A stretch of DNA of 63,728 nucleotides, from the NCBI GenBank assembly GCA_030264375.1, contig JASCQW010000081.1, forward strand, positions 73,866,029-73,929,756, written 5' to 3'. This stretch comes from Carcharhinus longimanus. Taxonomy: Eukaryota. Each line of letters opens with the position of its first letter. Position 1 is the first letter of the stretch. The notes below the pieces were generated by a model. That model saw nothing but the letters and a program-made list of their open reading frames with translations. It did not search any database and was not told where the DNA came from. Positions 1 to 63,728 of this stretch are shown here, piece by piece. The position numbers and the translations under genes are program-made.

Positions 1-185
1 AAGATCAACTTAATGCAAGGTAAGTCCATTCAAAAGTCTGATGGCAGCAAGGAATAAGCTGTTCTTGAGTCGATCAGTATGTGACCTCAGACTTTTGTAC
101 CTTTTTCCCGATGGAAGAAGGTGGAAGAGAGAATGCCCGGCATCTGTGGGGTCCTTAATTATGCTGGCTGCTTTGCCAAGGCAGC
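1..185 (-). mobile_element. Rex1/Babar-type LINE 3' fragment
   Basis: HSLFHLLPSGKRYKSLRSHTDRLKNSLFLAAIRLLN is a typical Rex-Babar C-terminus. The same sequence recurs near 26830-26888 and 44285-44350. Confidence 0.65.
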
Positions 186-2015
186 AAGAAGAAACACATG
201 ACCAAGAGGTAAAGGAGCAAAAAATAAGCAATTCAAATGAGTTTTCAGAGTTAAGTAAGGGCAAACATGAGGAGGGGAAGAGTCCTATGATCAGGGACTT
301 CAGTAAATTGGGCCTGTCCTCTTTATAGTTTAGAAAATTGAGAGATGACCTCACAGAAACAGAAGATTCTGAGGGGGCTTGACAAGGTTTTGTTTTCTCT
401 GTCTGGAGATTCTAGAACATGGCCGCAGCCTCTGGTTAGAACTGTGATAAGAGGGTTGTGGGTGCTCCGTTATTGAATATATTTAAAGTTGAGATTGTCA
501 TGTTTGGGGTCTCAGGAGAGTTAAGGAATTTAGTGGCATGATCATTGTGAGTGGCAAAGCAAACTTGAGGAGTCAGATGGTCTACTATTCCATTTCTTTT
601 GTAATTCCTTCCCCTCCCCCACCCCCCAGTCCTCCACCCCCAGTGCCTAAAGAAGTAATATTCTTTTTGACTTTGAAATAGTCAGTATATTAACGGTTGA
701 CAGATTCAAAAATATGGATATTAGACCTGAATGTATAATTGTTATTTACTGGTCCTAATTCAAAGAGGGTGTTTTTTATGGCTTCCAAGACAAGTTTTCC
801 AGTCCAACAAACACTGCATTTTGGACCACTAGGTGGACCTGGATGATCAATTCAGACACTGGCTTCCCTCTGCTTTTATATTATAAAATGAAGCACTGTC
901 TCAGTTAATATTGAGATACAAGACTGCTACTTTTATTCATCTATGCACAGTTAGAATATTGTGGGATTTATAAGTTAGATCTTTCCACCTATATGCAGTT
1001 ACAGTGCCATGAAACCTCCACACTCTCACATTTGATGTGTGATAATGTGACGTATACAGTGGTACAGTGGTCTTCCCCGGAACTTGGAATTGTGCAATGC
1101 AACTTGTACCACTGCAGCAAGCAATTTAGCCTTTCACTATAAGGTTTTATCTAATTGTGGTACTGTTGAAGTGTCACTGTCTGAACATAATATAGCTGCT
1201 TCTGGTGGAAGCAGACCAGGCTGCAGACTTGAGAGTCAATCAAAAGTGAGGCATAAATCCAAGGCTGTTGTTTGCTAATCTGTAAGCAGGTGGATGGATT
1301 TCAAGTGTATGTTCTCAAAGTGAAGTTGGAACAACTAGAAGATTGTTTAATGTTCCTTAAATTGTGCCAGTGGCACTGATCCCAGACCTAGTGACTTCGG
1401 GGGAAGAAGACAGATCTTTTTGCAGTGAAGTTGCATTCTCTGTACATCACAGCTGATTAATATTGATCAGCGAGGAACCAGGTAACAGACAGAAAAAACT
1501 TCACATGCTTTGTGATGCTGGATGAACTTTTAAAACTCTCAAAAATAAACTTCTGAGTGCAACTAGATTTGTTTGCAGCTGGTATTCATGGCTGTTAATG
1601 ATTTGGGAATATGGGATTTTTTTGTTAAAGATAATCGCTATGATGCATGTGGTACTCACTGGTTAGAATGAGGAGCTTGGTGTCACAAGGAGTACTTGAG
1701 GCAAATGGCATTGATGTATTTAAAGGAAGGCTGGATAAATACTTAAGAAGAAAAAGGAATGGAAGGATTTGCTGATCGGTTAATTGGAGTGGGATCAAAT
1801 GTTGCACAGACAAGTTGAGCAGAATTGCAAACTTCTGTGCTTTAAGTACAGGGTAATTTGTAATAAAATGGGAGAAAACAAATTAAACATTTACAGTAAA
1901 TGAACTGCCTGATTACATGACGTGAAAATTCTTGCCCAGACTATTGAATTAAGGCAGGGATATTCAGGCATCTGATTTCCTTTCATCATTGTTTGGCCAT
2001 GCTGGTCATCTTACA

Positions 2016-2552
2016 ACCATAAAATCCCTACAGTGTAGAAGAGGCCATTCAGCCCATCAAGTATGCACTGACTCTGACAGTGTGAGTTACCCAGGCTCTT
2101 TCCCCTGTCCTTTTCCCATTCTCCCCCATACATTTCTCATGGCTAATCCATCTAACCTAGACATCTTGGGACACCAAGGAGCAATTTAGCATGGCCAGTC
2201 CACTTAACCTGCACATCTTCGGACTGTGGAAGGAAACTGGAGCACCCAGAGGAAACCCACGCAAACATGGGGAGAATGTGCAAACTCCACACAGTCACCC
2301 AAGGCCGGAATTGAACCTGGGCCTCTAGCGNNNNNNNNNNNNNNNNNNNNNNNNNNNNNNNNNNNNNNNNNNNNNNNNNNNNNNNNNNNNNNNNNNNNNN
2401 NNNNNNNNNNNNNNNNNNNNNNNNNNNNNNGGAAACCCACGCAAACATGGGGAGAATATGCAAACTCCACACAGTCACCCAAGGCCGGAATTGAACCTGG
2501 GCCTCTAGCGCTGAGAAGCAGCAATGCTAATCACTGTGCCACCATGCTGCCC
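2016..2552 (-). mobile_element. HE1-type (V-SINE) tRNA-derived SINE, spanning a gap
   Basis: Reverse complement begins GGCAGCATGGTGGCACAGTGATTAGCATTGCTGC (A box), has GGTTCAATTCC (B box), the V-domain core GTGGAGTTTGCACATTCTCCCC and a CR1-like tail. Confidence 0.8.
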
Positions 2553-3912
2553 TTAACTATCTTGACCATTCATTGTCTGTATATGGCTGCTGGTTCGTAG
2601 AATCAAGCATACCTCTGTTGAAGGTGAAGAGATTCATGTTTACAATTTTTATGGAGGAAATTGACTGAGCAGTTGGCATTTTTATTGTGAGAAAAGTGAT
2701 TTTGTAGCCTTTGCATCAAATGAGTGGTCCTTTGAATTCCCAGACTGAAAATAAAGATTGGCCAAAGCAGTCAAGTGTGTTTTAAATCCAAGTCCTTATT
2801 CACTTGAGGGTAGGAGTAACTTATCCTGTCAGTAAAAATGGTTAGTGCCTTAAGAAGCCAAAATACTATTTGAAATTGGAAGCAAATTCTGCCAGTGAAT
2901 GTCATTAATTCTGCACATGTAGAAGGCACAGTGATGTGGCTAGGTAAATAACAGTAAGTGGAATTGGCCATGTACATGGAAAATATGCAACAAGGCAGTG
3001 AAGTAATTCTACCAGTACTGGAAAAAAAACACTTTTTGATGAAATCTTACATGTCTTGACTGATTTTTGTTACAATTTGCTGGAATTGGATGAAGAGCAC
3101 AGTGTTTGAAAACCTATATCTTGTATAATTCTGGGGATCAAGATGTTTTGTCAGCAAATCACTGTGTGGTAGCAGTAAGGTGAAAAATACTTAGATTTGA
3201 TGCCAGCCTTGGTCAGTTTGAACCACTTGCTGGAACTGTAAAATGTCTAATATCGTTTGGAAGTGCATGCTTGTCCGTCATTGAAGAGTGTTTGTATAAA
3301 TGGTATTGCATACATGGGCTTGGATATGATAAATAAATCAGTTGATAATTATTAAGTGTGTTTTAAATGTACTGCACATATCTCTCAACTGGAAGGTGGG
3401 AACTTGACTCAGCTATTCTTGGATGGATCTGTGGAATTGGCAAGTCATCAGTTCTGATAGCTTGTTCGTCTTGGTCCTGTTGCTTTTCAATGTTGGGAGC
3501 ATGGAGAGTTGCACATTACACAGGTTCTATAAACACGTCTAAAATTTTGCACATTAGATGATAGGTAGGAAGCATTTTAAAAGAATATAGTGCTATTGAA
3601 AGTGTATTACAATCCCAATTCTCAAAGCTTGTTCAAACGGGGAGCAGGACTATAAACAAATGGACAACTTAATGGCTGCGTTTTTAATCTTTATCCAAAA
3701 ATGTTCTCCAAGAGTGACTGAAGCTTGATTTAAGCTCCATCGGTTCCAGTCCATAGCAGATGACAACAGTTATCGTGCTTAAGCTTCAAAATTCCCGTGA
3801 TGTCTTGATGCCTCATTTGTCCACAAAATCTGTGCCAGATCAATTAAAAATCTTTCTAACATTGTGGGGTGAAGACAGATTGAAAACCAGTCTGTAAAAT
3901 GTGCACCAACAT

Positions 3913-4807
3913 TTACTGCTCCCCAAGAAAAAGCTTGCAAAATTCAAGCTGAGCGGACTGAATTTTAGAATCATCCTTTCTGGCTCTGTTTTTGGATTTC
4001 ACCATCTCAAAGGTATTTTCCGTTTCTTTATCTTTTCTAGTTTCCACATGCTTTGCAGAAACTTGTAAAGTTGAAAACTGCATCATTGTACGTCTGTGGT
4101 GGTCTTTGTGATTGTGTGTTCTTGTCACATTACCCAATCTGGCTGCAGGAGGTCAATAAATACCAGCTGGCTTTGATTCTGAGTTTCTGCAACCACAGCA
4201 ACTGGTGCTGGAATTATCTTGTTCCGGGGTCCATTTGTCTCGTCTCCTCTTCACGAGGTATTCTCCACCATCTTCACCTTGATCTTCTTTATTTTTTTTC
4301 TTATCATCTTGGAAGAAGATTCTCAAGTCATTGTAATCAACTTCTGGTGGCTCTAGCTGGCTCCTGGTCTCTCCTGCGCCACTTTATGCCCCTGCACCAC
4401 CAAGCCAGGACGGTTGAGAGTATCCGACTTCAGCCTAGCCCCAACTGCCTGTTTGATGAGCCGCAACTGGTCAATCTCCTTTTGCTCAAGTCAAATTCCA
4501 TCCATTCTTCATCCTCCCTAACCTACTTGATGATCCTGAGACACTCTTCATCACCAATTGTTTTCCTCCTTCACTTCCTTGACCACCCTGGGGACCAATG
4601 CTGATCCTACTTTGGCTGGGAGTCATCGCTACCTATGTGAGGCAGGAGATGGCAGGGGTGGACCCAGAGCCAGGGCGAGGCATCAGTTGACACTGAGGCT
4701 TTGACCAGCCTAGTGGGAAGTACTGCCTTGGCACTTTGACTTTGTTTTTTCTTCCTTTTTCTTTTGGCTAAGAAATTGTCAAAGCTCTTGTCATCTTGCT
4801 TGGCCTT
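3913..4807 (-). pseudogene. CDV3: CDV3-like processed pseudogene covering the full CDS (3' UTR probably extends toward ~3600)
   Basis: Intronless, collinear CDV3 motifs spread over shifting frames: DDKSFDNFLAKRKRKKK, EDEEWMEF..EQKEID, EVDYNDLRI, AGIY*PPAARL and STLQVSAKHVETRKDKETENTFEMVKSKNRAR...LGEQ*. The start codon position reads AAG, and there are frameshifts and an internal TGA. Confidence 0.85.
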
Positions 4808-5419
4808 GCTGGGCTGAAAGCATACACACAGCTCGGTGAATTTCACAGCCACTGGCCAGCACGGGGGCATGTAAATGTGTTTCATTTCAAGTCTACCTCT
4901 GCTTGTAGGTTGTAGAGAGTAAACTGCAAAGTAGAGTTGAGGCTACAGTTGGATCAGCTATGATTTGATCAAATGACGGAGCAAGCTTGAAGGGCCAAAT
5001 GACCTACACCTGTCCCTCATTCATGTGTATGTTCCTTTCATAGGAAAGGAGCTTCAGAAGAAGAGAATGAGGATCAAAGGAAAGTGCCAAAAGGTTGGAA
5101 ATGCGATTAGTTATTAAGTGTTAAAATGAAGAGATATCATGAATATTTGCTGAATCATTTCCTAAACTTTGCAGACAAGAGTTCAATCTTCAATATCTTG
5201 CGCTTACCAGAGAATAATTATTTGTCATTTATTTACCCAGCCTCTTAAATGTGCTTTAAGTACCATCAATTGCATAATTAATCATTTGCAATCTGATTTC
5301 ATGTCTTTGGCAAATTTCATTGTGTAAAATGTGCTCTACCTATTATCGTTAAATATTGGCATGATTGGAAGGCTCCCTGTATTCTTCTCAGTATTTATTG
5401 ATTGGTGTGAACAGGAGAC

Positions 5420-5880
5420 TGGTGAAGAGCGCCTCAAGATTGCCAAGTGGGTTAGGGAGAATGAAGAATGGATGGAATTTGACTTGAGCAAAAGGAGGTT
5501 GACGTGGGGCGGCTCATCAAGCAGGCAGTCGGGGCTAGGCTGAAGTCAGATACTCTGCAGTCCAAGCCTGGTGGCTCAAGCATAAGGTAGTGCAGGAGCC
5601 ACCAGAAGTTGATTACAGTGGCTTGAGAATCTTCTTCCAACATGATAAGAAAAAGTAAAGAAGACCAAGGTGAAGATGGTGGAGAATACCTGTGTCGAGA
5701 AGGAGACGTGACAGTCGGGCTCTGGAACAAGGTAACTCCAGCCCCTCTTGCTGTGGTTGCAGAAACTCAGAAAATCAAAGCCAGCTGGTATTTATTGACC
5801 TCCTGCAGCCAGATTGGGTAATGTGAAAAGAACACAATCATAAAGACCACAGATGTACAATGATGCAGTTTCCATCCCTA
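5420..5880 (+). pseudogene. CDV3: Second, partial CDV3-like pseudogene copy, inverted relative to the first
   Basis: Reverse complement of ~4070-4560. Carries EEWMEF, EVDYSGLRI, GLWNK, AGIY*PPAARL and QFPSL. Confidence 0.8.
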
Positions 5881-6549
5881 TTCTTCACATCATAGAATAA
5901 TAGTGTAAATCATGTTGATTTTCGCATGCTACCTGTCAGTTCCCACTATATGATGTTTCCCAGTTACTGAATCTTTATTGGTAATTGAGTCACTGATTAT
6001 CATATTGAGGCTTTTCAGCCTCAAATGTTTGGTTGCTTTTGCGCAGAATGAGCTCCTCCATTTTTTTTATTGCCATAGTTGCAAGAGACTGTACCTCTGG
6101 AACTGCTATAATGCTGGTGTGCCTTTCAAAACACTGCAGGTGTTTAAGAACTATATTCTAAGGAAGCCTGAAATATTCTTTCTAAGTGTGGAAAATGATA
6201 AAGTCACAAATGTTGTAAAAGAGAGAGACTGCACGCTTGTGAAGGTTATTGTTACATAATGAGTTACACGTATTGATGTTTGGATGTTATTTCACACTCA
6301 TAAATCACTCAGTATTCCCCTACCACTTGAAGTTATTTCTTCCTCCCACTACCCTCCCTTCTTAACTTTCCAGCCCATTTCTTAAATACCGCACATGTTT
6401 TCCATGGCCATCTGCTTATACTGTTTCGTAGCTCAGTGCAGGGACACATGGAAGAGCAGTGGATATTGATTTACTTTTCTGGTTGACACCCTTTTTTATG
6501 ACTCTATGTCTGGCGCAATGGCTTAATAGGGCCCTGGGTGTTGCAGGAA

Positions 6550-6660
6550 TACAGTAAGAAGCCTGACAACCCCAGGTTTAAGTCCAACCAGTTTATTTGA
6601 TAGTAATCCCACAAGCTTTCGGAAACGGTGTTCCTTTGTCAGGTGTGTAGAAGGTTCATA
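6550..6660 (-). mobile_element. Penelope-like terminal repeat fragment with a degenerate hammerhead core
   Basis: Reverse complement CACAC-CTGACAA-AGGAACACCGTTTCC-GAAAGCTTGTG...AAATAAACTGGTTGGAC. Same subfamily as 61198-61300. Confidence 0.65.
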
Positions 6661-7987
6661 AATGTGTTCAGTAATGGACTATTGAATGAGCGCAAGACGC
6701 TGACTCACCAACTGCATCTCCTGGCTGGCTACTTTGAATGTTTTGAGTAATTTTTAAAAATATTGTTTGCACCAATAAAGATAAATATAGTGTCCTTTGA
6801 ACTGCTGAGGGTCAATATGCCTGATGGCAGCAGAATGACTGAGGTTTGCTGTGTATAATTTCAGCCAAGTGTCTCTGCTTGAGCCTTAACAAATAACCTA
6901 TGTGAAATTTGTTGCAACAAAGATTCTTGGCCTCAAACATTTGAGTCTTAGTTCAGGCTGTCACTGCTGACTGACCTGTGCATTGCCACTTCTTTCTGTT
7001 TCAACCACTTAGTTTGTGTTTGGTGTTGGGGACAAGATGGCTGTGTTTGGTGTTGGGGACAAGACAAACTGCTGATTGAATGTAGTTATCCAAAAGTTGT
7101 GGAAATTAATATTGTTGGTCTTCTGTCACTAAAGCAGGTGTTCAAAGCCCTTGAGTTTGATTCTGAGAACTGTCGTCAGCACCTGAAGATGGGGCCGGGA
7201 AGAAAAAGATGTGCTCTTTTTATCAAGAGTGTTGCAGTAACTTCACAATATTCTGTAAATAACAGATGCATGAAAATCTTAGGTGGGGCTTGTGATTACT
7301 TGCACCAGTTGTTGTTTTATCATTGGCTGTTTTGATCAGGCGACTGAATTTGCTGAAGTTATAACCAGTACAGTGCAAATTGTAGTTATATTCTGTCATG
7401 GTGTATGAGAAAACAAACTGATAAGAATGCAGTAGATTAACCCCCTCCTTCAACTGTGGGAACCTGGGTTCAGTTCCAACCCGAGGTTTCTTCCTTCATT
7501 TTCTTCTTGTCAAATGAGACATGAAATTCTCATAATGCAGATGTTCCAAAGATAGCTTCCCTTATGTTGGTGATGAGGTATGTGTCAAACACATTTCTAC
7601 TCCAGTTGAATAATTTGCGCATTAATTACAATTGCTGGCAGCCAATTAATACCAACCCCATTATATCAAGATGCTTAAATGCTGTGTGATATCACTGTTA
7701 TGTTCTGTTGCAAAGTTCTATAATGGTTACAAGTTATTGGGTGTCATTGCTGAGTTTCAATGCAACTGAATTCCAATCCAAAGTTGCGAGTTCAAATCCT
7801 AATGTGTCAGATTGTGCAACTGAATTAAATTAATGTTCTAACTTAGGTTGCCACCAGAAGAAATAGGTGTGAAAGCTGCAGATTGTTCTGATAAATCTGA
7901 TAGATTGATTGGTTACTTAACACAACGGATTTTTAAGTGGGGGAGAGCTGCTACACACCTTTCTGAACTCTATGTAACTCTTGTCCA

Positions 7988-9370
7988 TGATGTGGAGATG
8001 CTGGCGTTGTACTGGGGTAAACACATAAGAACTTCCACAACACCAGGTTAAAATCCAACAGGTTTATTTGGTAGTACAAGCCAGTCACTTTCGGAGTGCT
8101 GCCCCTTTGTCAGGTGAGTGGGATTTCAGTTCACAAACAGAGCATATATAGATGTAAGCTCAATTTACAAAATAATGGTTGGAGTGCGAATCTTTACAGG
8201 TAATCAAGTCTGAAAGGTACAGACAATGTGAGTGGAGAGAGGGTTAAGCACAGGTTAAAGAGGCAGATAGTGAGATTTTGCAAACCCAGGCAAGTCGTGG
8301 GGGTTACAGATAGTGTGACATGAACCCAAGATCCAATGATGCTGTCCTTGCGTGTGCAGAACTTGGCTATCAGTCTCTGCTCAGTGACTCTGCGTTGTGA
8401 TGTGTCATGAAGGCTGCCTTGGAGAACACTTACCCGAAGATCAGAGGCTGAATGCCAGTGACTGCTGAAGTGTTCGCCAACAGGAAGAGCATATTCTTGC
8501 CTGATAATTGTCGAGTGGTGTTCACTCTGTTGTCATACCGTTTGTATGGTCTCCCCAGTGTACCATACCTAAGGACATCCTTTCCTGCAGCATATCAGGT
8601 AGACAAGGTTGGCCGAGTTGCAAGTGTATGTATTGTGTACCTGGTGGATGGTGTTCTCTTGTGAGATGATAGCATCTGTGTCGATGATCTAGCACGTATT
8701 GCAGAGGTTGCTGTGGCACAGTTGTGTGGTGTCGTGGTCACTGTTCCCTTGAAGGCTGGGTAGTTTGCTGCAGACAATGATCTCTTTTTGAGGTTGTGCA
8801 GTTATTTGAAGACTAGAAGTGGGGGTGTGGGGATGGCCTGGGTGAGATATTCGTCTTCATCGACAACATGTTCAAGTCTCCGGAGAAGATGTTGTAGCTT
8901 TTCTGCTCTGGGGAAGTATTGGACGAAGAAGGGTACCGTGTCCCGTGTTTGTCTTTTGAGGTGGTCTATATGATTTTTCACTGCAGCGCGTGAGAACTGT
9001 TGATCGATGCGTCGAGCGTCATATCCTGTTCTTATGAGGGCATCTTTCAGTGTCTGGAGGTGTCTATTGTTATCTTCTCATCTGAACAGATCATGTGCAT
9101 ACAGAGGGCTTGTCCATAGGGGATGGCTTCTTTAACGTGTTTAGGGTGGAAGCTGGAGAAATGGATTGTCATGTGGTTATCTGTGGGCTTGCGGTACAGT
9201 GAATTGCTGAGGTGACCGTCCTTGATGGAGATGCATATGTCCAAGAATGCAACCGATTCTGGAGAGTTATTGAAACAGCTATATGATGATATCAACAAGT
9301 TCCATCCCACCATGGACGACTTCCAGGATCGGTTGCATTCTTGGACACATGCAGCTCCATCAAGGACAGT
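7988..9370 (-). mobile_element. Penelope-like element: RT C-terminus, GIY-YIG endonuclease and terminal repeat, with an inverted 5' end
   Basis: Minus-strand FLDICISIKDGHLSNSLYRKPTDN..HFSSFHPKHVKEAIPYGQAL (PLE RT thumb), degenerate Cys-rich/GIY-YIG-like coding at ~8400-8750, and a terminal repeat at 7988-8130. Confidence 0.8.
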
Positions 9371-9954
9371 GATTAATTTTAACTAGCAATGTATTACTGT
9401 TTGAGTTACTGCAACCTTGTTTACTTTAGTTCTCTTGGGATTTCAGATTAGTTTGACCAAGTTACATGATATTAAGTTAATTGGTGGCTTGTAGCAGAAA
9501 AAACAGATTTATTTTCATTTTAAAATGAGTTGCTGGAGAGGGCTGTTTAAAAATCGCAGCCTACAAGCACCCCTGTCTTTCTCTCTACAAAATCTCTCTG
9601 GAAGCTCCAAAGCTGTTAACCCAAGTAAGAGCAAGTGTATTTGGATTTGCTCACTTGGGGTTCAAGTATATAAGAGAAACATTGCTTAATTAAGAGTTGT
9701 TTCTTTTCAAGTTTAAAGATTGTTCAATGTTTAAGAGTTGAAATCTTTATAATTTATAATTGACTTGAATCTTCATCACAGTTGCAGCATCAACAAGTGG
9801 TTCTGTGCCTCAAATAGGAGTCCCATACCCCAGTGCAGTGACCCTCCCCACCTGCCCCATACTTCTGCCAGACAGAATCAGTGTTACTTGTATTTTTTCT
9901 GGGTCCCATTTCCATGGGACTTTGCAACGGTGGTGCTGAACCTTAGTTCAGGAA

Positions 9955-12900
9955 TGTGATCACTTCAGCCAGGCTAATGAGGTTGGCTTGATAGAATATG
10001 AGCTACCTGATGAACCCTTCTGTGGACCATGTCTACGTTTCATGTTTTAGGTTGCACACCCTTTTCAGTTTTCTGAAATCATCTTTATTAATGTTTTGTT
10101 TGCACTTCAGTCCCACGCTTCTGATCTATGGACTCCTGGTGTGGAGAGGGGTGGGTGGTATGAAATGATGACCGCTTTGTGAACCTGCTCCTGGGCCTGG
10201 TCAGGCACGCCATCGATAGGTCCAGGCAGCAGGCGATTGGGGTTGTCCATCTTGACTGTCTCTCCTCTCCTGTGGCTACATTCGAGGCCAGATGCCTCTG
10301 GAGAGGGAGCATGCAGTGTCCACAGGTGCAGTTGATGCCTTCCGCGTCCGCTGTGCACTTAAGGGGCTAGAGTGCAATAGAAACCATGACTAATCGTGTT
10401 TTGATTTTATGTTTTAAGTTTCCTTTGTGATTAGATTTTGGTTTGGGCTGTTCCTTCTCCTTTTGGGAAGCTGCCCCTTTTTAATTTGTTCCTAATTTAC
10501 TTTGAGTTAGTTTATTTGTTTGGTATACAAAAGAGATGCCTGATGAATCCTAATTGATGTTTCAATCAGGGAGCCTCACGCTCCCTATTTAAAGCAGATT
10601 CCCAGGCTGCATTCAGCAGGGAGCAACTGGAGAGCTGGCTGTGTATAGATGTATGGTGCAAATAATGTAGCTTGGTGACAGGACTTTCACCTCCGTGGAG
10701 TTATTACAGTGGAGACGAGGAAAAAGGAGTGACCTGAAAGAACTTGCTGAATCATCTCACATAATGAGGGTAAGCCATTGTTGAGAAAATGTGCCGCTGT
10801 TTGGGAACTTGGATTCTTTTCACCCCGCAATGGAGGACTGGGCCCGGTATGTGGAATAGATGAAGTATTTCTTCAGGGCAAACCTCATAACCCTTTGCTT
10901 TTCATCTGAGGTTATCTTACTGACTGTGTGTGGACCAGTGGCTTTTTCGATTACGCGTAGTTNNNNNNNNNNNNNNNNNNNNNNNNNNNNNNNNNNNNNN
11001 NNNNNNNNNNNNNNNNNNNNNNNNNNNNNNNNNNNNNNNNNNNNNNNNNNNNNNNNNNNNNNCGGAGGTACCATTTTTACTCCACATTTGGAGAAGCGGG
11101 GGAGTCAATCATCAGTTTTCTAACAAGGCTTAGGCATCTAGCGAAGGCTTGCGAATTCAGGGGGAGACACTGAATGAGATGCTCCGAGACTGGTGTGCGG
11201 AATTAACGTTATGACTGTACAGCCCCATCTGGACTGCAGAACAGGCATTACAGCTGGCCTTGTCGTTAGAAAAAGAGGCTAGCGGAGCACATGAGTTCCA
11301 AGGTATCCTGATAGAGATAGAGGACAATACCAGGCAGATTGGGTTAGGGAACTACCACTACGGGACAGGCCACTACACAACAGCCCTCCGGAAGGATTCA
11401 GATACAAGGGAGCCCAAGTCCGCTATAGAACTGCACCTAGACAAGGTCAGATTAAGCCCAGAGTAATAGCAGTTCCTATAGAGCCCTGCCCGACATTGCT
11501 ATAGTTGCCAGTGTCAGGATGCACAGAGGAAAAGCAAATTGCCTAAAACAATATGGCCGAAAAGAGAACAGGCCAAGGGACAGGAGAATGCACAGCCTGG
11601 AAGCTCCCCCTACCTCTGACGAGGAACAGCTACTGTGCGTAGCGATGACAAAATCAGAACCCATCAAATTGTCAGCGAGACTGAATGGATGTTCAATTTT
11701 AATGGTGGTCGACGCAGGTGCAGCCGTATTGGTCATATGGGAGACAGTGTTTAACAAGGTACACACTGGACTCCAACCCTTAGCCCTGACCAAAACTCCA
11801 GCAAGGCTGAGGACGTATACAGGGGAATTATTGAAAGTGATGGGTACAACCCATGTGTCAATTGCTTACAAGAAACAATTAGTGAGGCTCCCATTAAGGG
11901 TAGTGGAAGGTTCAGGACTGAGCCCATTAGGGTGAAATTGGCTAAAGGAGATCCAGCTGGAAAATGGTTGCCTGAGTGAGGTCCTGAGCAAATATCTGGA
12001 GGTTTTTTGGGAAGGCCTCGAGCAATCAAAGGAGTCAAGGCAAAATTGCACATCAACCTGGAGGCTGTCCCAAAGTTTAGCAAAGCCCGACTGGCATCTT
12101 TTGCGTTAAGGAAAAGATCGATGCCAAAATCAAAAGATTACTGCATGAAGGAATAATAAAACTGATTCAGTTCGTGGAATGGATGGCACCCATGTTTCCT
12201 ATCTTAAAGCCAGGTGGCGCGGTGTGCCTTTGTGGCAAATTCAAATGGACGATAAATCATTACTCTCAGCTAGATAAGTACCCAATTCCCAGGTTTGAGG
12301 ACCTGCTTGCAAAGTTAGCAGAAGGACTCCTATTCACAGAACTGGACATGAACCACGCATTGCTGCAACTATGGCTGGCCTAGGATTCGCAAAAATTCAC
12401 CACAATAAATGTGCTGAAAGGCATCTTCCAGTATAAAAGATTGCCCTTCGGAGTTTCATCAGCTTGTGCCATATTCCAAAGGACCATGGAGGGTATCCTA
12501 CAGGGGTTACCACAAGTTGCCATTTACCTACACAATGCAGGTAAATGCAGAACCTGAAGGAAGTTCTCAGGAGCTTTGCAGCAGTGGGACCACGTCTGAA
12601 AAGGGAGAAATGCATCTTTTAGCATCACAAGTAACATTGTCTCGGATACAAAGTGGAAAAGTCGATCCTCTGGAGGATCGGATGTGAGCAACAAAAGATG
12701 CCTAGGCTCCCACAACCATCCAGGAGCTATGGTCATTTTTAGGACTGGTAAAATACTACTGGAAATTCATGCAGAATAGGGCCTCCATTCTGGATCCCCT
12801 CCACTGGTTGCTGAAGAAGGGAGAAACTTGGGAATGGTCGGCCCACCAGGACAGGGCCTTTGAGAAAATTAAACAACAACTCTCATCCGAAAATGTATTG

Positions 12901-14358
12901 TTACATTATGATTCCAAGAAGGAATTGGTACTCACCTGTGATGTGTCCCCATATGGAGTAGTGCAGTTCTGGCACACAGAATGGACAAAAGCAGCCAATA
13001 GTGTGTGCCTCCAGGACTCTGGCAATGGTAGAACAAAGATATGCCCAGATTGGAAAGGAAAGACTGGTGGTAATCTTTGCAATCAAAAAATGTCACCGGT
13101 GTTTATATGGGTGAAAATTTACAATCGTAACAGATCATAAACCCTTGCTGGGACTACTGAAGGAAGACAAAGCAGTGCCACCGATAGCATCAGCCTGGAT
13201 CCAGCATTGGGTCTTATTGCTGGCAGCATATCAGTATCGATTGGAGCAACGACCAGGGACTAGAATGGCAAATGCCGATGCCTTAAGCAGGCTACCATTA
13301 CCGGACATCCCATCATTGATACTCAGAATGGAGGAGACCGTTTCTGATGATAATAGATGCCCATTCCAAGTGGTTAGATGTCTATAAACTAAATTCGGCA
13401 AACATGATGGCAGCCGTTGAGAAACTACGCAGCTCATTCGCAATGCATGGGATCCCAGAGGTATTAGTTTCCGATAATGGTTCAGTGTTCACCAGCCTAG
13501 TTAACAAAATTAATGAAATCAAATGGAATCCGGCATATCAAGACGGCACCTTATCACCCTACATCAAATGGGCGAGCAGAGAGAGCAATCCAGACGTTAA
13601 ATGCTGGGTTGAAAAAACAGCCAGCGGCCTCAATAGAGACAAAACACTCAAGGTGGTTATTTGGCTATAGGACCACTTCACACACCACCACTGGAATGGT
13701 GCCAGCAGAGTTACTGATTGGCAGATGGTTTCACACCAGACTGAGCCAATGGCTGCCAAACCTGGGAAGAAAGGTAGAAAGACACCAGGAAGCTGAATGC
13801 AGGGGCCATAACAACACTTGCCGAGAGAGGCACTTTGAAGTGGGAGAGAGAGGGTTTGGGTCAGAAATTATGAAAATGGACCTGCCTGGATAACCGGAAC
13901 AGTCGTGTCCAGGACCGGATCGGTACCCTACCAAGTACATATAGGCGAGGCGGTGGTAAGCAAACACCTGGACCAGGAGCAAGCCTCAAGTTCTCCACCT
14001 GTTCCAGAGCTGAGTCTGCCCTACAGCAGCCCTCAGGATGAGCAGAGCCCCCCTCAACAAACCAGTATCGCCTCCTCCTGCACACTTGATGGGGACACTG
14101 TCCGAAATGGATACGGGACAAAGCTGCCGTGATTTCCCCTGCCACCTGAAGTGGATGAGGAACCAGACTCTGGCGTTCAGGGCCAAAGACAGGGGCATCA
14201 GAGTTGGAGGCTCCTGATCCAGCGCTCAAGCGGAGGAAAAGACCCCTGAGGGAAGCAAATCGAGGGGATTCCTCAGAATTTTGGGGGAGAGCCAGACTAA
14301 TGTATGGTGTAAATAAAGTAGCTTGGTGAAGGACTCTTGCTTCCGTGGAGTTATTACA
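9955..14358 (+). mobile_element. Degenerate Ty3/Gypsy LTR retrotransposon (Mag-like) with both ends present
   Basis: Starts TG (9955), ends CA (14358), flanked by AGGAA at 9950-9954 and 14359-14363. Shared LTR end ...CTTGGTGA...CCGTGGAGTTATTACA at ~10660-10708 and ~14301-14358. PBS-like GTGGAGACGAGG at 10709-10720; PPT-like TTGGGGGAGA at 14281-14290. Fragments in Gypsy order: gag (EDWARYVE), protease (VVDAGAAV), RT (KYPIPRFEDL), RNase H (LTCDVSPYG; NADALSRLP), integrase (IIDAHSKW, VSDNGSVFTS, APYHPTSNGRAERAIQT). Many stops and frameshifts. Confidence 0.92.
10015..10538 (+). mobile_element. L1/Tx1-like LINE 3' fragment inserted in the Gypsy 5' LTR
   Basis: NLLLGLVRHAIDRSR...DCL resembles a Tx1 ORF2 C-terminus and is followed by a T-rich 3' UTR. 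Flanked by CCTGATGAA at 10006-10014 and 10539-10547. Confidence 0.6.
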
Positions 14359-14711
14359 AGGAACAAGTTTGATGCTCCCTCCCTCACTGTCCATCTGCGT
14401 CTGATTCATCTTGAGCCTCACGATGTGGAGGTAGAACTGCCTCCTCTTATTCTCCTTATAATCCTGGAATCGATCATCATTATGGTGTATTCCTGATCCT
14501 GTCTCACCCAAAACTCATTACCTGTGATGACAAATCAGGACTTAAAAAGGACATGGACAAGTTGAAGTGGGCAGTTAGATGGCAGATGAAGTTCAATGGA
14601 GAGAAGTATAAGATGATGCATTTTTGGTAACGTTCTTAAAAGGGTGTTGGAACAGAGTGTATCTGTGTATTAGTCATTGAAGGTAGCAGGACAGGTGCAG
14701 AGGGCAGTTGA

Positions 14712-15500
14712 TGTAAGTGTTCGGAAAATGCAGGTAATTTTAAGGGATTTATATTTATATTGGTCAACAGTGGAAACTGGTTTAAGGAGGTTTAATTTAA
14801 TGTTCCGGTGCTTGGAAAGTTAGATTCATGCTGGACGCTTGGGGTTGGTTTCAACTCCAACAGTGATTCTATTGTGCATCGAGAGGGCTACAGCGTGAAA
14901 AGGAAATAAACCAGCAGTGGTTGCTTAGCAACTAGGACCTCCTACGATAGGGAAGCTTTTAATTTTTAAGTTAGTTAATTTGATTGCAGTTGGAGATAGG
15001 TAGTGAGAGAGATAACAAGTTTGACGGTTCTGCTAGAAGCAGTTGGTTTTAGAAGGCTAGAGGGAACACCTCTCTCAGCCTTGCTTAAAGAAAAGCCATG
15101 CTATGGAGTAATGGTTGAGAAAACAAATGCCAGAACCTAAAGTCCAACTAGTTAAGGAGACGAGAGAAATGAAGAGAAGCTTCTAAGATGTCCAGAGTTA
15201 ATGGAAGAGAGGAAACTGGGAGCCAGAATATATTATTGTTCATTAAAGCCACAGAATAGAAAAGGCAGTGGATGATGCAAGACCAGAAAAATATCTGCAG
15301 TAGTACCAAGGTTTGTGAGAACTTTCTAAAATTTGGGAGACATTATTTGAAATAATTGTGGAAATTGGTGGCTGGACCGCAGCGTTTGTGTAAAAGCCTT
15401 TTAAGACGAAGAAAACCTGAAAGTGAAACTTTGATGGGAATAGCATGGGAAAGCAGAATTTTAAAGAAGACTTGAAAGTGTGATTTTTTGAAAACTAAGG
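14712..15500. repeat. Unclassified interspersed repeat, possibly LTR-derived
   Basis: 15250-15500 aligns by eye with ~23830-24120 (GTTTGTGAGAA...TTTGGGAGAC.TTA.TTGAA..AATTGTGGAAAT..GTGGCTGGAC). No coding signature. Confidence 0.45.
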
Positions 15501-15959
15501 TGGCACAGTGGTTAGAAGGAAAGTTGGTGCAAACTCGATAGTTTGAATAGCCTCTTTATCCACTCTAAGGATTCTATGGTTTTATTTTGCAGAAATATAC
15601 TTTATTCATATCTGAAAGACATTACAAAACATTTTCAATGATCATAACAGTGCAGTTCAACAATATTTATATTTTCTCCTGAGGTCAAAATTCATGCTGA
15701 GTTCAGTTTGAGAACATTACTCATATTTCAATATTTTCATGACCAAGTCTAAAATTACTTATCAATTACGTACATTGGTCATGTACCACTCTGAGGTGCT
15801 TCAGTAAAGTTACACACTCTTAGAAATATACATACTATTATATTTTGTTCGAGTTACACCTGAACCGTGTTATGAATAAAGGTTGCTATGATAAAAAGAT
15901 CCCTAATTTATCAGTGCAATTACTCCTTTCTCTCACATTTATGCCAAAATAGAAATATT

Positions 15960-17378
15960 ATTGGGGGTCTACTCTGTTTTCATAATACACCTTGAGGTTT
16001 CTTATCTGGCATCCTAACAGTGGTGGTAAAGCATCTGTGGACTGTGATGTAGGTGAATAATTTATTGATGAGTTTGCTATGCTAATTTCTATGCTATTGC
16101 CTGAACAAATTTTCAGTGCTGATGAAATGAGTCTGTTCTGGCAGTAGTCCCTTGGAAAACTCTCAGCAATGGCTGAGGCGAATACGCCAATGGGTGTGTG
16201 GGGTATGAAGGATAGGTTGACTGCTCTTCATTGTGCCAGTGAGGCTGGCTAGCACAAATGTAAATTGAATGTCATGAAGAAGAGTCCATATCCTCGGTAT
16301 TTCAAAGGTAGTTGGACATTATCTGTTCTCTACTATGCTAATCAGTGTTTGGGTAACCAGGGACATATTTTCTGATTGGTTTGTATCTGAGGCATGTGGA
16401 TATTGTTGGATAGCTGGACTTGAAGAAAACAGTAAAATCATGTGGTTCCTGGGCAGTTGTTCAGCAAGTAGCCCTGCTGAACTGCTGAAGAACTTTTGCT
16501 GCTTATTTTGCCCCACCCAGCGTGAATTTAATTGACTGACCAAAGCATTGTTCAGTCCATGAAATGTAAATATTAAGACTGCTTCTTGAATGTTATTCTA
16601 AGTGCTGGGAATAAAGGCCTGCGAGTTAAGGATACTATCTATTATTGCCAGTACTTGGTTGATAAAGACACCTTGACCAATGACTGGTTCAAACTTTGGC
16701 CCGCAACAATGTTCATTGAAGATGCTAATATTAAGGAAGACTTTGTAGGTTTTCCTGTGAATAATGGAAACAGTCTGATTGACCAACCATATTAGTATGC
16801 AAAAGGAATATCAGTTGGATGCGTGAATATGCTGGAGGCCCCAGATGTGGAGGAAGTGTTTAACGTTAACAATGCTCTTGCAATGCATTCTTTGACTGAT
16901 GAACAGATGGCAGAAATCGAGAACAACTTGTAAATAAAGTAGTGAATGTGGTAGAGAAAGTGCCCATAGGTCACAATATTAAAATGTGTGATAGATCTAC
17001 ATGAACCACATGCATTTATAAGTGAGCAAGAAGTATGTCAATCTCTCAATGAAAAGACAAAACTTATGAAACAAAAACCAATGTCGCTGAGGCATATGAA
17101 GCTGGGGGAAGTATTCAAGAATGCTTCCAGCAAAGCACATCAACATTCTGCTCCTCTCCTACAAACAGAATTATAGATGGCATCACAGATGGGAACTTAC
17201 TGCAGCTACACCATATTTACTATTCGATGATGTATTTTTCTAGCCATTTTATTGACATTAGATGACAGCTAGTCTATTGTAATGCAAGTGAGCCTAGTCC
17301 TAGATATGTTATTCAGAAACCAAAATTCTCTGAAACATAGTAGTCCCCAAGGATTTTGAACAATGGATATTCAACCTG
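15960..17378 (+). mobile_element. Decayed Tigger/pogo (TcMar) DNA transposon with right TIR
   Basis: Frame-broken transposase motifs EQIFSADEMSLFW, KDRLTAL.CA and WVTRDIFSDWF...SASSPAELL. Terminus ...GGATATTCAACCTG at 17365-17378 resembles a Tigger-type TIR (CAGGTTGA-TATCC on the other strand). Confidence 0.75.
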
Positions 17379-17772
17379 CACGACACTATTTCAAATCCTC
17401 AAGTGCCCTTTCCAAAATCTTGTTGTTGCAACTGAAAGCAGATGTCAAAACAGAAGTGAATAGATTTTTGGGCCCTCAGAATTAAAGCATATGGGGATAT
17501 TTAAGAACCATGGAGAAGATGAGTCATAACCAATGGCAGAGCAGGCTCAATGACCTACATTAGCTCCTATTCCTTATGTTATAAATGGATCTACATATTA
17601 TGACATTGCATTCAAAAAAGTTGCTAATGCGTGTAAAATGACCACAATAAAGCAACATAACGGTTGCCTGAAAATAACGGTTGAGTTTGAAATCAAAGAT
17701 TTGTTTACAAATTACACTCAGCATTGTCAGGTTTTGAGTGATTGCATCTCCTTCTGTGTTGCTGTCAAATAG

Positions 17773-17958
17773 GTAAATGCACTAAGACGACAGGAAAGAA
17801 TGATTAAGAACCGTGAATCAGCATGCTTGTCCCGGAGGAAGAAGAAGGAATATTTGCTGAATCTTGAGCACAGGCTGAAATCTGCACTAGTTGAAAATGC
17901 GAAGCTGAAGAATGAAAATGGTTCTCTTCAAAAGCAGCTCCAAGAGCTGATGTCAGAG
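17773..17958 (+). CDS. ATF6: ATF6 exon encoding the bZIP domain (equivalent to human exon 8)
   Basis: AG at 17771-17772, GTAAGT at 17959; 186 nt, phase 0/0. Translates [62 protein letters not shown], matching the ATF6 basic region ([17 protein letters not shown]) and leucine zipper. Confidence 0.95.
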
Positions 17959-20254
17959 GTAAGTCATGTTCCAACTGACTTCAGTGCAGAATAATTTTGA
18001 GTCTGAACATTGAGTTCACTGTAGGTTGAAAAGCTGATTTTTGGGTCATGGAGGTCACGATAGTGTCATTGAGAAGACCTAGCTTAACTTCAGTCAGTGC
18101 TAAAAATATTTTTTCAAGTTATAATTTGTCACAAATGTCACAAAGCACAGCACATGCAATTAATTACTTTCAAATGTGGTGCCTGTTAAATGTATAAATG
18201 TGGCAATGATTTTGCAAACAGTAAGATTCCATAAGCATCTGAGATCAAGGGACACTCGAGCAATATTTGATCAAGGCACAAATGTTTGCTAGAATATTGG
18301 CACAGAATCACACTCTTTTGTGACTCGTGCCATTGGCTTGCTGGTACCTATGGTTGAGGCAGGCAGGGTTTCAGTTTAACATGTCCAATAAAGGGCAGCT
18401 CATTTCACAGTGCAGCAATGGTTCATTGCAGTGTCAGTTAAGATTGTTCTCCACGTTGCTGGAGAAAAGACTTCGCACCGTTAGTTGAGTTGCAGTCATT
18501 TACATAATATTATACTATTTGGGTGCCATCCAAGTGTTCATGGAGTAACTTGCCTCACTAAATAAAAACCAGTGCACAGTGTGTTTTATTATGACATGAA
18601 TAAATTAGCTACATAGATTGTTAGTAAAACTCCAAATAAAGTTTTATAAGTGATTTTTCTGAAGGATTTCCACTGCTGTCTTTTGGGGTAAACTTGACTA
18701 ACTGATACGCACAAGGCAACATAAATCTGCAAGCATATTTCTGATGTTGAAATTATTTGTTATTGACCCATGTTCAGCCACAAGCTGTGCTTTATGTGGA
18801 GCTCAAAATATAGCTGGAACTTTCTCCTGATGTAGCTGGTTTCACAGTGATTTGTTTGGTCCAATGGTTTTCTGCTCTGGCTTCAAAAAAGTCATCACGT
18901 TGCACCGTCAGGAACAGCCAAAGAGTTTGTTCACTGCATAAATGTCATAATGCTCAGGGGCTATTGCATTGCAATTTGGACTATTGTGCTGTTCAAAGTG
19001 CAGCTTCCCTACCAGTTAGGGCAAACTGGCAACTCACTGAGCTGAACCAGGATGCATCTCAACTCATCTGCTGTTGATACTCTCAACTATTCCTTTGTTT
19101 CTTCTAAGACTTGACTATTCAAATGCTGTCATGGCCAGCCTCTCATTTTCTAGTCTCTCTCAGCTTGAGTTAAGAACATAAGAACATAAGAAATAGGAGC
19201 AGGAGTAGGCCATCTAGCCCTTCGAGCCTGCCCCGCCATTCANNNNNNNNNNNNNNNNNNNNNNNNNNNNNNNNNNNNNNNNNNNNNNNNNNNNNNNNNN
19301 NNNNNNNNNNNNNNNNNNNNNNNNNNNNNNNNNNNNNNNNNNNNNNNNNNNNNNNNNNNNNNNNNNNNNNNNNNNNNNNNNNNNNNNNNNNNNNNNNNNN
19401 NNNNNNNNNNNNNNNNNNNNNNNNNNNNNNNNNNNNNNNNNNNNNNNNNNNNNNNNNNNNNNNNNNNNNNNNNNNNNNNNNNNNNNNNNNNNNNNNNNNN
19501 NNNNNNNNNNNNNNNNNNNNNNNNNNNNNNNNNNNNNNNNNNNNNNNNNNNNNNNNNNNNNNNNNNNNNNNNNNNNNNNNNNNNAAACTGGGTACTGTAT
19601 AATTATATGCACCTGAAAATAACAAGTATGAAAAATGAAAATGATAGCTAATATCACCATGTTATTTCTTAGATCCATTGCTCTGGTGGGACCTAAATGT
19701 TTGAAATTTAAAACACCTTTCTTGCTGGCAGATGGTCCTTTTAATTGTTTCGCTGAAGATTGCGCACTGCATGCTTTGAGAAATTTGCATAAAAGCTGAG
19801 CTGTGTTGGGAGGGTTCTGATACATGACAGGGTTATGTTTGGGAGGAAAAAATGAGTTGCCTGGCTGTCTTTATTTTATAGCCAATTTGGCTGGGAATGT
19901 TGAACAAATGGTTTAATGTTAAATGATCCAAAGTGAAGAAGCTTTGAAAGAAGTATATGTTTCTCCTGGGTTTTTCAAAAAAATCTAATGAGCAGCAAAG
20001 CGAAAACACAAAACAAAAAAAATTAAAAATTAAACTGCGTTCATGTCATGCAAAAGTATTTTTTGTTTGACTATAAAATGGCAGCACGTCGGTTTGTGGT
20101 GCACAAAGTGAAATTAGACAGTGTGTGTGCAGTTGATGTGAGGAGAGAGTGTTGAGATAAAAGGGGCCTAAAGCCAGATGAAAAAGAGGGTTTGATAGTT
20201 CAACGCACTTGAAATCGCTTGTATTTTTGATAAATGTAACCATTTCTCTTTCAG

Positions 20255-20346
20255 AATCAGCAACTAAAAGTTACTGCTCCAAAGCGCAGAGCTGTGTGCG
20301 CCATGGTATTGCTGGCCTTTATAGCACTCAGCTATTCTCCTGCAAG
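20255..20346 (+). CDS. ATF6: ATF6 exon encoding the transmembrane helix (equivalent to human exon 9)
   Basis: Pyrimidine tract plus CAG acceptor, AG|GTAAGT donor; 92 nt. Translates [30 protein letters not shown](S), against recalled human [31 protein letters not shown]. In frame with the previous exon. Confidence 0.95.
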
Positions 20347-21619
20347 GTAAGTTGCAGCACTTAAAATTTACTGCTTTAGTTACATATGTTGATGCAGGAA
20401 CTGGCACTGTTAAGAGACCAAGGAACTAACTGTGGAGATGTTTAAGAATTATATTTTACCCTGAAGAAAATTACATGGATGTATGAATAGTTGATAGCAT
20501 TGATGTTTTGTTGCGACAAGCTGCAAGAGTCCAGATTTTTAAGAGCTGTAACTTAATTAAAAGTTAGCATTACCACTTAAAGATAAGCTTCTTTAGTTGT
20601 AATCCTGCTATTTAATTCCCAGGAGTTCTGAGACCTTTGCATGAGCTTGTCAATATGTTTTAGGTCACACTTGAATTGGCAGATTGAATGAAAGCTCATA
20701 ATTGGATTGTGAGACCAAGATTTAAACAGGGAGCTGGTGTTTGGATGGTGGAAGAATAGCTTTTTTTTGAATGCTTGACCGGTGAATGCTCATAAAAGGA
20801 GGTAGCATCGACCGTGCATTAGAGAATTCAGTGCCATTCAGGAACAAAAAAATTGAGTTCAGTGGTATAAAACAGTTGTCACCCATTGAGCCATTTTGAA
20901 AATTGATTTGTCAGAGTTGTGGCATTGCAGTTTTTCTTCACTGTTTTTCCAGCAATTGGGACTTCGGCCGGGTGTGCTGCCCTTGATGTGGAAAATTGTG
21001 CTTATATTGGCATGTTTATTACTGTTCCTCAGATTTGAGTCAAATACTGTATAAATGATGCTGTTGAGTATCCCAATTATTTCCATAAAGGCAACAGAGG
21101 ATTGTTAAATTCCAATTTTCATCCGTTTCTCAGAACCTGAGTCAGACTTTACCAATCATTAAGTTTTGATGGAAAGTTGAGAAGGCTGCTGACCCCAGAC
21201 TGTTGCAGTACCTATTGATGTTTCATATTACTTTCATACTCCAAATCTAAACTCATGTTCCTCAATTCTTTAATGTGTTAGGAATCGAACCAGTAACTTA
21301 TCCAAGTGCTGACTGAGAAAGTATTTATGGCAAGTTTGAAGAGGTTGATCTAGGTTTAGGTTTGCAATCAAACTTGCTAATTTGGTTGTCTGGTAGTGCA
21401 ACAAAAGATGACCTTGCCACATCCAAATTATTAGTTCCTAATTATAAATGTGCATCATATCTGTTCCATACCCCTCTTCTTTTCAATTCGAGGGATGGAT
21501 GTTGGAAGTATGAATAAATTCCAGTAGCTTGAGTTTTTATTTGTTGTAATTGCTCCACACTGCAACCCTGATCTCCCTCCCTGCCCCAGAAGGAAAGAAA
21601 TTGCATTTCACAACCACTA

Positions 21620-21960
21620 GATGTACCAAAGCCAATAAAATATTTTCCAAGTGCAGCTATTGTTGTTATGTTTATATGCAGTGAGCTCTCATAAACAAAA
21701 ACCCAAACTATGCGTTTTTGTAATTGTGATTGAGGGATAACGATTGGCTCAGACACGGGGGATTGCTCCCCTGCTTCATTTGGGATAGTGCTAGGGGATC
21801 TTTCACATCCAACTGATGGGATGGGTGAGATCCTGGTTCAAGTTCTAATCTGCAAAATGACAGTACTGCACTGCAATGTCAGCTTTGAATTTTGCAGTGA
21901 AGTCCTGGAGTGGGACTTAAACTCTGTGACTCAGGTGAGAATGAGCCGCAGCTGACAAAC
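21620..21960 (-). mobile_element. Ancient SINE remnant, Deu/SacSINE-like
   Basis: GGGATAGTGCTAGGGGATCTTTCACATCCA...CACTGCAATGTCAGC...CTGGAGTGGGACTT resembles the recalled reverse complement of shark Deu-domain SINEs. Similar remnants at ~18140-18480 and ~38300-38425. Confidence 0.4.
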
Positions 21961-24109
21961 CAACAATTGAAGATTTAAGTTCCATTTCGTGATCTAAAGT
22001 ACTGAGATTATCATTGCTCTTGATAAGTTGTCATTGCTCTTGCAACATTGTACAGTATTACACAAAACACTGTGAAAAATTTGCCCAAAGTATACCACAG
22101 TATTAGCTCCTTACATTCTGTTCTGGCATTTAAAAAGTTAAAAACAAACCAGGACAGAATTTCTGCACAGAAATTGTGTCCCACCTTGTTATGTTATAAC
22201 AATTGGTTGGCTGATGCTTGGAACCCCACACTAATTACAGATAATTGTGTGGTTACTCTGTGTATGTATCTATTGGCAGCCCAGCAAATTTAATGACTAG
22301 TTGTTGAAGGCTTATTTATTTCTGGTCTCTTTCTTCTCCTTGAGTCTTTATCTGCCAGTTTTCCCTTGCAATCATTGAGTCTTTGGCTGAATCTATCTGA
22401 AATTTTCTTAGCATGTTCACGATGTTAGACAATTATGCAGTTGGTCAGGACAGAAGACCATGGAAGTGCATTAGAATTATTAACTGGCAAAGAAGTTTGC
22501 TTTTCCTGTAAATGTTTATCAGATTTATTTGCAGTTGAGCCTGAAACAAGAATAATGTTTTGCTACATTGCAACATAGAAGATCCTTGCAGTGGCATTAG
22601 TGTTGAACCAATTGCAGAAATTATGTTAAAGTTTGATATCCATGCTTTTATATAGCTATCAGGACACAGATAAAATTTTAAAATAAGTTCACCTTGGAGA
22701 CATCGGTAACACAGAAGCAAAAAAATCAAAAGTAAACAAAACTGGAACATTTCTACCAGCCTTTGCAAGTACATGAAAACCAAAAGCTCTTTTTAAATGA
22801 TCTTTTGGGTGAGTATTCATTTTACAAAAAGCAACAGAGTTAAATTGCAGGTTAAATTGCTTTTGATTTATTGCTTTCTCAGTTATCATTTTTTTCTTTA
22901 ACTTTGCACGTCCATCTTCTTGCAGCTCTAATATTTACATTAGTAAGATTTAAAAAAAAATTGCTTGTCTGCCCTTAACCTCATACTATTCCGTGTAATT
23001 TNNNNNNNNNNNNNNNNNNNNNNNNNNNNNNNNNNNNNNNNNNNNNNNNNNNNNNNNNNNNNNNNNNNNNNNNNNNNNNNNNNNNNNNNNNNNNNNNNNN
23101 NNNNNNNNNNNNNNNNNNNNNNNNNNNNNNNNNNNNNNNNNNNNNNNNNNNNNNNNNNNNNNNNNNNNNNNNNNNNNNNNNNNNNNNNNNNNNNNNNNNN
23201 NNNNNNNNNNNNNNNNNNNNNNNNNNNNNNNNNNNNNNNNNNNNNNNNNNNNNNNNNNNNNNNNNNNNNNNNNNNNNNNNNNNNNNNNNNNNNNNNNNNN
23301 NNNNNNNNNNNNNNNNNNNNNNNNNNNNNNNNNNNNNNNNNNNNNNNNNNNNNNNNNNNNNNNNNNNNNNNNNNNNNNNNNNNNNNNNNNNNNNNNNNNN
23401 NNNNNNNNNNNNNNNNNNNNNNNNNNNNNNNNNNNNNNNNNNNNNNNNNNNNNNNNNNNNNNNNNNNNNNNNNNNNNNNNNNNNNNNNNNNNNNNCCTAA
23501 TTGTGTAGGGCTATTTTCTGTAGATGTTTTTTGCCACTCTGATCCAGAACTAGATGCACGTCTGACTTTGTGGTTGTGGGGGAATTTTGAGGAGACTTTG
23601 AAGTTGAGGTGCAAATTATCCACAGAGCCTTGAATCCTACAAGAATTGCAACAAGTTAGTTTGTTGCTACTTGCCTTTGGTTTCACTATTCTCATTGTTT
23701 TAGTTGGACAAGGGTCCCCAGAGCATTACCCAGGATCTTTGGATTACTAGTTCACTGACAATACCACTGTCTCCCTATGGAGATGCCGAAGTTCTCCTGA
23801 AGGCTTTGGAGAGCAGCAGAACCAATGTCAGTAATGTCAGAGCGTTGAAAAGGCAATGGATCATGAGAAGCCAGAAAGTAGTGCTCAGGTTTGTGAGAAA
23901 TTACCACAGTTTGGGAGACGTTACTTGAAGCAATTGTGGAAATCAGTGGCTGGACTTCTGGAGTTTGTGTAAAGGCATTTAAGACAAAGCAAATCTGAAG
24001 GAAAAGGTGTTAACTCTGAAAGCAAAACCTCGAAGGAAGCAATGGAAGAAAAGCATAATGTGAAAGAAGATTTGAAAATGTGACTTCGGAAAGTGGAATT
24101 TGAAATCAC

Positions 24110-25350
24110 TCGTGTGGAAGTTCTTTGAGGAGGTAACAAGGAAGTTAGATAAAGGAAAGCCAGTGAGCATGATTTATTTAGATTTCCAAAAGACCTTTGA
24201 CAAGGTGTTATATAAGAGACTGTTAATAAGTTAAGAGTCCATGATGTTAAGGGTAAGATCCTGGTGTGGGTAGAGGATTGGTTGACTGGCAGAAAGTGGG
24301 GATAAAGAGGTCTTTTTTAGGATGACAGCTGGTGACTAGTGGTGTGCCTCAGTGGCCAGTACTGGGACCACAGTTTTTCATGATGTACATTGATGATTTG
24401 GAGGGAGAAACTGAAGGCACTTTTGCTAAGTTTGCAGATGATACAAAGATATGTAGAGGGACAGGTAATAGTGAGGAAGCAGGGGAACTGCAGAAGGATT
24501 TGGATACATTAGGAGAGTGGGCAAAGAAGTGGCAGATGGAATACAATGTGCCACAATACATAACCTCACACTTTGGAAAAGTGTGAGGTTATGTACATGG
24601 GAAGAAGGGATGGAGGCATAGACTATTTTCGAAATGGGGAATTGCTTAGGAAATTGGAAACACAAAGGTACTTCGGAGTCATTGTTCAAGATTCTCTTCA
24701 GGTTTATATGCAGGTTCAGTTGGCAGTTAGGAAGGCAAATGCAATGTTAGCATTCATGTCGAGAAGGCTGGAATACAAGAGCAGGGATGTGCTTAGGTTG
24801 TATCAGGCTCTGGTCAGACCCCATTTGGAGTATTGTGAGCAATTTTGGGCCCCATATCTAACGAAGCATGTGCTGGCCTTGGAAAGGGTCCAGAGGAGGT
24901 TCACAAAAATGATCCCTGGAATTGAAGAGCTTGTTGTATGAGGATTGGTTGAGGACTTTGTGTCTGTACTCGTTGGAATTAAAGGGTTGGATACTATGAG
25001 GCTGAGATACTGTGGACATGGAGAGGATGTTTCCATTAGAGAGAAAAACTAGAACCAGAGGGCACACCCTCAAGCTAAAGGGATGATCGTTTAAAACAGA
25101 GATGAGGAAGAATTTCTTCAGCCAGGATGTGGTGAATCTGTGGAACTCTTTGCCATAGAAGGCTGTGGAAGCCAGGTCATTGAGTGTCTTGAAGACTGAG
25201 ATAGATAGGTTGTTGATTAATAAGGGGATCAGAGGTTTGGGGAAAAGGCAGGAGAATGGGGATGTGAAATGTATCAGCCATGATTGAATGGTGGAGCAGA
25301 CTCGATGGGCTGAGTGGCTTAATTCTGCTCCTATGTCTTATAGTCTTATG
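24110..25350 (+). mobile_element. CR1 LINE 3' fragment (RT to tail)
   Basis: YLDFQK.FDKV, TSGVPQ..VLGP, KFADDTK, LVRPHLEYCEQFWAPY, LERVQRRFTKMIPG; ends TTCTGCTCCTATGTCTTATAGTCTTATG. Confidence 0.9.
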
Positions 25351-25699
25351 GAAGCCAGATGGCGTTCAGGGAAACATGGTGGCTCATGGTATGAGAACCA
25401 TTTGGGGGAATTTTGAGGAGAAATCCACAGATGTATTTTGGGTTTAGAGAGGAGTGTGTCTTACCACAGTCATCTTGCGTGCTGAAAAACAACTTTGTGT
25501 GTTAATGAGACCATCATAACTTAAGATGTTCTTTGTGATCCATGCTAATCTTAAAATATGTAAGTAATTGTTAACCTAAGGGGAGAGTGAAGGAGTATCA
25601 CCATCCAATTTTTGTGTTTTAATGTTTTTTCTTGTTGCTAATACTAAGTAGTGGTCCTGTGATTCTCTTCCTCATACTTAATAAATTTTAAAATTTGCA

Positions 25700-27210
25700 G
25701 ATGAAGGGAAATTTGGCAGTACTATGAATTTTGAGGAGCATATTGATAGATGTGAGTACAGCATTGCAGAATCAGCATGGCTTCATGAAGGGGAAATCAT
25801 GCCTGACAAACTTATTATCATTCTTTGAGATGGTAACGAACGAGCAGGATTGACAAAGGGAGACCAGTGTGTGTAATATACTTGGATTTCAAAATTTTTT
25901 CAAAAGTTAGCACAGCAAGGTTGCTTAATAAGAGCCCATTGTGTTGGAGGTAGTATATTAGAATAGAAAGAGAATTGGCGATCGAGAGAGAGTTTAAGAG
26001 GAGCATTTTCAGAATGGCAACCTATAATTAGTGGAGCGCCTCAAGGATCAGTGCTGGGGGCACAGTTAGTTACAACATATTAATGACATGGACGAGGGAA
26101 GTGAATGTACTATTGTCAAGTTTGCAGATGACACAAAAATAGATGGAAAGAGTGGTGACGGTGATACAAGGAGTCTACAGAGGGATATAGACAGATTAAA
26201 TGAATGGGCAAAAATTTGGCAGATGGAATATGATGCAGGAAAATATGAAGTTGTGCATTTTGGTGGAAGGAGTAAACGTGCTGAATGTTACTTAAATTGA
26301 GAAAGACTACAGAAAGCTCCAGCAACGTGGGATTTGGGAGTCGCTGTGCATAAATCACAAAAAGCTAGCATGCAATAGGGAAGTCAATGAATAGCCTTTA
26401 GTTCAAAGGCAATGGAGTTTAGAAATCTGCAAGTGTTCCTAAAACTATACAAGGCAGCTAGACCTCATCTGGAATATTGTGAACAGTTTTGGTCCCCTCA
26501 TCTAAGGAAAGGTATACTGATAATGGAGGTTGTCCAGAGAAGGTTCACTTGGTTGATCCTTGATACGGAGGGATTTTCTTGAGAGGAGCGGTTGTGCAAG
26601 TTGGGCCTCTACTCTTTGGAGCTCAAAAGCATGAGGGGTGACCTCATTGAAACGTGTAGGATTCTCAGGAGGCTTGACGGCGCTGAGTGTTTTGATTTGA
26701 TTTATTATTGTCACATGTATTAGTCTACAGTGAAAAGTATTGTGCTTTGCATGCTAAACAGACAAAGCATATTGTACATAGGGAAGGAATGGTGTGAGTG
26801 CAGTGTTACAGTCATAGCTGGGGTCAGAGAAAGATCAACTTAATGCAAGGTGGGTCCGTTCAAAAGTATGATGGCAGCAGGGAAGAAGGGCGTTTCCCTT
26901 TGTGGGAGAGACCAGGACCAGAGGGTATAATCTCAGAGTAAAATGTTGCCCCTTACGACAGAGATGAGGAGGAATTGCTTCTCTCGGTAGTAAATCTTCG
27001 GAATTCTTTCCTGCAGAGGACTGTGGAGGCTGGGTTGTCATGTTCAAGGCTGAGGTAGACAGATTTTCAGTCAGTAAGGAAATCAGGGGTTATGGGGAGA
27101 AGGTGGGAAAGTGGAGTTGAGGCATATCAGATTAGTCAAGATTTCATTCAGTGGTGGAGCAGACTTGATAAGCTGAATGGCCGACTTCTGCTGCTACATC
27201 GTATGGTCAT
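25700..27210 (+). mobile_element. CR1 LINE fragment interrupted by an antisense Rex-Babar 3' end (~26690-26888)
   Basis: QHGFMKGKSCLTNL, KFADDTKIDG and RPHLEYCEQFWSP. CR1 sequence resumes at ~26890 (TTTCCCTTTGTGGGAGAGACCAGGACCAGAGG). Confidence 0.85.
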
Positions 27211-27229
27211 AGGCTGGTGGAAAATGGGT

Positions 27230-28246
27230 GACAAGGCAGACAAAATGCAGTACAGTGAAGTGTGTAGGATGAATTTTCCTACGAATGAGGAGAGGCAATA
27301 TAAACTGAAGGGCACAATTCTAAATGGTGTAACAACAGAGACATCTGGAATACGTGTGAAAATTGTTGAAGGTGGTAAAGCAAGTTGAAAAAGTTGGTTT
27401 AACATGCATTCAAGATCCTGGCCTTTATAATTTATTTATTTATTTATTATACAATAAATGTAATGATACTGAGGGGTCTAGAAGAAGTGAGGGACTTGAG
27501 AGTGAATGTCCACCAATTCCTAAGGTAGAGGGACAGGCTGATAAGCTGGTCAAGAGTAATATGAAATCCTTTGATTTCTTAGCTGAGGCATAGAATATAA
27601 GTGTAGGAAGGTTGTATTGGAGCTATATGAATATTAGTTAGGCTACAATTCAAGTATTGTTTGCAGTTCTGGTGAGCTGGTTGCATAAGGGATATAATTG
27701 CATTAGCGAGGGACAGTGGAGAAATATGGGGATATTTCCAGAATTGAAAAATTGCAGCTATGAGGAAAGTTGGACAGGCTGGGGCTGTTATCCTTGGGAC
27801 AGAGGAGGCTGAGGGGAGATTTGATTGAGATGTACAAAATTGTGAGGGGCCTGGCTAGAGCAGATGGAAAGCAAGTGCAGTGTCTTGGGGACGTAAATTT
27901 GCAGCGGGATCTTGATCAATTGGGCCAGTGGGCTGATGAATGGCAGATGGAGTTTAATTTAGACAAATGTGAGTTTTGCATTTTGGTAGATAAAACCAGG
28001 ACAGGACTTACTCAGTTAATGGTAGGGTGTTGGGGAGAGTTACAGAACAAAGAGATCTAGGAGTGCATGTTCATAGCTCCTTGAAAGTGGAGTCATAGGT
28101 GAACAGAGTGGTGAAGAAGGCATTCGGCATGCTTGGTTTCATGGGTCAGAACATTGAAAACAGGAGTTGGGATGTCTTGTTGAAGTTGTACAAGACATTG
28201 GTAAGGCCACACTTGGAATACAGTGTGCAATTCTGGTCACCCTATT
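27230..28246 (+). mobile_element. Nested CR1 LINE fragments
   Basis: DRLGLLSLGQRRLRGDLIEMYKI, LQRDLDQLGQWADEWQMEFNLDKC and LYKTLVRPHLEYSVQFWSPY. Confidence 0.85.
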
Positions 28247-28349
28247 NNNNNNNNNNNNNNNNNNNNNNNNNNNNNNNNNNNNNNNNNNNNNNNNNNNNNN
28301 NNNNNNNNNNNNNNNNNNNNNNNNNNNNNNNNNNNNNNNNNNNNNNTTG

Positions 28350-28538
28350 AATAGCAGATTAGCTGTAAAGACTCACATTCTAATCAGTATTCTGTAAACT
28401 GTGTGTGCCTTTATATGCCCTGTCTCTGATCAGAACTCCCCACTCACCTGACTAAGGGACAGCGTTCCGAAAGCTTGTGGCGTTTACTATCAAATAAACC
28501 TGTTGGATTTTAACCTGGTGTTGTGAGACTTTTTACTG
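28350..28538 (+). mobile_element. Penelope-like terminal repeat
   Basis: CACTCAC-CTGACTA-AGGGACAGCGTTCC-GAAAGCTTGTG...CAAATAAACCTGTTGGATTTTAACCTGGTGTTGTGAGACT, the reverse complement of the 8030-8200 terminus. Confidence 0.7.
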
Positions 28539-28539
28539 T

Positions 28540-29600
28540 TCTTGACAGAAACCAGAGGATGGTTGTAGAGAGTTCTTTTTCAAACTGGAGGCCTGTGACC
28601 AGCGGTGTGCCTCAGGGATCAGTGCTGGGCCCACTGTTATTTCTCATTTATATTAATGATTTGGATGAGAATATAGGGGGCATGGTTAGTAAGTTTGCAG
28701 ACGGCACTAAGATTTGTGACATAGTGGACAATGAAGAAAGTTATCTCCAATTGCAACAGGGTCTTGATCAATTGAGCCAGTGGGCTGGCGAATGGCAAAT
28801 GGAGTTTAATTTAGACAAATGCGTGGTGATACATTTGATAGATTGAACCAGGGGCAGGACTTACTCTGTTAATGGTAGGGCATTGGGAAGAGTTACAGAA
28901 GAAAGCGATCTTGGGGTACATGTTCATAGCTCCTCGAAAGTGGAGTCATAGGTGGACAGAGTGGTGAAGAGGGCATTCAGCATGCTTGGTTTCATCGGTC
29001 AGAACTTTGAATACAGGAGTTGGGACTCTTGTTGAAGTTGTACAAGACATTGGTAAGGCCACACTTGGAATACTGTGTGCAATTCTGCTCACGCTATTAT
29101 AGAAAAGACATTATTAAACTAGAAAGAGTGCAGAGAAGATTTATTAGGATGTTGCTGGGACTTGATGGATTGAGTTGTGAGGAGAGGCTGAATAGACTTT
29201 TTTCTCTGGAGCGTAGGAGGCTGAGGGGTGACATTATAGAGGTATAATGAAGGGCATAGACAAGGTAGATAGTCAATATCTTTTCCCAAAGGTAGGGGAG
29301 TCTAAAACTAGAGGGCATAGGTTTAAGGTGAGAGGGGAGAGATACAAAAGTGTCCAGAGGGGCAATTTTTTCACATAGAGGGTGATGAGTGTCTGGAACA
29401 AGCTGCTAGAGGTAGTAGTAGAGGTGGGTACAATTTTATCTTCTAAAAGCATTTAATAGTTACATGGGTACGATGGGAAGAGAGGGATATGGGCCAAATG
29501 TGGGCGATTGGGATTATCTTAGGGGTTTATAAAAGAAAGGCAGCATGGACGAGTTGGGCTGAAGGGCCTGTTTCCATGCTGTAAACCTCTGAATCTCTAC
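28540..29600 (+). mobile_element. CR1 (HER1-like) LINE 3' fragment
   Basis: [35 protein letters not shown] and LERVQRRFIRML; tail GGGCTGAAGGGCCTGTTTCCATGCTGTAAACCTCT. Confidence 0.9.
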
Positions 29601-32600
29601 CAATCACTTGAAATAAAGATGAGGAAAAGCATTTTTTATCCTGATGGTTTTGGGGCGGTCTTGAACACTCTGTCTGAAAGGGTAATAGATGCAGAAACCC
29701 AAAACACATGTAAAAGATGTCTGGATATGCACTTCTTATGCAGGGCTAAGGATCAAATGCTGGAATGTAGGATTAAGCTGGATGGCACATTCCTCGTCTG
29801 GTGCAGGCACAATAGGCCAAGTGGCTTCTTTCGGTGCCATAACCTTTCTATGATTCCATGACACTAATTTAAGCTGAATGGCAAAAGAACCAATAAAGCC
29901 CCGAGGGAAAGCTTGCTTATGCAGTGAGTGATTATGATTTGGAATACACTGCCACATTCTGGTGTGGTAGGTACAGATTCAATTGTGATCTTCAAAAAGA
30001 AATTGGATCAGCGTCTAAAAACAGGTCAAAATTGCTGGGCTTTTACAAAGGGCAAAGCAATGGGAAGAGCAGAATTGCTCTGAAACAACCAATACAGAAA
30101 TGATGGGCTGAATGGCTTTGTGTCATAATGGTTCCATGATTTTAAGTTATTTTGTTTATGTTCAACGACCAACAAGGCAGCTAATTTGAATTCGGAAAAC
30201 TGTTAGTTCATGTTACAGCAAGGGCACTGTTTCAAATCAATGTTTAAATACGCAGTGTGACTGACTGTAGAGAGGTGCATGTTCATTGTGGAAGCAACTG
30301 TTAGAATTATCAATTGAAAATATTTGCAAGTATTGAAAAAAGCAAAAAATACTAAATATTACAATGATTTTAAAGAAAATGAACATGTCATTGTGTTGCA
30401 GAGTTATGGGTAACGAGACGTTGCACTGCAGTATATCACTTAATGAACTATTGAGTGCAAGTACCAAATCAATCTGAAGTTGTGCCAGCAAGATTGAAAT
30501 GCATCTTCAGGAAATTAAAGCATGTAATTTTAGCTGGTTTTCATTTTTGAGTAATGGAGAAATTGAAAATTGGATTTTTTGGCAACAATCATAAAATAAT
30601 ATTGTTGTACTGGAGAATATTTTGAACAGAGAGAACGATGCAAACTGATAAATTATATGGGGCTGCAAAATTTGATTTGCTCTGTGAATCTCGGATTGAG
30701 AGAGGACTTAATTTCCATAAAATTATTAAGTGTCATGGATAATGTGAGCAAACAAATCATAAAATGCTTACCACACAGGGGGAGACCATTCATCATATCA
30801 TGTTCATGGCAGCTCTCTTGAAGAGTAACTTGCTAGTCCCTCTTCTCTGCCTTTTCCCCTTAATTGAATCTGCTTTGATCACAATCAGACAATACATTCC
30901 AGATCCCAACCAATAGTTGTGCAAAACTGGTTTTCTGCATGTTGCCGTTGGGTTCTTTTACTCTTCACTTATCATCTGGTTCTGAACTCTTGCATCACTG
31001 AGAGCAGTTTGTCTTCATCTTCTTTGACTAGCCACCTCATGATTCTGGCATGAGTGAAACCAGCCCCATCCATCCCTTGTTGTGGGGGCTTTGTGATCAA
31101 TGGATCATAAAGCATCGGAGGTGTTTATTCAGCCCCTTGTGCATGTGCTAGCTCTTTGAAATAGTTATCAAAGTTGTTTCTCATCTTTTTTCCCAAAGGC
31201 CCTGCAGGTATATCCAATTTCTTTTTGCAAATTAGCATTGAATCTATTACAGCATCCTTTATTGATGTGCTTGCTGTACGTCTAAAACATCTCCTTATCT
31301 CTCCTCTAGTTATTCTGCTATTTATCTTAAATCTGTCTTCTGGATACATCATTCCTGCCAATGACGTTTTGTTCACCCAAAATAAACTTGGATAATTTTG
31401 AATAATTATATTAAATACTTCTGCCGCAGGAGAATAATCCCAGCTTCTCTGACCTCTCCACAACTCAAACTCCTGATATGACAATGAATTATTTTTACAC
31501 TTTCTTGTTAACTAGCACATAATTAACCTGGCATTTCAAATCACGTGACTGACATTTCCAATGTTACAGTCATGACATTGAACGTAAATCTTCAAAATTA
31601 GCATTTATATGTAATAAAACCTTTTGTTTTTAACGATGGAATCACAAGCTTGAAGTAATTTTCAGCAATATGAACAAGGCTAGTTTCTATACATCTTATC
31701 TACATCACAAATGGTAGAATATTTATGATATTGCACTGAAATTTTCAATACTAGTATCCAGTCCTCTGTCTCTCCTCAGCTTTCTTGAATAGCACGTGTT
31801 CAATGGTGATTGCCCTTTATTGTTGACAATGAATCACTTCTAGTCATGTTCCATGCATGATGCCTCTTGAATATTAAGTTGTTTTTTTAGTTGAATGTTG
31901 CAACAAAAAAAAAGTCAAGTGGATTGGTGCACTGTCTTTTTGGGAAATTTATACTGCACATGTTATATCACTGTGCTGCATTGCAAATGTAGTTCGGATT
32001 TGGTGTCAGGTAAGAGTTTGTGAGCAGAAAATCTTTCCACACCATTGACATCATGTTGGCTGCAGTGTGTAAAGCCATTTAGCTTCCAAAATGCAGCTCC
32101 TTGTGTCAGTAGTGCTGTTCCATCTTCGTCCTACTTTTAGTCTTTGTGAAAGCCTATCTTGATCAAGGCCAATCATTTTTATGTTGGTATTTTACTGGCA
32201 CTTGGACTTTGGTAGCGCTTCTCCCTTGCTTTAAAATTGGTTTATGAAGGAGAGGAGCTCGTTACTCAGACTCAAATTTGTTACAGCATGGAAAAATTGG
32301 TGCTGTGTAACTGACCCATCATGATCATTGTCATTGGACAGTGATTAGACCTACATTTAATTCCAGCTCAGATTCAATAATCTCTGATTTTATGGGTGTG
32401 AGGTGAAATGGATTTCAGCAGCTTGAACTGAATTCCCTGTGCACACAACTTTACCACACAAAATGAAGATTAATAACATTTGATGATCTAATTTAGCTAA
32501 GTGTGCACGGTGGCAGATCTCTGTGGTGCAGTCGCTGATGGAGGCCTGAAGGTGAGGTTTAAGCATCCCTTTTTAAGTTATTGTGCAAATGTGGATGTAG

Positions 32601-32821
32601 TGGGACTGAACCTGCAATTGTCATGGGCTGTATGTGGGGAGTGTTTGATCCTCATGATAAGTAGGATGTTTCAATCAATGAAGCCACCATCTCTCATCGT
32701 TTGAGTGTGAAATTAATTGAAGACAGATTTGCAGAACAAAACGTCTTCAAACATATCGGGCATAATATACATAAATCTGATAATCCATTTCAAAAGTAAC
32801 CTTTTCTGTGTTTTTATTTAG

Positions 32822-32962
32822 TATTTGGGAGAGAAATTCTGGTGCACTGCAGTCCAGTGCTGGTTCTGCCACCCACAGTAGACACCTTTTGGGATTTTCT
32901 GACGGAAATAGAGCTGGAAGCTTTCAGGAAACAACTGAAAAATTTACTACAGACAACTACAG
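32822..32962 (+). CDS. ATF6: ATF6 luminal exon with the site-1 protease motif RHLL (equivalent to human exon 10)
   Basis: T-rich tract plus TAG acceptor, AG|GTAATT donor; 141 nt, phase 2/2. Translates (S)IWERNSGALQSSAGSATHSRHLLGFSDGNRAGSFQETTEKFTTDNY(R). RHLLGFS is the ATF6 S1P site. Confidence 0.93.
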
Positions 32963-34545
32963 GTAATTTTATGGCAGCATGTATGCATGTTATTATTGTT
33001 GGATTTGGTTTTTTTTTGAAGCTTGGCTGTTCGCAATCTGTTTCCTATAATGTAATATGAAAACTAGTTAATTGATCTGAACTACGAAAAGCAAATGGCT
33101 GCCTTAAAGCTTTTCATCTTTTTTAATTTATTCACATATTAAGGCAACCATTTTGACTGTGGTGGCAACAATAGTGTATTTGGTTTTAGTTCTACGTCAT
33201 TTTATTTCCACATAAAACTATCTTGGGATGCTTCAAGGAGTGAGTACGCACCAAGAATAACTGGGAGAGTTAAAAGAAAAGTATGCAACTGTGGCTAAGC
33301 AGATAGCTTAAGAGAAGACAACTAAGAATGGAGCAAGCAGAAGTCAGATTGGGTGTTTGGGGAATGTGTTCCAGGGATTAGGATTTAGACAATAGTTGAA
33401 GAAGGAAGGATGTTTTGTTGTATTCCAATCCTTTCAGTACTCTAACCTTGGCCTCAGAGTGGAAGAGGGAACAACATCATGAAGGTATTTGTGCATGAAG
33501 TTCAGGATTTTGAATTTGATGCATTGGGTGATGTACTCATGTCCATCAGTCAGGCTTGGGTTGGTGTCAGTGGCTGTGGGTGGGAGAGAATGAACTAACT
33601 GTGATAGAAGATGATGGCAGGAGAAGAACTAGGAGTTGGAGTTGGCAGACTGACTCAGAAGTGAAAGAAGTATAGTGTTAACTGCAGTTAAAGTCAAATT
33701 GTGCTATCTGATCAGAGTGAGGAACAGATATAATGTTGCAAGGGTACAGATTTCTCATCGAACTTTAGTCTTCCACTGTTAACTGGAGGAAATTCTATGT
33801 ATTTATTGAACAGGCCCTAATAGTGCTTAGGGAATTGTCATTACTAATTTACAGGTGGAGCTGGTTTTTATCACTGTTGTATGTATATATTATGGAAACC
33901 AACCCCATCTTGTGGTTGATATCACTATTGGATAACTTAATGAGCCAAGGAGGGGGTGATAGATCGAACCTTGGGATGTACTGGAGGTATGGGACATGGT
34001 TTGAGAGACAGGTAGGAGTGGAGCAATGCAATGGAAGTCGATTGGAAGTAAATGACAAGAGATGGTGCAGTGTGGTGCAGTCAATTGTGTTCAGTGCCAC
34101 GTAAAGGCCAAAAAGGTTGACCACTTTGGAGTCCCATTGGAAACTAATTGGTAGTCTTCATAAGGGCTATCAGTGTTACAGAAATTTGAATGAACTTGTG
34201 CAAGCAATGTCGAGATGTATGATTATATGATTATTACTTTGACTGTGTCATTATACAATCAATGAAGGACTGGCAAAGTCTTAGGAGATAAGTATAGGAG
34301 GCTAGAGCAAAAACATCCTGNNNNNNNNNNTCAGATTCAAAAGCATTCGTGAAGATCATTCAGATTTGGGAGTAACAGATTATCCAAACTATGTGTTATT
34401 AGGAAACTCTTCCCTTAGTCTTCCTCCATCTAAAGAAGGCAACTGTCTACACTTGGTAAAATAATTTACTTCAGGTTATTTACCCTGTGTCAGTCACCTG
34501 TCTGAATAACTCTGGCTGATGACTGCAGTCAAGGTACCAAGGTAT

Positions 34546-34588
<43 letters not shown>
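34546..34588. repeat. (TG)n microsatellite
   Basis: About 20 TG units, directly visible. Confidence 0.95.
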
Positions 34589-34592
<4 letters not shown>

Positions 34593-34839
34593 TGGGGGGA
34601 GGGGGGGAGGTGTGTGTGTCAGGTACCCTCTTTGTANNNNNNNNNNNNNNNNNNNNNNNNNNNNNNNNNNNNNNNNNNNNNNNNNNNNNNNNNNNNNNNN
34701 NNNNNNNNNNNNNNNNNNNNNNNNNNNNNNNNNNNNTTTGTGGGGGGGGGGGGGGGAGGTGTGTGTGTCAGGTACCATCTTTGTACAGCACTTCAGTTAG
34801 AAGGTTTTTTTTTAGTTTATCTTGTGCTGCTAGCCATTT

Positions 34840-37825
34840 AAGAACACAAGAACTAGGAGTAGGCCATCTGGCCCCTTGAGCTTGCTCCGCTAGTCAATAA
34901 GTTCCTGGCTGATCTTTTTGTGGACCCAGCTCCGCTTAGCTGCCTGCTCACCATAACCCTTAATTCCTTCACTGTTCAAAATTGATCTATCTTTTCCTTA
35001 AAAACATTGAACAAGGTCACCTCAACTGCTTCATTGGACAGGGAATTCCACAGATTCACAAATCTTTGTGTGAAGAAGTTTCTCCTCAACTCAGTCCTAA
35101 ATCTGCTCCCTCTTATTTTGAGACTGTGCCCCCTAGTTCTAGTTTCACCCACCAGTGGAAACAACCTCCCTGCTTCTACCTTATCTATTCCCTTCACAAT
35201 TTTATATGTTTCTGAAAGATCACCCCTCATTCTTTTAAATTTCAATGACTGTCTACTCAGTTTCACCTCAAATCAACCCTCTCAACACCGAATCAAACTT
35301 GTGAATCTCCTCTGCACCCCCTCCAGTGCCAGTACATCCTTTCTCAAGTAAGGAGACCAAAACTCCAGATGTGGCTCACCAGCACTTTATACAGCTGCAA
35401 CACCACCTCCCTCAAGAAATAAATGACCAAGTTCCATTTGCCCTCTTAATTACCTGCTGCACCTGCAGACCATCTTTTTGCAATTCATGCTCAAGGATAC
35501 CCAGGTCCCTCTGCAGACCAGCATACTGCAATATTTTTACCATTTAAATAATAGTCCATTTTGCTTTTATTCCTACCAAAGTGGATGACTTCACATTTAC
35601 CAACATTGTAGTCATTTGCCAGACTCTTGCCCATTCACTCCCTCTGCAGATTTTGGTCTACCACTCATCTTAGTGTTGCCTGCGAACTTTGACACACTAG
35701 ACTTGATCCCCGATTCCGAATCATCCTATAAATTATAAACAATTGCAGTCGCAACCCTGATCCCTGAGGCACACCGTTAGCCACTGACTGCTGACCAAAA
35801 AAAAACACCCATTTATTCCCACACTCTGCTTTCTGTTCATTAACCAAACCTTTATCCGTGCTACTATATTACCCATAATGCAGTGCACCTTGATGTTATG
35901 CTGCAGCCTTTTGTGTGGCACTTTGTCAAATGCCTTCTGGAAATCCAAATCCACCATATCCATCAGTTCCCCATTGTCCACTGTGCTCATAATTTCATCA
36001 AAGAATTCCAGTAAATTATTTAAACATGACCTGCCTTTCATGAACCCATGCTGTATCTGCCTAATTGCACGATTTCTATCTGGATGTCTCACTGTTTCTT
36101 TCTTCATGATAGCTTCAAGTATTTTCCCCACTGCAGAATTTAAACTAACCAGCCTTTTATTTACCTCCTTTTTCAAACAGTGGCATCACATCTGCTGTTT
36201 TTCAATCTACTGAAACCACCCCAGAATTCAACGAATTTTGGTAAATTACTGCGAATGCATATGCTATTTCCCCGCCATCTCTTTCAGCACCCTGGGATAC
36301 ATTCCATCAGGGCCAGGAGACTTGACTAACTTTAGCCCCAATAGCTTTCCCAACACTACCACTTCAGTAATAATGATCGTTTCTGGATCCTCACTGCCAT
36401 AGCGTCCTTGTCATCAATTTTTGGTTTGTTATTTGTGTCTTCCATTGTGAAGATGGACACAATACCCGTTCAGTGCCTCAGTAATTTCCTCATTCCCCAT
36501 TATTAAATCCCGTTTCTCATCCTCTGTAGGACCAATGTTTACTGTAGCCACTCCTTTTGATTTTATATATGTATAGAAACTTTTGCGAACTGTTTTTATA
36601 CTCTGAGCTAGTTTACTCTCATGTATCTTTTTTTCCTTTGTGGCTTTCTGTTGACCTTTAAGGATTTGTTAATTCTCTAATTTCCCACTAATCTTTGCCA
36701 CTTCGTTTGTATTTTCTTTCAGTTTGATACCCTCCTTTATCTCCTTAGATATCCATGGCTGATTATCCCTCTTTCTACAGTCCTTTCTTATCACTGGTGT
36801 ATACTTTTGCTGAGCACTGTGAAAATTGCTTTGAGTCTCCTCCACTGTTTGTCAATTGTCCCACCATAAAGTTTTTGCTCCCGGTCTACCTTAGCCAACT
36901 CCTCCCTCATCCCATTGTAGTCTCCTCTGTTTAAGCACAAGACACTCATATTGGATTTTACCTTCTCACCCTCCATCTGTATTTTAAATTCAGCCATACT
37001 GTGATCACTTTTTCTGAGAGGATCCCTAACTGCAAGATCAATAATTATTCCTGTCTCATTACAAAGGAAGTACAGTAAGAAGTCTCTCAACACCTGATTA
37101 AAGTCCAACAGGTTTATTTGGTAGCAAACACAACTAGCTTTCGGAGCGGCGCTCCTTCTGATCACAGGGCATATAAAGGCACACACTCAGTTTACAGAAT
37201 ACTGATTAGAATGTGAGTCTTTACAGTTAATCATGTCTTAAAGGTGCAGACAATGTGAATGGCGATAGCATTAAGCATAGGTTAAAGAGATGTGTATTGT
37301 CTGGAGAACCCCAGTTCAACACTAGCATCTCCACATCATTACAAAGGGCCAGGACCAGGATAGCTTGATCCCTCATAGGTCCTATTACATACTGTTTGAG
37401 GAAACTATTGCGGCTTCATTTGATGAATTCCCCCTCAGGACTGCCTTGACCAACCTGATTTGACCAACTGACATGTAGATTCAAATCCCCCATGATAATT
37501 GCTGTACCATTTTTACATGCATCAGTTATTTCTTTATTGCCCATCCCACTGTGAAGTTATTATTTGGTGGCCTATAGACTATGCCTATCAGTGACTTTTT
37601 TGCCTTACTATATCTAATTAACACTCAAATGCATTCAACCCTTTTTTCATAGAACCTATATCACCTTTCAGAATCATCCTGTGTCGACCTTAAATATCAG
37701 AGCCACACCACCTCCCTGACCTTCCTGTCTGTCCTTCTGAACAGTCTGATACCTCTGGATATTTAACTCCCGGCCGTGATGACCCTGTAAACATGTCTCA
37801 GTAATGACCACTAAATCATACTCAG
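34840..37825 (-). mobile_element. Long CR1 LINE fragment (endonuclease, RT and tail), containing a Penelope insertion
   Basis: Minus-strand QHGFMKGRSCLNNLLEFFDE...DFQKAFDKVPHKRL, DPLRKSDHSMAEF and RTRGHSLKIRGSRFRTELRRNFFTQR; tail at ~34840. Confidence 0.9.
37068..37335 (-). mobile_element. Short Penelope-like insertion with TSD
   Basis: Matches the 8020-8270 terminus and ends with an inverted copy of the terminal ~28 nt. Flanked by TCATTACAAAGG at 37056-37067 and 37336-37347. Confidence 0.75.
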
Positions 37826-39583
37826 AGGCAAGGTTGTTTACCTGTTTCGAAAGCTATGAGTATTTGTTAGCCTTTACTACACAGTAGTGTGGGTAAGAGG
37901 GTACAAGGTGGCTTCTGATCGACTTGGGGGTATCAATGTGGAAACGTGAATCAGGAGACTGTCATTTCTGCAGACTGTTTATGTGCTTTTATAAATGGAA
38001 AGGAGAGAAGCAGCTGAGCTCTGCCTGCTTATGCCACAAGAATTATATAATATCCTGTAAAGTACCATTTCTTAAATACGTTGAACGTAAGCCTTCAGCT
38101 AGCTCCGGTAAAGGGCAGCACCTGAAATGTTACATGTCTGTTCTCTCTACAAGTACTAATAACACCATGTGTTTTACATTTCTAGTGTTTGCAGTCTTTG
38201 ACTTTTAATGCTGATGGGCCTTTTGCCTTCCCTGATTTTAACCCTTTCTACTGTTTTCTTTGGATGTCCAGTTACACTGAAACCCACAGCTTGCTTTCTT
38301 GTCAGTGTCTATGCTCTTGGCCTTCTTACATTGCAGCAGTGACTGTACTTTTAAAGGACCTCATTGTCTATGAAACAAACCTATATAGTTTGAGATGCCT
38401 GGTGGTCATGGATAGTGCTGTATAAGTTTGTTTTTTGACTTTGTGTCCCTTCGCCTCCTGGAGAACACAAAAAGGTGTTCACAGAGTTTTTGTGCTGTGC
38501 TTCCTCTAGCAATTGGATCTTCTGGCACACCAGCCTTAGTGTTGGCAACAGGCTCACAACTGGGCACTGCTGCTGGCTATGTGTAACCTATGTTGGGATG
38601 TGATGGCATAGGCCCTCCACTGACCTTGACATGAAAAGCAATTCCTGACCCTCAAACATTCCCCCCTCAACACTCTTATCAACATGACTTCTGACAAACC
38701 TGGTTATGGGTCCTCCCTGAAATACTTGCCTGGTTTTCACTCTCTAGGTACAGACTAATTCATTGGGTATTTAAACATTTTTCTATTTTCATTTCATATC
38801 AATAGCATGCTGGTCTTCACTATTTATGTCACATTCTATATTTTTAATTAAATCTGACATTTTCTGAAGATTCATAACATAGACACAAAGCTTGACAGCA
38901 CCAAGGTACTAATGACGGAAGTGTTGAATGAGGTGAGAAAATTTCAGTAACATAGAAAATAACAGATGGTGCAGAAATGCGTTGTGAGCTTTGGGAGTTG
39001 GTTATAGCCTTCAACTTGCACCCAATCGTATGATTTATCCGATATGTCAGGAACAGACCTTGGTTTAGAACTTGGTTGCTGTTAATCTTTTCCACTTCAT
39101 GACTGGAATAACTTGTGAGTCACTAAAAGAAATTAATTTAGCAATCATTCCCACGCATTGAACTTGTCTGTGGCAAAGCCCTGGGTACAGTTAAACTGGG
39201 ATTTGGATGCCTTGCCATGGTTTACTTAAATGGGCATTTTGCATTGGGCTAAGCCTGCACACTGACTGCCAGCAGTTGATTTATTCTTCAAGATAGCACT
39301 GTTGCACCAGATCTTGTGATTTAAAAGTTAAACCTATCCTGACTCAATTTGTTTTTCATTCCTACGATTACAATTCTATTTATTGCTTTCCCTTTACGTT
39401 TGGGTTTCCTTTCATGAAAAGTCTAGTTTTTCCTCCATTAGTTCCCATCTGCTATTGAGTTGCTTTCTGCCTGTCAGTAAATAGCCCAAAAATAAGCCAC
39501 TTTCACTCTTCCTGTGCTATGTTTCATCAGAGAAAGATTTGCTTCTTCTGAATGAATTGAAAATATGAGATTAGGTGAATGAT

Positions 39584-39586
<3 letters not shown>

Positions 39587-39616
<30 letters not shown>
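39587..39616. repeat. (TG)n microsatellite
   Basis: About 15 TG units, directly visible. Confidence 0.95.
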
Positions 39617-39620
<4 letters not shown>

Positions 39621-39809
39621 GTGAGCCTGTTGTAGAACTGATTAGCGCAGAGGCTGAGTTAAAGATGACAATTCAGAGAAAAAAATAAACTCTCTTCTAT
39701 TAGAAGCTGCTGAATTTCTTCAGTCTTGTAGTCAGAAGGAACTTCAGTCTGGTTGTTGGGTTTGCGTATGATTTTGAAGTGATAGAAAAGCCACTCGTTT
39801 CAAACTTTT

Positions 39810-42800
39810 ACAGATCACAGATTCACAGAATGGTTACAGCACAAAAAAAGTCACTTAGCTCACCATGTGTGTGCTGGTTTGTTGAAAGACCAAAGATTCT
39901 CTGAAAGGGAATGGATTGCCATTCCCTTGCAGACCTGCATATTCTTCCTTTTTTGATAACAACCCAATTCCCTCTTGAATGCCTTGATTTGAGGCTACTT
40001 CCACCATACTCCCAGACAGGGCATTCCAGACATTAACAACTTGCAAGCATCATATTTTATTTTGCCAGTTACCTTAAATCTAAGCCCTCTGATAAACAAT
40101 CTTTCTACCAGTGGGAACTGCTCCCAATCTACACTGTCCAGATCCATCATGATTTTAAATACCTCATTCAAAACACATTAGAACATACGATTTAGGAGCA
40201 GAATATGTAGGAACATGTGATTTAGCAGCAGGAGTAGGCCACTTGACCCTTCGAACCTGCTCCGCCATTCAATATGATCATGACTGATCTGATTTTAACC
40301 TCAACTTCACATTCTTCTCGAGCCTTGACAATCTTTTAGCCCCTTGCTTATCAAAAATCTTTCTACCTCTGCCTTCAATATATTTAAGGACTCTGCCTCA
40401 ATCACCTTTTGAGGAAGAGAATTCCAGAGTCACTCAGCCCTCTGAGAGGAAAGATTTTTCCCTCATCTCTGTCCTAAATAAGAACATAAGAAATAGGAGC
40501 AGGAGTAGGCCATCTAGCCCTTCGAACCTGTCCCGCCATTCAATAAGATCATGGCTGATCTGCCGTGGCTCAGTTCCACTTTCCCGCCCTCTCCCCATAA
40601 CCCTTAATNNNNNNNNNNNNNNNNNNNNNNNNNNNNNNNNNNNNNNNNNNNNNNNNNNNNNNNNNNNNNNNNNNNNNNNNNNNNNNNNNNNNNNNNNNNN
40701 NNNNNNNNCTTGTCAAACGCTTTTTGAAATAGGTGACCCCTTACTTTGAAACAGTGAATCCTACTTCTAGATTTTCCCACAAGAGGAAAAGTCCTTTCCA
40801 AATCCACTCTGTCAAGTCCCCTCAGGGTCTTGTATGTTTCAATCAAGTCTCCTCTCACTCTTGTAACACCAGTCTAGTGTGTTGAGCCTTTCCTTATAGG
40901 ACAACCTGCCCATTCCAGGGATTAATATTAGTAAACCTTCTCTGAACTGCTTCTAATGCATTTACATCTTTCCTTAAATAAGGAGACCAATACTGTACAC
41001 AGTACTGTAGATGTGTTTTCTCCAATACTCTGTCACATTCTACTAGCTTTGCTAATTGATGCACCTACTTACTAATCTTTGCACCTCAGAGCTCTGCAAT
41101 CTGTCACCATTTGATGGTGTTGCTTTTTTATTCATCCTGCCAAAATGGACAACCTCACATTTTCCCACATTTTAATCAATTAATAAGATGTATACTCAAT
41201 CAAGTAACCTGTCTATATTCTCCTGTAGTCTCCTTCTGCCTCTTTACAACTTGATTTTCTACCTATCTTTGTGTCATCAGCAAATTTTGCAACCATACCA
41301 TCGGTCTCTTGATGCAAATCATTAATCTAAATTTTAGAGAGTTGAGGTCCCAATACTCATGCCCGTCATACTCATTGTTACATCCTGCCAACCAGATAAT
41401 GAGCCTTTTATGCCTACTGTTTCTTGTTAGTGAGCCAATCTTCTATCCATGGCAATATGTTACCACCTACACTGAGTTTTATTGTCCACAAAACCTTTGA
41501 GGTCTCTTATCAAATGTCTTCTGAAAATCTAAGTATGATACATCCACTGGTTCTCCTTTATCCCCAGCACCTGTTATTTACGGTTTCAAAGAAAGCCAAT
41601 AAATTGGCTAAACATGATTTAGCATAGCCAATCCACCTAACCTGCAAACATTTGGACTGTGGGAGAAAAGCGGAGTACCCGGAGGAAAGCCACACAGACA
41701 CGGGAAGAATATGCAAGCACCACACAGTCACTCAAGGGCACAATTGAGCCTGGGCCCCTGGAGCTGTAAAGCAGCAGTGCTAACNNNNNNNNNNNNNNNN
41801 NNNNNNNNNNNCCCAATCTAGGGATTTTGGAAGATAAAATCCAATGCATCAACTCTTTCTTCTTTTCACAGCTGAGAATGAAATCTATTAGGGCCCTCAG
41901 TTCCACTGGTTAGCTCAGTACCACTTCGCTGGTGATTGTAATTTTCTTGAATTCCTTCTTCCCTTCCAATTCTTGATTTACAGCTATTTCTGAGAGGTTA
42001 CTTGTTTCTTCACTAGTGAAGACTGTTGCAAAATATTTATTCAATCCATCTGTTAAATCCTTATTTTCCATTACGAACTCCCAAGGTTCACTTTCTATAG
42101 GTCAACACTCAGTTTGTTAATTTTTTAACAATCTATTAAAACTCTGTTTGTCTTTATCATAGAATCCCATAGAAGAGGCCATTCAGCCAATCAAGTCTAC
42201 GCTGACTCTCTGACAGAGCCTTCTCCCTCACTTTATCCCTGTAATCCCGCACATTTACCATAACTAATCCCATCTAACCAACATATCTTGGGACACTAAA
42301 GGCAAATTTAGCACGTCCAATCCATCTAACTTGCATATCTTTGTGTGGGAGGAAACTGGAGCACTCGGAGGAAACCCACGCAGGCACACGGAGAATGTGC
42401 AAACTCCACACAGACAGTCACCCAAGGCTGGAACTTTAGGTGGATTGGCCATACTAAATCATGTTTAACCAATTTATTGATGTTCTTTGAAATAGTAACA
42501 GGTGCTGGGGATAAAGGAGAACCGGTGTGCGTACTGTAGTTTGATTTTCAGAAGGCATTTGATAAGAGGCCTCAGGGGTCCCTGGTGCTGTGAGGCAGCA
42601 GTGCTAACCACTGTGCCACCATACTACCCCAATGTATTTCTAATTAACTTTCTCTCGCCTCCTTATTAATCTTTAGTAATTCTTTACTGTTTTTCACATT
42701 CTGCCCAATCTTCTGATCTATCATCCATCCTTACAAAATGATATGCTTTTGCTTCAAATTTGATATTATCTTTGATTTTTTGTTTGGTTAACTACCGATG

Positions 42801-42830
42801 GTGGATCATCCCTTTGGGATTTTACCTTCT
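39810..42830 (-). mobile_element. Cluster of nested CR1 fragments with HE1-type SINEs (~41620-41784, ~42158-42630)
   Basis: MRGDLIETYKTLRGLDRVD; repeated AGAACATAAGAAATAGGAGCAGGAGTAGGCC tails; SINE cores GGAGAATGTGCAAACTCCACACAG. Confidence 0.75.
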
Positions 42831-43912
42831 TGTCCTCTTGCTCTCAACCTTCAATTCTCTAGAAAAATGGTCCCCAGTTATTCGCTTTATCTATGTAACT
42901 GAAGTGAATCAAATCAGGAAAACAGGTGGCATTGAACAATAAGTCGTCCAGGTAGAATGAGTGTTTCTCATTGAGTTATGGTTGGCATCTATGTGAAAAT
43001 CAGTGGATTTTTTTTCTCTTTTGCACATTCCTTTATTAAAGCTGGTGGCAGAAACCCCAAAGTATGTTTCCCATGAATGTGGTGTGAAACCAGTCTTCCA
43101 ATTTTTTCCAAGTTCAGATACCCTCGAGGCATGATACTAGAAAACTCTTGGGAAACACATTTCTTCTGTCAGGCCAAATAGCCAAACCTTGAGAAACATG
43201 GAATTACATGCTATATTGAGGTCTCTTTATTTTTTTTTATATTAAGAGTTTCAAAATAAAATGTAGCCTTAAAGTTTTTAGTTTCAAGAGATCTGGACAA
43301 TTTTAACCTTTTGTGGATTATCTTACTCTGCAGAGTCAGGATGTGTTGAATCTAAATTAAGGTTATGGTAACAGAAGGCAACATTCTTGGTTTTCACTTC
43401 TTCCGAGGATGTATCTTTTTAAAGCTTCACTCACTTTATTTCTCCATTATCTATGCCATTTTTCCCATAAACTGCAAATTTGAGCTGTTATTCTGTTTTA
43501 CAGTTCCGCCAAACCTTCACAGATCTGCTGATTTGATTTTTTTGGTGCAATTTGGCTTTTTTGAAAAGGACCACTGAAACAAAATGATTATGATCTTTAT
43601 AGATGTTTGTGTGTGTTCAGAATTAAAAATAGTCCTACAAGTGAATAGAATTTGTTTGCACTTCCAGTTTCCTATGAATCATGTCCTCATTCGATCATCT
43701 GACATTTATGCTAGTTGAATTCCTAATGCAAGATCATTCCTTCACTGCAGTTTTGTAAATACAAACTTAGACGATGTTTACTTGTTTCATTTGTATTGTG
43801 GTTAGATTGTGATTTTTAATCAGCAAATGGACTTTGTTTATTTCCATTGGTTGGTAAATAAATGCTTTGTCCCATTTTTCATATTTTGTGCTCCTGTCAT
43901 ATTGGAGAATCA

Positions 43913-44073
43913 TGATGTGGAGATGCCAGCATTGGACTGGGGTAAACAAGGAAGTCTCACAACACCAGGTTAAAGTCCAACAGGTTTATTTGGTAATAAA
44001 GCTTTGAAGCTAGTGCCATTTACTACCAAATAAACCTGCTGGACTTTAACCTGGTGTTGTGAGACTTATTACT
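43913..44073. mobile_element. Fold-back Penelope terminal insertion with 14-bp TSD
   Basis: 49-bp inverted arms at 43952-44000 and 44019-44067. Flanked by ATATTGGAGAATCA at 43899-43912 and 44074-44087. Confidence 0.85.
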
Positions 44074-44144
44074 ATATTGGAGAATCACCATGGATTTGTG
44101 GCATATGCTTGATACTGATAATTCGATATATTTAGAAGTTTAGA

Positions 44145-45240
44145 ATGTGATTTTATTTATTATTGTGTTACTGAGAGTAAAAAGTATTGTTTCTTGTGCG
44201 CTGTACAGGTAAAAGTTAAAGTACATCGGGGGAAAAAGATAGGGTACAGAATATGGTGTTGCATTTACAGGCAAGGTGAAGAAAAAGATCAGCTTAATAT
44301 ATGATAGAACCATTTAAAAATCTGATGACAGCAGGGAAGAAGCTGCTCCAGGTTTTCAGACTTTCGTATATTTTTCCCGCAAAGAACGTGGAACAGAATA
44401 TATTGAGGGTGCATGGGGAACTGGATTATGCTGACAGCTTGCCCAAATCAGCAGGAAGTATAGATGGAATCAGTGGATGGGAGGCTGGTTTGGTTGGGGT
44501 ACATTTTCAACCGTTGTAGCTTCCTACAATCTTGGTCAGAGCAGGAGCTGTAGCAAGCTGTGACAGCATCCTAAATGGTGCATCTGTAAAAATTGTTAAG
44601 AGTCATCATGGACATGCCAAATTTCCTTTGCCTTCTGACAAAGTCGAGCCATTAGTATGGCAGGATCAGAACAGATCATTCGTGTTCTGAATGAACACTT
44701 AGAAACTTGTAGCTCTTGACCACCTCCAATCCAGGACTGTTAATGCAGGCAGCGGCATACCCTGCCCTATTCTTCCTGAAGTTGATGACTACCTTCTTTT
44801 TACTGACATTGAGGGACAAATTATTGTCGTTGCACCATTTCACCACATTATTTTTCTCTTTCCTGTACTCCATCTCATCATTGTTTGTTCGAGATTTGAA
44901 CCATGACAGTGGTATTGTCAGCAAACTTGAAAATGGAACACAATTTGGCCACACAGTCATAAGTGTATAAAGAGTATAGTAAGGGGTTGAGTACACAGTC
45001 TTGTGGGTCACCAGTATTGAGGATAATCACGGGAGAGGCCTATCCTTACTGATTGCTATCTATTGATTAGGAAGTCGAGGATCCAGTCGCAGAGGGAGGA
45101 ACAGAACCCAAGGCCATGGAGTTTGGAAATTACTTTTTGTTTGAATTAGGTTGTTGAAGGCTGAGCTGTAGTCAATAAATAGGAGTCTGACACAAATGTC
45201 CTTGTTATCCAGGTGGTCCGATGTGAGTTTAAGGCCAAGG
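44145..45240 (-). mobile_element. Rex1/Babar-type LINE fragment
   Basis: NNDEMEYRKE...WCNDNNLSLNVSKKK..INFRK...EVVKSYKFL; 3' end similar to positions 1-185. Confidence 0.7.
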
Positions 45241-45509
45241 CATGTTGGTTTGTTTAAAAATTTTACATCCTTTCCTTAGTAGGAAAAGCTCTGAGTTTGT
45301 TAGCGTTGTTTCATTATTGCTTCTTGATCAAGAAGACCATGAGAGCTGGCTTTCTTTATGTTTGATTCTTGACAGCGAACGAGACACTAATCAACTGCTA
45401 GGGTGCCCTGTGGTGGATTTTGACTGTTTTCCAAAAACAAATTTGGGACAGTGTTGATGTACAAGGCAAGTGCATGCAGAGAGGTCTAACAAATGAAGTC
45501 ACCAGGATG

Positions 45510-46012
45510 AACATAGAACACTACAGCACAAACAGGCCCTTCGGCCCACAAGTTGTGCCGATCACATCCATACCTACCAAACCATAGAACTATCTGTAAC
45601 TCCCAATCCCATTAGATCCCATGTACTCATCCAGAAGTCTTTTAAAAGACCCCAGCGANNNNNNNNNNNNNNNNNNNNNNNNNNNNNNNNNNNNNNNNNN
45701 NNNNNNNNNNNNNNNNNNNNNNNNNNNNNNNNNNNNNNNNNNNNNNNNNNNNNNNNNNTATCCGCGTTGAAGTCCATCTGCCACTTCTCCGCCCAGTCTT
45801 GCATCCTATCTATTTCACGCTGCAACTTCTGACATCCCTCCAGACTATCCACAACGCCACCATCCTTCGTATCGTTGGAGAACTTGCTAACCCATCCCTC
45901 CACTTCCTCATCCAGGTCAATTTATGAAAATGACAAACAGCAAGGGTCTCAGAACAGTTCCCTGGGGCACTCCACTGGTGACCGACCTCCATGCAGAAAC
46001 AGACCCATCCAC
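45510..46012 (-). mobile_element. CR1 LINE fragment spanning a gap
   Basis: EGWVSKFSNDTK...LQREIDRMQDWAEKWQMDFN; tail ACATAGAACACTACAGCAC. Confidence 0.8.
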
Positions 46013-46769
46013 AACCTGAAACTGGTTGAAATGCAAATGATTGAGGACTTTAAGTTGTTTTTGCAAAAAACTTTGAACAAATCAACAGTTCTTCAACCTG
46101 TCTTCATAGTGAAGTACACATTTCCCATCTGTTTCCCTATTGATTGCTAGGGTTGATTTGGCTGATCTGGCTGCCTGGGCCGGTGTCCCCCTTCCCTCAT
46201 AGCTCCAAGTGTGTCCCTCCTGAAGCTCAGCGCTCAGTCGCAGAGGATGACCTGCGAGAAGAGGACTGCTCCACCGGTCCAGGGTATATGACGTTGCTAC
46301 ACGCCACTGCTAGGCTAAACCTCCAATACCATTTGTAGCACGGGGAGATCTTTGCTCCTGAGCCTTTGCAGGAAGAGGCTGACACAGAATCTCCCGTCCA
46401 TTTGTGAGCATTGTTACAGTTCAGAAAACAGGCAGAAACATATGTATTGTTTTAAAGAGAGGTGTATGGGCAAATTTGCACTCCTTGTGGAGGATGAAAA
46501 TTGAGGAAAATCATTGCAAGTTATTTTGAATCAAACAAGAGAGGGGAGCACAGAGTGGTATGATGAAGACAACGTGCTTCGGAGATTGATTGCTAACATG
46601 GGAACTTAGTGTAGATGGGATATCTCTGGTAAGCTTTTCTTCAGCTATAATTTAGGTTAACAGTCAGACCGATGACTTTGAACTTCAAAACTACAAGGTA
46701 TTAAGAAAACCTAGTTTAACAAAAACTGCCTGATAGTGGCAGTTATCTGTCAATCATTTAAAAGTATTT

Positions 46770-47620
46770 TTGAAAAATAATTTACAGGATACATGTATCT
46801 TGCATTTATTGCCCATTCCTGATTGTTCTTGAGAAGTTGGTGGTGAGCTGCCTTCTTGAGCCATTGCCATCCCTGTGATGCAGCTAGATCCACAGTTCTG
46901 TTAGTGAGGCAGTTCCAGGACTTTGACCCAACAACAGTGAAAGAATGGTGAAATATTTCCAGATCAGAATGGTCAGTGTTTTGGATAGGAAATTGCAAGT
47001 GGTGGTGTTCCCATGTGTCAACTGCCCATGTCCATCTAGATGATAACAGAAGGTGTTGCTGAAGAGCCTTGATGAAATGTGTCTTGCTGATGGTTCACTG
47101 CTCATTGGTGGTGGAGGGAGCACATGTTTGTGGAAAGGGTATCAAGGCTGCTTTGTCTTGGACGGTGTCCAGCTTCTTAAGTGTTATTGGATCCAGGCAA
47201 GTGAAGAGTGTTCCATCACATTGCTGAATTGTTCCTCGTAGATGGTGGACAAGTTTTGGGAAGTCTGGAAGTGAGTTACTTGCTGCTGAATTCCCAGCCT
47301 CTGACCTGTTGTTTTAGCCACAATATTTATATGGCTTATCCAGTTCAGTTTCTAATCATTATTAACCCCCAGGATGTTAATAGTGGGGGATTCAGCAAAG
47401 GTAATATCATTGAATGTTAAAGGGACGACGGTTAGATCTCTCTTGTTCAAGATTGGTCATTGTTTGGCACTTGTGTCACACTTGTCAGCCCAAGACTAGA
47501 TGTTGTCCAGATCTTACTGCATTTGGACATGTGTGAATGGTACTGAACGTGGTGCAATCAGCCGCAAAGACCGTGACTTCTGGCATTCCAATGAATGAAA
47601 ACTCATTGATGAAACAGTAG
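46770..47620 (-). mobile_element. CR1/L2-group LINE 3' fragment; related copy at ~61800-62650
   Basis: HSFTVVGSKSWNCL...WLKKAAHHQLL C-terminus. 47240-47480 aligns with 61930-62170. The tail resembles that of the SINE at 59408-59755. Confidence 0.6.
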
Positions 47621-47649
47621 CATTCTATTACCTTTACTAATTACTTGCT

Positions 47650-48168
47650 GTACCTATTATAGGATATTATTGAACTAGAAAGAGTGCAGTCAAGATTTAC
47701 TTGGATGCTACCAGGACTTGCAGCTTTGAGTTATAAGGAGAGGCTGGATAGATTGGGACTCTTTTCTCTGGAGCATAGAAGGCTGAGGGGTGATCTTATA
47801 GAGGTCAATAAAATAATGAGGGACGTAGATCAGCTTGATCGTCAATATCTTTTCCCAAAGGTAGGGGAGTCTAAAACGAGAGGGCATAGGTTTAAGGTGA
47901 GAGGAAAGAGATACCAAAGTGTCCAGTGGAACAATTTTTTCACACACAGGGTGGTGAGTGTCTGGAACAAGCTGCCAGAGTTAGGAGTAGAGGCGGGTAC
48001 AATTTTATCTTTTAAAAAGCATTTAGGCAGTTACATGGGTAACTTGGGTATAGAGGGATATGGGCCAAATGCGGGCAATTGGAACTAGCTTAGGGGTTTA
48101 AAAAAAAAGGGCAGCATGGACAAATTAGGCCGAAGGACCTGTTTCCATGCTGTAAGCCTCTGACTTTA
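47650..48168 (+). mobile_element. CR1 3' fragment with little decay
   Basis: ORF 47684-48088 SYKERLDRLGLFSLEHRRLRGDLIEV...FFTHRVVSVWNKLP; highly similar to 29100-29600. Confidence 0.9.
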
Positions 48169-48169
48169 T

Positions 48170-50870
48170 GACCTGCATACTAACGTTTTGTGATTCATAT
48201 GTTCGGACAGCCAGATCTCTCTGCACCTCAGAGCTCTGCAATATCTATCATTCAGGTAATCAGCTTCATTTTTACTTTTCCTGCCAAAATGGGCAATTTC
48301 ACTTTTACCTACATTACACTAGATTTACCAGATCTTTACCATTTGCTTAACCCATTTATATCCCTTCATAGCCTCCTTATATCCTGCACATATCTTAGTT
48401 TCCTACTTAGCTTTTTGAATCAAGGAATCCTGCAATATATTGAATTAAACCAATACATCAACTATCTCACTTCCTTCTGCTTTCAAGGCCCAAGAATGAA
48501 GTCTGTCAGGACGTGGGGATTTGCCTGCCACCTGTTCCAACAATTTGTGAAGTACCACTTCCCTGATGATTGTAGTTTTCCTGAGTACTTTCCACCCTTC
48601 TGTTTCCTTATTTACAACAATTTCTGAGATGTTACTTGTGATCTGTATAATGGAGACTGATACAAAATATCTGTTCACTGTCTCCTTACTCTGTATTACT
48701 AACTCCCAATTCTCACTTTCTTTAGGACCAACGCTCACTTCTTTAAATTTCCTTTCTAAAATATTTATAGAAACTGTTACAATCTGACTTTCTACTTCTT
48801 GCTAGCTTTCTTTTATGCTCTAATATTTCCATCCTTATTAATCTTTTAGTCATTCTTTTTTTCTAATATTCTGCCCAGTCTTCTGACCTGCCAGGCATAT
48901 TTGTGTAATTATATGCTTTTTCTTCAAGTTTGATATATTTTTCAACTTTTTTTAGATCACCACGGATGTGGGGTTCACACCTTAGAATTGTTCTTTCTCA
49001 TTGGAATGTGTCTATTGTGTATTGTCTGAAATATTCCCTTAACTGTCTGCCATTGTATCTCTTGATCTATCTCTTAACCTAATTTGCCAGCTCACTTTAG
49101 CTAGCTTGACTTTCATACCCTCATAATTACCCTTATTTAAACTTAAAATACTAATCATGGACCCACTCTTTTCTTCCTCAAACTGAATATAACTTTCAAT
49201 CATGTTAGGATTGCTGCTATAAAGTAACACCTTCATTGAGGTAATTCATTAATTCTATCTCATTGCATAATAGCAGATCTAGGGTAGCTTGCTCTTTGCT
49301 TGGTGCCAGAACATGTTGTTCTAAGAAATTGTTGCAAAAACACTGTGAATTCCTCATCTCAGCTATCTTTGTCCATCTGGTATTTCAAATCTATATTTAG
49401 ATTAAAATGTTTCAAATCTATATTTAGATTAAAATCTTCCATGATCATTGCTGTATCTTACTTAAAAGCTCTTTTATACTCTGTCTTGCTATATAGTTAC
49501 AATTTGGTGGGTGGCCTGCATACCACTCCCTTAAGTGACTTATTGTCTTTGTAACTTGAGCTCCACCCAAACTGATTCTGCATCCTAATTTCCTCAGCTT
49601 CAGTTATTCCTTTCTATTCTGCTTGTACTATCAGGAATTAACACAATGACCCCTCCACATTTTCCTCACTTCCAGTCCTTCTTAAATGCCCTGTACTGCT
49701 CAATATTGAGAACCCAATCTATGTCATCCTACAGCCATGCCTCAGTTAAGGCTGTCAGATCATTGTTATTTATTTCTTCGAGTTCTCAATTCCTCTGCTT
49801 TTGTTTCAAATGCTGCCTGCGTACAGAAACTGGACTTAGATTTTGCCCTCTTTGTTATTTTTGTAACCTCTAGTCTTACCTGCTGATTACTCTTGGTTTT
49901 CTACTCTCTTTCTCTTCCTTTTATTGTCTGTTTCTTACTTCCCCTACTAATTCCTTGCTGTCCTGCCTTGTCTCTACTCTTTGATTTGTCACATCTTCCC
50001 ACATTTAATTCCTTTCTCCACTATTTAATTTAAAACCCAATCTACTATCCTAGATATACAGCTCACTGGAACATTGATCCAAGCATGGTTCACATATAGA
50101 CCATCTCAGCAGAATGGTCTCTATTTTCTCTGGGACAGGTATAGGTGACCTGTGAACCAGAACACTAGGCTTTGAGCCATGCATTTATCTTGCTAATCTT
50201 ATTTGCCTTATGCTAGCTAGCTAATAGTCCAGAGATTATTACCTTGAAGTTCTGTGTTTTAATTTAGTGCCGAGCTCCTCATGTTGTCTACGTAGAATTT
50301 CTTTCCTAGTCTTTGGCATTGGTACATGAATGAATCATGATCATTGGATGCTCCCCTTCTCACTGCAAGTTCCTCTTCATCTGTGCACAGATATCCCGAA
50401 CCCTGGCACTAGGCACACAATACAGCCGTGTGGACTCTGCTCTTGATTGCAAATAACAGTATGCGACTGTGCTGTCTCCTAACACTACCATGTTCCTCTT
50501 CACTCCTCCAACTTGAATGGCATCCTTCACCATGGTGCTATGGTCAGTCTGCTCATCCACCTGTAGTCCTTCTCCTGATGTACACACATTGCAGTAACTT
50601 CAAAGCTATTGGGCAAATTCGGTGGCTGAAGCTGCTCCATCACTTCATGATGGTTCCTTTACCTGCCTGACCTGCAGTCACACATCCTGCTGTTCACGAC
50701 CAGCGACCAGTTCTGCCTGACCTAAGGGGAGTGATTACCTGCTGCTTCAAAGATCACTTGGAACTGAAGTTGCCTAAACTGCACTTTCTGCAGAAATGGT
50801 TATCCGAGATTGTACTGCATTCCACAGACTCCTCTGTAGTGCCATCACATCACACCACCAAACCTGCCAT
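48170..50870 (-). mobile_element. Old CR1 fragments including an ORF1 esterase-like region
   Basis: GKSPRPDRLHSWALK and LNKGNYEGMKVKLAKVSW (ORF2). NMVVLGDSTV...CVPSARVRDI matches the GDS motif of the CR1 ORF1 SGNH esterase. Confidence 0.7.
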
Positions 50871-50907
50871 TTTTGTCCAACCGTATTTAGTTAATTAGTC
50901 AACTAAT

Positions 50908-51084
50908 GGGTGTATATGGTAATATCTTTGGGGGAACATGTTGTGTCCTTTTCAGGACGGTTTGTCCATCCTTTGTCCCCACCTGGCACTCAGCTCTCAC
51001 CTGTGGTTCCCCATAGCTGTTTGCATGCGACAGCGGCCACACCCTGGGCAACGGCCTCGAGAAGCTGGCTAAACCAGGTGAGGG
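50908..51084 (+). ncRNA. Putative HDV-like self-cleaving ribozyme at the RTE 5' end
   Basis: Manual fold: P1 GGGTGT (50908-50913)/ACACCC(T) (51039-51045); P2 CTCTCACCTG (50994-51003)/CAGGTGAGGG (51075-51084); P3 GGT (51005-51007)/GCC (51036-51038); L3 begins TCC and ends G; P1.1 CC (51009-51010)/GG (51046-51047); GCAA linker; P4 CGGC (51052-51055)/GCTG (51064-51067); J4/2 GCTAA with C51069. Confidence 0.7.
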
Positions 51085-52538
51085 TAGCTGACGGGTCTCA
51101 ACCCTCAGTGGGATAGGGAATTGTCTATCCTAGCATGTGAAGACAGAGTCTGGTGGATTGAGCGGACAGGTCCAATGGTCAAGAAGGTAGTCTCTGCAAG
51201 CGTCGTGGAACACGAAGAGCAGGACAAGACACAGAAGACGTCCTGGTCATCCACTGAGCGTAGCCCCACCTCCAGCTGTCTTGACTCTTGTCTTGCCACT
51301 GGATATAGATGGGAATTGGGAAGAGAGAGTGAGGCTGACACTGCGCAACTCTTCCTCACTTTAATCTGAATCAAGCGCTAGTTTCAACACCATCATCATC
51401 AGTGTCCTGTTCAACCCTTGAAGTCCTGTGACGATGGGCAAGTGACGAAGCAGCAGGCATGGATACACTGGGAGCTGTAGTCACAGACCTGCACGGGCAA
51501 TCGGCAAGTATGCAACAACCACCAAGGAATCTCGCTGCTCTCCATCAGAGGAAAAGCCCTCGCAAGAGTCCTGGTCACTCATCCGGAGCTGGGCCTGCTT
51601 CCAGAATCACAGTGTGGCTTCCCCAAAGGTTGTGGGACTACTGGCATGATTTTTGCTGCGCGCCAACTTCAAAAGAAGTGTCAGGAGCAGAATCGCAAGC
51701 TCTACACAACCTTTGTTGATCTAGCAAAAGTCTTCGACACTGTAAACCGATAAGGCCTCTGGAGGATCATGTCAAAGTTCGGCTGCCCCCCAAGTACATT
51801 CAGATGGTACGCCAGTTCCATGATGGTATGATGGCCAGACTACTGAATGGCGGAGAATCCTCTGAGGCATTCCCAGTCACCAGTGGCGTCACACAGGGCT
51901 GTGCGCTCGCACCCACACTGTTCAGCATGATGTTTACTGCCATGCTGAATGATGCCTTCCAGTACAGTGTTGCTGGAATCGACCTCAAATACAGAGTAGA
52001 TGGGAAGCTCTTCAACCTGAGGAGACTTCAAACTATTATCAAAGTGAAAGAGACTGTTCTGAGAGATTTCCTCTTTGCCGATGACTGCGCCCTGTACGCT
52101 GACTCAGATCCAGAGATGCAAGTCAGTATGGACAAATTTTCCACGGCTTGTGACAACTTTGGACTCAGCATCAACATTAAAAAGACCGAAGTCATGTACC
52201 AGCCTGTTCCTCATGCACCGTACACAGAACCCATAATCACAATCAAAGGGCAGAAACTGCAGGCAGTGGACCAGTTCACTTATCTTGGCAGCACCCTCTC
52301 CCAAGCAGTGACTATTGATACAGAAGTTAACTGCAGNNNNNNNNNNNNNNNNNNNNNNNNNNNNNNNNNNNNNNNNNNNNNNNNNNNNNNNNNNNNNNNN
52401 NNNNNNNNNNNNNNNNNNNNNNNNNNNNNNNNNNNNCCCAAATTGGCCTGATCAGTCATCTTCGGACACACTGCAACCAGCCTCAAAATGACTAATGGTG
52501 TCGAGGTCCTCATTGATGATGATGGACGAACAACAACA
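50908..52538 (+). mobile_element. RTE-clade LINE, 5' UTR retained, endonuclease deleted, with TSD
   Basis: RT motifs GISLLSI-GK-LARVL, QCGF, FVDLAKVFDTVNR, VRQFHDGM, GVTQGCALAPTLF, FLFADDCAL and FTYLGSTLS; (CAA)n tail. Flanked by AGTCAACTA(A/G)T at 50897-50907 and 52539-52549. Confidence 0.9.
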
Positions 52539-55500
52539 AGTCAACTAGTGAATAATTTACACAGGTTAAGTGATAGAAAGTTGCACTGTGCAACCACTGG
52601 AGGCTGAAACAAGGAGGGTCTTCCTGCTTCCATTTTTACTGCAAGCCAAATGGTGGCTTCCTGTGTGTTAACTATTCCATGATTTTATGACCCTTCAATG
52701 TGAAGAAGCTTAATGTTGCCACGATATTGTATTAATCCACAAAGAAAATAATGATTGAATTAAGTTTAATTTTAACATAATGTTTAGTTCACGCACTGTA
52801 AAATAAAGCACGCTGATAATTTAGTGTCTGGACTTGTCTTGGCAAGTGTTCAGATTTTTCTTTACCATAACAGAGAAGGGAACTACAAAAGATGAGATAT
52901 AAATATAAAATGCAGATTGCAAGGGAACACTACTGAAACACTCATACCGTTAATTATTGAGGAGACGGGCGTTTCTTTAAATGCCAGATACTTGTACTAT
53001 TTGCAGATGGAACTCGCACTGCTGTAGATATGAAATATCCACTTGAAGACCCAACAAGGTGGGGGGAGAATAGACAGTAAGGTGAGGTAAAACCACAAAG
53101 CACAAATATGAAGTTTAATCCAGTAATAGATTCGCGTCTTGAATGACTAGTATTAAAAAGTTTTATTTTGACCAGGAAGATATTAACAGTGCTCTGGGTC
53201 TTAGAGAATTAAACTGAAATTGGTTTTCAGCCTATCTACAGATGAATCAAATCCAGGAATGCTTGAGAATTGAGGGAATTTTGAGGGACATGGGGGATGA
53301 ATAGGTAGATGCACTTGACATGTGCAAGTGATGACAAAAGTAATAAGTTTCTAATTATGAGTTCAATTAACAAACTCAATGAACTTCAACTGACAAACTC
53401 AGTATCCAGTTTTGGGCAAGCTCATAGAAGTAGCTATTGTGCATCCAAGTTACCAAGAGGACTTAATGAATCAAATGAGAAATTAAACTGGAGTCATATG
53501 GGTTATGCCGGGTGCAAAGCCAAACCAACTTGGGTTTTTACATCAGCCTTGCAGTTTCCATGTGCTAGCCCACAATTTACCAGATTCATTGAATTCCGTT
53601 TCATAGCTTGCTCTGGTGGGTTTGAATTTGTAACCTCTGCATTGCCATTTTGTCCTGTAACAGCAAACTTTGGCGCATGCCTATCAAAAATAAAATTGGA
53701 GAGAACCTTTTGAGTGAGCATTAAAACAGCTTTTGAGAGGGTTTATTTCACTTGAACAACCTCATAGGTGTATGTGGAGGTGACATGCCAAATTCATAGG
53801 GAAATGATATGACTGCAAAAGTGGTCACAGTTGCGTTCTTTCTGAATGTGAACAGATGATTGGCTAGGTTGCACCTGAGTGTTTTGTGACATTCTGATAT
53901 CCATGAGATAAATGGTCTACCCAGACCCAGTAGACAAATCAGGTTCAAACACATGGTTGGAGGGATGAGCTGCAAGAAATGACTTCAAAAATTGAAGTTC
54001 CTAAGTTTTGAAACTTTCAGCAATTAGTGTAGAGAACAAGATCCTTTGCGCTGCAATGGTGGACCAGAAGCTTCGGGCTCAAGTCCAACGCCAGGACTTG
54101 TCTGTCACAGAAGAAGCATTCAGAATCTGGTTCAACAGGCTGATAATGAGCTTGGGAATCCTTTCACCACTTGTTCCACTGGTCCCCAAAGGGAAAAAGT
54201 GTGTGTGTGAAGATAGACTTAAAAAAAGACTGGATTGTTGTTTACAGGAAAAGTGTTAGACATGTCATCAAGTGGAAACNNNNNNNNNNNNNNNNNNNNN
54301 NNNNNNNNNNNNNNNNNNNNNNNNNNNNNNNNNNNNNNNNNNNNNNNNNNNNNNNNNNNNNNNNNNNNNNNNNNNNNNNNNNNNNNNNNNNNNNNNNNNN
54401 NNNNNNNNNNNNNNNNNNNNNNNNNNNNNNNNNNNNNNNNNNNNNNNNNNNNNNNNNNNNNNNNNNNNNNNNNNNNNNNNNNNNNNNNNNNNNNNNNNNN
54501 NNNNNNNNNNNNNNAAACATTTCACTAATATCTATGATTCCGAATTCCATACCCAGCTCAGGTATAATATTTAATACAGATTTCTCTTACATGTTCAGCA
54601 AATAACCCAACATGTTGAGGGTTCTCATGACAAGAGTAGATCATACTGTTTGCTCAGGATAATTTTTAATTGGTAATTAAATTGTCTTGGCATTGGATAA
54701 TACATTAATTGTCCCATCCTCAAACATTGGTCATGTGTATTTTGCATTTGTTTTCTCAGCTTTAAATCATAAAAAACTTGATGATCCAACAGCTCAGTAA
54801 CTGGAATTACATTTTATTTTGGCATTGTATCTGTTTGCTGAGTGACAGTTCAGAGAATGAAAACTTTGTGAACACGGTTACATTGTGCTTTCTTTGAGTT
54901 AATGAGAATTTTCTTATTTGGGGAGAATCAGGAAGATTTGTGTGACGTGGTGATGTTCATTTAACCCATCAATGGAATTTCAAACTGTTGGCTGAAGCCA
55001 ATCATTGTTGACACGATTTGAGGTTATTGTGTCCCTTCTAATGAAGTGATTGTTGAAGCCATGAGAAAATAGTTAAGTTGTTTCACATTTTGACAAATTT
55101 ATCCTTTTGGATACAGCTTTGGCTCAGAGTCTTTCAGTAATGTTTATCCCAAAATACGTTAATGGTTTGCAGACGGCATTTCTTTATAGTCAAATCTCTA
55201 TTGCAGGATGATAGTGCACAAAGATATGAAGATGCTTTGTATTGTGTCAATAATGTGCTGCACCACTGACTAATTCATTGTCACTAAGTGACAAATTAAA
55301 TGGTACCTGTACAGTAGTAATATGTGTTGCTCAACTGCTGTCTGACCTTTTGACTCTTGACCTTAATTTTCTTTTCTTCTATTGCCTCCAGACTTTTGGC
55401 AAATGCAGTGGAATCAGTTCTGGATGAGTTGATTAATTCAGTCACGATACTTTAGCCAGGGTTTCATTGGCTGTTGCAGCACAGCCAACTGATGCATTTG

Positions 55501-57397
55501 TTACCGAGGCACAGCAAATGCAAAAAACAAGTTTAGTTGGCATAAATTGTGCAATTCAAATGCTGAAACATTATTCCAGAATAGTGTTTTAGTGTTACCA
55601 TAATATTAGGACTGGATATTTTGATGCAGTTCTGTGCAGACAGACCAAACCCTTTACTTTCATTTCCTCACATCAGGTGTATAAAAAAATGATCCTAAAA
55701 CTCCAGCTGAAGGACATGCACTTTCTGTTGACTGCTGGTGATGGAATTCCCTCTTATTCAAAATGAGTTTGAAAGGAATAAAGAGATAAATGTATATTTT
55801 GGCATCTGCTTGAATTTGAGGACACCTTAATGGAGATATTGTACGACTTCATTAGAAATTTATTTTTAACACTTGGCGTCTGATAATCTATGCCAAGGGG
55901 GGTAGTGTGAATCAGGAAATTTCCTGGTTTGTGGATCTATCTTGTGGAAAACATGCCTCATCTTATCCCATTTTCACTCTGGTCAATAAGCAGGGCGGTG
56001 CGAGGGCACAGACATACAAGTGCAAGATGGAATCGGCCCCATTGCCCCCAGCTGCACATCAGAGGTGATTATAGGAGGTACTGAGTTTGCAAGATCCACC
56101 TTAGACCCAGGTGCTTTGTGAAGTAACCTTGACCCCATCACTGCGTGGATCCTTCCAGCCCAGTGCAATCTTAATGCCAAGCCATGTCCCCCTCCATCCT
56201 CATGCCACTCTTCTTCTCTCTCCCCCCCACCCCACACACCTCCACCCACCCATTAGTGTATTTGCTAACAAATTTGAATCTATACTGCTCACGCAGCACC
56301 CTTTTCCTTGCATCCTCCATGACAACTCGCTCAGTATCTGGCAAGGGTAAACCAGGTTTAATTGCACTGCAAGGGAACTTTTTAGACAGGTTAGAGGCAG
56401 ATGGCAGGGAGGAATACTTTGAATTTCAGTGTGTAACAAATATGAGGTTTATTGTTATGTTGAAATAAAGCAGAGATCCAAGTATCTGTTGCAACCTTTG
56501 TTGTCATAAAAACAAAATCATTCATAAAGAAGCTCTTCAGGTGTTTAATCCCTTCAGAAACATAGGGGCTTATATTCATAGCCCCACAGCAAATCCTTCA
56601 ATAACCAATTTGAACTGTCAATCAAAATTTGATGGTTGGATACTTACAGGTTTTGGAAAGCAGCCAGGCATAAATAATAATGTTATGATAGCCTTTTTAG
56701 GTAATATCATCAAACACTTACTGTGTTTGATGATATAACCTGCTAAAACAGATTACTCTCAACTCCTGCAACTCCACAAATCTTGCTTTTAAACTACATG
56801 AAGCAACTTGCCAAGTGGGTAGCCTCGCTTTGGCTTAATGCATTGATTTCATAGGGTTTATTTAAATAGCAGCGTATTGTTGGTTTTATAAACAAAATAA
56901 CCTTTATTGTATCAAGCTTCATATTACGTTCAGAGGAAGCTTTGCAAATTGGCACTTGCAACTGCAAGAATTAAGTCAGAAGATGTTGGTCTTGCCTTGG
57001 CCATGGTAGAAATCTGAATTTTGCTGCAGAATTTGTTGAACTTTGGATTTTAGTTCCAAGTATTGTGTATGCAAGGGAAACAACCTGGGCAGGGATGATG
57101 GGGAGGACAGGTCCCTTTGGAGACAATGGTTATTGTCTTAACTTGACATGTCAAGATGTTTAAACTCTAGGCATAGTTTGGATTTGACTTCAATGGTGGA
57201 GGAATCAGAAAATGCAGCATTTCAATCAGTAACTTTTGCTGTTGAGGTGTGTCAGTCATGACCTCTATGTTCACCCAAAAGTGTGTTTATCATCTTTTGT
57301 TCCTTTCAACCAGTTGTTATGAATGTAGATGTGGAGACATTAGTCTTTTTTGCCTTGAGCCAAGGCTTTTCTAAATTTCACAATCTGCTTCTTTCAG

Positions 57398-57508
57398 AAA
57401 TGGGATTTCAATTTCGGAAAAAAAAGATCTGATGGTGGTGAAAAAGGAGCCTCTTCTCTTTGTCCAACGAGCATGTCAACCACAAGTTAACAGGACAGAA
57501 TCACTTAG
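57398..57508 (+). CDS. ATF6: ATF6 luminal exon with conserved Cys and N-glycosylation sequon (equivalent to human exon 11)
   Basis: CTTCTTTCAG acceptor, AG|GTGAGT donor; 111 nt, phase 2/2. Translates (R)[36 protein letters not shown](R), against recalled human [30 protein letters not shown]. Confidence 0.93.
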
Positions 57509-59407
57509 GTGAGTAGGGAGTATTGTAAGGAAACCACCAAAAGTTCTCTGTTTTTCTTTTATTTTCATTTAGTTGGAAAAAAGATGCCTTGCTTGATATA
57601 TTCTCATACCTGTTGAGCGTACTTAATGAGTAAATGTTTATCATCAGTATTTAAATTTAACAGCCCAGTTTGCAGCATTTTATGTGCTTTGTGTAAGAGG
57701 GAGCAGTGCAGATAGGGGGATCTGGCATCAAGCACACTGGATGGTTCATTCCTCCAAAGTGAATCTTTTAAAATAAGGCTACGTTCTTCCTATTTAACTG
57801 CACCACAAGTAAATTTTGTAGACCTGTTAGAGAGGTAGGTTTGTGTAAATTGTCCTTTTATGTTGGTGGCAGGGAGGAATACTTCGAATTGCAGTGTGTA
57901 ACAAATATAATGTTTATTGTGTTTTGAAACTCTCTCTTTAAAGTAAAATGGTGCTCTGTGAACTGCTCTGTATTCTGCCCAAAAGCAAACCTGGGTGGCT
58001 TGGTTGTGACTGGGACAAAAGGTGTCCAAGTCCAAAGAGTTTGTGAGAAGATGCAAGATATTCACACCTGTAGACAAGGGCAAGAATACTTGTGTTGACT
58101 GTGGATAGATTGTTGGTCTCCAAGGCTCACAGAAAGGTGTGAGCAATGTTATAAATGGTTACACTTTAAATTGTCTATTTAATTCTAAGCTAGAATGGAA
58201 TTAGGGTCCGGAAATCATAACAAGTGGACTTAAGGACTTGGTTTTCATTGCTCATACCTGGATTTGAACCCAGACTGGAAGAAGATTAAATTATCCTTTC
58301 AAATGTATAAATTCAAGAACATTTTTGCAGACCACCTCCCCAGTTCCTTGTCAATCCATTTGCTATTAAAAATCCACATTTGCTTGGATGTATGTAATAG
58401 AAAATTAACCAGCTGTTGTTTGGATTGGAGATGAAATATTATTATATTAAGTTTGGAGCAGGGTCACAAAGGCTTTGCAGCTGGCTATTGTACCATTATT
58501 GGGACTGCTTGATGCCAGGTGTAAGGTAAGTAAAGAAAGTCCATTCCTTACTGCAGAAGAACCAAGAAAATAACAAATCACCCTTTCTTCCTGGTGTTTG
58601 AGTAAGCTGTAATAAACGTTTCAAGTGAACAGGATTGCATGAGTGAAGTCAGCTTTTCGGCCACCCACAATGAAAGTTTGCAAGTACTGTGTTTGAATAA
58701 AAATACGTTTTCATTGAGAACTTCATATTTCGAAAGTGATGGAACTTAAAGCACAGAAGGTGGCCATTTGGCTGGCTTTGCATGTCTGTACAGATGCTGT
58801 TACATTGGCATGTGTCTTATTTTTCTTTGTATATTTCTGTCTTTTTCTTCCCTCCCTTCAGCAGCCGTGACTCATTTCACTGCAGAGCTCTCCTGGCTTT
58901 CAGTTGAATTCTAATATAATGTGGCCCGTAGCTCCTTTTGACTACTTGTTTTCGTTACTGTATTGTTTTCACTCAACTCAAAAATAATTTATGTAACCAG
59001 GAATGCATTGTGTCCTTCTAGGAGTTTGAGGGGTAAATAAGAGGCTACTTGTTGGCCATAACACAGTCCCAAGAGAGCATTATCCCTGTGGAGCTTGCTC
59101 CTTGTCAGTCAAGATTTAGGTATTGGATTTAACAGTTAATACATATTTTAGCAGCCTGCTGAATAATTCAACTGATGTTTTTAATGGTAAACAATGCATT
59201 AACGGAACTAGCCTATTTACCTACAAGGTAATATGTTTTGATCCTGTTGTTTTATTAATAGTGCTTTGCTGATGTTAACTACTAAGGATACATGGAATTT
59301 ATCCAAAATAACCTATTTCAAAAAATAACCTTTGTAAAGATCCCAATGCATTATGTTACATAATTGAGTGAATTCGCAGTTGGATTCAGTTAATGATCCA
59401 GTGAAAA

Positions 59408-59755
59408 GGGAGGCGATGCCCTACTGGTGTTTTGGCTAGACTATTAATTGAGGAACTCAGCTAATGTTCTGGGGACCTGTCACAGCAGATGATAGAATTT
59501 GGATTCAATAAAAAATAGCTGGAATTAAGAATCTACTGATGACCGTGAAACCATTGTCGATTGTCAGAAAAACCCATCTGGTTCACAAATGTCCTTCAGG
59601 GAAGGAAATCTGCCTCTTTTCCTGGTCTGGCCTACATGTAACTCCAGAACCACAGCAATGTGATTGACTCTCAACTGCCCTCCAAGGGCGACGAGAGATG
59701 GACACTAAATGCTGGTCAGCCAGTGATGACCATACCCCATGAATGAATAAATGAA
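59408..59755 (+). mobile_element. SINE with degenerate tRNA-like head and LINE-shared tail
   Basis: Core AAACCCATCTGGTTCAC.AATGTCCTT.AGGGAAGGAAATCTGCC...GGCCTACATGT.ACTCCAG; tail AAATGCTGG..AGCCAG...CCCATGAATGAATAAA, also seen alone at ~62205-62270. Confidence 0.65.
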
Positions 59756-59886
59756 ATAAAGATTGTCCATTTTAACGTTGCTTCAGCAGCTCCCAAATTG
59801 AATGTCCAGTGTAAACTTGTGAAAATCATCCTAGTGCTGTGGTAGCTAATTATTCATGCAATGTTTTCTCTGTTATCTTGGTGTAG

Positions 59887-59986
59887 GCTAGCAGATGAAC
59901 TCCATGGATGGATCCATCGACATGAAGTCGTCAGAGTCAAAATGAGAAAAGGATCCAAAATGCTTCATAAAATAAGAACTGTGTCG
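59887..59986 (+). CDS. ATF6: ATF6 luminal exon (equivalent to human exon 12)
   Basis: TAG acceptor, GTAGGT donor; 100 nt, phase 2/0. Translates (R)[33 protein letters not shown], against recalled human LNHELRGWVHRHEVERTK. Confidence 0.92.
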
Positions 59987-61197
59987 GTAGGTACTTATTT
60001 TTAAAAAAACTTCTGTTTGTGGATAGTTACAGTTTGAGAAATGAGCACATGCCCGAGGAGTAAAGTAAATGTCAAATTTACTGCTGAAGTCAATTGTAGG
60101 ATAGGGTGGGAGTGGTTGGGGTCAGTGGACATGGAAGAAGGTTCCACGCCCACCAAATAAGCATCGCAATTCGCGAGAACTAAGAATTGTGAGCAATTCT
60201 AGATATTTCACGCATTCCCCCCCTCTATGAAATGTTAAGAATCTTGTGTGGCTGTGGAATATTGAAGCCCTTTTTGTTTCACTTTTGGGCCTTTTTTTCC
60301 AAACCTCTTTCACTCGAGCTAATTTGGCTTCTGCATTTTAGGTAACATCTGTCTCTGATCCTCTTGTTCTTCTAATTGAGCTAAATTTTAAATAAGTCCA
60401 GGATTGTGATCAGAAAACTTCATTGTAAATTCCTCCAGCTGCTGCATCTATCTTGTGCCTACACAGGAACTTCAGCCCATCTTGGAAAAGCCATATTGTG
60501 TCGCAATGTTGGATCTTATAATAGATCAGCTGATAGTCATACCAATTTTCGGGGAAAAAGTCGATCGAGGTATTATTCTTGTCTGTATCATGTTATTTTC
60601 TAAAATTTTCCAATTGGGAACTAAATGGAGCTTTTGGAAAATTTCCTGTTTTTAGTCCTTTTAAATTATTGTAATTGGATCCAAGGGGCTACGAGTAATT
60701 TGAATAAAATTCAAAAGAGAAAATGTTTTGCTTTTCTGAGACTCCTAACTACCTCTTAGTTTAGCCATAGTGTGTACAGCATTCAGCATATTTCATGTGT
60801 TCATGCCAGTTGATAACTAAGTTGATTCAGAACCTTAGTGGTTTACCATTTGTCTCCAGTCAATGATTGCGATACTTTCATTAAATGAGATGCTCAGCAA
60901 AATTATTTTGGGTGCAATCAATAAACCAAGCCATCTCAGTCATGGTATGCATTAGTGCCTTGCCATGTGCTGTTAGAGTCACACTGATGAGTGCTGATTT
61001 GGGGAATAAATAAATGAAATGCTGGCATTTGAGAAGAAATACTGAGCAGTTAATCAGTCTACTGTTAAGTATTGAATAGGTAATACATACGTTAGTATAG
61101 TGCATTATTATAGCGTTGGGATTGATGACCAATTAGTTGGTTTTAATTGTCTTTTGAACTGTTAATTAAATTTATCACTGGTAACTAATTTGAGTTG

Positions 61198-61300
61198 AGA
61201 ACCTTCCACACACCTGATGAAGGGACACCGTTTCCGAAAGCTTGTGAGATTACTAGCAAATAAACTGGTTGGACTCTAACTTGGCGTTGTGAGACTTCTA
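61198..61300 (+). mobile_element. Penelope-like terminal repeat with an intact minimal hammerhead core
   Basis: CAC-CTGATGA (61214-61220)-A-GGGA...TTCC-GAAA (61236-61239)-GCTT-GTG, followed by AAATAAACTGGTTGGAC...GTTGTGAGACTT. Confidence 0.7.
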
Positions 61301-63728
61301 ACTAATTTGAGTGGCAGATGTTTTCCTTAAATGTGTTATTTCTAATTCTGTGCATTTTTTTTAAAGTCAGTCATTCCTCACGCCATCCATGCATTAGATC
61401 CGGATAACTGTGATGCAAGCTGTTGCTTAAACTTGTTACCAGGCCACTTAGATAGGTGTCCTGAACAAATTTTGCAATCTAGTAGCAATGCTGTATTTCA
61501 TGTTATTGTTTTAAACAGGTAGGGAATTAATTTAAATAGCACTCATTGTTCCACTTATCTCCCATAACACCCGAAAAGTGTTTCCCTCTTTGTAATTGGT
61601 GGCGCATTTGTCCAACACCACAATGATTTTGGTATGATCCAATTTGTATTAATAACCCCGCATCAAGCCTGAGATAGGATTAATGTGAAGGATTAGTTTA
61701 TTTGCACACATTCAAAATTCATAGAGAGTTTGCAACATCCCTCGCTTTCAGATAGTGAAGAGAGATATTGAGAAAAGAAAAATTTACAGTGCAGAGGCCA
61801 CGAAGAAAATAAATATTCCGCTTTGGTGGTTGAGGAAGTGGATGTTGGAGATGGGTGCCAATGAAGCAATCTGCTTCTTGATGGTGTCAAGCTTTTTGTG
61901 TTGTTGGAGTCACAGTCCTGACTTATGTCTTGTTGATGGTGGACAGGCTTTGGGGAGTCAGGATGTGAATTACTCACCGCAGAATCCCCAGCCTTTGACC
62001 TCCTCATGTAAACATATCATTTATGTGGCTAGTCCAGTTCAATTTCCAGTCAGTGCTATCCCCAGGTTTTGATAGTGGGGGATTCAGTGATGGCAGTACC
62101 ATTTAATGTCAAGCGGAGATGGTTAAATTCTCTCGTTGGAGAAGGTCATTGCCTGGCACTCATGTGCCTTGAATGTTATTTTTCACTTATTAACGCTTCT
62201 GAAGGTTAGCTGGGGATGGGCGATGAATGCTGGTCTAGCCAGCAATGCCGACATCCCACTAATGTATAAGAAAACCCAACCCTAAGTGTTGTCCAGGTCT
62301 TGTTGCATACGGACCTGGACTGCCTCAGTGTTTGAGGAGTTACGAATGATGCTGAATATTGTGCAATCATCAGTGAACAATCCCATATCTGACATGATGA
62401 GGGCAGGTCTTTGTTGAAGCAGCTGACAGTGGCTGCACCTTGGGCATTACCCTGAGGCAATCTTACAATGATGTTAAGGGACTGACATGATTGACCGTGA
62501 ACAACCACAACCATCTTCCTTTGTGCCGAGGTATGACTCCATTGAGTGGGAAATCTTTCCCCCGATTCCTATTAACTCCAGTTTCACTCATGCTTCTAGA
62601 TGCCACGTTCTGTCAAATGTGGAATTATTATCTAGGGCAGTCACTCGAGCTGAATCTTCTATAGTTTCACCACTCTCTCTTCTCACAGTCCATCTTGCTC
62701 CAGTTATTATCACGTTCTGTTCCTGTGACAAGTTAGTTCTCATATAAGGTAGCTCATAAGCTATGAATAGCATATCAAGCCTTTTAAATTGCATTAAAGA
62801 GATGGTCCTGAAATGTTAATTTACTATTATTGACTGAAGTTGCTTTTTTATAAGTCCATTACAGCCTACATTTCCAGCAACTGACAATATGATAACATGA
62901 CAACAGCAGATAACCATGGCAACGCAGTTCTCATTACCGTTAATGATGGTTTGACCTAATTAGAACTGTTATGTTTGACAGCACTCATGCTGTTGTGTTG
63001 CAGTCATCCTGTAAGTGTACGTGGGCAGATGGTAGAAGGGCGTTAGCAACAATAAAGAGCTGAATTGTGCGGGGTAAAATTCTGATTTTTAAAAAATGCT
63101 ATTTAATTTTGGCTCTGAACAATTTAGCCCATTCTGCAATCCTGTGCCTGTTTTGCAGTTCTGTTTCTTTTCATTCCATCTCAGCAAGCAAATAATATTA
63201 CTAGAATTGGAACACTTGGAAAAGGTTTGTCCACAAGCAGAGATTGTTTAATATAACACGTTACGAAAATAGAGAACACCTGTTTTCAGCCAATGTCATG
63301 GATCAAAGTCCTTTCTAATGAGTGCATGGTTTTGTGGTTAGAGCCATAGTTTGTTTCTCCTGTGAGCCAAGCTTGGAAATTAAGCACTGAATGTTATAGC
63401 TGCTGCACTGTCATACCTATTGAATCACCCTCACCGGTAAATGATTCCAACGCACCAACAGCAGCAAACCTGACATTTCTTTTGTACAGCAGTAGTCCAC
63501 AATCCAGATTATAGCTGGACCAAAAAAAATCATTACTCAGCATGAAAGGGAGAAAATAAAAGTCCTTTTGTGTTGGTACAATGGGCGTTAGTTGTGCAGT
63601 GCTGCTGCAGTTGTGTTGATTGCTCATTACTTTGCACACTGCAAGGCTAGAATTTCTTGTGTTTATTGCTCATTGCTCTGTACTCCAAGTGCTGGAGTTT
63701 ACTATATTGTTTGCCCATTGCTCTGTAT

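Follow-up and report, generated by a model that had tools for sequence, protein, structure and literature searches.

RTE, R4, L1Tc and some R2 elements carry HDV-like ribozymes that cut at their 5' junction (PMC3774820), and ribozymes at the 5' ends of RTE elements, as well as bipartite derivatives of RTE, are already known (PMC6765202, PMC5786205). In R2, P1 strands occur in tandem, and a shift to the upstream copy is seen; P1 measures 6-7 bp and mismatches are present at its top (PMC3774820). Fungal HDV variants that break the published descriptor were shown to cleave (PMC5640933), and an intronic ribozyme in CPEB3 offers a precedent for a role in the host (bioRxiv 10.1101/2023.06.07.543953; PMC4836649).

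HDV-like ribozymes at RTE 5' ends are a known class, and the copy described here, in an intron of shark ATF6-alpha, is an ordinary relic. From modelled structures and the 5' ends of related copies, we consider it likely that 50908-51084 belongs to a multicopy RTE-type LINE, as its decayed 5' end, and that the family sequence folds like an HDV-type ribozyme, which would cut the RNA just before the first base of the element.

An RTE-type LINE copy in an intron of ATF6-alpha

The window is the whole stretch of DNA that was analysed, 63,728 nt from the genome of Carcharhinus longimanus. Five ATF6-alpha exons were mapped on its + strand (17773, 20243, 32820, 57390 and 59885), and the bZIP exon (17773-17958) matched elasmobranch ATF6-alpha proteins at 79-100% (18 matches). 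These exons flank the intron that contains the element, which confirms the sense orientation within ATF6 proposed in the first-pass annotation. The intron and the parts of the element are:

32963-57397, + strand: ATF6-alpha intron, GT..AG, 24.4 kb; the element sits 6.5 kb before the 3' splice site
50897-50907, + strand: 5' copy of the target-site duplication, host DNA; 10 of 11 positions match 52539-52549, and T50907, with which it ends, lies at -1 relative to the element
50908-52538, + strand: copy of an RTE-type LINE, frameshifted and with an internal deletion; about 1.6 kb including an assembly gap
51085-51494, + strand: retained remainder of the 5' UTR; the endonuclease region that comes next in long copies is missing here
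51495-52336, + strand: frameshifted reverse-transcriptase fragment (Pfam RVT_1, E 4e-14)
52437-52538, + strand: 3' end with a short (ACA)n tail, after a gap of 100 N
52539-52549, + strand: 3' copy of the target-site duplication, matching 50897-50907 over 11 bp with one mismatch

The 5' strand of P1 had been placed at the boundary defined by the target-site duplication. That strand does mark the element's 5' end, but the 11-bp duplication (50897-50907/52539-52549) sets the start at G50908 and assigns T50907 to host DNA. About 590 nt of 5' UTR are kept before the sequence jumps to the reverse-transcriptase fragment. Pfam found an AP endonuclease (PF03372) and a reverse transcriptase (PF00078) in copies of the family, whose target-site duplications are 7-15 bp long and whose tail is (ACA)n. 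The protein relatives number at least 120 and include turtle, ray, frog and invertebrate sequences. In most of them one ORF of 1050-1130 aa holds both domains, and identity is 82-83% in another shark and 70-78% in turtles. Several relatives bear the name 'craniofacial development protein 2', after a gene that carries an RTE-derived endonuclease. On its anatomy the family is classed as an RTE-type LINE, and the ATF6-intron copy is a dead, internally deleted member.

As in the bipartite elements RTE-N and Bov-A (PMC5786205), the 5' and 3' ends are kept and the middle is lost, and several shark copies of 450-680 bp with duplications show the same arrangement; unlike RTE-N and Bov-A, the ATF6-intron copy keeps a broken reverse-transcriptase fragment. 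The short copies L069, L071, L131, L042, L055 and L168 consist of 5' UTR and 3' tail between duplications and possibly represent bipartite non-autonomous subfamilies. An 836-bp contig of a bacterial genome record (L099) is 76% identical to an RTE reverse transcriptase and is likely animal DNA contamination. Elsewhere in the ATF6 intron, the segment 53009-53060 looks like an exon (pyrimidine run, AG, open frame, possible GT); a comparison with two ATF6 proteins gave no match to it.

The HDV-type fold

The element's 5' end can be arranged in an HDV-type fold as follows:

50908-50915, + strand: terminal P1 5' strand in the family register (family positions 1-8, by alignment to the family majority sequence), with C4>T and G7>A here
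50916-50993, + strand: J1/2 domain, 78 nt here and about 95 nt in the family, with an extra 3-nt deletion behind 50928
50917-50919, + strand: site of a 15-nt deletion, in which the internal look-alike of P1 was lost together with the 5' arm of the basal J1/2 stem
50994-51003, + strand: P2 5' strand, followed by U51004
51005-51007, + strand: P3 5' strand; C>T at the third base makes the pair U.G in this copy
51008-51035, + strand: expanded L3 of 28 nt, with U-C-C (P1.1 5' strand 51009-51010), a 5-bp hairpin (51016-51020/51030-51034) and then G51035
51036-51038, + strand: P3 3' strand
51039-51045, + strand: P1 3' strand, whose final C has become T by CpG decay
51046-51051, + strand: P1.1 3' strand GG (51046-51047) and J1.1/4 GCAA
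51052-51067, + strand: P4 hairpin
51068-51074, + strand: J4/2 GCUAA with the predicted catalytic C51069, placed by analogy with HDV
51075-51084, + strand: P2 3' strand, 10 bp with 50994-51003

P1, the 10-bp P2, P3, P1.1, P4 and J4/2 were all found where they had first been annotated, and the five helices follow the nested double-pseudoknot order that defines an HDV-like fold. As in known HDV-like ribozymes, P1, P1.1, P2, P3 and P4 are nested, J4/2 reads GCUAA with a C in the catalytic place, the P1 strand occupies the first bases of the element, and J1/2 is long and structured. The J4/2 C was found in 124 of 128 family copies, as was the A that follows it (124/128), and both are present in a distant relative, L089, described below. 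By analogy with HDV, C51069 is predicted to be the catalytic cytosine.

The loop L3 departs from this pattern. The annotated U-C-C...G is present, with UCC at 51008 and G at the end, but the loop is 28 nt long and holds a 5-bp hairpin, which is also found in L089. The L3 of known HDV-like ribozymes measures 7-8 nt. The shark family also differs in that its P1 is bulged or begins with a wobble and in that a perfect look-alike of the P1 5' strand lies 10 nt downstream. A purine-pyrimidine pair at the cleavage site belongs to the HDV-like consensus (PMC5640933). L089 has a 6-7-bp P1 with such a pair, and the two shark subfamilies have one with a bulge or an A.C pair. In the ATF6-intron copy, six pairs join 50908-50913 with 51039-51044 and U50907 lies opposite U51045, so that P1 is a slipped 6-bp helix with a U.U below it, or has no seventh pair. 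The fungal variants likewise break the descriptor and have an extra base between P2 and P3, which may correspond to U51004 here; they are altered in P4 and the first pair, whereas the shark variant is altered by the L3 hairpin (PMC5640933). A search of the literature returned no report of a shark RTE ribozyme or of an L3-expanded HDV-like ribozyme, a result that falls short of establishing absence from print.

To gauge chance occurrence we used a relaxed HDV descriptor of our own design, written after the 50908-51084 case had been seen. It gave 1657 matches with a P2 of at least 7 bp in 225 Mb of shuffled window sequence and 103 with a P2 of at least 10 bp, or about 0.06 per window on two strands. 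In the real window it matched twice, at the ribozyme site (P2 11) and, weakly, at 26585. A chance match would also have to fall within one base of the element boundary. The match at 26585 (window 26332-26625) is at chance level and lies inside an unrelated LINE-like repeat, and it was rejected as a ribozyme. An Rfam scan of 48000-56000 with E up to 10 yielded no HDV-type family, the four matches (E 1-7) being unrelated. The simple fold of the stretch, which cannot represent a pseudoknot, was as stable as those of shuffled sequences (z 0.06). An extension of P3 by 6 bp (-8.5 kcal/mol) competes with P1 and P2 and dominates simple folds. The family is predicted to work like an HDV-type ribozyme, one that fails the short-L3 and Rfam tests.

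5' ends of family copies and the choice of P1 strand

A search of the genome gave 732 first-look candidates, 40 of which were scored (85-90% identity). The family majority sequence starts with GGGCGTGT, followed by AT and then by GGGGTGT, which lies at family position 11 and is complementary to the P1 3' strand at every base. The earlier suggestion that the family consensus begins with GGGGTGT did not hold up. A pattern anchored at position 14, and thus unbiased as to the start, gave 183 matches, and among the first 30 of these 27 ran through positions 6-10, extending about 10 nt further 5', while one started at the internal G-run and two further in. Copies picked by similarity started at positions 1-5 in 59 of 70 cases and at position 11 in one. 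Two subfamilies could be told apart, with 104 exact matches for a start that contains C and 48 for a start without it; the base before the pattern was G in 23/30 of the former and A in 23/30 of the latter. Seventeen distinct copies had a target-site duplication called by their 5' end (three 7-bp calls among them are weak; L124, mis-called, and L077, with a 6-bp call, were excluded). Ten of these start at position 1 ± 1, two at positions 4-5 and none at position 11; three have second-subfamily starts and two carry extra letters. L219 and L242 have identical 15 bases upstream of the element start and may be a segmental duplicate or a 5'-extended subfamily, and a variant start is common to L219, L242 and L247.

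The family has two possible P1 5' strands in tandem, the terminal one and the internal GGGGUGU. Were the cut made before the internal strand, at position 11, the full-length copies would derive from uncut RNAs begun at an internal promoter at position 1. We regard this as unlikely. In its favour, the internal strand forms the most stable duplex (-11.9 kcal/mol, compared with -8.0 for the terminal strand with a bulged C and -4.7 with a C.C mismatch), copies L006 and L226 do start at the internal G-run, and L1Tc has promoter and ribozyme in one 5' stretch (PMC3383444). The distant relative L089 argues otherwise. This metagenome contig, 63% identical in the endonuclease protein and with a like ribozyme core, was the only one among 10 metagenome loci to have this type of ribozyme; searches of viral and prokaryote collections gave no ribozyme relatives, only two chance pattern matches. 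One base of the P1 3' strand is changed in L089. Its terminal strand pairs 7/7, the altered pair being changed on both sides, whereas the internal segment cannot pair (terminal -9.5, internal -3.1 kcal/mol).

The folding predictions point the same way. In the shark family majority sequence the internal strand is predicted to take part in the basal J1/2 stem of 10 bp (pair probability 0.95-1.0), and the cost of freeing it (median 9.0 kcal/mol) exceeds that of the terminal strand (median 4.5 kcal/mol) in 44 of 45 copies; a strand locked in this way would rarely be used as P1. The stem is kept only partly in L089. The true P1 5' strand is thus likely the terminal one, modelled as a bulged GGG(C)GUGU or, in the second subfamily, as AGGGUGU. 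It appears to comprise the terminal 7-8 nt, its exact first base being uncertain by one. From the terminal pairing in L089, the predicted locking of the internal strand and the precedent of R2, we infer a cut before position 1, give or take one base. In R2, too, there are two tandem candidates and the upstream one sets the 5' end; the duplicate strand of R2 comes from the 28S target and its inner strand is mutated (PMC3774820), whereas both shark strands are encoded by the element and the inner one is perfect and predicted to be held in a stem. The family would provide a clean case in which the 5' ends of the copies reveal which of two P1 strands gets used.

The base before the element was T in 28 of 40 major-subfamily copies, compared with 142 of 400 positions in the flank (p 1.6e-5). 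If cleavage took place at the internal strand, this T might be a first base encoded by the element. Of the 10 copies starting at position 1 ± 1, 7 have the -1 T in both copies of the duplication, and it is therefore target DNA. A nicking preference, or an untemplated A that primes synthesis, may account for the bias. For the genomic HDV ribozyme, U is the best -1 base, with cleavage more than 25-fold better than after G (PMC1874588), and together with the T bias this preference suggests that new copies tend to be born in the best context for release. Such a strong bias would link integration to later self-release.

Does the fold still cleave?

Covariation had been proposed as a test of P1-P4, and among genomic copies it proved uninformative. 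Copies decay after insertion, and of the 19 both-sided P4 changes that still pair among the 128 copies, 15 are CpG decay; covariation among copies was set aside as a test of the fold. An analysis of four sequences, in which a single sequence (L089) supplied the distant material, found one both-sided change in P1, which is not above shuffled alignments (355/500 reach one).

The fold might descend from an HDV-like ribozyme that has lost cleavage and now binds an element protein or aids the start of translation, the 5' ends being made by a promoter. The 28-nt L3, the bulged or mismatched P1 and the competing extended P3 would all fit such a role, and non-catalytic roles have been proposed for HDV-like folds (PMC6765202). 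Against it, L089, although about 20% divergent, has the equivalents of U20-C21-C22, GG, GCAA and GCUAA unchanged, and the pairing of P1 tracks the exact 5' end in three variants. We find this account improbable, and predict from the modelled structure that RNA of the family cleaves itself.

Damage and decay of the ATF6-intron copy

The alignment of the ATF6-intron copy to the family begins at position 1 with G50908 and shows C4>T, G7>A and deletions of 15 nt (behind family position 10-12) and 3 nt. The copy had been suspected of being one base short, G1 being missing; its first base is family position 1, the preceding T50907 belongs to the host, and what has been lost is 15 nt, along with the two substitutions. 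Alternative alignments of the 5' end, to the internal strand minus one G or to the start of the minor subfamily, need more changes and fit an orthologous contig from another organism less well, and they were rejected. That contig (a single one, at depth 11) spans the same flank with 8 other differences over 252 letters. It reads G at 50914 and retains the three bases, so damage kept accruing as judged from this one contig. A contig from a further sequencing run is identical to the window across 280 letters.

In the ATF6-intron copy the native register of P1 is worth -0.1 to -2.8 kcal/mol, and the slipped 6-bp helix (50908-50913/51039-51044) -10.4 kcal/mol. Trapping of the P1 5' strand by the freed J1/2 arm amounted to 6.4 kcal/mol without host flank and 1.9 with it, and was dropped as an argument for attenuation because of this dependence on the flank. 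The loss of the native register makes the copy a likely slow or attenuated ribozyme, according to the folding model. The earlier proposal of attenuation thus stands in part: the native register is nearly gone, but no missing G is responsible, and a 6-bp P1 with U at -1 could still cut after U50907. Stems of 6 bp occur in R2 ribozymes (PMC3774820).

Like the CPEB3 ribozyme (PMC4836649; bioRxiv 10.1101/2023.06.07.543953), the ATF6-intron copy has an HDV-type fold, in sense orientation, in an intron. It could then be asked whether it still cuts ATF6 pre-mRNA fast enough and is kept to tune ATF6 output, as the CPEB3 ribozyme does. Its core is intact, it lies 6.5 kb before the next exon, and a 6-bp P1 with -1 U is possible. 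The same six core checks are passed by 64 of 128 family copies, and the core has not diverged less than the rest: in 42-57 copies picked by pattern, non-CpG divergence was 4.4% in the core and 4.6-5.3% elsewhere, and in the ATF6-intron copy non-CpG differences numbered 2/76 in the core and 10/292 in the rest, a comparison of low power. A figure of 4.1% versus 7.9% for core and rest was discarded, as its copies had been picked by core. Locus-specific conservation above neutral, the mark of domestication in CPEB3, was not detected at this low power. The G7>A change and the 3-nt loss, absent from the orthologous contig (depth 11), and the nearly lost native register also speak against retention. 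The copy decays at the neutral rate, one worn copy among hundreds, and with 64/128 copies equally intact a role in ATF6 control, or any special link to that gene, is unsupported; that it still cuts ATF6 pre-mRNA fast enough and has been retained for it is very improbable. The CPEB3 ribozyme, by comparison, is single-copy and conserved across mammals (PMC4836649; bioRxiv 10.1101/2023.06.07.543953).

A model for release of the element RNA

In the account that we favour, cleavage at the terminal strand, the ribozyme would cut the element RNA out of host transcripts just before the first base of the element. P1 would form with the terminal strand, with a bulged C in the major subfamily and an A.C first pair in the minor one, while the internal GGGGUGU would be held in the 10-bp J1/2 stem, formed before the P1 3' strand is transcribed. 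The L3 hairpin would bulge out between the P1.1 bases and the equivalent of G25, leaving the active site unblocked. Reverse transcription of the cleaved RNA would give copies that start at P1. The ATF6-intron copy, once inserted, lost 15 and 3 nt and took two changes in the P1 strand, which would leave the slipped 6-bp helix as its best P1.

A wider proposal is put forward tentatively, and we hold it to be possible rather than probable: an animal RTE lineage may use an undescribed HDV variant, with a hairpin in L3 and a decoy P1 silenced by the J1/2 stem, and insertion would leave a U at -1, so that full-length copies are born self-releasing. If so, shark pre-mRNAs would contain live cleavage sites at hundreds of such copies. 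The family would also be a natural test of how much change in L3 and P1 is tolerated (a 28-nt L3, a bulged P1), a variation that the Rfam models of today do not catch.

The C. longimanus genome also has another RTE-like family, an older one (L100-L108, 9 exact matches). An 18-nt motif, which resembles the J4/2-P2 junction of the HDV antigenomic ribozyme, is common to it and to the metagenome RTEs L091 (1930-2020) and L094 (1900-2000). RTE-like ORF remains follow the motif in 4/9 of these genome loci. Just upstream of the motif lies a hairpin, CUCCC-AGCU(A/G)U..A(U/C)AGC, similar to the main family's L3 hairpin but with a G-C to A-U swap. It may act as a common handle for a binding protein, and it also resembles a 23-bp RTE-like piece kept in Ceph-SINEs (PMC5786205).
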